Below, one piece after another: positions 1-64,000 of a stretch of DNA of 64,000 nt. The translations under genes and the position numbers were made by a program. The stretch's first letter is position 1. Each line of letters starts with the position of its first letter. The notes beneath the pieces were generated by a model that ran no database searches, had not been told where the DNA came from, and saw only the letters and a list, made by a program, of their open reading frames with translations. This DNA comes from Octopus vulgaris (taxonomy: Eukaryota), in NCBI GenBank assembly GCA_951406725.2, contig OX597814.1, positions 68,510,001 through 68,574,000 of the forward strand. The letters run 5' to 3'.

Positions 1-847
1 AAAATAAACAGCAGTACAATCTTAGGAATTATTAGAGTGGCAGTGTTCTTAGAGCATCAATCCCCGATGAGGTTACGTTAGTTTTGTATACTTTTAGGAC
101 AAAATAAGGTGCTGGATTCGCTATAATAAACCAAAATATGTGTTATTGTATATAACTTGCATATTGATAATATCTTTTTCTTACCCTATCTCTCTTTCTT
201 CTTCTCTTTCTCTGTACCCAGATATATATAGGCATGTGCGCGCGCGTGTGTGAGCATGTGTGTGTAATTATTTATCTCTAATTTCTCAGTTTCTTAATTT
301 TCTAGCCATACTAAGTTCCACTAAATAACTATAATTTTACTTTATATTATATTTCTCAAATGGATTAATCCCTGTTTGTAAATTTGAATATACCATCATT
401 CTCCTATACTTATCTATTTTACGGGAAAAACTTTTTAAAAATATTTTCTATCATATTGGTGTCTATGTCTGTGCATTTTTAGTAGCTTTTGTTTACTATG
501 TACGATAGTTGGGACATGAAAACTATGTAGCTGATTTTAAATATTATGGAATACAAATAGAAACCAATCTCCGAGTTTGGATTCGTCATTGCATTCTTAT
601 CAATTTGTACTTCTATTCGAAGTACAGGAACGATATGCTTACAGGCGCTTCAATATGTCCTGAACTACGTTTTGGAAACATCCTGCAACATTTGTATAGT
701 AGTAATCTAGATTTCCAAACATAAAACTCTTACTCACATAGAATGCGATGTGAACTCAAGAAAAGTTCGAGAGCTAGACTTAAAAATACAAGTACTTAAC
801 TTTCTATTTTCCATTCAGAAGCACGTTTTATTAGGTATTATTATAGT

Positions 848-1130
848 TGATGGCTGCATAGTTAGCAACTTACCTTCAGAATCATGATGTCTTGGTTTCA
901 GTTCTGATGCGAATCATCTTGGGCAAGTTTCATTCTCTATAGTGTCGGATCGCCTCACAGCTGTGAGGGTAGGCAGTAAATGCATGCACTGCCGGACAGA
1001 TTGTAGATGTAACTCTAAAGTACAGCCTTTTCATGCTAATTCTGTCTGAGAATTACATAGAGGATACATGTGTCAATAAAATGCTCAACCATTTACTGGC
1101 TACTTCAATGAGTTTGGTATTTAAATTCAT
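848..1130 (+). mobile_element. Degenerate tRNA-headed SINE
   Basis: Decayed A/B-box head (GGCTGCATAGTTAG...GGTTTCAGTTC) followed by CTTGGGCAAGT..CTATAG, as in the SINE heads at 14751 and 15291. Confidence 0.45.
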
Positions 1131-1642
1131 CGAGCAACTGAACACCCATGGGGAAAAGTACGGGTCAAAACCCTATTTTTTCAATTTAAGGATTTTATTT
1201 TATTTTTGCACTCATTTCTTGTCATAACCAATGATTAGTGGTAATGGATCGGTGAGATCGTGATGTGAGCGTATCTTTCTTGGCTCTTCACGAAGCCTAT
1301 ACAATTACAAAATAGAGAAATACACCGAGTACATGACTGGTATTTTATCAACCGATTTTCAAGGATTGGTAGGCAAAGTTAGCCTCGGCAGGATTTCAAC
1401 TCAGAGTGCAGAAGGCCACATATAAATATCACAAATCATTATATGCCATGCTCTCATTTTATGATTATATTCTTGAAGTTGGCATTTAGCTTATTTAGAT
1501 CTTGGTATACAAATGATGCTATCTTTTTTGCATTGGTGAACCACCTAAACACCAAAACCTGGTCCTTGCAGTGAATCGATCCATATTTTGCGCCTCTAAG
1601 CTCACAATAAAAGTACAAATAAGTAAACCTCTACACACTTTA

Positions 1643-1991
1643 TAGATCGACCCCAGTGCATAACTGGTACATAATTTATTGGCCCCGAAAGGATGAAGGG
1701 CAAAGTCGACCTCAGTCGAATTTGAACTCAGAACGTAAAGACAGACGAAATAGCGCTAAGCATTTCGCCCGGCGTGCTAACGTTTCTTATTTCTTTACTG
1801 CCCACAAGGGGCTACACGCAGAGGGGACAAACAAGGACAAACGGATTAAGTCGATTATGTCGACCCTAGTGCGTAACTGGTACTTACTTAATCGAGCCCA
1901 AAAGGATGAAAAGCAAAGTCGACCTCGGCGGAATTTGAACTCAAAACGCATTTCGCCCGGTGTGCTAACGATTCTGCCAGCTCGCCGCCTT
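1643..1991 (-). mobile_element. Two tandem/nested copies of a tRNA-headed SINE (GGCGGCGAGCTGGCAGAA head family)
   Basis: Same head and body as the SINEs at 27029 and 32650. The 1790-1991 copy is complete with a tail; the 1643-1787 copy lacks the first ~14 nt. Confidence 0.85.
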
Positions 1992-2564
1992 CTTAGGGTT
2001 TCAAATGTCAGATCTTTTAAATCGAAAATTATTGAAGAATTATTAACTGCAATTTCCTATTTAACATGATTCCATTTATTTTCCATAGAATATAAGGCAA
2101 TTATAAATATTCGCATGAGTAGGCGAGGTTTTCAGAATATTGATGTAGGTTCTCAAATTTATGTTTGTTGTGCTTTGAGACATCAAATACAAACTGCAAT
2201 ATAAATGTTTTGCCAATAGATATTACTTTAAACCACTCCTCTTTAGTTCAATTATTACGATCCCTGCATAGAGTAAAAAAAATGGCTGTATGGTTTTGGG
2301 GGCTAGCCTTTATTTCTACATTCGACGACTTCTAACTAGTATCTTTGCGCGTACAGTACTGCTAAATATAAATCAGTTTTAGTTAGGGTGAAACGATTTG
2401 CTCAATGATAGATGCCTTTCGCTCAGTTGCTTTCTTTCTGAGAGAAACTTCATTGCAACAATTAGAGTCATTAAAAAAATTTTTGGTAAGAATTTCGTAG
2501 ATTTATATTTGCATTATCTAAAAGGTCAAATAACGATGAAATCAAATAGTAGTAGTTTTTATAC

Positions 2565-2685
2565 ACATACATACATACATACATACATACATACATACAT
2601 ACATACATACATACATACAAATAGATGGATAGATGGATAGACAGATAGAGATACAGACGGACGAACAGACGGACAGGCAGACAAA
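2565..2685. repeat. (CATA)n plus degenerate GATA/GACA microsatellite
   Basis: Directly visible. Confidence 0.95.
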
Positions 2686-3039
2686 TTAGCAGCTTTGCTA
2701 TCACTCTCCCTAACTAAGAAAGTCAAACCTTGCACCGTCTCTACCTTCACTGAGGTAATAAACAACTAGCCAACCTACACTGAAGATATGAAGCAGAAAG
2801 TGTAGGACAGAGGAACGAGTGGAGATGGAATGACAGGATCATACATTAAAGTGATGACTTGCTTGAATCGCGAGCTGCTACATAGTCGTTCAGCCTGCTG
2901 AAAATTTTAGCTAAATGGCTGTACAATCCCACCTTCCAGCCTTAAATGAAACTTATGTTGAAAAATATACTTCAGTGTATACAAACGGTGGAACAGTCAC
3001 TACTAGCATCTCATTTTAACAGATATATTTACCAAACTT

Positions 3040-3758
3040 TCATTACAATATCTTGAAATACTAAGTTTATTCAATAAAATCGCCTTTTGCTTCAACCAGA
3101 GCCTCCAGATGACTTCGGAATCTTTTGCAACTCATCTGGACGGTCCCCTTGTTTAAGTTGGTGAATGCTACCATAATCCTTGCCTTCAGTTCATCTTTGG
3201 TGTTACATGGAGTTCTGTTGGTCTCTCGCTCAACTCGCATAACACATAATAATTAAGGGGCTTGCAGTATGGGGAGTTAGGTGGCCTGATGTTGGGGTGA
3301 TGTGGTCGCAGAAATTGTCTGACAGCCATGGCTGGGTTATCCTGCTTGTGCAGCATGGTGCAGAGTCCTGTTACCAAACATAAGGCTTTCCAGCAGCCAC
3401 CTTCTTGACCCAGGGCAGCACTACCTCCTTCAGAAAATTGATGTGGGCCTCTGCGTTGAGTGTGAGGCCGTGTGGAAAGATGAGGCATAACGTCGCAATC
3501 ACTACTGATCACTCCAAACAACATGATGTTGACTGGATGTTTGGTTTTGATCAATCTCGGTGCATGTCTTCATATTGCACTGTCCTCAGATGTCGTTTCC
3601 AAATCTCTGACAGAGTGATTTGCGTCATGATTTTGTTTTTCTCAAAGACGGAGACCAACTGACCCAACTATACTGTGTAGTTGACAAACTCAAAAACAAA
3701 CCATGCGCATGCACAAAATAAAAAACCCTAAAATGGCAACTTTACCCATCGCACAATG
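3040..3758 (-). mobile_element. Internally deleted Tc1/mariner-superfamily transposon (DD37D/maT-like) remnant
   Basis: Minus-strand peptides KTKHPVNIMLFGVISSDCDVMP and PPNSPYCKPLNYYV resemble the catalytic-domain motifs (WPPxSPDLNPxDY); frameshifted. Confidence 0.75.
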
Positions 3759-3761
3759 TAC

Positions 3762-3802
<41 letters not shown>

Positions 3803-4010
3803 ACCGCGTGTGTACCGTTGGCGATTTTTTTTCCTCCGTCTTCCCTTCTCTGGATCTTTCCTTTTCCTATGTTTCTGACGAAGAGCTCCGCTGGAAACGT
3901 TGAACACTCCTTCTTCCCTTCCTTCCTGAGCGTCCAATAATACTATATTTGTTCCACGTCCTCGCGTTGTTGTGTTTTCTCTTTGTGTTTTCATTTTTGG
4001 ATTAACTTTA
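3803..4010 (+). mobile_element. Short non-autonomous PLE-type element carrying a hammerhead motif, between (TG)n and (TA)n
   Basis: Contains the hammerhead at 3870-3906; bounded by microsatellites. Confidence 0.6.
3870..3906 (+). ncRNA. Minimal type I hammerhead ribozyme motif
   Basis: [TGTTT]CTGACGA-A-[GAGC tcc GCTG]-GAAA-CGTT-[GAACA]: stem I pairs (one G-U), core intact, palindromic AACGTT stem III, one mismatch at the base of stem II. Confidence 0.7.
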
Positions 4011-4329
4011 AATATATATATCAAAATCAGCAACAGGATGTCCAGAGGTGATGCATTATGTCCGTTTCAAGCGGCTCCATTTAATTGAACAATGCAATCA
4101 TCACTTCAATTTCAATGCAGGGCTATCCTCAGCTGCATAAATAGATAAATAGAATATTTCTTTAATCAATCGGACATATTTGTGTAATTTTACATAAATT
4201 TTCTCAGAGGGTAAGGAGGCAGACGAAGTCCATGTTATTGTTACTTTTTCTAAGCTGCATAGACAAGAGCATGAACTTATGAAATATATATATATATATA
4301 TATATTTCATATATTTCTATAAGAAATAC

Positions 4330-4401
<72 letters not shown>

Positions 4402-4405
<4 letters not shown>

Positions 4406-4509
4406 AAGCCTACTACTTATTCTATCGGTCACTTATGCCGAACCGCTAAGTTACGGGGAAGTAAACACACCAGCGCCGGTTGTCAAGCGACGTTGGTGGG
4501 ACAAACACA

Positions 4510-4577
<68 letters not shown>

Positions 4578-4765
4578 TATATATATATATATACATGAAC
4601 ACATATACGACAAGCTTCTCTTAATTTCCGTCTACCAAATCCACTCACTAGGCATTGGTCGGCCCGAGGCTATAGTAGAAGACACTTGCCCAAGGTGCCA
4701 CGCAGTGGGATTGAACCCAGAAGCATGTGGTTGGTAAGCTACTTACAATACACCCACTCCTACGC

Positions 4766-4767
<2 letters not shown>
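4402..4767 (-). mobile_element. Major tRNA-headed SINE with internal (TA)/(TG) microsatellite
   Basis: Head AGGCGTAGGAGTGG...GGGTTCAATCCC...CCTTGGGCAAGTGTCTTCTACTATAGCCTCGGG; the family recurs at 14751, 14980, 15291, 16125, 38750 and 40550. Confidence 0.9.
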
Positions 4768-4797
<30 letters not shown>

Positions 4798-4840
4798 TAT
4801 TTACATTTGACTGATATTTGTCCCCATTTTGTTTGTTGTT

Positions 4841-4886
4841 GACACAACATTTCGGCTGATATACACTCCAGTCTTTAGCAGGTGTC
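4841..4886 (-). ncRNA. Degenerate hammerhead ribozyme motif (left arm)
   Basis: rc: [GACAC]CTGCTAA-A-[GACTG..CAGCC]-GAAA-TGTT-[GTGTC]; stems largely kept, CUGAUGA mutated. Confidence 0.55.
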
Positions 4887-4962
4887 TCGGGGAAATTTCG
4901 AACTTGGGTTCTCATTCCTAAGGTATTTTCCGATGTTGTTGTTGTTGTTGTTATTATTATTA

Positions 4963-5028
<66 letters not shown>

Positions 5029-5191
5029 TCAGTGCCTGGAGTCGAACTCGGAGTCTTGGGGTTAGTAGGTCCCCGCTCTTAACCACTACGCCATATAACC
5101 ACTACAGCATATGCCTGTGGGCATAGAGCAGGGGCTTCTAACTCCAAGATTCCGAGTTTGATTCCAGGCAGTGAGCTGAATAATAATAATC

Positions 5192-5233
<42 letters not shown>

Positions 5234-5304
5234 GCAATGATAATAATAACAACAACATCGGAAAATACCTTACGAATGAGAACCCAGGTTCGAAATTTCG
5301 TCAA

Positions 5305-5350
5305 GGCACCTGATGAAGGTCGGAGGGTATATCAACCAAAACGTTGTGTT
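5305..5350 (+). ncRNA. Degenerate hammerhead ribozyme motif (right arm)
   Basis: [GGCAC]CTGATGA-A-[GGTCG..CAACC]-AAAA-CGTT-[GTGTT]; GAAA mutated to AAAA, complementing the defect in the left arm. Confidence 0.6.
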
Positions 5351-5440
5351 AACAACAAACAAGGTTAGGACATAGATCGAATATAAATAATGTACATCCT
5401 TCCTCATCTCTTAAATATAGAAATGTAATATATATATATT

Positions 5441-5484
<44 letters not shown>

Positions 5485-5552
5485 CATATAAATATATGAT
5501 ATATGTATATATATGTGTGTGTGTCTATGTATGTATGTATGTATATGAAGTC

Positions 5553-5596
<44 letters not shown>

Positions 5597-5649
5597 CAAA
5601 AAATGAAATTGACCTCGATATTATGTAAATAGTGGGATTTATTTGTAAC

Positions 5650-5856
5650 ATAATATGTGACAATTATTCGGTTGCTATGATAAACCCTTTTGTCTTAATA
5701 ATGGTCATTTACATAGTAATTTCCCTTTGCTTAACTGTCATTTTCATAGCATATTTTAAATGCTTGATAACTGAACAGATGCCGGTGCACGTTTCCGCTC
5801 CGATATCCGAAACTCGGTGGTTTATCATGGCAACCGAATAATTGTCACATATTATA
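5650..5856. mobile_element. Short element with ~37-bp inverted repeats (MITE or PLE-derived)
   Basis: ATAATATGTGACAATTATTCGGTTGCTATGATAAACC versus GGTTTATCATGGCAACCGAATAATTGTCACATATTAT; a related end occurs at ~39040-39098. Confidence 0.65.
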
Positions 5857-5873
5857 TTAGAAATAAATATATG

Positions 5874-5921
<48 letters not shown>

Positions 5922-5924
<3 letters not shown>

Positions 5925-6348
5925 GATAAATATCAGAGTGAGTTATCAACAGTAGCAGAAACACATCGTGATGTAAATATGCCATTTGAATATGGCTAAC
6001 CCCTAAGGGTGGATGCTACTGTAGTTTTAGCCCCAGGAAGACATCTCCTCCAGCTGGCTATAGACACACTTTCTGTGTCCTATCAGTATTTGCAAAGGGA
6101 AGCCATCCTTCCCGTCTTCAACTTATGATACACACGAACTCGAGTTTCAAGGTATTGACCTATCATCAGCGTGTGGCAATCACAGTTGTCGATAGGAAAG
6201 AGGTTCTCTTTACAAATACATATACTTTTTCCAGTGTTCAGTGACACTGATATTGAAAAAGTGAAATCAAACAATGATAAATATCAGAGTGAGTTATCAA
6301 CAGTAGCAGTTGGCATATTTACATCACGATGTGTTTCTGCTACTGTTG
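5922..6348 (-). mobile_element. Non-autonomous PLE-type element with direct and inverted terminal duplications and an intact hammerhead
   Basis: 37-bp direct repeat (5922-5958 / ~6273-6309), 38-bp inverted repeat (~5947-5984 / 6311-6348), hammerhead at 6131-6175. Confidence 0.7.
6131..6175 (-). ncRNA. Type I hammerhead ribozyme motif with intact core
   Basis: rc: [CACACG]CTGATGA-T-[AGGT caat ACCT]-T-GAAA-CTCGAG-TT-[CGTGTG]; perfect 6-bp stem I, palindromic stem III. Confidence 0.8.
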
Positions 6349-6780
6349 GATTTTGTTCAAGTAATGCCTCAAGGAGCTTATCATGAAACATAACTGGTTG
6401 CCCTGTTCGATCTTCATCTTCAAGGCTGAAATCTCCACTTCTGAATTTTGCAAAACATCTTCTGCAAGTTCTTTTATTCAAGCATTCTTTCCACTAAAGT
6501 GAGTGCATGTTTCGAGTCGCTTTGGCTCCAGAGTTTCCTTTTTCGTACTCATAAAGCATTATGTGCCTCAAATATTCTTTGGATACTTCCATGTTTGAGG
6601 GGTTTTAATGAACGTAATATTAATTCTATTATTCTGCAAAATAATATTTATAATATTTAATTAGTTTAAATGTACAGAAATGGCTAAAAATAATTTTTAA
6701 TGCCTGAAGACATTCTAAAATACTATTGAATTTCGCTCAATTTTGAAAAAGGTAAAATCGGATAGAACGCATGGGATGAC

Positions 6781-6784
<4 letters not shown>
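6349..6784 (-). mobile_element. Inverted 5' part of a mariner transposon (TIR, 5' UTR, start of transposase)
   Basis: TIR-like TCGGATAGAACGCATGGGATGACC matches the TIR at 7970-7996; 6349-6625 is a near-identical reverse complement of 7033-7310. Confidence 0.85.
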
Positions 6785-6827
<43 letters not shown>

Positions 6828-7027
6828 GTCAATAATAATAAGGGTAAGATTAATTAATTAGTAATTGATAATTTTACCAAGCAGTGTTCAGTATGTAAAA
6901 GGACCATTTACAGTATATTTAAACATTAATTTATAAATTAGGGTTCAGCAAAAAAAAATTACTTTACCACATAGCGAACTTTTAGAAACAGCAGCCAAAG
7001 AATTTAGCTATTTCTCCTACTATAAGA

Positions 7028-7996
7028 ATATTAATATTACATTCATTAAAACCCTTCAAACATGGAAGTATCCAAAGAATATTTGAGGCACATAATGCTT
7101 TATGAGTACGAAAAAGGAAACTCTGGAGCCAAAGCGACTCGAAACATGCACTCACTTTAGTGGAAAGAATGCTTGAATAAAAGAACTTGCAGAAGATGTT
7201 TTGCAAAATTCAGAAGTGGAGATTTCAGCCTTGAAGATGAAGATCGAACAGGGCAACCAGTTATGTTTCATGATAAGCTCCTTGAGGCATTACTTGAACA
7301 AAATTCTACATTATCAGTTGACATCTGCTCTTCTCTCCATTCTCGCTAACTCATTTCCCTCTTTTTGGATAGACATGTGACTGGTGACGAAAAATGGATC
7401 TTGTATCGAAATGTTAAATGTCGTAAACATTGGCTTAGTAAAAGGGAAAAAGCTCAACCACAACCGAGAAGGGAACTATCTTATGGGATTGCAAAGGAGT
7501 AATTCACTTTGAATTGTTACCAACTAATGCAACAATCAATGCTTAAGTCTACTGTCAGCAATTAGAGCAGCTAAACCAAGCTTTGAAGAAAAAAAGACCC
7601 ACTTTAGTGAATAGAAAAGGAGTAATATTTCATCAGGACAGTGCGCGACCCCTCACCTCAAAGATCACGGAAGATCAAAGAGCTTGGTTGGAAAAAAATT
7701 CCTCATCCACCTTATTCTCCCGACCTTGCTCCTTCAGAGTACCATTTGTTTCGTAGTTGACAGAATCATTTGGGCGACATAACTTTCGCAAGGAGGTTGA
7801 AACTGACATTTGAGAGTTCTTCGCTTTGAAAACAAAAGAGCTTTTCATTGATGGGATTAAAAAGCTTGTAAGTAGATGGAAGGAAATCATAGATAATCAA
7901 GGAAAGTACATTGATGATTAAATTTCAATTAAATATAACATTTGATCACTTGTTTTCTTTATTCAAAATTCGGACCGAACTTATGGGATGACCTGA
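7028..7996 (+). mobile_element. Mariner (DD34D, Mos1/Hsmar1-like) transposon with 3' TIR
   Basis: Transposase motifs listed in the next entry; 3' TIR TTCGGACCGAACTTATGGGATGACCTGA followed by TA. Confidence 0.9.
7062..7921 (+). pseudogene. Mariner transposase pseudogene
   Basis: MEVSKEYLRH start, VTGDEKW, FHQDSARP, HPPYSPDLAPSEYHLF; stops, frameshifts and an internal deletion. Confidence 0.9.
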
Positions 7997-8477
7997 TATA
8001 TTTATAATTTTAAAATAATTTTATCATAAAAAACATTTTAGTACCGTTTTCAGTCTTTGAGACATTTTGAACTCTAAGTAGGGAAAAGTATTATATTTTG
8101 GAAAAATTAAATGAAAAGCAGGCCATGATACTCCTGACTGATGACGAGCAAAGACACAGAAACTAGTCTCTGAATGCAGGCTTAGCTGGCTGGGGGTGCT
8201 TGTCTCCCTCCTTTATACGTAAGGACACAGGAAATGTGTCAAGGCCGACAGGAAGCGTTGATGCTTCCTAGGTCTAAATAGCAGTGGTGTTATTCCCTTC
8301 ATGAGACTGTCACATTAAGTTGACACTATATAACTACTCTAAATTAAAAGTGTTTTAAAAGAATATTTGCATAGTATTCAAATACAAGGGACATTTTCTT
8401 TGTTTCTGTCTGTCTCTGTCTCTCATTTGTACTCTTGTGGTTTCGAGGTCACTGTATATTCTTGGGAGAGAAGGAAA

Positions 8478-8554
8478 AGAAGAAGAAGAGGAAGAAGAAA
8501 AAGAAGAAGAAGAAGAAGAAGAAGAAGAAGAAGAAGAAGAAGAAGAAGAAGAAG
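8478..8554. repeat. (AAG)n microsatellite
   Basis: Directly visible. Confidence 0.95.
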
Positions 8555-8955
8555 AGAAAGTATAAAAGAATGCGGGAGTGATATGGGAGTAGTAGGATGT
8601 TAAATGATCAAGTGCCCTGAAAGTGGCTTGTGGATGGTTGTAGTGATTGAATTCTTCAGGTATCTCTTTTGAATGTATTGTTTTTAATAGTTGCGTGTGT
8701 GTTATTCTAAGCAGCAGTAGTAGTAAAGTAAGGATGGAGGTGGTGGAGAGGAAGAAGTTGAAGAAGGAGAAGGGGGAGAGAAAGAATAATAAAAAATGCA
8801 GGAGTGGTATGATAGTAGTAGAATGTTAAATGGTCAAGAGACCTAAAAGTGGGACGTTGTAGATTATTGTAGTGATTGATATTGTTTTTAATGAATTCTT
8901 GAGTATCTTGTTTGAATGTATCATTTTTAATATTTGCGTGTGTGCTATTGTAAGG
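8555..8955. repeat. Diverged direct duplication of ~150-165 bp
   Basis: 8560-8711 aligns with 8788-8953 (AATGC.GGAGTG.TATG..AGTAGTAG.ATGTTAAATG.TCAAG...TTGCGTGTGTG.TATT.TAAG). Confidence 0.75.
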
Positions 8956-9028
8956 TGGTGGTGGTGGTGGTGGTGGTGGTGGTATATATATATATCTATC
9001 TATATATATATATATAAACACATACACA

Positions 9029-9072
<44 letters not shown>

Positions 9073-9386
9073 TATATGAAATATACTCAATCAGAATTTT
9101 AGGAAGAATTTTCACGTAAGTGATTGTTAAAAGCAATCCTGATGCCGACTGGGTTAAACCAAATATATTTGGTTAAAGATCATCAGTATAGGAAGATCAT
9201 CAGTATATATGTGTGTAAACAGACCATAAAATTAAAAAGTCAATAAAAGAAAAATGGAGAAGAAAAATTTTTACATTCCTAGGTTTCTTTTATTTGTATT
9301 TTAATTGTAAATGTAATGAAAATTAAAAGATGAAAATATATACCTATAATAGTATAAAAGGAACCGCTTCGACCAACATATATAAC

Positions 9387-9468
<82 letters not shown>

Positions 9469-9469
9469 T

Positions 9470-9690
9470 CAAAGACATTGAAAGACCCTGGAATAAGTAA
9501 CTCCCAGATTAAATGGAAAATTATTTCTAAAGCCCAAAAATGCGGAGGACGGGGTATCAAATGTGAACTCTGTATTACTGTAAAATTAAACATTATACAA
9601 TCAACAAATATATCCTAAACATTAGGGACGAGAACGTCTCTCCTGGCATATACAAGCAATATTTTACACTCAAATATTTCAAAGAAGAGC
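9470..9690 (+). pseudogene. Penelope-like element GIY-YIG C-terminal remnant
   Basis: IKWKIISKAQKCGGRGIKCELCITVKLNII...LNIRDE fits the PLE pattern IxWxILxxAxxY...CxLCLxEK...LNKRxE. Confidence 0.65.
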
Positions 9691-10124
9691 CACCATCTGC
9701 GACAGTAATCCCAGTAGGATATCCCCTTTCCTAAACGTGAAATGGGAATACACATAGTACACAAACTCCACACACAGTAGAACTATTCTCCGCTGAAGAA
9801 TTACCTCAGCACAAAAGTATACATCCACCATGCTCAGAACGAAAACAAAATAATGCAAATAAATTGACCCCACTGCAACTTCTCCAAAATACAAACATCC
9901 AAAAGACGCAACGCGAGAGTAACGTCCCTTGATTCATTGATTCATTGTTTTATTCCCATGAATTCACGAGAATCTCCCAGAACTCTACGAGGTTGTGTTT
10001 TCCGAAATGGAGGCGAACACCTTTCTTCATGTGATTAGCTTCAAAAATTGCTAATACACCAGGATATTTTCTTACTTTCCTTATCATAAAACCAACGGTA
10101 GCCTTAATTCCCAAATAAAAAAAT

Positions 10125-10196
<72 letters not shown>

Positions 10197-10241
10197 CATA
10201 CATACATACATACATACATACATACATACATACATACATAC

Positions 10242-11010
10242 AGATAATGGAACAAAAAGGCAATAGAGAACAATAAAATATTCGGACAGGTAGACGATAC
10301 AAAGTCGGACAGACGAAACAGCAATTAGGACAGGAAAAAAAGACGACTCATTCCTGGCCTTCTTTCATCAGTCAAATATACCAGAAGTCATTTCTGTTTC
10401 GGGCAGTTACACTTCAGACAGTTCGATTTGATTTGCCCTCCAAAAAGTCTGAGCTAAGAGCATTAGTAAGAAAGCTAGCGAATGTGTTCGGCAACAAAGA
10501 CAAATAACGAAGAACATGGTACGCAATTACAAATATAAACAACAGGAAAATAACAAGTGTCTTTCGACTGAGAACGAATCAAATTGAGTTGACGTGTATG
10601 ATGAAGTGAAAGCCTAAAGGCAGGAAAATATGAGAGGTGTTGGCGGTCGGCAATCAGGCCAAGAAAGATCGTGGCTGGCTGGACACCGGTCACATGGAAG
10701 GAGGAGAGAGGGGTAGGGGCAGCGGAATGGAGGGGTTAGAAAAAATCAGAGCCATAGGGAAAGGAACAAGAGAGATAAGCGTTGGGATTTGAAGAGAGGG
10801 CCAAGAAATATGTGTGTGAGAGAGAGAGGGGCAAGAGAAAGATAGAGTAAGAGTCGTACAAAATTTAGATACATATCTACTATAAGGTGGGCAACCGTGT
10901 ATACATACGCCGCTATATGTATATATAAATATAAAAAATGACTTTCGACTGAGGGCGAATCAAATTCAACTGGCTTCTATGAAGTGAAAGCCTGAAGGCA
11001 GGAACATAGA
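10242..11010. mobile_element. Probable non-autonomous PLE-type repeat with partial tandem duplication
   Basis: 10560-10630 is repeated at 10942-11010; decayed CTGATGA core on the minus strand near 10365. Confidence 0.4.
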
Positions 11011-12089
11011 TGGACATAAGAGACAGAGAGAGAGGTGGAGGGAAGAATAGACAGAGATAGACAGACAAGCAGGCCGGCAGACAGACAAGCAGGCAGGTTG
11101 ATTATATTCTCTAAACAAATTATTTCTTTTTATAAACTGTAATTTTGACTTTGATGTATTTCGCACAACTGTTCTCTTAAGCTTATAGTTTTAAGGTAAA
11201 GTTAAGAAGTTCTTCATATCTTCCATAATCGGTATTTTGGCTTTTGTTCTAAGTAAATAACCGAAGATATATTTCAACGTATTTCAGATACAATTGTTTT
11301 CAATGATTTTAGTTTTATAAATTCTCAGTCGTAGATAAACTTTGGAATTTGCCCTCGTACATTTGCTTTCAATACAGGCCCCATCTAATTGATTAAGCAA
11401 TATTATAAATATAAATATTATAAAATTTTTTTTGCTTTAGCATTGATGTAGTAACGTATGAAGTACACAACGTTACAGTAGTTGAGTTGTAATTGAGCTT
11501 ATAATTTAACCAGCCCAATATTTTGTTGTTTTTTAATGTCGAAATTCCACTATTATTCTCTTTATAAATCAAACAATTTGATGGTGTTTGGAATTTTTCC
11601 ACATTTTATAAGTATCCCGCATTTCTAATCACTCGCGTACGGACTTTTTCTAAATGTATTTTTTTAATCCATGTTTTATGCAAAGTCTTCTACTCACACC
11701 CTCGTCGTATCTTCGGAGCACCAGCCACGACTAATTTAATTTTTCTTGTTAGTTTCTGTAGTGTTCTAATATTCCAATTTTGAAACATTTAAGTGAAGAG
11801 ATGGGAGTACGAAATTTTTATTCTAAAAATGCGTAATTCAAGTATCTCAAAATGTGCAAGATATTTAGAACAACCAAAATTTGATTAGAGTTAAATCAGT
11901 CCCTTTTGTCAAGTAATAAATGTTTGTTTCTTGCTTATGTATACTTTGTTTGGTTTAAGAGCTACTATTTGTAATACAACTAAAAATATAAAAAGGAGTC
12001 AGTATTTTGTGCTTGAGCTATAGATGGGACCCATTCGTGACAGGTTGTCATCGCTGCCTCATCAATTTATTGAATAAGATATACTCAGT

Positions 12090-12775
12090 ATGTTCAACAG
12101 GAAATAACCGTCCACAATTAACCTATATGATAGAATTAACAGTTCATTGAGCATAGTTATCACAACAGTAAATAAAATCAAGGTACATGCTTTCAATTTC
12201 CCACTGTTTGAACAGCTCTGCACTGAGAATGATAAAGATTTTAAATGTTTGTTGTTGCATACAGAATTTCGAAGACTGTCAAAGAGAAACTACCTGAGAA
12301 GTTTTTATTTCCTTTTTAAAATAGACGTTGAATTCAGACTCTTATTCTCTTAATAATGATGAACTAAGAAACATCAAGTATGACATTGCTTGTATGGCAA
12401 ATATATTCACAAATTTCAATGAAGTTAATTTAAAGCCAAAACCCACAATGAGGTTAAGCTCTATCAATGTACAATTAGCCCTTTCGATGTTTCTGTCCAT
12501 GTTAAAGAGTGATTCAAATATAACATAAAATGTTATTAGTTTTTCCAGTTTCCGAGTCTCTCTCAATTGGAGAAGAAAAATTGCACACCATAAGATGACT
12601 TTCAAGTCACACTTGGCTGAGCTGCACAGAGGAACGTCTGACAGATTTGAGGATGTCTATTTTTGCTTAAAATAACAGTCTGGGTGATTAATCTACTCCT
12701 AGATATTAATATTTTGACAAGCATAATGGAGGAAGAACTTATTTACCTTCAAAATGACATTAAAGTGATACTAAA
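12090..12775 (+). pseudogene. hAT (Buster/Charlie-like) transposase remnant
   Basis: VITTVNKIK...LFEQLCTENDKDFKCLLLHTEFRRLSKRNYLRSFY matches the Buster motif LLLHTEVRWLSKG; downstream DIACMANIFTNFNEVNL and EELIYLQND. Confidence 0.8.
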
Positions 12776-12814
<39 letters not shown>

Positions 12815-13737
12815 TGTGAATGCATATATAAAACAAGATGATGTGATAAGCAGGCTATAATTTTCAAATGACATCTGTTTCCGTGCGGTGGCAACACTTG
12901 CAATTTGGTGAGTTTTCATTCTCATACCATTACATAAAATTATTTTATAAATTATTATATAAAGAATCCTGATCCAGCAACTTCATCAAGCAGGTTGCTT
13001 TCATAGCGCTGCTGGCTCACATTCACTTTCCTCTCTTTTATGTGCTTTTGCTTTCTTTCTTTTCCGAGTAGTTCATAGATTCAAGGTGACACAAGCTACA
13101 AATACTGAAAAAAATATAAATATAGTAACAGCAAAATAAAAAGTAAAAATGCCAATTTCGAAACAAATAAACCAATCTCATTATTGGATAGAAAAATCCC
13201 AAATAAATGTTTAAATGCAGATCGAAACTAACATCCTGTCTTTTTTATTCTAGTGTGATCTCGTCCCTTTTCTGTCTTATCTGCAAGTGTTTTGCTTCAA
13301 ATGACCCATTATTATGACTTCCAGAAATATATCCACTCGTCTGTGTATTCACTCTAAAAACTTAATTTCATTTATTCTTTTTCGAAAAAATCATCTTTTT
13401 GACAGTCAACAAGATTCTTATCTTATATAGAGATTTATTCACCTTTAGCCATTTATACATATTGACGTCCATTCACACACGCACACGCACACACACAACG
13501 ACATACACACTGATACGGACATTTATGCATATATACTTTTATCTTCTAGATCTATATACACACTATTTTTACACCTACACATCTGCAGAACTCACATACT
13601 TACAAAGATACGCACAGGTACTCACCTACCTACCAACTATTGGCAATTCTTCTCGTTTTCTGTCGTTAAATCAATACTTTTACTTACACATATTCCTTAT
13701 ACTTTTCTAAATTTTCTAAATGTGTATTATATAAACG

Positions 13738-13783
<46 letters not shown>

Positions 13784-13799
13784 TCAGGGTCGCGAGTGT

Positions 13800-14220
13800 A
13801 GGAATTTAGTGATCGTCCAAGACAGATACCTTCTTTCAAAACCCTAAAGCGTATTATCCAACACACTTCGAAACAAGAATATTGCACGATATCTACAGAT
13901 CGATCTATATTTGTCTAATTGCGTTCAGCCCCAATTTCAAAGCGCGATTGCATAACTACTACACTACCTTTCGATCAGAGGCTAGGGCTAATTGTACTCC
14001 TTTGTCTAGGCTAATCCACTCAGTGGATCACGATATCAAATGTTCCATTGTTAAACACGCTAGACTATATAACGGATATAGTAACAAGTGTGCACTCTGT
14101 ATTGCTGAAGTAAAAGCTATTTTGCAATATAATGGTTGCTTTAATAAACATAGCAGTCAACATCAATTATGTCATTTATATAAAAATAAATTCCCCTACT
14201 GCAACTGTCCAAACCTTTAG
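13800..14220 (+). pseudogene. Penelope-like element GIY-YIG endonuclease remnant
   Basis: IYICL...FKARLHNYYTTF...TPLSRLI...IKCSIVKHARLYNGYSNKCALCIAEVKAIL...FNK...KNKF follows the PLE endonuclease consensus. Confidence 0.75.
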
Positions 14221-14713
14221 TCCATTTAGCCTCCCTTTAATTCCTGGTTTTGTAACTTTGGCATATACTTCCTCTAGAATATTTTCTCGTAATATATCTT
14301 CTATATTTTTAGGAATCTTCTTTGTACGACGAATCGTAACTTTTCGGTACTCTGACTATTTATTCCTTCGTTAAAAATTTTAAACCTTTTTATATTTCTT
14401 TAATCTATTTTTATATGTTATTTTTGTTATTTTTTAATTTTATTCTTACCATCATTTACATACGCATCATCTCCATCAAAGTAATATACATGTAGTGTTA
14501 TATATATATGAGTATAGGAATGAATGTGTGTATATATATTTATATAAATATATACATATGCGTATATTTGCGTTTTTATGTGTTTGTGCGTGTGTGTGTA
14601 TATGTGTGTGTGTAAGTGAGTGTGAGTATGTACATGTATGCATGTGTATAGACGTATACACTATTTTATATACGTCTCCACCCTACTTTTTTGTTATGTC
14701 TACATACATACAA

Positions 14714-14750
<37 letters not shown>

Positions 14751-14751
<1 letters not shown>

Positions 14752-14916
14752 AGGCGTAGGAGTGGCTGTGTGGTAAGTAGCTTGTTTACCAACCACATGG
14801 TTCCGGGTTCAGTTCCACTGCGTGGCACCTTGGGCAAGTGTCTTCTACTATAGCCTCGGGCCGACCAAAGCCTTGTGAGTGGATTTGATAGATGGAAACT
14901 GAAAGAAGCCCGTCGT
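14751..14916 (+). mobile_element. Major SINE, head half
   Basis: AGGCGTAGGAGTGGCTGTGTGGTAAG...GGGTTCAGTTCC...GAAGCCCGTCG. Confidence 0.9.
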
Positions 14917-14926
14917 ATATATGTAC

Positions 14927-14979
<53 letters not shown>

Positions 14980-14982
<3 letters not shown>

Positions 14983-15045
14983 TTGTCAAGAAATGCTAGG
15001 GGGACAAACACAGACACACAAACACACCCACGCATATATATACAC

Positions 15046-15078
<33 letters not shown>

Positions 15079-15255
15079 ACATACATATATACGACGGGCT
15101 TCTTTCAGTTTCCGTCTACCAAATCCACTCACAAGGCTTTGGTCGGCCCGAGGCTATAGTAGAAGACACTTGCCCAAGGTGCCACGCAGTGGGACTGAAC
15201 CCGGAACCATGTGGTTGGTAAACAAGCTACTTACCACACAGCCACTCCTACGCCT

Positions 15256-15256
<1 letters not shown>
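14980..15256 (-). mobile_element. Major SINE, inverted relative to the 14751 copy
   Basis: Near-identical reverse complement of 14751-14916 plus part of the body. Confidence 0.9.
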
Positions 15257-15290
<34 letters not shown>

Positions 15291-15294
<4 letters not shown>

Positions 15295-15455
15295 CGCAGG
15301 CATGGTTGTGTGGTAAGCAACTTGCTTCCAATCCCATGGCTCCGAGTTCAGTCCCACTGCGTGCCATGCTACCTTAAGCAAGTGTCTTCTACTATCCCCT
15401 CGACCTGCCAAAATCCTGGCAGTGGATTTAGTAGACGGAAACTGAAAGAAACCTG

Positions 15456-15458
<3 letters not shown>
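15291..15458 (+). mobile_element. Major SINE, older head half
   Basis: Diverged copy of the same head. Confidence 0.85.
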
Positions 15459-15498
<40 letters not shown>

Positions 15499-16119
15499 TA
15501 AATAAAACATATGCATATATATAAACATATATGTACGTACCTACCTCTACATGTACATATATACGCATATATGAGTACAGGACAATTAACACAAAGAAAA
15601 AAACCCTTCTTCAGTCGCTATGGTTTCATCTACTCTACGTTTCGAAGATGAAAGCGAGACGTATCTTCGACAAGAAACTTTCCTTCCTGCGAAAAGTAAA
15701 TCAATTAAAATTTTGAGATCTTTTCGCAGAGGGGTAAAAAATGGTAACAAAAACAGGACAGTAACGACACTACAAATTATAAACAGTAAAAGACAGGACA
15801 AGGAAAACAAGATAAGAAGGGCTGTTAACGCCGAACGAAAAAAAGTATTACGAACGCGGATTTTTTTTGTGAACGACGAACGGAGCAAAAAGAATTGCCG
15901 TCCACACCTCGAGAGGGTTAGGCTAGAAAGACAATAGCGGAAGTATCGTCGCGGGTCAACGACGGGAGGGGGAGGAGAAGCAAGAGAAAGGAAGAGAAGA
16001 AGGGGAATGGTTGTGAGGAAGCCATGAAGAATGAGAGAGGGAGAGAGAGAGAGAGTGAAGAATTAGAGAGAGGGAGAGACAAGTTAAGTATAATGTATGT
16101 TTGTATATATGTATATGTA

Positions 16120-16345
16120 TATGTATTTGTGTGTTTGTGTTTGTCCCCCACCATCGCCTGACAACCGATGTTGGTGTGTTTAAATCTCCGTAACCTAGTG
16201 ATTCGGTAAAAGTGTCCGATAGAATAAGTACTAGGCTTTACAAAGAATAAGTCCAAGGGTAGATTCGTTCGATTTAAGTTGGTATTCCAGCATTGCCGCA
16301 GTCAAATGATTAAAACAAGTAAAAGAATAAAAGAAAAGAAAAGAA
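16120..16345 (+). mobile_element. Major SINE, 3' half
   Basis: GTGTTTGTCCCC...ACAACCGATG...GATAGAATAAGTACTAGGC...GCAGTCAAATGA..AAACAAGTAAAAGA. Confidence 0.85.
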
Positions 16346-16347
16346 TT

Positions 16348-16372
16348 ATATATATATGTGTATATATATATA

Positions 16373-16453
<81 letters not shown>

Positions 16454-16529
16454 AATATATATATATATATAAGAAATATATATATATATATATATATATA
16501 AAAGAAATATATATATATATATATAAAAG

Positions 16530-16571
<42 letters not shown>
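16348..16571. repeat. (TA)n microsatellite with periodic AAAGAAA interruptions
   Basis: Directly visible. Confidence 0.95.
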
Positions 16572-16573
<2 letters not shown>

Positions 16574-17240
16574 TTTTAAAACTTATTTACTGGATGTTAG
16601 CAAAAGTATTTTATTTTTTAATCTCATTGCTTTATCTCTTTAAGTTCCACTCTACATCTTTTTCATACACTTTGGTTTATCTACACTTTTACATATTTTT
16701 ATATATACATATTCTCTCTTCCTCCCTCAGAAATTCTATTTGTGGCTTTTATTACTCCCCTATTGACCTTTAATCCTTTATCAGTGTGTCCCAATAAATT
16801 ATATCATATTAGCCGCCTAGAACATTTACGCCATCAGTTCTTTGTCCTATACTAGCAATATGACGCCTTAGTGTAAAGGAATTTTATTGTTAGTCCTCAC
16901 CTCCTCGATTTGTCTCTCTTTTCCTTCTTTTTAATGACGTCTAGAAATACACCCCCTTATTTCCTTTTAGGATTACCTACCCTCTCAGTATTAATTTCAA
17001 TGGTCATTTGATTTTGATTTTGTTTCTGATTTCAACCTGCCATTCGTGTTGTGGCTAGTTTGGTAATTCATTTGTTCATCTCCACGCCACAATGTAAACA
17101 CGGTATACATAATAGGACCTAAAAATTAACCAAGTTCGTTATGTGTGTTGCATCTTATGATGGAAGAATTACTTTGCTATGAAATGATCGTAGTCCGTTC
17201 TTTATCTGTTCCATTCCTTATATTCTCGGATACATACTTA

Positions 17241-17242
<2 letters not shown>

Positions 17243-17337
<95 letters not shown>

Positions 17338-17360
17338 GTATATGTATATGTATATATATG

Positions 17361-17447
<87 letters not shown>

Positions 17448-17460
17448 GTATATATATATA
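17243..17460. repeat. Compound (TA)n/(TG)n microsatellite
   Basis: Directly visible. Confidence 0.95.
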
Positions 17461-17710
17461 GGTGGCGTCCTACTGACAGCAAAAAGTTTTCTCTATATAT
17501 GAGTTGACAATCGTTGATCGTGACACCTGTACTTATTTAATTTGTAATGATGTAATGATGTAATATGATCCTAATCTCACCATAAATTTTATTATACAAG
17601 CTTTCTGTGACTCTTATATATATATATAAAGTTCTGCAGAGTATCTTCTCAGTTCTCACGGGAACTGAGATGTATTGCGAAAGTGTTATCTTAACGAGTT
17701 GTATCTGTTT

Positions 17711-17816
17711 ATCACCCGAAGAGACCCATCTGCACAGTCGGATGCTCATGAACCAGAAGTTAGGTATCCCACTTGTGAGGGATCGATGCTAGATTTGTCG
17801 AAACAATTGTAGTGAT
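17711..17816 (+). ncRNA. Hammerhead-like motif with ~70-nt insert in stem II
   Basis: [ATCAC]CCGAAGA-[GAC...GTC]-GAAA-CAATTG-TA-[GTGAT]; one core substitution (CCG for CTG). Confidence 0.55.
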
Positions 17817-18430
17817 TAATATAAAAAAATCTCTCGTATCTCCCATCTTCAGTCTCTTTATAACCATTTATACGTATAAATGAATCAAAGAGATACAACT
17901 TATGCGTAGCTGAAAGGTCGCTCATTTTAGGTCTAGGGGATTCTACCGCACTACTTAATAGCAGAACCGAAATGTTTAGCAAATGGAAACTAATGGACAG
18001 GTCTCTTTTGATGAACTGTAAAATATACCTGCTCTATACTGAGTAGCCGTCACACAGATTTTGGCCTCTCTATTATCATCCACCAGCTACATTAATTATG
18101 GTTTCTACAGTTAAAAGAGTATGAGGATCTTGTTTTTCTTACTTTTTTTTCTCTCTTTGTTCCACCTTCGCGTTTTGTTTCTTCTCGGTTTCCCTTTTTG
18201 TGTTTTCGCATGTTTCCTCATAATCCAGCATTCTAGTTCTTAAATACATCTTAGGTGTGAACTGAGTCTGAAGATTGCTTGGAGATGCGTGTCATGTTAT
18301 ATGAGTCTGCAAATTTAATGTCTTAAAAGCATAAATCTATTAGTAGCTCTTTTGTAATTGCGTATCTTAAATGCTATGTGTGTGTGTGTGAATATATGTC
18401 GATGCGTGTGTGTGTGTGAATACATCTAGA

Positions 18431-18468
<38 letters not shown>

Positions 18469-19199
18469 CTAATTGTGTTTATCTTTATTGTGACATTCAT
18501 GTCAGCTGATTCTGATTTCTCTTATAGCCACTCCTGATCCCACCCAGGATAAATAATTCGGAGTTAAAGTCCAAATTCATTTGAACACTACATCGTGATT
18601 TCTATACTGAACATATCTAGGTCTCACCTATTTCTTGTGTATATATAAATATATATCCAAGGAATCTAAAGCTTTTAGCTTAGTTTTTCCTTGGGACTGG
18701 CCAAATTGGAGCAATCTCAAGAATAATCAGCCGAAATTGCGAGGATAATCTGGTGCTTGACTGAGGAAAGATAACTTCAAATAACCCGCCCATTTTTCTT
18801 TGTATCGTCTGTCTGGATGTTTTGTTGTCCCTTTCTGTATCACCTAGCTGTCCGAATGTTTTGCGTTCTTGTCCCATTTTGTATTATATATATATAGAGA
18901 GAGAGAGCGGTGTACGTACACTTTGGTCTCTTATATATAAGTACACATTTTTCAAAAACGACTCTATTTCTGTCTATCCGCCCTTTTACGCGTATTCATT
19001 CATTCCACTCTTCGTTCTTCCGGCCCCCCTCTCTCACATTTCTTTGCCTTCTCTTCTTACTCACTTTCCCTCAACTTTTCACTTCACTATGTTCCTGTCA
19101 TTTTTTTCGCATCTCCTTAATTCTTCTCTCCCTCCGTTTCTACTTCTCTCTCTTCTCTCTCCCTCCTTAATTCTCCTGTACCTATTCATATATATTCAA

Positions 19200-19392
19200 G
19201 TACCTATATCAATGGTATGATGCTATTAAACTTGATTTAAGTAAAAGGACAATGAGCAATGAAATTGTACATGATGAAATTGTATATGATGAAGTCAAAC
19301 GCCATCTAGAAGGGAGATATGTGAGAACCCCTGAAGTGATGTGGTGGTTACTTGAAAACAAAATGCACAACAGATCCCAGTCTTCTATAACA
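19200..19392 (+). pseudogene. Helitron Rep/helicase linker fragment
   Basis: DEVKRHLEGRYVRTPEVMWWLLENKMHNRSQ matches Helitron DEIxxYxxxRYxxxxEAxWRxxxFxMHxRS. Confidence 0.7.
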
Positions 19393-19469
19393 GTCTTCTG
19401 GCGTCTGAATCATATTTATTTAATGTGAAAAACTCAATCAAAGTTGTTGTTTCTTTTTGCTGCAAGATT

Positions 19470-22400
19470 AAGGTTTTCAGGCAGCCATCATCAATGTATC
19501 TTGCATTTTGGTGTCAATTTCGTTGTCAACCACTTTAAGGCTTGAATTGCTAAACTCTTGAGGCATTCCAATTGTTTCATCAGTACTGCTTGACCGAGTT
19601 TGAACATTGACTCTATCAGGCCCTTTAGTGAGGTACTTGAAAAGATATTTCACCGCCAGTAGTGTACACAGCCTCAACATTTAGATGACGGTTGTATCGA
19701 AGAGATAGCAATGGGTTTTATGGCACTATGAAGCTATTATCTACTTCAATAGACGTCCGTGAAGTTCAAATAATGTGTCCTGCCTCCAGAGGTTGGTGAC
19801 CGGCGTCTGTATTCTGGATAGGCGTCATCATTCACAAATGTGTATTTCTGCATTGTTTGGGTAATGATTTTGTACATTTTGGTGGGTCACCATCCGTGCA
19901 CGGACTATTTGGATTATGGTAGCCACATGGTCCGTGAATGTTGATTTTTACAACGCTCTCCAATAGTTCTAGATTCATATCCCTATATGGTATCTCCGCA
20001 TATTCAACTCGATCAATGATTTCTGATGTTCTTGGCTTATCTGTAGCAGCCATAGAGAGCAATATGTGGACAAGGGGCAGACCTCTCTTCTGCCATTCAG
20101 TTGTAGAGTCATGTGCTACTACTTTTCCCAAGACATTCTTCTTTAATAGATCATCGTTCAGAGAGTTGTACTTCATTTTAAGCACTCTGGCTGCGATGTC
20201 AGATCGATCCTGTGTTCGTTCACCTTCACACGGAGCTTACGTTATCTCAGTCCACTTTGGGTTGACTATCATAGTGATGAAGAAGTCAGGCATTCCAAAC
20301 TCTCTCACCAGAGTCATTCCAGCTTGGAAACACTCCCTGTAAAACTGAGGAGGACCAGTATGTGATGGTGGAAGAATGATTTTAGACCCTACATCATTCA
20401 TGTCACCATTTGCAATAGCATCCAGAAGGCCCTGGTACTTTTCAGCCTTAAGCTGTTTCTGATCAGTTCTCAGGAAATGTAATCGATCTTGCTCTATCTT
20501 TGCATATTGATCTACTGCATATTGTTCCATCAGACGCCTACTTTTCATTATGCCAGTGAACTCATCCTTTTTTATCTGAAGCTGATAAGAATAAAAGTCA
20601 TATCTATTGATGTTTTTGCTTTGGTCATTGTCCTTCAAGAGCACATTTCAACCATCTTCCCCATAGGGAAACAGAAGTACATAGTGTAGAGAGTTATAGC
20701 TTCTGTGAGTTTGACTAATGTAGTCTAACTTCCCATTGCTCTCTCTCTCTCTGTACTACACAAGAACATCTGCAGCTTTAATGCTTGGATTATTGGTATC
20801 ATCTCCCTCAATGATCACAGGAACTTCTGATGCAGTCAGTGGATTATAGGTTCTCACATGTGACCCAGCATGAATAAACCGTTTGTCATGACAAAATAAT
20901 ATCACAGGTAGTACATTATCCTTGTGCAGAGTATTCCTTAATTATATCAATAGCCTGTTTAAAACTTTTGACATATGGATTGTGCGTATGCAGTGCTCTC
21001 TGCATGTCTATCAGGATTTCTCATCAAGGTCAGTCATCTCCTCTGAATGACAACTTGTTTTTCATCTTATTTTCAGTGTTAGCGAAATATAGGTCTGTGT
21101 AGACTGGCTTCTTATTTATTGGTAGAAGACTTCCTATGCAGTGGTACAACTTTCATTAAATCTTGAAAGTAGGCATAAAAGTGCCACCACCCGGTGGTCC
21201 AGCTGGTGGATTATCCAGCCCAAGTCAAGCCATAATCACTAAATTATTGTAGTCACGAATTTTGTTCAGAAACACTTGACCGCATAGATTAACATCAGAG
21301 TACTTAGCTATTAATTCTGGGGGATTTTTTAACTGTGGATCTTTGTCATCGCTAATTTTCCACTTACCACAACAGAGGGTAGTTTTCTCAGCACCCCAAA
21401 TGTAAGCTTTGCAGTCAGAACATGTTCTGTTAAAAATGTTTCCACAGTAGTTCAACATAAGGCGTGGGTTTCGTTCTTTCTCATGAAAAATCTGTCACAT
21501 CAACTTCCATAGCCATTCTTTCAGTGTTAGTTCTTTGCTGATGAAGTTTCGATTGGTATCATGTCTGGTTGTTTGCTTTGCTGACGAAGTTTCGTGCCTG
21601 GTTATGGCAGCAACGTGTTTTCCCTAAAGTCCTGGTTCCTCAGCCGATCAGTATTCCTCCGTGCTTCTGTTTCTCGTGGTGTTTCCATTGCACGACTTTC
21701 CTCTGTTTTCAGCCGACTCACATTCCTCAGTGCTTCTGTTTTTTTCTGGTCTTTCCATTGCACGGGTTTCCTACCTCCTTAGCCTATCTGTATTTCTCTT
21801 CGGATGTTTTCATTGCACGGATTTCTTACATTCTCTTTCGTTTTATTTCGAGACAGTGAGAAGAACTGATTCCTGGTCTTTTTTCTTCAATTAACATCAG
21901 CGATCTTTTGTGAACAAGAATTTTGTGGGGACAGGTTATGCCCTTTCTTTTTCTGGGCATAGTGTACCGTTGAAAGCGTGAATAATTATGACAATATTAC
22001 AGTGAAAGTTTTGAGACGATTCAGCTAGTTTTTGAGCTAATTTCACGGTATTTATTGTAAATACTTAACTTGGGTATTTATTTACAGTTACACCACTCTC
22101 GCTAAACATTATCTTAAAGGGCGATTTTTATGTTGTTGAATTGCTCTAAACGAATTTCACCATAAACATATCGGAAATTAAGTATTTTTAGGGTAATAAT
22201 AAAAGTAGTCGAACCTATTTTCATGCAGTCGAACGCGCAAAGTTTCCGAAATTTTCGTATTTTTTACGTCTACTATTTCAGATTTCTATGCATGCGTGAA
22301 ATATCAGACGAAAGTACATTCAATAACAAATTCACACACGCAACGACATAAAGAAGCATAACAATAGTTCCGCAAAAGGTTAAGAGAGAGTGAATTAAGA

Positions 22401-22929
22401 GAAGCAGTAAATATGTAAGAGTTATGAGAGGCAACATTGTATGCAATTCTGTCAATTGCCACTCCTAACACTATAGTTCTCAATAGGAGAAAGGGATAGT
22501 AAGCATGAGGAATAGTAGGAGAGTCATTGAATAGTGAGAGAGGAGTAATTCATTCTGTCGGATTTTACCAGACTGGAACCGTGCCGGTTAATTTTCGGGA
22601 ATCTTCTATAGATTTTGACACTCTCGGGGTACCCACAGTTACTCATGCAGAGTTTAGTCAAAATCGGGTGAACATAAGCGAAGTGGCCACAAGGTCAGGG
22701 ATCGGTTTCACATACCTTTATCATTTGAACGCGGTTCCTTCAGATCAGATCCAGACCGTTTAGTTTTCGGGGATCCTATATAGATGCTGACACTCCCCCG
22801 GTACCCACGATTCCGCATGCCAAGTTTGATCAAAATCGATCCAGTGGTTGCGGAGGGGTTTGGTAACAAAATTTTGACACACACATGCACGCACGCACGC
22901 ACGCACGAACGCGCACGCACACACGCACG

Positions 22930-22997
<68 letters not shown>

Positions 22998-23045
22998 CGC
23001 GCACACACACACATACATAAATAGAGCAATTATAGTAATGAAAAT
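19470..23045 (-). mobile_element. Helitron 5' half (5' UTR with (TG)n, repeat-rich N-terminus, Rep domain)
   Basis: Rep motifs listed in the next entry; 22500-23040 resembles a Helitron 5' region (microsatellite followed by GATCGATTTTGATCAAACTTGGCA). Confidence 0.85.
19477..21900 (-). pseudogene. Helitron RepHel pseudogene, Rep (HUH/Y2) part
   Basis: CSDCKA...CCGK; QYAVDQYAKIEQDRL; ILPPSHTGPPQFY; PDFFITMIVNPKW; EWQKRGLPLVHILL; HGPCG; VKYLFKYLTKGPDR. Confidence 0.93.
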
Positions 23046-23229
23046 GTAGCAGTGGAGAGAGTTGCCCGTCGTAACACTCTTCTAACAGCATGGTTTCTCC
23101 TTAATCAACAATATAAAAATACACTTTATATCAGTTGTATTAGTTTATATACTGATATTCTTTACCATTATGTATTTGACAAAAGGATGACTGATTAGAA
23201 ACCACGCAAAAGAGGAGTGAAAATGATTT

Positions 23230-25047
23230 GAAGACTTAATTCTGTAAGTACAACGGATGAAGAAAGTTTTCATCTGAGATTGTTATTGTTACATGTTAAA
23301 GGAGGTTGTAATTTTGATGGTTTTAAGCCAGTTGATTGTATACTATATAACATGAAATTGCATATCAAAAGAACTTTCTGAAGAATGGTGATGAATGGAG
23401 GAGATGCTTGAGAGAAGCAGCCGTTGTTTAGTTGCCTGCTCAGCTGGGGCAATTATTTGCTCTAATCTGTATTTCAATACTCCTAATTACCCTGCAAGAT
23501 TCTTTGAAGACAGCATCATTGAAGACTATGCCAGAACAAATACAAGAGAAGGTGCTATGCAGAGAGCATTACAAGATATAGCTTCAATTCTCTTCTTACG
23601 TGGTTTATACTCTCTATACTTATACTTGCCTATAACACACATCCAGATCGTTAGAGAAAATATTGAAAATGCCAATACAAATACTGCTTAGACTGAGAGG
23701 CGCATAGCAACTCGAAATAAAAAAGCAACGTGAAATATTTGAACACATTCATGATAGAGAGGACAATTTTTTTCTTTTTGTGGTTCAGGCAAAACTTATC
23801 TCTACAACACGTTGAATATTCAATTAATTAGCCTGAACAAAACTTCCTCTCTTATGCCACTACAGGAATAGCTGCAGATTTACTTGTTGAAGAAAGAACA
23901 ATCCACATTGGATTGAAACTTCCTGTTCCAAAAGTTGAAAACTCAACACCACAAGTGACAATAATTTTGAAAGCCCTACAAAAAGAGAAGCTGTTTCTTT
24001 AATAATAATTAAATAATGCACTTGATACCCTGTTGCCGGAAATTATGCATTCAGATAACATATTTAGTAGCAAAGTTATCTTTTGGGTGGTGACTTTCGC
24101 CATACTTGCAATAGTTACACCTAGAGGCTCAAATTTTGCACTTTTAGAGTCTTGCATAAAAAAACGTCCAACCTGTGGAGATTTTTGTTACGAAACTAAG
24201 CCTTACCGAAAATGTGCACATTAGAAGACAAGGAGATTACTCACGATGGCTGATTCGAATCCCAGATTACATGGTATCTTCAGGAGATACATGGAACATA
24301 TTTGATGATTTTAAGGCAGTTGATGGTATGCTATATAACAGATACCATGAAACTACACATCAAAGGAATTTACTGAAGATCACATGGAAGATCTTTCTCC
24401 AAAGATTATTCTCGGTCCATAAATTCGAAGATACCTTGAAAGTAAATGAATCTATTCTTACATTATTTCTAGGGAAATCAAAGAGTTTTCCAGGGTGGAG
24501 GTTATTTCTTTAGAAGATGGTGTCGCTGCTATTAATGTTCCAGTTGAATTTTTGAATTTTCTAATTCCCTCAGGAATGCCAGCACACAAGCTGAATGAAA
24601 CTCAAGATTGGATACATTGCCATGCTACTACTGCGTAATTGGCACACTCAGACAGGGTTTCTGAATGGTACCTAGTTGTTGGTAATGCCTCTGCACGATC
24701 TCCCTATTCATGGAAAGATACTAAATAGAAGTTAGAAAAGAAAGGTGTTTATCCCTAGGAGGAACTTCTCACCAAATGATACATATATGCCTTTTGTAAT
24801 GAATAGAAGACACTTTCGTGTAATACCTGCATTTGCCATGACCATAAATAAATCACAAGGACAATCATTTAATCAAGTTGGTGTTTACTTACCTTCTCTT
24901 GCATCTAGTCATGGGAAGCTATTTGCTGCTTTAAGCAGGATAAAAAGCCGGATGAATCTTATGATGCTCATAAATAACGATGAAAAACTGGAAAATCGTT
25001 ATGGAAATCGCAGTTTCACTATGAATATTGCAATAAAAAAGGTTTGA
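23230..25047 (+). pseudogene. Helitron RepHel pseudogene, Pif1-type helicase part
   Basis: LRLLLLHVKG; Walker A GSGKTYLYN; PSGMPAHKL; IPAFAMTINKSQGQSFNQVGVYL...SHGKLFAALSR. Confidence 0.92.
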
Positions 25048-26854
25048 AATAGTAATAATTACATGTTAATATATATATCCGTGTTCACAACATGCATATG
25101 TAAGCATAAATAGTCTCAGAATGTGAGTTTCCTCAGTGATTCATTAACCAGTACGGGATTACACATGCACGTCTTTTAATGTCTTCTAAATACTGTAAAT
25201 ACAGCATTATCATTTTAAATTAAATTTTTATAGTTATCATTGAATCATTCAATATTGTAAGAAAATGATCAGTAAAAAAGCCGTCTTTTTTTTAAAGAAC
25301 TAGTGACAATATACTTTATAAATATATCACTGTAAACAATTATTTTTGGCAGACAGATGGCGTTGTCACATTTAAAAAATTGTTGAAAATATTTTTCGTT
25401 TTAAAATAAAGACTGCAAAGTCTTTACGCAAGAAATTTATCAGTTGTTTCTTTCTATGTTTTGGTGTGCTATTTTCTATCATTAATAAAAATGTCGGCAT
25501 TTTTGGCAACACGGGCACACTATATATATATAATGGGTGCCTATGATTTAGGTATGGGGATACTTCGGCTGCTATTTTTAGCATATCGATCGACCAGGTA
25601 GAGGCTCTTTCATTGGTTCGATTGCGTGATAAGATCTTTTTTTCACACATATATGTATCAAAAGGGGTGATTTTCAGTTTAAATTCTTTTGTTGTCGAAC
25701 ACTCATCGTTTTGTCAATGGACCCGGAAGTTGTTGTTCGTAAACAGCAGCAGTAATTTTCTTCAGCTGAATACAAGTCATTGATTGGTTAAAATTACCCA
25801 AATACGACAACTTTAACACGAAATAGCTTTTAAAATACAAAATGTTGTCAAAAACGTTCAGAGTAAACCCTGTTCTATGTGATACATTCTACCAGTATCC
25901 TAAGTTTCAAATTGTCAAAAAAATAATAATTAAAAAATCTGTCCGTCAAATGGAAGGGTATTTGAATAATTTACATCCTTAACATGGGAAATTCTCTCAT
26001 TAATATCATTGGGGACTGCTGTTCTTACATTGAGCTTCGGAGAATTTCCACTCGAGCCAAATACACGCTTACCGCTGTAAGCTGTAATCGATAGTATTAA
26101 AACCACAGTAATTTTCGTTTTTATCGTAATCAAGACTTACAGTAGTTTCACATATGTACACTGACCACAACGACGACGTGTGTGCATGTATGAGTGTGTA
26201 TATAATCACAGTTTGTGTCTTTCCGCGTTAGTTACGTTATTAAACATAATCTATGTATGTGAGGGCTAGCCAGTGTCAATACGAAATTTTATTTTCATAA
26301 CGATTAAAACAATATAATATTTCATAGAAATAATCTCTCTATTGTTAACCGGACAATTTATACCACGACGACAGCGACATCGCATATTGCATATGACTGA
26401 GTATCTGTCTGTGAGTGTATGTGTGTAAGTGTATGAGTGTGAATATATCTCATAGTGTGTGTCTTCCCGCGTTAGGTACGTTATTAAACATACATACACA
26501 CATCTACGCATACATATACCTTTGTGATGACTGACATGTCTGAATGTTTGTATGTGAGTTATAGAGGTGAAACTTCTAAACAAATCAATGGGGTGGCAAG
26601 GTTCAAGGTATATATAAAAAATACACATTTACTATTCCATTACCAGCTAATAATTATCGCAGCAGTTGCAAGGTTGCAAGGATGTATTTTAAGGCTAAGT
26701 AGTTATACTGTTTACGTTTGCGTAACTGAGATATTTTAGTTGGATTATATGATTATCGGTATTACACTTCTTTCTATATTCTGTGTCACAACATAGAAAC
26801 ATTTCTCATAGCACCAGCACACAATTTACAGATGCTTACATTTTTCTATATGTT

Positions 26855-26881
26855 CCGTGAAGTTTTCACGGGTCCAGCTAG
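26855..26881 (+). other. Helitron 3' terminus (hairpin plus CTAG)
   Basis: CCGTGAA-gtt-TTCACGG hairpin, 6 nt, then CTAG followed by T. Confidence 0.7.
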
Positions 26882-27027
<146 letters not shown>

Positions 27028-27028
27028 A

Positions 27029-27240
27029 AGGCGGCGAGCTGGCAGAATCGTTAGTGCGCTGGATGAAAAGCTTATCGGTATTTCGCCCATCACTACGTTC
27101 TGTCTTCAAATTCCGCCGATGGGGGCCGTTGTATTTTATCCTTTCGGGATCAACAAAATAAGAACCGGTCGAATGCTGGGGTCGATATAGTTGATTACTT
27201 CCCACCCCAAAATTTCACGCCTTGTGCCTATAGTAGAAAT
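27029..27240 (+). mobile_element. tRNA-headed SINE (GGCGGCGAGCTGG family, tail type 2)
   Basis: Same head as 1991 and 32650; tail CCCCAAAATTTC...CCTTGTGCCTATAGTAGAAA. Confidence 0.85.
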
Positions 27241-27257
27241 AATAATAATTATTATTA

Positions 27258-28001
27258 TCTACCTATATAAAAGAGGAAAAAACTTGCACACTTTGACTTT
27301 GGTAAGGATTCAATAGCACTAGACGTGCTAGGATCGAGCTGAAAATGTACACACTTATAGAAGGCATCGTGTAGTTACGGCCAGAGTAGGTTTCAAGACT
27401 CTATCTCGATAACAAAGGCCTGAAACAATGCATTTTCTGCGAGTGAGTGGATGTCATACACTATTGCCTTGAGTTGTGTTCACGCAACATGTTGGATTCT
27501 ACGCGTGACTGCGCGTGTTTGGGCGAATGCAACGGAAAAATGGGGCGAAAACACGTCCAATTTTTGAGTTTTTCAAAAAACAAAATATGAGCATATACGT
27601 AGAAAAATTTCCTATCTATATATATAAAGCTGAAGTTGTCTGTGTAATGGCAGGTTTGGTAGCCTTCAACTAACACTATCTCCTCCGAGACCCTGCGACG
27701 CAAGTTGACCAAAATTGAGAGTATGATAGAAGAAGGCTTGCTCTTCCTTCCTTAGAAGAAAAAATTCAAATCAAACCATGTTAACACCAAAAATTATTTA
27801 CATCAAAAAGGTGCTTTTTTTCTATGAAAATCCCTATTTTTACGATTTTTTGACTGTTGTGTCGCCGTTTTTCGGTGTATTTCAGCCAGAAAAATGTTCA
27901 TTTAAAGAGAATAAGCTACATCATGCAATTTTTTTACTTTTCAAAAATTCCAATTCTAAAGGGTCGAAACAAACTCGAGCAATGCCGGGCGATACTGCTA
28001 G
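27258..28001 (+). mobile_element. Non-autonomous Helitron, composite with two 5' ends
   Basis: A|TCTACCTATATAAAG at 27258 and A|TCTATATATATAAAG at 27615; imperfect 3' hairpin CTCGAGCAATGCCGGG then CTAG|T at 28001. Confidence 0.75.
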
Positions 28002-28007
28002 TTATTA

Positions 28008-32188
<4,181 letters not shown>

Positions 32189-33790
32189 TCAATATTTGGT
32201 AATTTCAGGCAAATTTCTACAGCATCACCTGCTACACCACCGTGCTCTGTAGAGGTGTGTGCAACATAGTGTGTTCTTTGTTGTTGTTGAGTGTGAAACC
32301 TCTCCCCTGTATTGTATTACATCAGTTTCTGTTTTTATGGGGTGTAGGACAGTCTTTTGTTGTATTAGTGTCTGTATTGTGTGTGTTGTGTGTAATGCGT
32401 TGGGTAATTGGCCTACTGTTAGTAGTTTATTTTATTGGGTATTTTGCTATATAGAGTGTACTTTGCGTTTCTGGATTGTTTTATTATTGAATTGATAGTG
32501 TACTGTGTAGGATGTTGGCTGTTCCTAGCAGGGCTATATTTTGGATAGTGTGTTGTGTTTAAGATTCAGGTATGGCTTCTACATTTTGGTTCATGTTCTT
32601 TTTTATCATGCTTAATGCTCCAGTTATTACTGGCATTATTTTCACCTTCAAGGTGGCGAGCTGGCAGAAACGTTAGCACGCCGGGCGAAATGCTTAGCGG
32701 TATTTCGTCTCTCTTTACGGTCTGAGTCCAAATTCTGCCGAGGTCAGCTGTGCCTTTCATCCTTTCGGGGTCGATAAACTAAGGACTTGTTGACTAGTGG
32801 GGTCGATCTTATCGACTGGTCCCCCTCTCCAAAAATTTTGGGCAATGTGCCTAGAGTAGAAAATATTATTTTCACCTTCTTACCCCACATATTGAAGACT
32901 GCAATTTCGAGGTCTTTGTACAATTTCTTCACTTCTTTTTGAATAATATTTTGGTCAGTAGGGAGTGCAATGTCTATCAGTATGCAGGTCTTTTTTTTCC
33001 AATCCCTAACTATTATGCCTGGGTGATTAGCTTTTATTTCTTTGCCAGTTTGAACAGGCATATCCCAGATTATTGTGGCCTGGTTGTTGTTTTGGACTTT
33101 GTTTGGCCCATGTTTATATCATTTATTGTCAGTTTTTATGTTATAATGTTGGCATATTTACCAGTGGATATGAATACTTGCTCGTTCGTATCTGTATATG
33201 TATTTAGATTTGGCAAGGACTGGACAGCCTGTGATGATGTGATCAACTGTCGTGTTTGCACATTCTGCATTTGGTTTTCGGGCTTGTTTTCATTATTTTG
33301 TTTTTATAGTTGTTCGTAGTCAGACATTTGTCTTGTGCAACAAGAATTAATCATTCTTTTCTGCTTTTAGTCCAGAGCTTTTGAGCCATTGTTGGCTTTT
33401 ACTTAAACTCACTTCTTCTTTGTCAAATTTTGCAGGGTATTGGCCACGGTGGGATTTTTCTCTATTTCATCTTTAATGTGTGTTGTAGTTGTGTTTCCAT
33501 ATTATTTTTTGTCTCATTTATATTTTGCCGCTTCCTTGTATATAGAGAACAACGTTTTCTTTTTCTCATGTTGTTTTATTACACGTATTAGTCTTCTACT
33601 TTTTGATTCTAAGTACTTTTCTTGTTCAATTGTTATTTTATAATAGTTCTTTATCTGTATCTGAGCGGGTTAGCCACATTCTGTCTGCGTCTGCTTTGGG
33701 ATGGTGACTTCCTTATGCAGTTAATAATTTTCTGGTTTTTCTAAGTTCCTCAGTTTTTTCTAAGTTCTTCCAGTTTATTATGTTGAAGCT
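32189..33790 (-). mobile_element. 5'-truncated R4/Dong-type LINE (zinc knuckle plus RLE)
   Basis: IKANHPGIIVRDWKKKTCILIDIALPTDQNIIQKEVKK(L)YKDLEIAV is an RLE; upstream CRMCK...HIITGCP. Confidence 0.8.
32650..32864 (+). mobile_element. tRNA-headed SINE with 15-bp TSD inserted in a LINE
   Basis: TSD ATTATTTTCACCTTC at 32635-32649 and 32865-32879. Confidence 0.92.
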
Positions 33791-34005
33791 GAATCATTGG
33801 CACGTCGGGCAAATTGCTTAGCAGCATTTCGTCCGTTTTTACATTCTTATTTCAAGTTCCGCCTGGCCTGCGTATATCGATTTTACTTCTCATTCTTTTG
33901 ATGTCGATAAATAAAACACCAGTAATGTACTGATGTTCGTGCAATCATCTACCTGCTCCGCCTAAAAATGCTGGCCTTGTGTCAAATTTTAAAGCTACTA
34001 TTATT
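33790..34005 (+). mobile_element. Degenerate SINE of the same family
   Basis: GAATCATTGGCACGTCGGGCAAATTGCTTAGC...GCTGGCCTTGTGTCAAATTT. Confidence 0.7.
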
Positions 34006-34229
34006 ATTAATTGTCTACATTTATTACTGTATTATTTTATGAGAAATAGGTTTTGTGCCATAAACTATAAAAGGATTTCAGATTACGTGGAGTTTAAGAC
34101 GATTTTTTCTAAATGTTATTTTAATGTTGCTTATAAGGTGATAAATTGCCATTTGCTTCGTGGTTATTATTTGAAAATATATATCTCTATTATGTTGTGT
34201 AACTCAAGGTTAGTTCAATGTCACTGAAG

Positions 34230-35900
34230 CAGTCAACTGTCTAACTTCTCTGTTATTCCATGTCTTGCTTGGTCGTGTCCATACTGCTCACTTTTATATG
34301 CCGTGATCAGTCCGTCCATTTCAAAATGCCCGCAAATTCTAGTGGTGGCCACCAGTTAGGCGAAGCGCGAAAGGTGAATTTGGTTGACGTCCGATAGTGG
34401 CTCTTATACTACACCTAACGGTAACGTACAGTATTTGGAGTCACTAAGGCCAGTGATTTTGCAAATATTTCCTAGGCTGAATGTGTGAGATAGCATTTTT
34501 AGGAGGTTGCTGTAGTGGTGATGCAGAATGTTATATATATGCCCATATGCTTAGTGCAGTTAGCGGGGAAGGAGTATAACGAAGTATTCAACACCAGATT
34601 CATTTACTTTAAACCTCTAGTGAAAGGGATAATTGAAGTGTAGCAATAAATAGGTTCCTCGTATTTCCAGATTATCTTCCCTATTTAGAAATTCTATCTT
34701 CAGTCCCTGGAGTACATACTTTTTTGCTATGAGGGTTGGTTACGTTTGGTTTTCTCGTGTATTTTTACAAAGGACTCACTGAATTTGGTAAGTACTACCT
34801 TCCATTTTTTGTTGTAGATATGATTTAAATATAGTTGGGGTATTTGTGAATTAATGTCTGGATGGTAGCGTAAAGATAAGAGTGTAATGCTATTTGCTTA
34901 TGATGTTATGTATATGCTTTGTGGCAGTATGAGAAGTCATGCAGTTATAAGCTAAAAACAGGGTGAGGGAATGACTTTTTGTTGCACTCCATTAGGGAAA
35001 TTATGTTCCAGAAATATCGTTCTTCTGCAATGCATAGGCTTGATAGCCGAGGAGCGTGTATTTTTTCTTAAGGAATTTTTGAGGATTTTGGTTTGAGTGA
35101 ATAAAAGGAGTGACAAAAAGCTCAGTGATGTCGATGGTGGTTAGAATGGTACTTGTGGAAGGTTTTGTTGTTAAAGCCCTTGTGTATTTTCTACGACAGC
35201 TGAATGTAAGAGACTGAAGAGTAAGAGACTGATTTGAAGAGTTAGATGCGTAAATTACTGAGTTTAAGAATTAGCTTTTTTAGGATGTGCATAAAAAGGG
35301 GATAAATTTGTGAAAGTTTACCCGTGTTTTTTTTTCTTTGTTTAGCATTTAAAATTGTTATAATCTGCCTAGCTTCCAGATTCTGAGTACTTAACAGTAT
35401 TGGTGAATGTACTTCAAGTTTTTAGGTTTCTTTATTGGCTATTGAATGAATAATAGAAGGAAGCGATGAGAATCGCATTCTCTGTGGAAGGTGCATATTC
35501 TTTAATTTTGATATTTTTCCGTCTTTGTGTAACGATTTTGTGGTTGATTTGCGAGATCTGTTAAAAAAGTTTGCTTGGTATTGCATTGTGAGTATGTTAT
35601 ATTGGGTTGTTTTTGTGACAAGAAGAATATTGTAATAGATAAGAGAAATATTGTGTAACTTGAGATGTAAATTGAATACAGCGAAGCATAAAATTATAAA
35701 CTGCAGGTGAAGACTTCGGCAATAGTCCATCAAAAGCTATAGGTGTGTCATACATTAGATGTACTGACAAAAAAATTCAGCTGTTCCAGATTGCAGTCTG
35801 AAATGCCCGAAATGGAAATGCTTAGAGTCATAGGGTGCTGTGTTCCTATACTGTTAGAGGCTTTTATTGCGTTTTCACCCCCTTATAAATGTATACCTGT
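34230..35900 (-). mobile_element. Highly decayed LINE RT remnant (jockey/I-group-like)
   Basis: Minus-strand traces TIDITELFVT (cf. DISKAFDTV), FPNGVQQ..SP (cf. GVPQGSxLSP), ITS*ANSITL (cf. YADDI). Confidence 0.5.
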
Positions 35901-35999
35901 AACCAATAAAGAAATTATTATCATAATAGTTTAATTATAATCATTTTCATTATTTGAAGAAGGGAAATTCACGATATTTTTATCACTCCGTAGAATTGA

Positions 36000-37220
36000 T
36001 ACATTTATTCTCAATACTACACGTAAACAATCGTGTGGTGCTGAAACTATTTGATAGCAGATAGAAAGACTTCAATTTTCACGAATACAAAGCTGTAGAG
36101 TTCTTATACAACCAGAAAAGTATTTTAAAATATCGACTGTAAGATTGCAAAAATATGTAGCACAGAATTATAGAAAATTAAGACAAACAGCTACGAAACG
36201 TAAAAAGATACTATTTACTATATTTGAGGAATCCAACAAATACAAAACAGAAGCTGCAATAACAGATAACGAGGAAGAAAATTGTGAAACAACACCAGAA
36301 ATAGTGAAACATCTCAAATTTAAACAAAATTACAAAAATATGCCGCAAAAGCCCATGTAGAATCAATACTGGAAAAAGTTGAATAGAGTAGAAACAGGCA
36401 AAGAAAAATCCCAACACTTGCAGAAAGCGCAGGATTCAAAATAGGGACTGTATGTTACACGACTGAAGTTTAAAAAGTAAAGACTGAAGGTTACGCGAGG
36501 ACCAAAGCTAAGCTATAACGAATCACTATACAGTAAGTCAGAATATACGGAGATGGTGGAAAAACATTCAGCCAAATTTCTTCAGGCTACCCTGTCATGA
36601 GCAAGAAAGAATACATATATAGACACGATAGAGTTGGGATTCACATACTCTAGAGTTTATGCAAGCACTATGAAATGCCAATAGAAAAAATAGTACAGTC
36701 ATATGTCAGAAAATATTTCCGAGAGTAGCAAAACAAAGAGAACCTGAGATGTAACAATACACAGACGGGTAGATTAAAGCAAACCAACCAAATGTTACCA
36801 AGGACGACCAGTCAAGAAATGCTTTCTGAGTGTCAAATCAGTCTCAACAGGTGATAATACATCTCTAAAACAGGTGATAATACATCTCTAAAACAAATAA
36901 AGAAATTACTTGATTATAAAATTCTGGAATGGAAATAATTGAATAGGATCAGAAAATTAAAACAGACATATAACATCAGGTGCTCTGGGAATGATCAAGC
37001 ATTGTGCATAATCAAAACCCTAGGACTCATAAATATGACTAGCTTACGGGAAAATGCACAGCTAGGCTCTGCACACATATTATATAGGCAGGACACTTTC
37101 AATACAGTAAAATGAAAAATAAAAATAAAACAGAATAAAATTCTGCTACTATCCAAGGAACACAAATTTGCGCTCGATAGTCCAGTGAAAGAACGCAATA
37201 TGATAAATGAAAAAATAGTA
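36000..37220 (+). mobile_element. Decayed 3' part of an R4/Dong-type LINE
   Basis: 3' end ATCCAAGGAACACA..TGCGCTCGATAGT..GTGAAAG matches the 3' UTR of the 28084 element; RHDRVG and LGSAHIL motifs. Confidence 0.7.
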
Positions 37221-38749
37221 GTATCAAATTAGACAAAAAGTCAGATATTTCGAGACTTTGGGATTAGTGGGAAAACATTTCACCTACATTATTTATCAGC
37301 AGGATTTAAGATCAGGAAGTAATCAGTAGGAAAAGAGACAGAATATTTATTCCAACGCTTTAACCATTGTGCCAGCTCTCCGAACTAATAATAATAGCAG
37401 CGATAATTTTGGTTTTGGCACAAAGCCACCAATTTTCTCATTTTATGGAAGGAAACCAGTAGATTCCATCTAACCAAAGTAATTGACTAGAACGTAATTT
37501 CATCGAACCGGTGAGATGAAATGGGAAGCTGAAGTTGAACTCGAACGTAAAAACTATAACTATTACTGCGGCGTATTTTGTCCGACACTAACGCTTTTGC
37601 CATACTGATAACGAATATATTGGTGAGATAAAGATAAAAGGAAGGGAAACAAAAGGTTGTAGTTGTAGCAATATTTTACCGATGATGGTGATGGTCTTTA
37701 CAAGAAACTGTAAATATTTTGCTAGAAAAATAAGATAAATATAATAAAAGATTAAATATAAAATAGGAAAGGGAAAGGGGGAAATAGTGATGAAAGAAAT
37801 AGTTGAGGTTGAATGGAAATTATGATTGAAGAAGTGGAGGTTTGGATAAGAGAGAATGGTGAAAATGCTAAACGAGAACGTGAATATGATCAGTAAATTT
37901 AGGACAGACGGGAGATTGGAAGTTATGTGGCGCTAAACAAATGTATAATTAAAATGTGTGCAACTTTTTATAAATGGCGAATTGTGTGGGTGAAAGAAAA
38001 AGAAGTAAACGGGGAAAAAAGTTAAAATAAAATGAAGATATGAAATATTGGGAATTTTGGAGAAAATTAAGCTGCAGAAAACACTGAGATATGGCAATAT
38101 TAGAGGAAAGTGGTGAAATTAAGAAGGAAATTGAAATAAATTATAGTGAAATATAGTGTGACTTGATATGTAAGAAAAAATGACTAAATAAAAAGAAGCA
38201 CTAGAGGCTATGGACTGAAGAATGGCGTCTGTAAAACAGTTTTTAATAGAAAGAGTGATGAAGGTGAAAAAGAGTAATTAAAGTGGAAATGAGGACGTAT
38301 TCAGTAGGAATAATCGATGATATCAAAATGTAGGAACAAAACGCAAATATCTAAGTTATTTTTTCAGTAACAATAAAACAATAAAATAATAATTATGTAA
38401 ATGATAATAATGAGTTTCAAATCTTGGCGCCTACAATTTTGTGGGATGGGGAGCTGGCTGATTACATCGACTCTAGTGTGCAACTTTTACATTTCTTAAC
38501 TATCAAAAATTATGAAAGGTAAATTTGGACTCACCACGTAAAACTGGAAGAAAAGCCGCTAAGCATTTTGTCCGACGCACTAACGATTTTGCTTGTTCAT
38601 GTCTTTGGTAATGATGATGATGATGATGATGATAATGATGACGACGACGATCTTTAGGTAGCCTGAACAGCGAAAGTTCTTTAATCAGCATACTACTAAC
38701 CGTATAACGAAAGTTCAAATAATGACTCATATATATATATATATATGTA

Positions 38750-39400
38750 TTACTTGTTTCACTCATTAGAATGTAGCTATTCTGGGGCATCACTTTAGAG
38801 GATTTTAGTCGAACGAATCGACCCCAGTACTTATTATCTTTTGTAAAGCCTGGTACTTAATCTATCAATTTCGTTTACCGAAATGCTAAGTTACAGGGAC
38901 GTAAACGCACCAACACCGGTTATCGGCGGTTATGGGGGACAAACACACACTCACATTTATATATATTGGTGAAAACGGTAAGATAACAAAAGAAAGAAAG
39001 AGACCTGAATATTAGATGAGATGGGGTTGTGGATTTCCACTTCGGCATCCGAAACTCAGAGATTTATCTTGACTATTGAATAATTGTCACATATTATTTT
39101 ACAGATATATATATATATACATGGCCTGCTCGCTTAGCCAGCGGGGTGGCGTCATTTGAAGGCTAAAACAATGCGAAGTGCATTGTGACCAGCGATGTGT
39201 AGCAACATCTGATAGCCTGGTCGGTCACGGTGATCACGGTGATATATATACATTTATATATACATATACGGGCTTCTTTCAGTTTCTGTCTACCAAATCC
39301 ACTCAAGATTTTGGTCGGCCCGAGACATTTGCCTAAGGTCGGCCCATGACATTTGCCATGCAGTAGGAATGAATCAGGAACTATGTGGTTAGGAAGCAAA
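38750..39400 (-). mobile_element. Major SINE interrupted by other repeat fragments
   Basis: 3' half at 38750-38945 and head at 39265-39400. Confidence 0.75.
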
Positions 39401-39926
39401 CTTTGTATGTATGTATGTGTGTGTGTGTCTGTGATGGTTACAACTCGATTTTAAGCATCAGCATTGCTTTATTACTCTCTTAGATGTAAGTGGCTTTTTA
39501 GTCCTGCTGGAAATCTACATTCTTTTACACAGATGTGATAACAATCGGCGCTTCATGCAGCAGGTGTTCGCAGACCTTAACAATCCACGCTGACACAAGG
39601 AATTTTCCATCCTGGAAATTTTCATTGAATGTTTTGCCTTTATCGGCTATGGTCGACTATAATAAACAATATGTAATAGAGATATTAAAATCAAGTGAGG
39701 CATGTAATTGAAGGTTATTAAACTAACACCCGCGACTTCTTTGCATTCAGTGATGTAGCCTTAGTCTTTTGGGGAAAATGGTAAATGCAAACATAGAGAG
39801 GGGGATTGGTGAAGTGCAAAGGCTTTATATATGTATATATATATATCAGGAACTGAAACATGTTATAATGTATATATAAAAATAAAAAATTGTATAATAC
39901 AGCAGCATTTTCGAACTTCATTTTTT

Positions 39927-39929
<3 letters not shown>

Positions 39930-39974
<45 letters not shown>

Positions 39975-40115
39975 ATGTATGTATGTATGTATGTATATAT
40001 GTATGTATGTATGTATGTATATATGTACGTATATATGCATGTATGTATGTATGTATATATGTACGTATATATGCATGCATGTATGTATGTATGCATGTAT
40101 ATGTGCGTGCGTGTG
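39930..40115. repeat. (TA)n/(TATG)n microsatellite
   Basis: Directly visible. Confidence 0.95.
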
Positions 40116-40549
40116 CATCGAACAATGACAATGAGTGCTCTACACCGCATTGATAAAGATTTTTTTATTTGTGTATTAAGGCTACCATTGGTTTCATAAT
40201 AAGAAATATCTTAGCACTTTTTCAAGCCGTTCACATGGAGAAATTGATGTTCCATATCGTATGTGAGTGTATGTGTGTGTGTGTACAAAATTGAAAAGGA
40301 TTAAAAATCTTGGCGAATGCATTTTTATTATGAAATCAAATATGGTTAACCAAATTGACCAGTGAAAGTCCTTGCAATCCACGTAGGCCGTAAAGTAACA
40401 ATTTGCTATCCGTCCAATTTGTAAATCCAAAGTTCATACAACGAAAAATTGAGTATAAGCTCACAGAATATAGTAGAAAATAGAAAGGAACTATACATTT
40501 TGATCTCACGCAGAGTGGTATAGTTTTCTGAAGGATATGTTGGTGGTAA

Positions 40550-40909
40550 TTCCGACCCCAAGACTTATTCTTTGTAAGCCTAGTACTTATTCTATCGGTC
40601 ACTTTTGGCGAACCGCTAGGTTACGGGGACGTAAACACACCAGCATCGGTTATCAAGTGATGTTGGGGAGCAAACACAGACACACAAACACACACAAACA
40701 AACACTCACACACACGCATATATATATATATATATATATATATGATATCATGGTAATAAAGATTTTAGAAATGTTTACTACTAGTGACCTAGCGTGTAGA
40801 AAAATTGGTCAATAGACCAAAGTCCAAACCCTTTGGCTGTTCTTACTAGCGTGCCAGGAATCCTATGACGGATACCTTTTATGTGTTTTAATGTACACTG
40901 TATATATAT

Positions 40910-40956
<47 letters not shown>

Positions 40957-41128
40957 CGTGAGTGTGTACGACGGGCTTCTTTCAGTTTCGGTCTACCAAA
41001 TCCACTCACAAAGCTTTGGTCGGTCCAAGGGTATAGTAGAAGACACTTGCCGAAGACGCCTCACAGTGGGACTGAACCCGAAACCATGTGGTTGGTAAGC
41101 AAGCTACTTACCACACAGTCACTCCTGT
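40550..41128 (-). mobile_element. Major SINE with an insertion in its internal microsatellite
   Basis: Body 40550-40700, head 40967-41128; the insert 40745-40900 resembles 62800-62890. Confidence 0.8.
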
Positions 41129-41936
41129 GTTTATATTTATATTTATTTATATCTATATTTATGTGTATATATATATATATATATATTTGAAAGAAAGCGA
41201 ATCAAGAAAATTTTTTTATAAAATATGTAATTACACCGGTTTCCACGTTGCATTAATTAAAAAAGAATGATTATCAGTTATATAATTTCAATTCTGTAAT
41301 CGCATTCCATTGGAATATCTTCAGAGATACATAAAACCCTCATTTGTAATTTTACTGGATTGATGACAATGAAACAACTGTGTTGAATTACTTTAAAAAA
41401 TTAGTTTCTATATTTGGTAGTTTGTGACGGGAGGCCTCGCAAAAATATCATAGGAAGGAGAATTGAAGTGCTGCTAGAGTGTCACTGAATAGAATAAATA
41501 TGTATCCAAAGCGATCAACTTACAGTGAGCACGGCATGATGTCTCGACGATTATTTAATTATCGTCAATATCTGTGACTTGACTATGTAGATTCCAACCA
41601 AATGATATATGGATTACATACACATGAAAAAAAAACACGCTCTATATGTTTGTGTGTGTGTGTGTACACATGCCAAAGAGAATAGTTAAAGTTAGTAGGT
41701 TGGCTTCATTCCATTAATTCACACCGAAATGAAAGCTAGCTATATATCTTCCTTATACTCCCTATAAAGTGTTTGCATGCGCGCATGTGTGTGTCTGTCT
41801 GTGTGTGTGTGTGCGCGCGCGCGTGTGTGTATGTGTGTGTGTGTGCTTGTATGTTTTGTTTTATTAAAAACAAATTTGTTTCACCCGAAATCATGCCTGG
41901 GACCAGTTACTAAAGAATTGGAGTGCGCTAGAAATA

Positions 41937-42336
41937 TAGTAATCACTCAGCATATCGGGGTTCACCTATCGCGCCCACAGTACATCGCGGATTTTTCTGG
42001 CTAATATATGTAAATTTATATCGCGGGTTTCTGCAACCGATAGGTATTTATATTTTTTCATATTCTAATTATTTATGTGGTAAAATAAGCATTTTCACGC
42101 CTAAAAATTGATAAATTAATAAATAAAAATAGAGTACAGTACTGCTCTGTATAACAACGTATTAGAAGAGGTGTTGTTTTGCATTTATAATAAAGATAAA
42201 TATATACAAATTATAAAAATACTTTTTAAAAATATACAGTATAGTACCGTTTCTACCTCACAGATTTTCTCCTATCACGAGGAGTGGGGGTGCGGCGGTT
42301 TGGAACGTAACACCCGCGATAGTCGAGGGATTACTG
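41937..42336. mobile_element. pogo/Tigger-type MITE
   Basis: TA|TAGTAATCACTC ... CGAGGGATTACTG|TA terminal inverted repeats with TA TSD. Confidence 0.75.
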
Positions 42337-42624
42337 TATCAACACAAAGATGAGGACAGATAAGAACAACGTGGGTTGACGATGGCGCAGCTGGTTTGTT
42401 ATAGTTGTGTGGTTGTGTTGTTTTGTAAAAACGTAGAGACGTGATAATAATGATGTCATCGATGATAATGAGGATCTTTTAATGTTGTGGATGGTGATTA
42501 TAACATCGATAGTGGTGCTGTCATTTACGTGATGTTGTAAGATGGTGGTAGTGATAATACAAATGGCGCTGTTGAAATTGATGATAATGATGACGACGAC
42601 GACAGTGAGAGTGATGATTTGAAT

Positions 42625-42745
42625 ATCATCTTCGTTGCCTACTTGTTCCCGAGAAGATCGTGGGGGTAGAGTCCTCAAGTATGCATTCTATTGGGCCTTG
42701 TCAGAAGCAGCCGTCTCCAGCTGACTCGGCTGGATCCCCAAATAT
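42625..42745 (-). mobile_element. Possible RTE-type LINE 3' end fragment
   Basis: GIQPSQLETAASDKAQ*..LRTLPPR resembles RTE C-termini; followed by a GAT-type tail. Confidence 0.4.
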
Positions 42746-42765
42746 GATCAACTGAGCTCTTGATG

Positions 42766-42797
<32 letters not shown>

Positions 42798-43159
42798 GAT
42801 GATGATTATGTTAATAGTAGTGGTGGTGATGTAGGAGGTAGTTGCCGGTAATTCCAGTAACAGTAGCTTTGTATTTCCTTGTCCAGGAAGTTATCCGTAG
42901 GGGAAAAATACGTACAAAGTGTGTGCTCACCTACGCATGCATAAACATTCAAAAACTAAATGTGAATTGGTTGTAGGGTTAGAGTCACTGGGAACATACA
43001 GACAAGCATCCGTTCATACATGTACGCATACAATACACACTTATATACATACATTCATACTTGCAAGTAAGCATACGAACAATAATGCATGCATACAAAC
43101 AGGTTTATACATAGAGTACTTGGTATAGATAAATATATCTTTCAGTCTATGTATTTGAC

Positions 43160-43176
43160 TCTGTGTGTGTGTGTGC

Positions 43177-43268
<92 letters not shown>
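43160..43268. repeat. (TG)n microsatellite
   Basis: Directly visible. Confidence 0.95.
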
Positions 43269-43744
43269 CTATCGATCTAACTGTCCGTGCTAATTCGCCT
43301 ATTTACCAGTCAGTCCCTTTTTCCAGCCACATATATAACTATCTACTACTCCATTGATTTATGTTTCACGACACTTGACAGAGTGATGAGATTTTACTAG
43401 AGACACAGGGGAAATCTCTATCACATATCCACTAGCCCCTGTTTGTTTTTCAAACAACCATAGTCGCAAAAGTATCATCTTTCCTGGACATTTGGTCTTC
43501 CTAGCTTTTCGTATCTACCTCAGCGAGTTGGTATGTTACTTTCAATTAATGGTGTGACTCTTTTGAAGATAGCCACTAAACACATGCCTTTTGCATCTCA
43601 AATCCTGAGGCCACCACCTTGCCTACATATGTGTCCACCATTACCTTGTTTGAAGCAGGGGAGCCGGGTGTTTCCTCTGCAAGGATTGTCTCTTTCTCTC
43701 TGGCTCAAACTAAAGAATTTAACACTTATCTTGGCTTACGAAAC

Positions 43745-44085
43745 GTTCAAGGAAACCAGATGCCTGAAACCCTGTCAGTTTTTTCTTGTGATGCAATCAG
43801 TCTCTCGCGCTTTTGATCGGGTGTCAGAAGACGTGACATCCAACGACCAGACACCTTCGTCATGCCAAGTTCATTGTGCAGTATATAGTCAATTCTCTTA
43901 CCGAATAGGCTAATAGCATTGGCTATTTGATTTAGAGTCACTCGCCCGTCATCAAACGCTATGTGATGAACACGATCAATATTTTTCACGATGGTGACAG
44001 TTGCAGGACGTCCAGATCTTAGATCACCTTCAAAGCTCTCACTTCCCCACCTAAATTCAGCTGCTCACTTCTCCGCTTACGCCAA
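43745..44085 (-). pseudogene. Mariner transposase N-terminal fragment
   Basis: RSGRP...NIDRVH...DGRVTLNQIA...ILHNELGMTKVSGRWMSRLLTPDQKRER (WVPxxL linker). Confidence 0.85.
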
Positions 44086-44363
44086 CATGCAACATTTGTA
44101 GAACATAGGAAGAAGGTTAGTGATAGTAACTTTATCAAAAAAAAAAAAAAGATCTGAAATTAACATTCTTTCCAGCTCTATAAATGAAAACGAAAACATG
44201 AATGATGTGAGAATACCAAGCGATATCGCAGTTAACGATATTCCAACAGATTCTATACTGCCTGCCAGCCAAACTACAGTACTGGCTAAAGTAACTGACT
44301 ATTCTCCCTCTACTACGACTATGGTAAATAACAGGCACAACCGCAATAATTATTGTTGTTGTT

Positions 44364-44418
<55 letters not shown>

Positions 44419-44439
44419 CTTTAGTAGTAAGAATTATAT

Positions 44440-47400
44440 ACCAGTGAAATGTGCCCTTACTGAAATTTTCCGAGAAAAAATAAAGTTTTGAAGTACTCTC
44501 TCGAAGGGAGAGTATTCTCTACCAAAGTAAAAATGGTGAGAAGTATTTACAGCAGTGTAATGAACCCACATTATGGCTGAATAACGTCTTACTATATGCT
44601 CTGTCTACTACTGCAAAGCAGTACATGAATGACATTCAAAATGCCAGCAAAACCGAAACAACAAAGAAAGTACCATCATGGGTTTTGAAGACAGAGAAAA
44701 AGATTACTGATTTACGGAGGACCATCAGCCATGTGATGATGCTTATTGCGTGCAAAGAAGCAAATCACTATAGGTCTAATCAACAGAAAGTGAAGTAAGG
44801 GATAGAGCAAAAGAGGACAGTCACTTGCAAACTGATCACCCTCAAGCTGTCAGTGAGAAACTCCGACAGAAAAGAATAACCGAGAGAAAAACAATAAACA
44901 AAAAACTTAACCCGAAGCAGACAGCAGTATACAGGGACATGAAAGGAGAAGCAGTGAACATCGCAGAAGGTCATTCACGAGAAGACATGGACTATTTCTG
45001 GAGGTAGATCTGGAGTGAAGATGAGTTTAACCAAGATGCACTGTTGCTGGAAAAATCCAAAGAATATATGGCCCCTGCATTACATCCAAGACATACAGCA
45101 TTGATGGTGATACCCTTGTAACTGTGTTCCAGAAGCATTAGCATGGAAACGCACCTGGAAGAGATTTGATTGTTTGATATTGGTACAAGAAGCTAACATT
45201 CTACCAACCATATCTTATCAATCTGTACAAGCAAGCTTTCATTGGTAACAGTAGCATACCACACTGGTTAGCTTTAGCAGAGTCAAAATTGATTCCCAAA
45301 TGCAGAAGCACCCCATGGCAAAGAAACTACCAGCCAATGGCACGCCAGAACTTAATGTATAAGATATATACAGCATGCTTAAGACTCTTCCTTCAAAACC
45401 ACTGTGAAACCAATAACATCGTCACAGTAGAATAAACAGCTGGGAAGATGGGAGTTTGGGGATGTGCTTAGCAACAAAATTGTGATGTGAGAGGTACGAG
45501 AGCATAGTAGGAAACTATTCTCACTGTGATTAGACTACAAGAAAACTTTTGACTCTGTTCCCTACTCATGGATGCTAGAAGCCCTTCAACTTGCTGACCT
45601 GACTTCATTGTGGGCCACCATCTTGAAATTAAACACAAAGAGTGACAGTATTATTACTGATAGAATACAGTATCACAGAGGCATATTCCAAGAGGACAGT
45701 CTATCTGTGATGTTGTTTATACTTTCTGTAAACGCCTTGTCATTAATGTTAACGAGGAAACAGAAATACCAAAATTACACACTGGTTCCTTGTGGATGAC
45801 TTGAAACTTTATGCAAATAATTTGCACGAGATGAAAAAGAGCCTTGACCTGGTTACAACATTCTCAAAGGATGTAGGGTCGGAATTTGGTCAGGATAAAT
45901 GTTATATGGTTGGAAAGAGGCAAAATTGTAAACCAGACTAACATCTCCATGAATGGCGTGACTGTTTCCCCTATATCTGATGAAGAATGTTACAGGTATC
46001 TAGGGTGGATGAAAACATATCTTACAATGGCACCTGAAGCAAAACACGTGTCGCTAGAGAATATTACAGACGAATAAAGAAAATTTGGACCTCAGAACTC
46101 TGTATTCAATAAAACAGGGGTCCACAATGTGTTTGCAGTACCAATGCTCATACCAACATTTGGGCTGCTTGATAGGACGCTTGATGAGATCCGAGCCACT
46201 GATGTGAAAACCTGGAAATACTAACAAAGACACATAATTTCTACATAGTGACGCGGACCGCCACTATCTTAAAAGAAAACACCGATCCAAAATGTTTTTG
46301 AATGTCGTATCGTACTCATTCAACAACATCTTTTAACCACCAAATGTCAAAGTGCATCCCTTGACCAAGTTTACATACATGAGGCTGATAACGTCATAAG
46401 ACTTGAAAGCAGCTCTCTGGGCTGCATTCCTCGTCTGATAATCTTAAATACATGCCCAAAGAAGTCGCACGACCCTACTGCAATGTATCATCCGCAATGT
46501 ATCATCAGATGAAAGGATGACCATATTTGTACAGATATTTTAGTAGAAAGCTCAGAGATGAGAGTAGCATTGATCATCAAAGCAGTCTATCATGGACCAA
46601 CTACCGGATTAATACTTCCCACATTGAATGTATGCGTTTGCAATTCAGGAACAGGAAATATCAACCAAATACCTGATGCACAAAAGGAATAGAGATGCAG
46701 AAAAAGCAGTAAAATGTGACAACCAATGCAGACTCCGAAGATAATACCCACATCATAAGCAGTTGTCCAAAAATGTCTTCACGCTATTATCTGCTGATGA
46801 GACATGTTGTTCTGGTTAGGAAAATGTATAATGAGATGCGTTGAAAGGATAATCCTGAGGACAAAGAAATAAGAACCCACAATATGGTGAAAGCCATAGC
46901 CTTTCATATTAAAAAGGAGTGCTGGTGGAATGTCCCAGTGAAAACCTCAATAACATGTAAACACAATAGACCTGATATAACAATTTGAGATGGAGAATAG
47001 AAACTGTGTACAGTTGTGGAAATCAACTGAAGATCAGTGAAAAAGGAAAAACCTACACTGAACTATTGAAAAATCTACAGCTACGCTATCCAGATTGCAA
47101 GTTCAAGTTCACACCTATAATTATTTGGGCACTGAGATATGTAACACACTGCTTAAATCTTGAGACATTAAGCTTCTTAAAACCAGAAAAGAGAAAGCTG
47201 GTTCGAAGACTACAGATCCAATCCATCACTGGAACTGTAAAAATCTGTAAAACTTTCCAGAAGTTTTTCATTTAAAGATTTTTGATCATGTCTAGATATG
47301 CAAGTATATGCAAGTATATACCTAAAACAAAACATACAAATCTGCTCGTATACATACATACATACATACATACATACATACATACATACATACATTCATA

Positions 47401-47552
47401 CATACATACATACATACATACATACATACATACATACATACAAAATTACCCTGTCCTTGATGTTGAAATTCCAATGAAGGAGCTTTGGATTTAGGTTAGA
47501 AACCAGCTCTTTTTCTATTGGCAGGAGATATTGAAATATAACTGAATAATGA
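44440..47552 (+). mobile_element. Decayed R4-clade (RT plus RLE) non-LTR retrotransposon with (CATA)n in its 3' region
   Basis: DYKKTFDSVPYSWMLEAL, RGIFQEDSLSVMLFILSVN, VDDLKLYA, FGQDKC, KHNRPDI, EKGKTYTELL...PIIIWAL; different 3' UTR from the 28084 family. Confidence 0.88.
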
Positions 47553-47569
47553 CGTACATACATACGCAT

Positions 47570-47810
47570 ACAGTAGTGGAAATCAGCTGCCCAGCGGATA
47601 TTAAAAATAGAGCTAGAGATCAGGGAAAATAGAGTATCTACGCTGAACTATTGAGAAATCGGCAGTTACTCTACCCAGATTACAAGTTCAGGTTTATACC
47701 TGTAATTATTGAGGCTCTGAGATATGTAACGCATTGCCTAAATATCAATCTTGAGAAATTAGGCTTCTCAAAACCAGGAAGGAAGCAGATTCGAAGACTA
47801 TAGATTCAAT
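47570..47810 (+). mobile_element. Second truncated RLE fragment of the same LINE family
   Basis: Paralogous to 47010-47222 (VVEISCPAD...YPDYKFRFIPVII). Confidence 0.8.
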
Positions 47811-47811
47811 G

Positions 47812-48127
47812 ACCATGGGATTGTACCTAGAAAGTTACCATCCAAGGTACAAGCCCGAGCAAGGTTGTTTATGGAAGAACTACAGTTGCTCATGCATACC
47901 ACCCTCCACTCTCAACACTGCCTATGTTCTCTAAAGGAAAGACAAAGGCCGAAACAGCCTGGCAACAGTCAGTGACGTTGCAACTCATTTCTACAACTGA
48001 GTGAACTGGAGCAACGTGAAATAAAGGGTCTTGTTCAAGAGCACAACACAGAGCTTGGACCGGGAATCGAACTCACTATCTCATGGTTGTGAGACCGATG
48101 CTCTAACCACTGAGCCATGCACCTCCA
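47812..48127 (-). mobile_element. tRNA-headed SINE (GGAGGCGCATGGCTCAGTGG family)
   Basis: A box TGGCTCAGTGG, B box GAGTTCGATTCCC; same family at 63800-63987. Confidence 0.85.
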
Positions 48128-48769
48128 CATACATACATAATGGAGAGCATCCAATACGTAGCTAACTCTATCCACCAAAGTATCATGGTAACTATAAACT
48201 ACCTCACTAAGCACCATGATAATAGACTCCCTGTCCTTGATACTGAACTTAGAGACTGCGAATAAGAGTGAAGCTTCTCCACTCTTACTACATGAAACCC
48301 ATAGCTTCTAAATATGCTATTCGCGAGAACTCCGCTTTGTCACACATGAAAATCAACATATTGATAGCAGACTTAGTTAGGATAATGCGAACCCCATGAA
48401 ACAAGGAAATATGTACAGAACTTCATGTACCACATGCAATTCTCTGGATATGATCGGAAAGATAGGATTCGGGTATACAGGGGAGCTAGAAACATCAGAG
48501 TTAGATAACATCATATGTAATGAAACCAGTGGATTCAAAATGGACGCAAATGGATCGAAATCACAGTTATACAAAATATAGATTAGTACCAAATCCTCTT
48601 CTGGTTACTTCAGAAATTATTATCATTATCTCAGCTAACATTGCAGAGTTCCTAAAGTAGATCCAACTTTAATATACACCGATTGTGGATGACACCTGGT
48701 AGCCCAAACTGTGCCGGTGCTCTACTAAACACTTCAACATACTAATCGACATATATTATTCCAAAATAT

Positions 48770-48855
<86 letters not shown>

Positions 48856-49031
48856 GTATGTTTTCATATGCTATTTTCTATAATTAATAAAGCTATCGGC
48901 ATTTTTGTCGAAACGGGTATGCTATTGATTATATGATTTAGAATAATATTTAAAAATAATAGCATAACACATGACCCGATGTTTTACCCTGTAATTGATA
49001 TTTCTTGAATTTCACACGTCCTGCTTTACAC

Positions 49032-49103
<72 letters not shown>
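49032..49103. repeat. (GATA)18 microsatellite abutting the 3' end of Tx1 copy A
   Basis: Directly visible. Confidence 0.97.
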
Positions 49104-49104
<1 letters not shown>

Positions 49105-49403
49105 CTTTCTTTTATTAGACACGCAGGGCTGAATACAGAGTGGACAAATACAAATGTGCAGAGCTTTTCTTTTCGAGGGTGGAAAAAAAAGAAAATAAAT
49201 GTAAGATTGCGATCAAAAGGGATCGAGAGGAGGAAAAAAAAGAAAAGAAATCGTGTATCACAGAAACAATGATAAAAACATTGATAAAACAAGATTGGGT
49301 TCATCCGTGGGAAGAAAAGACTACAGAAAAGACCACGGGAACCTCAGTCAGGGAGGAAATAAACACATGAGAGCAAAATGCTCTCTCTCTTTCTTTTTAC
49401 GAT

Positions 49404-52400
49404 CTACAGGATCATGCTCAAAATGGTTTCGTCACTCGCACGCACCATCTTTGCAACATTCACCCACCTTTTTATTAATCTTTCGCGAGACAAAACTTCC
49501 CTCTCCATTCTCACCTTCCTTTTCAAGTGGTACTTGAAAAAGTTGATGAGCGATTGGCCAGAGAGGTAAGTGTTTGTCTCTAATCCTTTCGCTCGGGTCC
49601 ACCACACACATTCTTTCACCATGGCCACCAGTACGATGAAAACTGCCTTGCCTTCCCGGTTGAGGGAAGGGGGCGGAGCAACTTTCACGATAGACTCGGC
49701 CGATAGGCGGATTCGTCCCACATGTGACAGCAGCCGTTCGGCATAAGCCCACAGGTCTGAAATGGTTGGACATTGCACGAGTGCGTGCAGAACGGTTTCG
49801 TCGCTCTGACCGCATCTCGGGCAAGTCGGTGCAGTGTGTCTGGAACCGTGTCTGTAGAGCTTATCCCGAACAGGTAATGCTTCTCGATAGCACTGCCAGG
49901 CCTGGGATCTTTGGTGATTGTTCATAGGTCCCGGCCCGAAAGTTGTCCTGAACAGGCGGGTCAGGTGTTCCTCGTCGACGCCCAGACTCTGCCCGAGTTC
50001 GTCGTCGCACCTCCCCTCCTCTAATCCTCTATAGAATGCCTTTGTTGTGCTGGAGTCGCACAAGTTCGATCCTGGACGGCAGAGTTGCTTGAGAGCAACG
50101 CGACACTCGCGGTGCCATTCGCCTAACCTCGGTCTCTGCTTGATCCATGACTGTAGTTCGTCCAAGGAGATGAGCTGTGCGAAAGCGCGCCGCACAAAAG
50201 GCGACCACACCTGTTCACCGTTGTCTATGAAGCGCCGGAGATGTCGCAGTCTCAGCGCATGTCTGCGCATCATCAACCACGGCATGCCCAGCCCTCCATT
50301 TAGCGGGTGTTGACAGCAAATGGATCGCCTAACCATCGGAACGTTTCCCTTCCACAGGAAGCGGAAGAGTATACGTTCCAGTTTGGTGATGGTAGGGTCG
50401 GGACAAGGCACGACGGTCAGGCAGTAGTAGATGACGGATGCGATGTACGCGTTCGCCACCTCCGCCCGACCTTTTAGGGATAGCTTTCTCTCAGCCCCAT
50501 TTCTGGGTGAGAGTAGACACCCTAGTCGTTATCTCGCCCCAGTTCTTCTCCATTTGGAGGTTCGGACCGAACCAGACCCCGAGCAATTTAACCGGTCCGT
50601 CCGTCCAGCGTCCCATGATGGAGACGCTGTTGGACGGCATGGGCCTGCTTCTCCAGGTGCCGAGCCGCAAGCCCACTGACTTTTCCCGGTTAATTTTTGC
50701 TCCCGTTACCGCTTCGTATTCTTTTAGTGTCTCGCCGACCAGCTCGATGTGCTGGTAGCTCGACACTATGACGGTGACGTCATCCGCGTATGCAGACACG
50801 CTCCTCCCGCATCCCAGCTCTCGTGGGATGCCCCTCAGCGTCGCCAGTTTCCGCAGTAGTGGCTCAAGAGTCAATACATACAGCAGCGACGAGAGGGGGC
50901 ATCCCTGACGAACCGAACGCATGATGTTAAAAGGTCTGGATAGATGACCATTTACGAGGAACTACTGAGCGGATGCCGCTGTATAAGGCAGCGATCCAAC
51001 CGCGGAAAACTGGACCGAAACCAGCCACTTTAAGGACAGCCTCCAAGTAGTGATGGTCTACCCTATCGAAAGCTTTTGATTGATCCAAATTGATCAGCGC
51101 CCCACCCATGCCAGGATTCTTCACTACACTGTCTATGATGTAGCGCATCAGATGGAGGTTGTCATGAATACTTCTACCCGGCACGGCGCATGTTTGCGCC
51201 TTGTCGATTAGTTTCTTGATGACAAGCGCCAACCTCTCGGCTAACACCTTGGCCAAAATTTTCAAATCTGCGTTGAGCAGAGTGATGGGCCTGAAATTAT
51301 CTATGACGTCCCCATTGTTTGGGTCTTTCTTAATCAGTGCCACTGCTCCTCGCTTTACAAAAGCAGGAATACTCCCGTTTTGCTGCCAGTTGCAGTAGAC
51401 AGCTGCCAAGACGCCTCCAAACAAGTCTGGCATATGACAATAGAGTTCGTAGGGCAGACCATCCAAGCCTGGTGACTTGTCTCTCGCGCAGCCCCCGCCC
51501 CCCCCATCGCATCCCGTACGTCCGCAGCTGTGATAGGCCTTTCACAAGACTCCACCTCTCTTGCTGAGAGTCGTGGCAAGGCATGCAGGTAGGCACTAAA
51601 GTCCACTCTGCGTTCTGACCCACCACTTGTCCCAAACAGTTGGGTGAAGTGTTGTTGAAAAGCCCCACACATCCTTTTAGGCTCGAGCAATTCGCGCCCC
51701 TGTTCATCTATAAGAGACTTGATGGTGGCTCTGTTGCCTCGTTGCGTCTCCACCACTCGGGCCTCTTGGGCGGCTCCAACTCCTTCGTTCCTCAGAGCAC
51801 GCATCCTAGCTCTGACAACGCATCCCTCGTGTTTGGCGTTGAGGTGTTGGTCGAGGGCCAATCTCGCCGCCAGCACGTTGGACGCGATGTCAGTTCTAAG
51901 TGCCTCTTCTAAAACCTTAACTAATTCTCCCTCTATCCTATTTCGGTCTAATGCTAGGGCTTTACTGTATCTGACTGATTCTGCTTTAATTGCTTTTTTT
52001 AGGGCATACCACCATCTGTTGTTGATGATGGTACCCGTCAAAGCTCTCTTAACTAATGTGCTGATCCGGTCCCTGTAAACCTGTCGTGCTGTAAAAGACG
52101 CGTTCAGTTTCCAGTAACCAGGACTCTGCCTATGTGTCTTATCTAAGTCAAGTGTACAAGTCACAAACTTGTGATCTGTGTAACTGACTATATGAAATTG
52201 TGGACAACCTACACTATTTTTATTTATTGTCCTACAGAATACTCTATTTAAGTATGATCTGGACGACCCAATGCAGTTACTCCATGTCCACATTGGCACA
52301 TTCGGGTGGTCCAGTCGGTACCTGTCAGACAGTTGGAAACGTCTGAGCAGGTCTTTGAGGGATTTGCATCCCCTTCTATTGCTATCTCTGCCCACGTAGT

Positions 52401-52851
52401 CTAGATGCGTGTCCAGGGTGGCATTCCAATCCCCCACTAAAAGTAAAGGACGAGACGTTCCCATGAAAGACTCTAGACGTCGAAAGAAATCTGGTCGGCC
52501 TGTTAAGGACGGAGCATAAACTGTTATCAGTCGAAAAGCACACTCATTGCTGCCATCGACATCCAAAACGACCAGCCTACCCTCCGGGTCTAGGAAAATT
52601 GCTCTTACTTTGAGATCCAGACTCTTCCGGAGAAGCACCGCGGTGCTGCCTCCGCCCATTCTCGGTAGACACGGAGAAAAATAAATGTTGAAATGTGTAC
52701 CGAAACTGTGCTGGAGTGCACGCGAGCTGTGGAGTCTGGTCTCACTGATGGCTATGATATTCAGATTTAGTGACTTGATGTCATTTAACAGGTAGCCTTG
52801 TTTCCAAGGCGACCCCAAGCCATGTACATTTATACTGCCTATTCTGAGCAT
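49404..52851 (-). pseudogene. Tx1 copy A ORF2: APE endonuclease, reverse transcriptase, C-terminal CCHC (about 3 frameshifts)
   Basis: SINVHGL, ISETRL, VGDWNA, YTDHKFV, PGYWKLN; FRPITLLNADLKILAK, DQSKAFDRVDH, VRQGCPLS, AYADDV; CPRCGQSDETVLHALVQC. Confidence 0.95.
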
Positions 52852-52918
52852 GTTCCGATAAAAATTGTGTTTTACACACGAAAAGAAAGTGCAAAAAAGG
52901 AAAGAGAGAGAGAAAAGG

Positions 52919-53200
52919 TTACTTGTTGTTCGAAAGTCCTTTGTTTTTCACCTCACAGTCTTCTTCCATGAGATTTTTATATAGTTTCTTTGATGAATAT
53001 TTTTGAAATCTCCCTACTGCATCAGGGTAAAGAGATTTCAGGGTGATGTATGTGTTCTGTGTTACGTGTATTATTTTAATGTGTTGTGGTGGTGTTGTGC
53101 GTGGGTGGTTATTTGTTTTTATGTCGTTTTCAGTTATGTTGGTATTTGACCTAATGTGTTCTATTAGGTCGTGGTTGTTTGTGTTTATGGCTGTCAACAT
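52919..53200 (-). CDS. Conserved 93-aa ORF between the ORF1 body and ORF2 (copy A); separate ORF or ORF1 C-terminal domain
   Basis: ATG start, uninterrupted, colinear homologue of identical length at 60430-60711. Confidence 0.55.
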   Translation of the reverse strand: MLTAINTNNHDLIEHIRSNTNITENDIKTNNHPRTTPPQHIKIIHVTQNTYITLKSLYPDAVGRFQKYSSKKLYKNLMEEDCEVKNKGLSNNK

Positions 53201-53231
53201 TGTTGGGGGGTTTGATGATGGTGTGTTTGTG

Positions 53232-55137
53232 TTAATGTGTTTGTTTTCTGTGGATGTTTTTGTTTCGGGAGTGGTGAATCTTCCTGCTTTGTTTGTTATC
53301 TTTTCTTTTCTTTTTTTTTCCCCTTTTTCTTCTCCCCCCTGTGGCTATTTTCCAATCTTCTGTGTCTTCTTCGTCTAATGACAAATCAGAGGAATCAGAG
53401 CTTGGGAGAGGGAAAATATTGGTGTCTATTGTAGACTGTGTTGATTTTGTTGTTGGTGTTGGTTGGTGAGCGTTAGGTTGTGGTGTATGCGGTTTTGGAG
53501 GTGGGGTGTGGGTATTTTGTGTTTGAGTGATTGTAGGTATTGTTGTGTTGTTCGGGGTGTCAATTTTGTGGAGATTTGAAGTAGTAATTGTTTCTTCATT
53601 TTCGATGAGTGTATCTTTGGCAGATGTCCTTGGTTTGGGAGTTGGTTTATTCTTGGTTGTTGTTGTTGTTGGTGTTGCTTCTGTTCTTGGTGCAGTTGGT
53701 GTGGTTGTTTGGTTGGTGAGGGTTTTTTTTTTTTGATTTTCTGTGATTAGTCCTGTTTGTACCAATTGTGGTGTGGGTAGTAAAGCTGGCTTTTTTGTTT
53801 TTTCCGGCTGCTGTTGTTGTTGCTGTTGATTTCTTGCGGCATATTTGTAATCTTTTTTTAGGTGTTGTTCACTGCCGCATAGGTAGCAACGTGGTCTTCT
53901 GCCATCGACGACCACATACAACTTGTGGTCTTCTGATACACATATCTGGGTGGGTATTTTCTTTGTCATCTTGGTTTATATGTAGTAGAAATTCTTCTTT
54001 TTTTCCCACCCAGTTTTTGTGTTCCGTGACCGTAGTTTCTAAAATTGTGAAATCTTCCATTTTCACACATAAGGCCTTTACTAGCCATAGATTGTTCGCT
54101 ATTTTGGGGACATTGTTTAAAGTGATCTTAGTCACTTTCTGTCCACGATAGCTTGGTATTAATGTCAGTTCATCTGAATGAAGAGTTAGCGTTGAGAAAC
54201 GTTTTGCTAACTCTTCAGTGTGGAAGACCACTTGTATGTGTGCGAACTTGTTCCACCAGGTCACATACTCTTTGTAGTTCCAGATGGGTTTCAAGCATTT
54301 TTCGATTTTGCTTGTGTTAGCCTTCTCTTGACTTTTTGTTTTCTTATTAATTATTTTATATATAATAGTTCTTTTTTTTTCATTTTCTAATATTTCTTGT
54401 GGTATGTTTATTTTTACTATACCATCTACTTCCGTTATTAAAACTTTCGTATCTTTTATCTGCTGTGCAGTAAAATATACTGTTGTCTTTTTTCTTTTAT
54501 CGCCTCGGCGAAATTTGTTGTTGTTTTGTTATTGTTGTTGCTGGTGGTGATGTTGTTGTTGGCTGCAGTTGGTAAAATCGGTGTATTTGTTTTGATTGTG
54601 CAAGTAGGAAGGGGTGGGAAATTACTTGCATAGTGTGTTCCTGTGTTCGAGCAGCTTTTGTCAATTTGTTTGGTGGTCACAGTTTTTTGTTTATTCTCTT
54701 CCGTTCTTGGTGTTGGAGTAAACAAGGTCTGAACGGAATTGTTGTTGTTGTTATTGTTGTTTTTGTTGTTGGTGTTGGTGGTGGTGTCAGTGGCAGAAGA
54801 GACAGCCCTGGCAGCAGATGTTGAAATGGTGGCGCAATTGTTGTTATTCTTGTTGTCATTGTTATTGTTGTTGTTGTTGGTAGTTGAGGTAGTGGATGAG
54901 GTGGCGGTGGTGGTAGTGGTAGAGGCGGTGGTGGTAGTAGTAGTAGACTCGTTGTTGTTGTTAGTGGTGGTGGTGGTGGTGACAGTGCTGTTATCGCAAG
55001 TGGGTGCAGCGTTCACTACCACGTCATTCAGGTTTGCCCTTTGCGTTTTTTCTTCTCCTAGCGTTTCCAGACTAGGAAAATGGATGTCGGTCGATAAAGG
55101 AACGCGACCAGCGTTCTACAATACAATTTCTCGACAT
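53232..55137 (-). pseudogene. Tx1 copy A ORF1 (Thr/Asn-rich N-terminus, RRM-like region, zinc knuckle)
   Basis: IQVVFHTEELAKRF...KITLNNVP; CYLCGSEQHLKKDY knuckle; frameshifted; start position uncertain. Confidence 0.8.
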
Positions 55138-55349
55138 TTTGAAAATGTCGAGAAGAAAATTACACAAATTAAATAGGGTTGAAACTGCCCCTAGGGGCGA
55201 ATTCCTCCCTTGGAAAAGCACTCAAACGAAAGTTGGGTGCCTTACACACCCTATTTACAAAAATGTACCCAAAATATGGGCTATAAATAGTCAAAATAAA
55301 CGATTACCTTCGGAGCCGAAGTGACAGCACGTCCGTAGATGGATAGATA

Positions 55350-56187
55350 GGGCTGGACACAGAGGGGACAATTACAAATGTAGAGCTTTTCTTTTCGGAG
55401 ATGGAAAAGGGAAAAGAAGAAAAAAAGGAAACAAATATAAAATTTCGATCGAAAGGGATCAGAAGAAAAAAAAGGGATCAAAAGGGATCGTGTATCACAG
55501 AAAGAAATTTTTTTTTCAAAGTAACAAACAAGATTAAGGTTCATCCGTGGAAAGAAAGGCCTACAGAAAAGACCACGATAATCTTAGGCAGGGAGGAAAT
55601 AAACACATGAGAGCAAAGTGCTCTCTCTCTCTCTTACGATTTACAAGATCATGCTCAAAGTGGTTTCGTCACTCGCACGCACCATCTTTGTTACATTCAC
55701 CCACTTTTTTTTAAAACTTTCACGAGACAAAACCTGCCTCTCCATTCTCACCTTCCTTTTCAAGTGGTGCTTGAAAAAGTTGATGAGTGATTGGCCAGAG
55801 AGGTAAGTGTTTGTCTCTAATCCTTTCGCTCGAGTCCACCACACACATTCTTTCACCATAGCCACAAGTGCGATGAAGACTACCTTGCCTTCCCGGTTGA
55901 AGGAAGGGGGTGGTGCAATTACCACGATAGATTCGGCCGACAGGCGGACTCGTCCCACATGTGACAGCAGCCGCTCGGCATGAGCCGACAGGTTCGAAAT
56001 GGATGGACACTGCACGAGTGCGTGCAGAACGGTTTCGTCACTCTGACCGCATCTCAGGCAAGTCGGTCCAGTATGTCTCGAACCGTGCCAGTAGAGCTTA
56101 TCCCAAACAGGTAATGCTTCTCGATAGCACTGCCAGGCCTGGGATCTTTGGTGATTGTCCATAGGTCCCGACCCGAAAGTTGTCCTG
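55350..56187 (-). mobile_element. Tx1 copy B, 5'-truncated (ORF2 C-terminus 55641-56162 plus 3' UTR)
   Basis: Close paralogue of 49125-49950; separated from copy A by TAGATGGATAGATAG. Confidence 0.92.
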
Positions 56188-56481
56188 ATCGGAAGAAAAG
56201 AAAGCGATCAAAAGCGATCGTATATCATAGAAAGAAAAAAAAAATTTTTTTCAAGGTAACAAAACAAGATTAGGTTAATCTGTGGAAAGAAAAGCCCACA
56301 GAAAAGCCCACAGAAAAGACCACGGCAACCTCAGGCAGGGAGGAAATAAACACATCTCTCTCTCTTTTACGATTTACAGGATCATGCTCAAATTGGTTTC
56401 GTCACTCGCACGCACCATCTTTGCTACATTCACCCACCTTTTTTTGAAACTTTCTCGAGACAAAACCAGCCTTTCCATTCT
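56188..56481 (-). mobile_element. Tx1 copy B', truncated at both ends
   Basis: Paralogue of 55460-55750; its 5' junction is directly on (GATA)n. Confidence 0.88.
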
Positions 56482-56482
56482 T

Positions 56483-56639
<157 letters not shown>

Positions 56640-56977
56640 TGTTTCTTTATTACCCACACAGGTCTGCACACAGACGGGACAGATTACAAAGTAGAGCTTT
56701 TCTTTTGGGGGGGAGAGAAAAATATAAAGGTGGGGTAGAATTTCGATCAAAAGGGATCGTAAAAGGGAAAGCAAAAAAAAGGAAAAGAAACAAAAAAAAA
56801 CACGATCAATACGGATCGTGAATCACAGTGTCATGATGTAAGGTGTAAAGGGGAAGAAGATAAGGTTTATCCGTGGGAAGAAAAGCCTACGGAAAAGACC
56901 ACGGTAACCTCGGTCAATGAAGTCACATGTTGTATTTTGTTACAAATAAGTAACTCTCTGTACTAAATTTTTACGAT

Positions 56978-59900
56978 TCATAGGATCATACTCAAGGTGG
57001 CTTCGTCATTCATACGTGCCATCTTTGCTACATTCACCCATTTTTTTAAAAACATTCACTAGACAAAACTTGCCTCTCTACTCTACTCTCACTTTCCTTT
57101 TCAAGTGATACTTGAAGAAGTTGATGAGAGATTGACCAGAGAGGAAAGTGTTTGTCTCCAATCCTTTCAGACGCGCCCACCAGATACATTCTGTCGCCAT
57201 AGCCACAAGGATGAGGAAAATAGCTCTTCCTTCCCGTTTGAAGGAAGGAGGCGTGACAATATTGACGATAGACTCGGCTGATAAACTGACTCGTCCCACA
57301 CGTGACAGCAGTTGTTCGACATAAGCCCACAGGTCGGAAATTGTTGGACACTGCACGAGTGCGTGCAGAACCGTTTAGTCGCTCTGACCGCATCTCGGGC
57401 AGGTCGGCCTCATGTTTCTCAAGCTGTGTCTGTAGAGCTTATCCTGAACGGGTAGCGCTTCTCGGTAGCACTGCTAGGCCAGGGATCTCTGGAAGTTGTC
57501 CAGGGCCCTGGCCCGAAAGTCGTCCTGAACAGGCGGGTCAGGTATTCCTCGTCGACGTCCAGGTTCGCCACGAGCTCGTCGTCGTACCTCCCCTCCACTA
57601 ATACCCTATAGAATGCTTTGGTTGTGTTGAAGTCACTCAAGGTCCACCCGGGACAGCATAGTTGCTTGAGAGCAATGCTACACTCGCGGTGCCATTCGCC
57701 CTTTCTCGGCCTCTTTTTGATCCACGACTGCAGTTCGGTCATGGATACGAGTTGCGGGAAAGCGTGCCTCACAAACGGCGACCACACCTGTTCACCGTCG
57801 TCTATGTAGAGCCGAAGATATCGCAGTCTCAGCGCGTGTCTGCGCATCATCAACCACGGCATGCCCAGTCCTCCTTTTAATGGGTGTTGACAGCAAATGG
57901 ATCACCTGACCATCGGGACGCATCCTTTCCAGAAGAAGCTGGAGAGAATGCGTTCTAGTTTAGTGATGTTAGGATCGGGACAAGGTACGACGGCCAGGTG
58001 GTAGTAGATGACGGACGCGATGTACGAGTTCGCGACCTCCGCCCGACCTTTTAGGGACAGTTTCCTCTGGCCCATTGCCTGGTGACAGTGACCACTCTAC
58101 TCGTTATTTCGTTCCAGTTCTTCTCCATTTGAAGGTCCGGACCAAACCAAACCCCGAGCAACTCGACCGGACCGTCGGTCCAGCGGTCCACGACGGAGGC
58201 GCTGGTGTACGGCATGGGCTTGCTTCTCCAGGTGCCGAGTCGCAAACCCACTGATTTTTCCCGGTTGATTTTCGCTCCTGTCACCGCTTCGTAGTCTTTC
58301 AGTGTCTCGCCGACCTGCTCGATGTGCTCGTGTCTAGACACTATGACGGTGACGTCCGCGTATGCAGACACACTCTTCCCGCTTCCCAATTCTCGCGGGA
58401 TGCCCCTCAGAGTTGCCAGCTTCCGCAATAATAGCTCGAGAGTTAATACGTAGAGAAGCGACGAGAGGGGGCATCCCTGACGGACCGAACGTTCAATGTC
58501 GAAAGGTCTCGATAGATGTCCATTTACGCGAATTACCAAACGGGTGCCTCTGTACAAAGCGGCTATCCAGCCGCGGAAGACGGGACCGAAACCAGCGGCT
58601 CTGAGGACAGCCTCCAAATATTGATGGTCTACCCTATCGAAAGCTTTCGATTGATCCAAATTTATCAGCGCCCCCACCCACGCCAGGTTCCTTAACTACC
58701 CTGTCTATGATGTAGCGCATCAGGTGGAGGTTGTTATGGATGCTCCGGCCCGGCACAGCGCACGTTTGCGCCTTGTCGACCAATTTCTCGATAACACGCG
58801 CCAACTTCTCGGCTAACACTTTGGCCAAAATTTTCAAGTCTGCATTAAGCAGAGTGATGGGCCTAAAGTTGTCTATTACATTCCCCTTGTTTAGATCTTT
58901 CTTCAGCAGTGTTACGGCTCCTCAGCTCACAAAACCAGGAATGCTCCCGTTTTGCTGCCAGTTGCAGTACACCGCCGCCAAGACGTCTCCAAACAAGTCT
59001 GCCATACAATTGTAAAGCTCGTAGGGTAGACCATCCAAACCCGGCGATTTGTCCCTTGAGCATTCTGCCATCGCGTCCTGCACTTCCGCCGCCGTGATGG
59101 CAGCTTCGCAGCGCCCTGCCTCTCTTGTCGAGAGTCGTGGTAGGCTGTGTAGGTAGGCATTGAAGTCCACTTTACGTTCTTGCCCGCCACTCGTCCCGAA
59201 CAGTCAGGCAAAATGTTGTTGAAAGGCCTCACACATTTTACTTGGCTCGAGCAATTCGCGCCCCCTTTCATCTACCAGAGACCGAATGGTGGCTTTGTTG
59301 CCCTGCTGCGCCTTCGCCACCCGGGCGTCTCTCGCAGCTCCAACACCTTCGTTCCTTAGAGCACGCATCCTAGCTCTGACAACACACCCTTCGTGTTTGG
59401 CGTGTTGGTCGAGGCACAACCTCGCCGCCAAAACATCGGATGCGATGCCGCTTCTAATTGCCTCTTCTAGCTTCTTAACTAACTCACCCTCTATTCTGTT
59501 TCCATCTATGGCTAGTGCTTTACTGTACCTAATCGCTTCTGCTTTTACTGCTCTCTTGAGAGCAAACCACCATTTGTTGTTGATGATGGCTCCCGTCAAA
59601 GCCCTCTTTACTAGTGTGCTAATCCGGTCTCGGAAAACCTGTCGATGGGAAAGACGCTTTTAGTTTCCAGTATCCGGGACCCTGCCTATGTGTCTTACCT
59701 AAGTCTAGCGTACATGTCACAAGTTTGTGATCCGTGTAGCTGACTATGTGGAATTGTGGACATCCTACGCTATCTCTATCTACTGTCCTACACAGTATCC
59801 TATCTAGATACGATCTCGACGACCCACTGCGGTTGCTCCATGTCTACGTTGGCGCATTCGGGTGGTCTAGTCTGTCCCTGTCAGACAGTTGAAAGCGTCT

Positions 59901-60389
59901 GAGCAGGTCTCTGAGGCATTTGCATCCCCGTATATTCCTATCTCTGCCCACGTAGTCTACATGCGTGTCCAATGTAGCATTCCAATCCCCCACTAAGAGT
60001 AAAGGACGAGACGTTCCCAAGAATACTTCTAGACGTTGAAAGAAATCTGGTCGGCCTGTTAAGGGCGGTACGTAGACTGATACGAGTCGAAAAGCGCACC
60101 CATTGCTGCCGTCGACATCCAGAACGACCAGTCTACCCTCCGGGTCTACGAATATTGTCTTTACTTAGAGATCCAGACTCTTGCGTGAAAGTACCGCGGT
60201 GCCACTACCGCCCATTCTTGGCAGACAGAGGGGAAAATAAATGTTGAACTGTCCGCCAAACATGGTCTTTAGGGCCCGCGGATTGTGGAGTCTGGTCTCA
60301 CTTATGGCTATGATTTCTAACTTTAAGAGGTACCCTTGTATCCAAGGGGACCACAAGCCACGCGCATTTACACAACCAATCTTGATCAT
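56978..60389 (-). pseudogene. Tx1 copy C ORF2 (APE-RT-CCHC), many frameshifts
   Basis: MIKIGCVNARGL, ISETRL, KSPGLDGLPYELY, DQSKAFDRVDH, VRQGCPLS, AYAD-V; ends TLSMIL*. Confidence 0.93.
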
Positions 60390-60429
60390 AATCCTAGTGA
60401 ATTAGAATACAAGCGAAAGGAACAGAGGG

Positions 60430-60711
60430 TTACTTACTGCTCGAAAGTTTTGCTTTCTTCTCCTTTGATTTGTCCTCGAGGAGATCCCAGTAAAGTTTCT
60501 TTGTGAGGTATTTTTGGCATTTACCAACTGCACTGGGGAAAATGCCTTTTAGTGCGTGGTGCAGACTTCTGGAGATATGTAATATTTTGATGTGATCCGG
60601 TGGTGTGGTGCATGTGTGATTGTTTGTTTTTATGTCATCTTCAGTTATGTTTGTTTTTGATTTGATGTATTCCATCAAATTTGTGTTTTTGGTGTCTATA
60701 GCCGTGAGCAT
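60430..60711 (-). CDS. Conserved 93-aa ORF (copy C)
   Basis: MLTAIDTKN...NITEDDIKTNNH..TTPPDHIKILH...AVGKCQKY..KKLY aligns without gaps to 52919-53200. Confidence 0.55.
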   Translation of the reverse strand: MLTAIDTKNTNLMEYIKSKTNITEDDIKTNNHTCTTPPDHIKILHISRSLHHALKGIFPSAVGKCQKYLTKKLYWDLLEDKSKEKKAKLSSSK

Positions 60712-60789
60712 GTTTGCTGTATATATTTTTGTGGTGTTGGTGTGGCCGTTGTTTGTGGTGGGTTTCGAAATGTCTTCGAGAGATGTATT

Positions 60790-62349
60790 TCCCCCTGCTT
60801 TGTTTGTGGTTGTGTTTCTGCTCTTTTTCCCCTCCTTTTCTAGCTACTTGCCATTCCTCGCTGGTTTCGTCTTCCGACGAATTTTCTGAGGAATCAGAAG
60901 AGGGTAGGGGTATGTTGTAGGCTTCTATGTATGTCTGTGTAAGTGGTTGTGTTGTTGTTTTCTTTCCTGTTGGTTGTTGAGTGTTTGTGTGGTGAGTGCT
61001 GTATAGGGGATGGAGAATCAGCTTTTGTATATTTTTTTGTTTTCTGTTCCTTTGGTCCTTGCTGTTGTTGGTGGTGTTGGTATTTCCTCAGGTGTTTTCT
61101 CAGGTGTTGTATAATTTTTGGTTGTTGATGGATTAGCTTGGTGTGCTTCTCTTGTCGTCTTCTGTGTTGATGGTGGTGTGGGTAGTAGTGCTTTTTTCTC
61201 AGAGTGTTTTGGTTGTGGTAGTGGTTGTTGTTGTTGCTCTTGTTGTGGAGTGGTTGGACACCTTTTTCAAATGTGCTTCGCTTCCGCACAAATAGCAACG
61301 TTGTCGTCTGCCCTCTACCACTACATAGAGTTTGTAGCCTTCTGGCAGTTCTATAGTGGTGGGTATCTTTTCTCTTGTTGTTTCATCCAATTGAAGGAGG
61401 AACTGGATTGATTTTCCCACCCAGTCTTTCTGTTCAAGAACAGCGATTTCAAGAATGTTTGTCACTGCCATTTCAAAGCAGATGACAGAGACTAACCATT
61501 GTATTTCGACTTCAGGTGGTACATTTTTTATTTGGATTTTCGTCACCCTCTGGCCTCTATAAGTTGGTATCATTACCAAGTCGTCTGAATGCAGCTCCAA
61601 TGTGGAAAATCGTTTTGCTATATTTTCGTTGAGGAAACGTACTTGGACTGTGCCAAATTTATTTCCCTAACTAATATACTCCTTTGAATCCCATGCAGGA
61701 CGAAGGCATTTTTCAATTTTTTCCTGTGGTGCATTTTCTAGTCGTCTTGTTTTCTTGTTGATGACTTTATAGATTATTGTTTTTTTGTGTGTTTTCCACG
61801 GTGTGTTATGGAATGTGAAGATGCAGTTTTATCTCTTTCTTTGGTGAAGAGTGCTTTTGTGAGGTTTATTTCCTGTGTAGTGAATTTTACGATTGTCCAT
61901 TTTTGTTTTGTCGCATCCGCGAAATTCGTTTTAATTTTGGCGGTGTTAGCAGCAGAAGAGTTAGTTGTAGCAGTTGCAGTCGTGGTAGTGGTGTTGGTGT
62001 TGGCGGTGTTGTCTTCGGTAGGCGGCTTTGTGCTGATTTCGTTGTTGTTGTTGGTAGTGATGGTGGTGGTGCTGGCATTCATGTTTGCGTCTGTATTGGT
62101 TTTTGAAATCCCTTTCTCCGTCCTTCTTTCATCGACAAGTGGTGTAGGGAGTGGGGGAAAATCTAAGTTAATGTCTTTGGTGGCGGCGATGGTGAATGGT
62201 TTTGCGACGTTAGTTTTGTTGTTGTTGGTGGTGGTGGTGACAGCGGGGTTCAAGCTGCGAGGTTTAGCAGCTAATGGCAGCAATAGTGTTTCGCTATCGT
62301 TCCGCATGACTGGTGGGCTAGCCACGTGGTTTTTAGTTGCTATTTTCAT
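60790..62349 (-). pseudogene. Tx1 copy C ORF1
   Basis: ATG at 62349; DFPPLPT, TNFADA, VQVRF...AKRFSTLELHSDDL, CYLCGSEAHLKK; stops and frameshifts. Confidence 0.8.
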
Positions 62350-62578
62350 AATGAAAAATGGCTAAAAAGAACCTACGAAAGTTTTGAAAATTTTTGGTAA
62401 TTTCGCCCATACAGGGGCGGAATTCTACGTGAATAAATCTCAGGTTTTTTAGTGAATGAACTTGCACAACGATTAAGAACAAAATATTTGACAACAAAGA
62501 GTTTTAAACATGTAAAAGTGGCCAACTTACGCGGAGCCCATTTGACTAGCGTCCGTCCATGTCGAGGCGAGAGATATG

Positions 62579-62680
<102 letters not shown>

Positions 62681-63074
62681 CCTGTTGATGAAGACTTCGT
62701 CTAGCAAATTATTTTATTTGCTAAAAAAAGTCAGAAACCAAGGTCCTGGAAATACATGGTAAATGTTTTTATTTTTCATTCCCTTCGAGAATTTATCCCT
62801 AATTAGTGGTTTGGATTTTAGCTATTCTTTCTAACGTAAGAGATTCCTATGATGGAAACCTCTTAATGTGTTTAAATGTGCACTGTATTTTATATAGATA
62901 GATAGATGGATGGATGGATAGATTCAAATGATAAGAAGTAGACAAAGAAAATTCTTAATGATATCTTTAATGATTCGGTACAATTGTTTTTGTATCAACT
63001 CTATTTGCAACACCAGTTTACGCAAAATTTCGAAGTGAGGATTTATGTCATGTTTGCGGCTTAAGACATTAGAG

Positions 63075-63490
63075 ACGCACTCCATCAGACATGCGTGCTG
63101 TCACACTGTGCGTCTTCCAGACCTTGTTTTTTTATCTTTGGCTTATAAATGGAGGAAACTAAAGGATAAGTAATATATATTTTTTTGGTGGGCTCATATC
63201 TCATTTGCGGGCCCATGAAAGACGAACCTCCACCAACTATTCTGCCTATATGTCTGTGAATACCTCTCAATGCCATGTATGCTATAAGGGCTGCAAATCT
63301 AACGGAAGCCTCAAAAGACATTTTAAGATCCACAAAGATCAAAACTTAACTGCAGCTCTTGGTGGTCCCAATCGGATATGCAATCTATGTGGGTGTCTTT
63401 TCAAAACATAGTCTGGTTTTAAAAGCCTTGTCAGATGGTTCTAAGGTGTAGGTACAGGAAGTGGTCAAACTCTGCATTTGAAGTAGACAA
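63075..63490 (+). mobile_element. Probable RTE-type LINE 3' remnant with C2H2 fingers
   Basis: CHVCYKGCKSNGSLKRHFKIH and CNLCGCLFKT*SGFKSL; no TGEKP linkers; in-frame stop. Confidence 0.55.
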
Positions 63491-63574
63491 TCCCCATATA
63501 TATGTATATATATATGTGTGTGTGTGTATGTAAGTATATATGTGTGTGTATATATATATATATTTTTTTTTTTT

Positions 63575-63790
63575 GTACTTGTTTCAGTCATTTGACTGCG
63601 GCCATGCTGGAGCACCGCCTTTAGATTGGTGAAAGAGTACAGCAGGGATCACCACCATCCCCTGCCGGAGCCTCGTGGAGCTTTTAGGTGTTTTCGCCCA
63701 ATAAACACACACAACGCCCGGTCTGGGAATCGAAACCGCGATCCTCCGACCGCAAGTCCGCTGCCCTAACCACTGGGCCATTGCGCCTCC
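63575..63790 (-). mobile_element. tRNA-headed SINE (GGAGGCGCAATGGCCCAGTGG head) joined to the major-SINE tail
   Basis: A box TGGCCCAGTGG, B box GGTTTCGATTCCC; tail GCTCCAGCATGGCCGCAGTCAAATGACTGAAACAAGT shared with 16285-16322. Confidence 0.8.
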
Positions 63791-63799
63791 ATATATATA

Positions 63800-63987
63800 T
63801 GGAAAGACAAAGGTCGATACAGCTTGGCACCAGTGACGTCGCAACTCATTTCTACAGCTGAGTGAACTGGAGCAACGTAAAATAAAGTGCTTTGCTCAAG
63901 AACACAACACGCAGCCCGGTCCGGGATTCGAACTCACAACCTCACGATCGTAAGCTCGACGCTTTAACCACTGAGCCATGCGCCTCC
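63800..63987 (-). mobile_element. tRNA-headed SINE, same family as 47812
   Basis: Aligns to 47935-48127. Confidence 0.85.
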
Positions 63988-64000
63988 AGGCGCAATATAT

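Follow-up and report, generated by a model that had tools for sequence, protein, structure and literature searches.

Minus-strand LINE copies in a 64,000-nt stretch of the Octopus vulgaris genome (contig OX597814.1, positions 68,510,001 to 68,574,000; hereafter the window) carry, beyond their second open reading frame, a stem closing a long loop and, further towards the RNA 3′ end, a purine tract complementary to part of that loop. The original prediction read these parts as a conserved 3′-UTR pseudoknot with a triple-helix signature, which would either stabilise the RNA or recruit ORF2. The locus raises the question of whether the long-range pairing is real, whether a third strand lies in its groove, and what such a fold might do for a LINE. 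We denote the closing stem S1, the 5′ half of the loop L1, the helix between the 3′ half of the loop and the tract S2, and the linker L3; the strand order S1–L1–S2–S1′–L3–S2′ is that of an H-type pseudoknot, and by sequence and energy its two helices are compatible.

Tx1-type elements in a (TATC)n microsatellite

Domain searches found APE endonuclease, reverse transcriptase (RT) and zf-RVT domains in the Tx1/L1-type ORF2, whose endonuclease resembles human L1 ORF2p in structure matches and whose named homologues come from Argonauta and Octopus. The layout of two ORFs with an APE endonuclease, RT and a zinc knuckle is L1-like and agrees with that of the Tx1 clade; we assign the element as a probable Tx1-type LINE by this layout and its target-site preference rather than by a tree with named Tx1 references. 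Its GATA/(TATC)n family (F1) numbers thousands of copies in the 2.8 Gb genome, with 1,970 and 3,429 first-look candidates; a loop pattern gave 13,511 loose matches, and the true motif was present in 68 of the first 100 listed (hand count).

We collected 134 F1 copies from retrieved loci, using as anchors the end of ORF2 and the last 21 nt in place of the motif itself; these are top search matches, biased towards intact elements, and both anchors had to be present. TATC repeats lie downstream of 119 of the 134, and upstream of 48 of 77 apparent 5′ junctions, some of which are internal breaks, against a background of 0.045%. Since TATC is found on both sides of the copies, the repeat tail represents the target microsatellite, as for Kibi and Koshi, teleost Tx1-type LINEs inserted specifically in (TC)n and (TTC)n (PMC4494074); the accessible text of that paper mentions neither ‘secondary structure’ nor ‘stem-loop’.

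The features in the window are as follows.

49032–49103, minus strand: (TATC)n target microsatellite after copy A
49104–55345, minus strand: copy A, full-length Tx1/L1-type LINE with frameshifted ORF2 (domain and structure matches)
49111–49116, minus strand: AAUAAA of copy A, about 7 nt from the element end
49117–49131, minus strand: terminal stem-loop of A, mutated in this copy, intact in its subfamily
49158–49171, minus strand: purine tract of A, 3′ strand of predicted S2
49210–49225, minus strand: conserved linker hairpin of A, CGAUC/GAUCG stem and CCUUUU loop
49298–49310, minus strand: 3′ strand of S1 in A
49312–49324, minus strand: 5′ strand of predicted S2 in A (loop 3′ half), with one copy-specific G-to-U change
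49326–49332, minus strand: L1 of A, UCUUUUC, predicted Hoogsteen third strand
49333–49345, minus strand: 5′ strand of S1 in A
55350–56186, minus strand: copy B, 5′-truncated, without terminal stem-loop and AAUAAA
55538–55585, minus strand: hairpin of B, with loop 5′ half at 55566–55572 and 3′ half at 55552–55564; tract at 55380–55393
56187–56482, minus strand: fragment D, with a hairpin (56273–56332) and no tract
56483–56639, minus strand: (TATC)n after copy C
56640–62578, minus strand: copy C, full-length, degenerate
56864–56911, minus strand: hairpin of C, with loop 5′ half at 56892–56898 and 3′ half at 56878–56890; tract at 56691–56704
56803–56818 and 56744–56759, minus strand: linker hairpins of C; terminal stem-loop at 56652–56666, AAUAAA at 56646–56651
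62579–62680, minus strand: second (TATC)n array, preceding copy C

The four copies share one (TATC)n site (49032–62680), where they are nested or arranged in tandem, and ORF2 is 79% identical between A and C. Copy B lacks its tail because copy A appears to have inserted into its end, and fragment D bears a 12-nt tandem duplication in its loop (56288–56323). Hairpin, loop and purine tract lie in A, B and C where the original prediction had placed them, and exceed shuffle expectation (three tract matches in the window against 0.07 expected, five loop starts against 0.03); as the copies are homologous, this recurrence by itself reflects descent, not selection. The predicted loop-tract complementarity of A is present, with a U×C mismatch besides the wobble named earlier; the mismatch is specific to this copy, since G occupies this position in 27 of 28 A-type copies. 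Copy B has two damaged positions in its first stem strand and is missing its last ~25 nt.

The loop-to-tail helix within and between families

Within F1, the hairpin loop and the purine tract are nearly invariant across four subfamilies whose linkers are about 60% identical; among the 134 copies, L1 is exact in 121, the 5′ strand of S2 in 117 and the tract in 125. Comparing the A consensus with that of the young C copies, and taking the linkers (122/203) as the binomial reference, L1 is kept at 7/7 positions (P = 0.028), the S2 5′ strand at 13/13 (P = 0.0013), the tract at 13/14 (P = 0.008) and the terminal stem-loop with AAUAAA at 21/21 (P = 2e-5). The earlier view that the surrounding UTR is poorly conserved thus describes the linkers, but not the terminal stem-loop, AAUAAA or the CGAUC/GAUCG hairpin. 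This linker hairpin (49210–49225, 56744–56759 and 56803–56818 in the window) has a CCU(U/A)UU loop in both F1 and a second family, F2, despite a stem swap between the two. A single tract change produces a U·G wobble in 21 of 28 A copies, so that pairing is kept; no compensatory double change in S2 was found among the 134 F1 copies. Contigs from four sequencing runs, which skipped the tract and the 3′ end as repeats, listed no loop variant at 10% or more, a weak observation.

Further families were found by searching the same genome with diverged ORF2 ends. The ATT-tailed F2, with an ORF2 end 64–66% identical to that of F1, has the homologous hairpin and tract in 50/50 copies; one double change replaces C-G by G-C, and UUUU/AAAA/UUUU is intact. 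The UTRs of families F3–F10 align poorly except for a UGGGGUC hairpin loop and a GACCCCA strand in the tail. The relatives offer loop/tail pairs of changed sequence (GGGUUUU/AAAACCC and UGGGGUC/GACCCCA), and their loop-complementary strand ends 39–67 nt before AAUAAA. An unrooted tree of the ORF2 C-terminus places F3–F12 in one supported clade, apart from F1 and F2. Changes in the crossing helix amount to one double change between F1 and F2 and full turnover in the other families, counted over related rows. Complementarity is retained with changed sequence across families; compensation within F1 is lacking.

A motif-blind search for the best helix joining the start and the end of the UTR, run on 22 rows, gave a hairpin-enclosed helix between loop and tail in 14, namely 3/5 F1 rows and 11/11 rows of the GGGGUC-type families F3–F10. 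The helix ends 39–43 nt before the end signal in nine rows, 60–67 nt in four, and 28 nt in one whose tail is partly deleted. Individually, just 4 of these 14 rows reach p<0.05, and the families are related. For window copies A and B, the two F2 rows and the four F11/F12 rows, the search settled on a different helix. An earlier blind test on the most stable hairpin proved brittle: for most rows it selected a different hairpin or a very small loop (p<0.05 in 4/21), and it was set aside.

Pairing energies point to the same partners. Loops bind same-class tails more tightly than foreign ones (mean −14.1 vs −7.8 kcal/mol), and the best partner lies within the class for 10 of 12; the exceptions are two F2 loops, which prefer foreign tails (−14.4 and −12.3 kcal/mol) to their own (−9.6). 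Before loop penalties, the pseudoknot lies 9–14 kcal/mol below the nested minimum for four consensuses, and 11 (A), 14 (C) and just 3 kcal/mol (B) below it for the window copies. Nested folding, a method that cannot show pseudoknots, recovers S1 in A and not in C and pairs the tract locally. Competing pairings are the tract with a nearby U-run in nested folds, and some GGGGUC loops inside their own hairpin. The hairpin loop is a pyrimidine loop of 21–22 nt, and the linker inside the pseudoknot spans 120–190 nt.

We conclude that the long-range H-type pseudoknot is very probably real, and missing in four sampled relatives; the main argument is that three sequence solutions occupy the same place in the UTR. 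Families F11 and F12 show no pseudoknot, having a weak nested helix that joins similar regions and is no better than in shuffles (p 0.47–0.77), and F11 nevertheless holds copies with intact ORF2. The F11 copies read (L301–L325, L332 and L340) end in the same repeat sequence, and their UTR contains a 9–10 nt stretch complementary to its 3′ junction with the repeat. F2 is very young; copies with an intact 1145-aa ORF2 stand in head-to-tail arrays of ~5.87 kb (L061–L090 and L261–L280) that account for the greater part of two small contigs, C47 and C50.

A candidate third strand

L1 runs parallel to the tract in H-type order, and 7/7 of its positions fit U·A or C·G (four in F2). On conservation and register, a triple helix of five U·A-U and two C·G-C triples is plausible and, in our judgment, probable. 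As a Watson-Crick partner for the tract L1 is poor (−4.6 to −5.5 vs −14.4 kcal/mol). The base after L1 varies between C and U, as expected of a linker, and a single linker base would have to span five pairs, as is usual in H-type pseudoknots. Thus, the original proposal that the loop 5′ half mirrors the tract for Hoogsteen pairing holds in its register, but no compensated triple was found in any family examined, F2 has lost both C·G-C positions, and the U-rich third strand is confined to two lineages, F1 and F2.

An improbable alternative is a pseudoknot with no triple, in which L1 would be a protein-binding sequence or an alternative Watson-Crick partner, or motifs that act as sequence signals without pairing. 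GAAAAG is mirror-symmetric, so that CUUUUC could also pair with it antiparallel, and the conservation of L1 by itself is modest (P = 0.028), with no covariation of triples. This antiparallel helix is, however, ~9 kcal/mol weaker than S2; it mismatches the invariant first U and misfits the next base, the variable linker position. The preservation of loop-tail complementarity by three sequence solutions further argues against non-pairing signals.

In the Hoogsteen position it is pyrimidines that stabilise a triplex (PMC4836648). The Tx1 arrangement resembles telomerase RNA in its H-type order, in a pyrimidine loop parallel to a purine strand and in its nearness to the RT template; in the accessible portions of the sources, the closest match is Kluyveromyces lactis, with five U·A-U and one C·G-C triples, against the five and two predicted here (PMC7583470, PMC13541005). 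Unlike telomerase RNA, the Tx1 motif is part of a LINE mRNA, has a very long third loop, shows no homology, and has a triplex by prediction. With MALAT1 and MEN-beta it has in common an encoded A-rich tract whose G/C interruptions are matched by U-rich strands (PMC7583470, PMC4836648, consulted in part); it lacks their internal loop between two stems, the tRNA-like downstream element and a blunt end at the tract, beyond which the copied templates, known as DNA copies, run ~50 nt further. Transposon ENEs such as that of Evade likewise place a U-rich triplex motif in a transposon 3′ region (PMC12501189, available text). An ENE, however, is a U-rich internal loop between two stems that binds the poly(A) tail, whereas the Tx1 loop is a 21–22 nt hairpin loop with no upper stem that pairs with an internal tract (duplex energy −14.4 vs +0.7 kcal/mol with poly(A)). 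Of the three likenesses in the original prediction, the order and register of telomerase and the matched interruptions of MALAT1 are therefore retained, while the defining features of ENEs and MALAT1 fail. No Rfam model, those for ribozymes, ENE and telomerase included, matched over the motif at E<=10, nor did any reach its gathering score in loci L366, L067 and L259.

ENEs have been described from plants, fungi, slime mould and stickleback retroviruses (PMC7583470, in the text at hand). For triple helices or ENEs in transposons, Evade and one review were the sole items in the literature searched; that open literature, mainly titles and the beginnings of abstracts, yielded no description of such a structure for Tx1 or cephalopod LINEs. 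An octopus repeat annotation lists 13 recently active L1-Tx1 families, and the words ‘UTR’ and ‘secondary structure’ are absent from its accessible text (PMC13282606). The 3′ module is real and apparently undescribed, with the proviso that Tycowski 2016, which reportedly treats transposon ENEs, Repbase or supplements may list such elements.

The RNA 3′ end and the possible role of the pseudoknot

Immediately 5′ of AAUAAA, most families, F11 excepted, carry a stem-loop of 3–4 bp that the first reading had overlooked. With the F11 rows left out, its third pair is Watson-Crick in 15/16 rows with four pair types, and a permutation p of 1e-5 for this covariation is overstated because the rows are related. 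A hinge, the stem-loop and AAUAAA are also common to abundant SINEs, which have a local hairpin at the position of the tract. Under the shared-tail rule, partner SINEs and LINEs have the same 3′ ends (PMC3472496, PMC4824008, available text), and covarying terminal stem-loops common to SINE tails are a feature of stringent LINEs (PMC3472496, PMC4824008, PMC4176376, likewise in part); the likeness covers the last ~25 nt alone and not the pseudoknot. That SINEs copy the terminal stem-loop makes it the likely minimal signal for ORF2p, and the Tx1 elements are indicated as partners of abundant SINEs in the octopus genome.

SINEs with a tRNA-like head, a putatively MetaSINE-like core and this Tx1 hinge, stem-loop and AATAAA tail occur in the window from 32751 onward (plus strand) and twice near 1700–1920 (minus strand), and at many other loci (for example L003, L041 and L253). 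A tail pattern meant for LINEs gave 15,444 genome matches, mostly SINEs.

AAUAAA ends 19/19 family representatives, all trimmed at that motif, and is present in 131/134 F1 copies, a figure inflated since the motif is part of the anchor. Poly(A) was found in 0/134 DNA copies. The suggestion that the RNA may lack poly(A) agrees with these DNA copies and sits less well with the retained AAUAAA; judged from the sequences, a polyadenylated RNA seems at least as likely as one without poly(A). Transcription may read through into the target repeat, with polyadenylation following there.

Template selection by L1/Tx1-type proteins is usually ascribed to poly(A) or a small stem-loop. In the reading we favour, to which we assign a probability of roughly 45%, the pseudoknot would shape the template or dock ORF2p as target-primed reverse transcription begins. 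After the stop codon, S1 (~12 bp) would form; the loop 3′ half would then pair with the tract over 13 bp with one bulge, looping out the variable, U-rich linker of 120–190 nt, and the loop 5′ half would lie parallel in the major groove of S2 through seven triples and one linker base. The tract ends ~40 nt before AAUAAA; hinge, terminal stem-loop and AAUAAA come next. We envision that this pseudoknot-hinge-stem platform would pack the RNA end for the element’s own ORF2 protein, with the pseudoknot acting as a structural partner of the terminal stem-loop; recognition would be by shape, given that different families have different pseudoknot sequences. Triples would lend stiffness to the A/U-rich helix, for which other families have a G-C-rich counterpart. 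With the distance to the 3′ end fixed and the linker free in length, a role at the template end is suggested. The pseudoknot is not generally required, since F11, F12 and the SINEs move without it, and this weakens the docking or template-shaping reading. Of the two functions first proposed, ORF2 recruitment fits better than stabilisation, although the terminal stem-loop is more likely to be the minimal signal.

The nearest counterpart is the 3′ pseudoknot-hinge-stem of A-clade R2, which is bound by the RT and in which compensatory changes rescue insertion (PMC11601368, accessible text). Both are non-LTR elements with a pseudoknot, a short hinge and a terminal stem-loop at the template 3′ end, and in both the fold outlasts the sequence. 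R2, as described there, has a restriction-like endonuclease and a compact module of ~65 nt, whereas the Tx1 element is APE-type, with a 120–190 nt linker, AAUAAA and a predicted triplex; protein contact is known for R2, and the Tx1 module is known here from sequence. A conserved long-range pseudoknot, joined in some families by a predicted triple helix, would carry the R2 principle of pseudoknot, hinge and stem to APE-type LINEs and tie it in form to telomerase RNA.

The main rival, which we consider unlikely, is that the fold stabilises the RNA by slowing deadenylation or 3′-to-5′ decay, ENE-like but with an encoded A-rich partner. Loop and tract have matching C/G interruptions, like those of MALAT1 (PMC7583470), and an ENE triplex raises the stability and mobility of Evade RNA (PMC12501189; both sources in part); DNA copies without poly(A) would also suit it. 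The tract, however, lies ~50 nt inside the end, and the repeat lies within 12 nt of it at 5 genomic places against thousands of copies, a count that has no exact denominator and is set against the 13,511 loose matches and 1,970/3,429 candidates. Trimming the RNA back to the tract would remove the terminal stem-loop; with poly(A) the loop forms no pairing (+0.7 kcal/mol), and in the GGGGUC-type families the same topology exists in the absence of a third strand.

It is also improbable, in our estimate, that the stop-codon region and the 3′ end are joined by the long-range helix to serve cis preference, with new ORF2p passed to its own RNA, or to tune 3′-end processing. The paired loop does lie ~30–110 nt after the stop in pseudoknot-bearing families, the untranslated Pol III SINEs have no comparable bridge, and F11 and F12 join similar regions by their weak nested helix; it is the failure of those nested helices to exceed shuffles (p 0.47–0.77) that speaks against a bridge.

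A bolder form of the docking reading is that an APE-type LINE RT docks on a telomerase-like triplex pseudoknot in its own 3′ UTR, and that the Tx1 group switches between a short G-C-rich pseudoknot with no triples and an A/U-rich one with up to seven. We regard this as speculative and somewhat unlikely; if true, telomerase’s RNA solution would have been reached in a third RT lineage. Families with intact ORF2, with or without the third strand or the pseudoknot, form a natural series on what the triplex adds.

Outside the octopus genome, metagenome relatives are distant (23–40% identity); the motif was not seen by eye in the four of their 80 UTRs that were read (L091, L092, L096 and L101), and no viral relatives were found. 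A MAG labelled Arenicella, a bacterium (CAXXMW contigs, L171–L232 and part of L234–L240), contains tandem arrays of distant Tx1 elements (42–43% identity), likely contamination from a host eukaryote; these have a terminal hairpin with a CUNGU loop and a candidate loop-tail helix of just 5–6 bp. A further type of SINE tail is similar to that of the distant Tx1 in L173–L240. Single distant Tx1 matches occur in three other MAGs, and one metagenome Tx1 relative (28% identical) adjoins a U2 snRNA gene in a Keno-like manner (L096:3838–3979).
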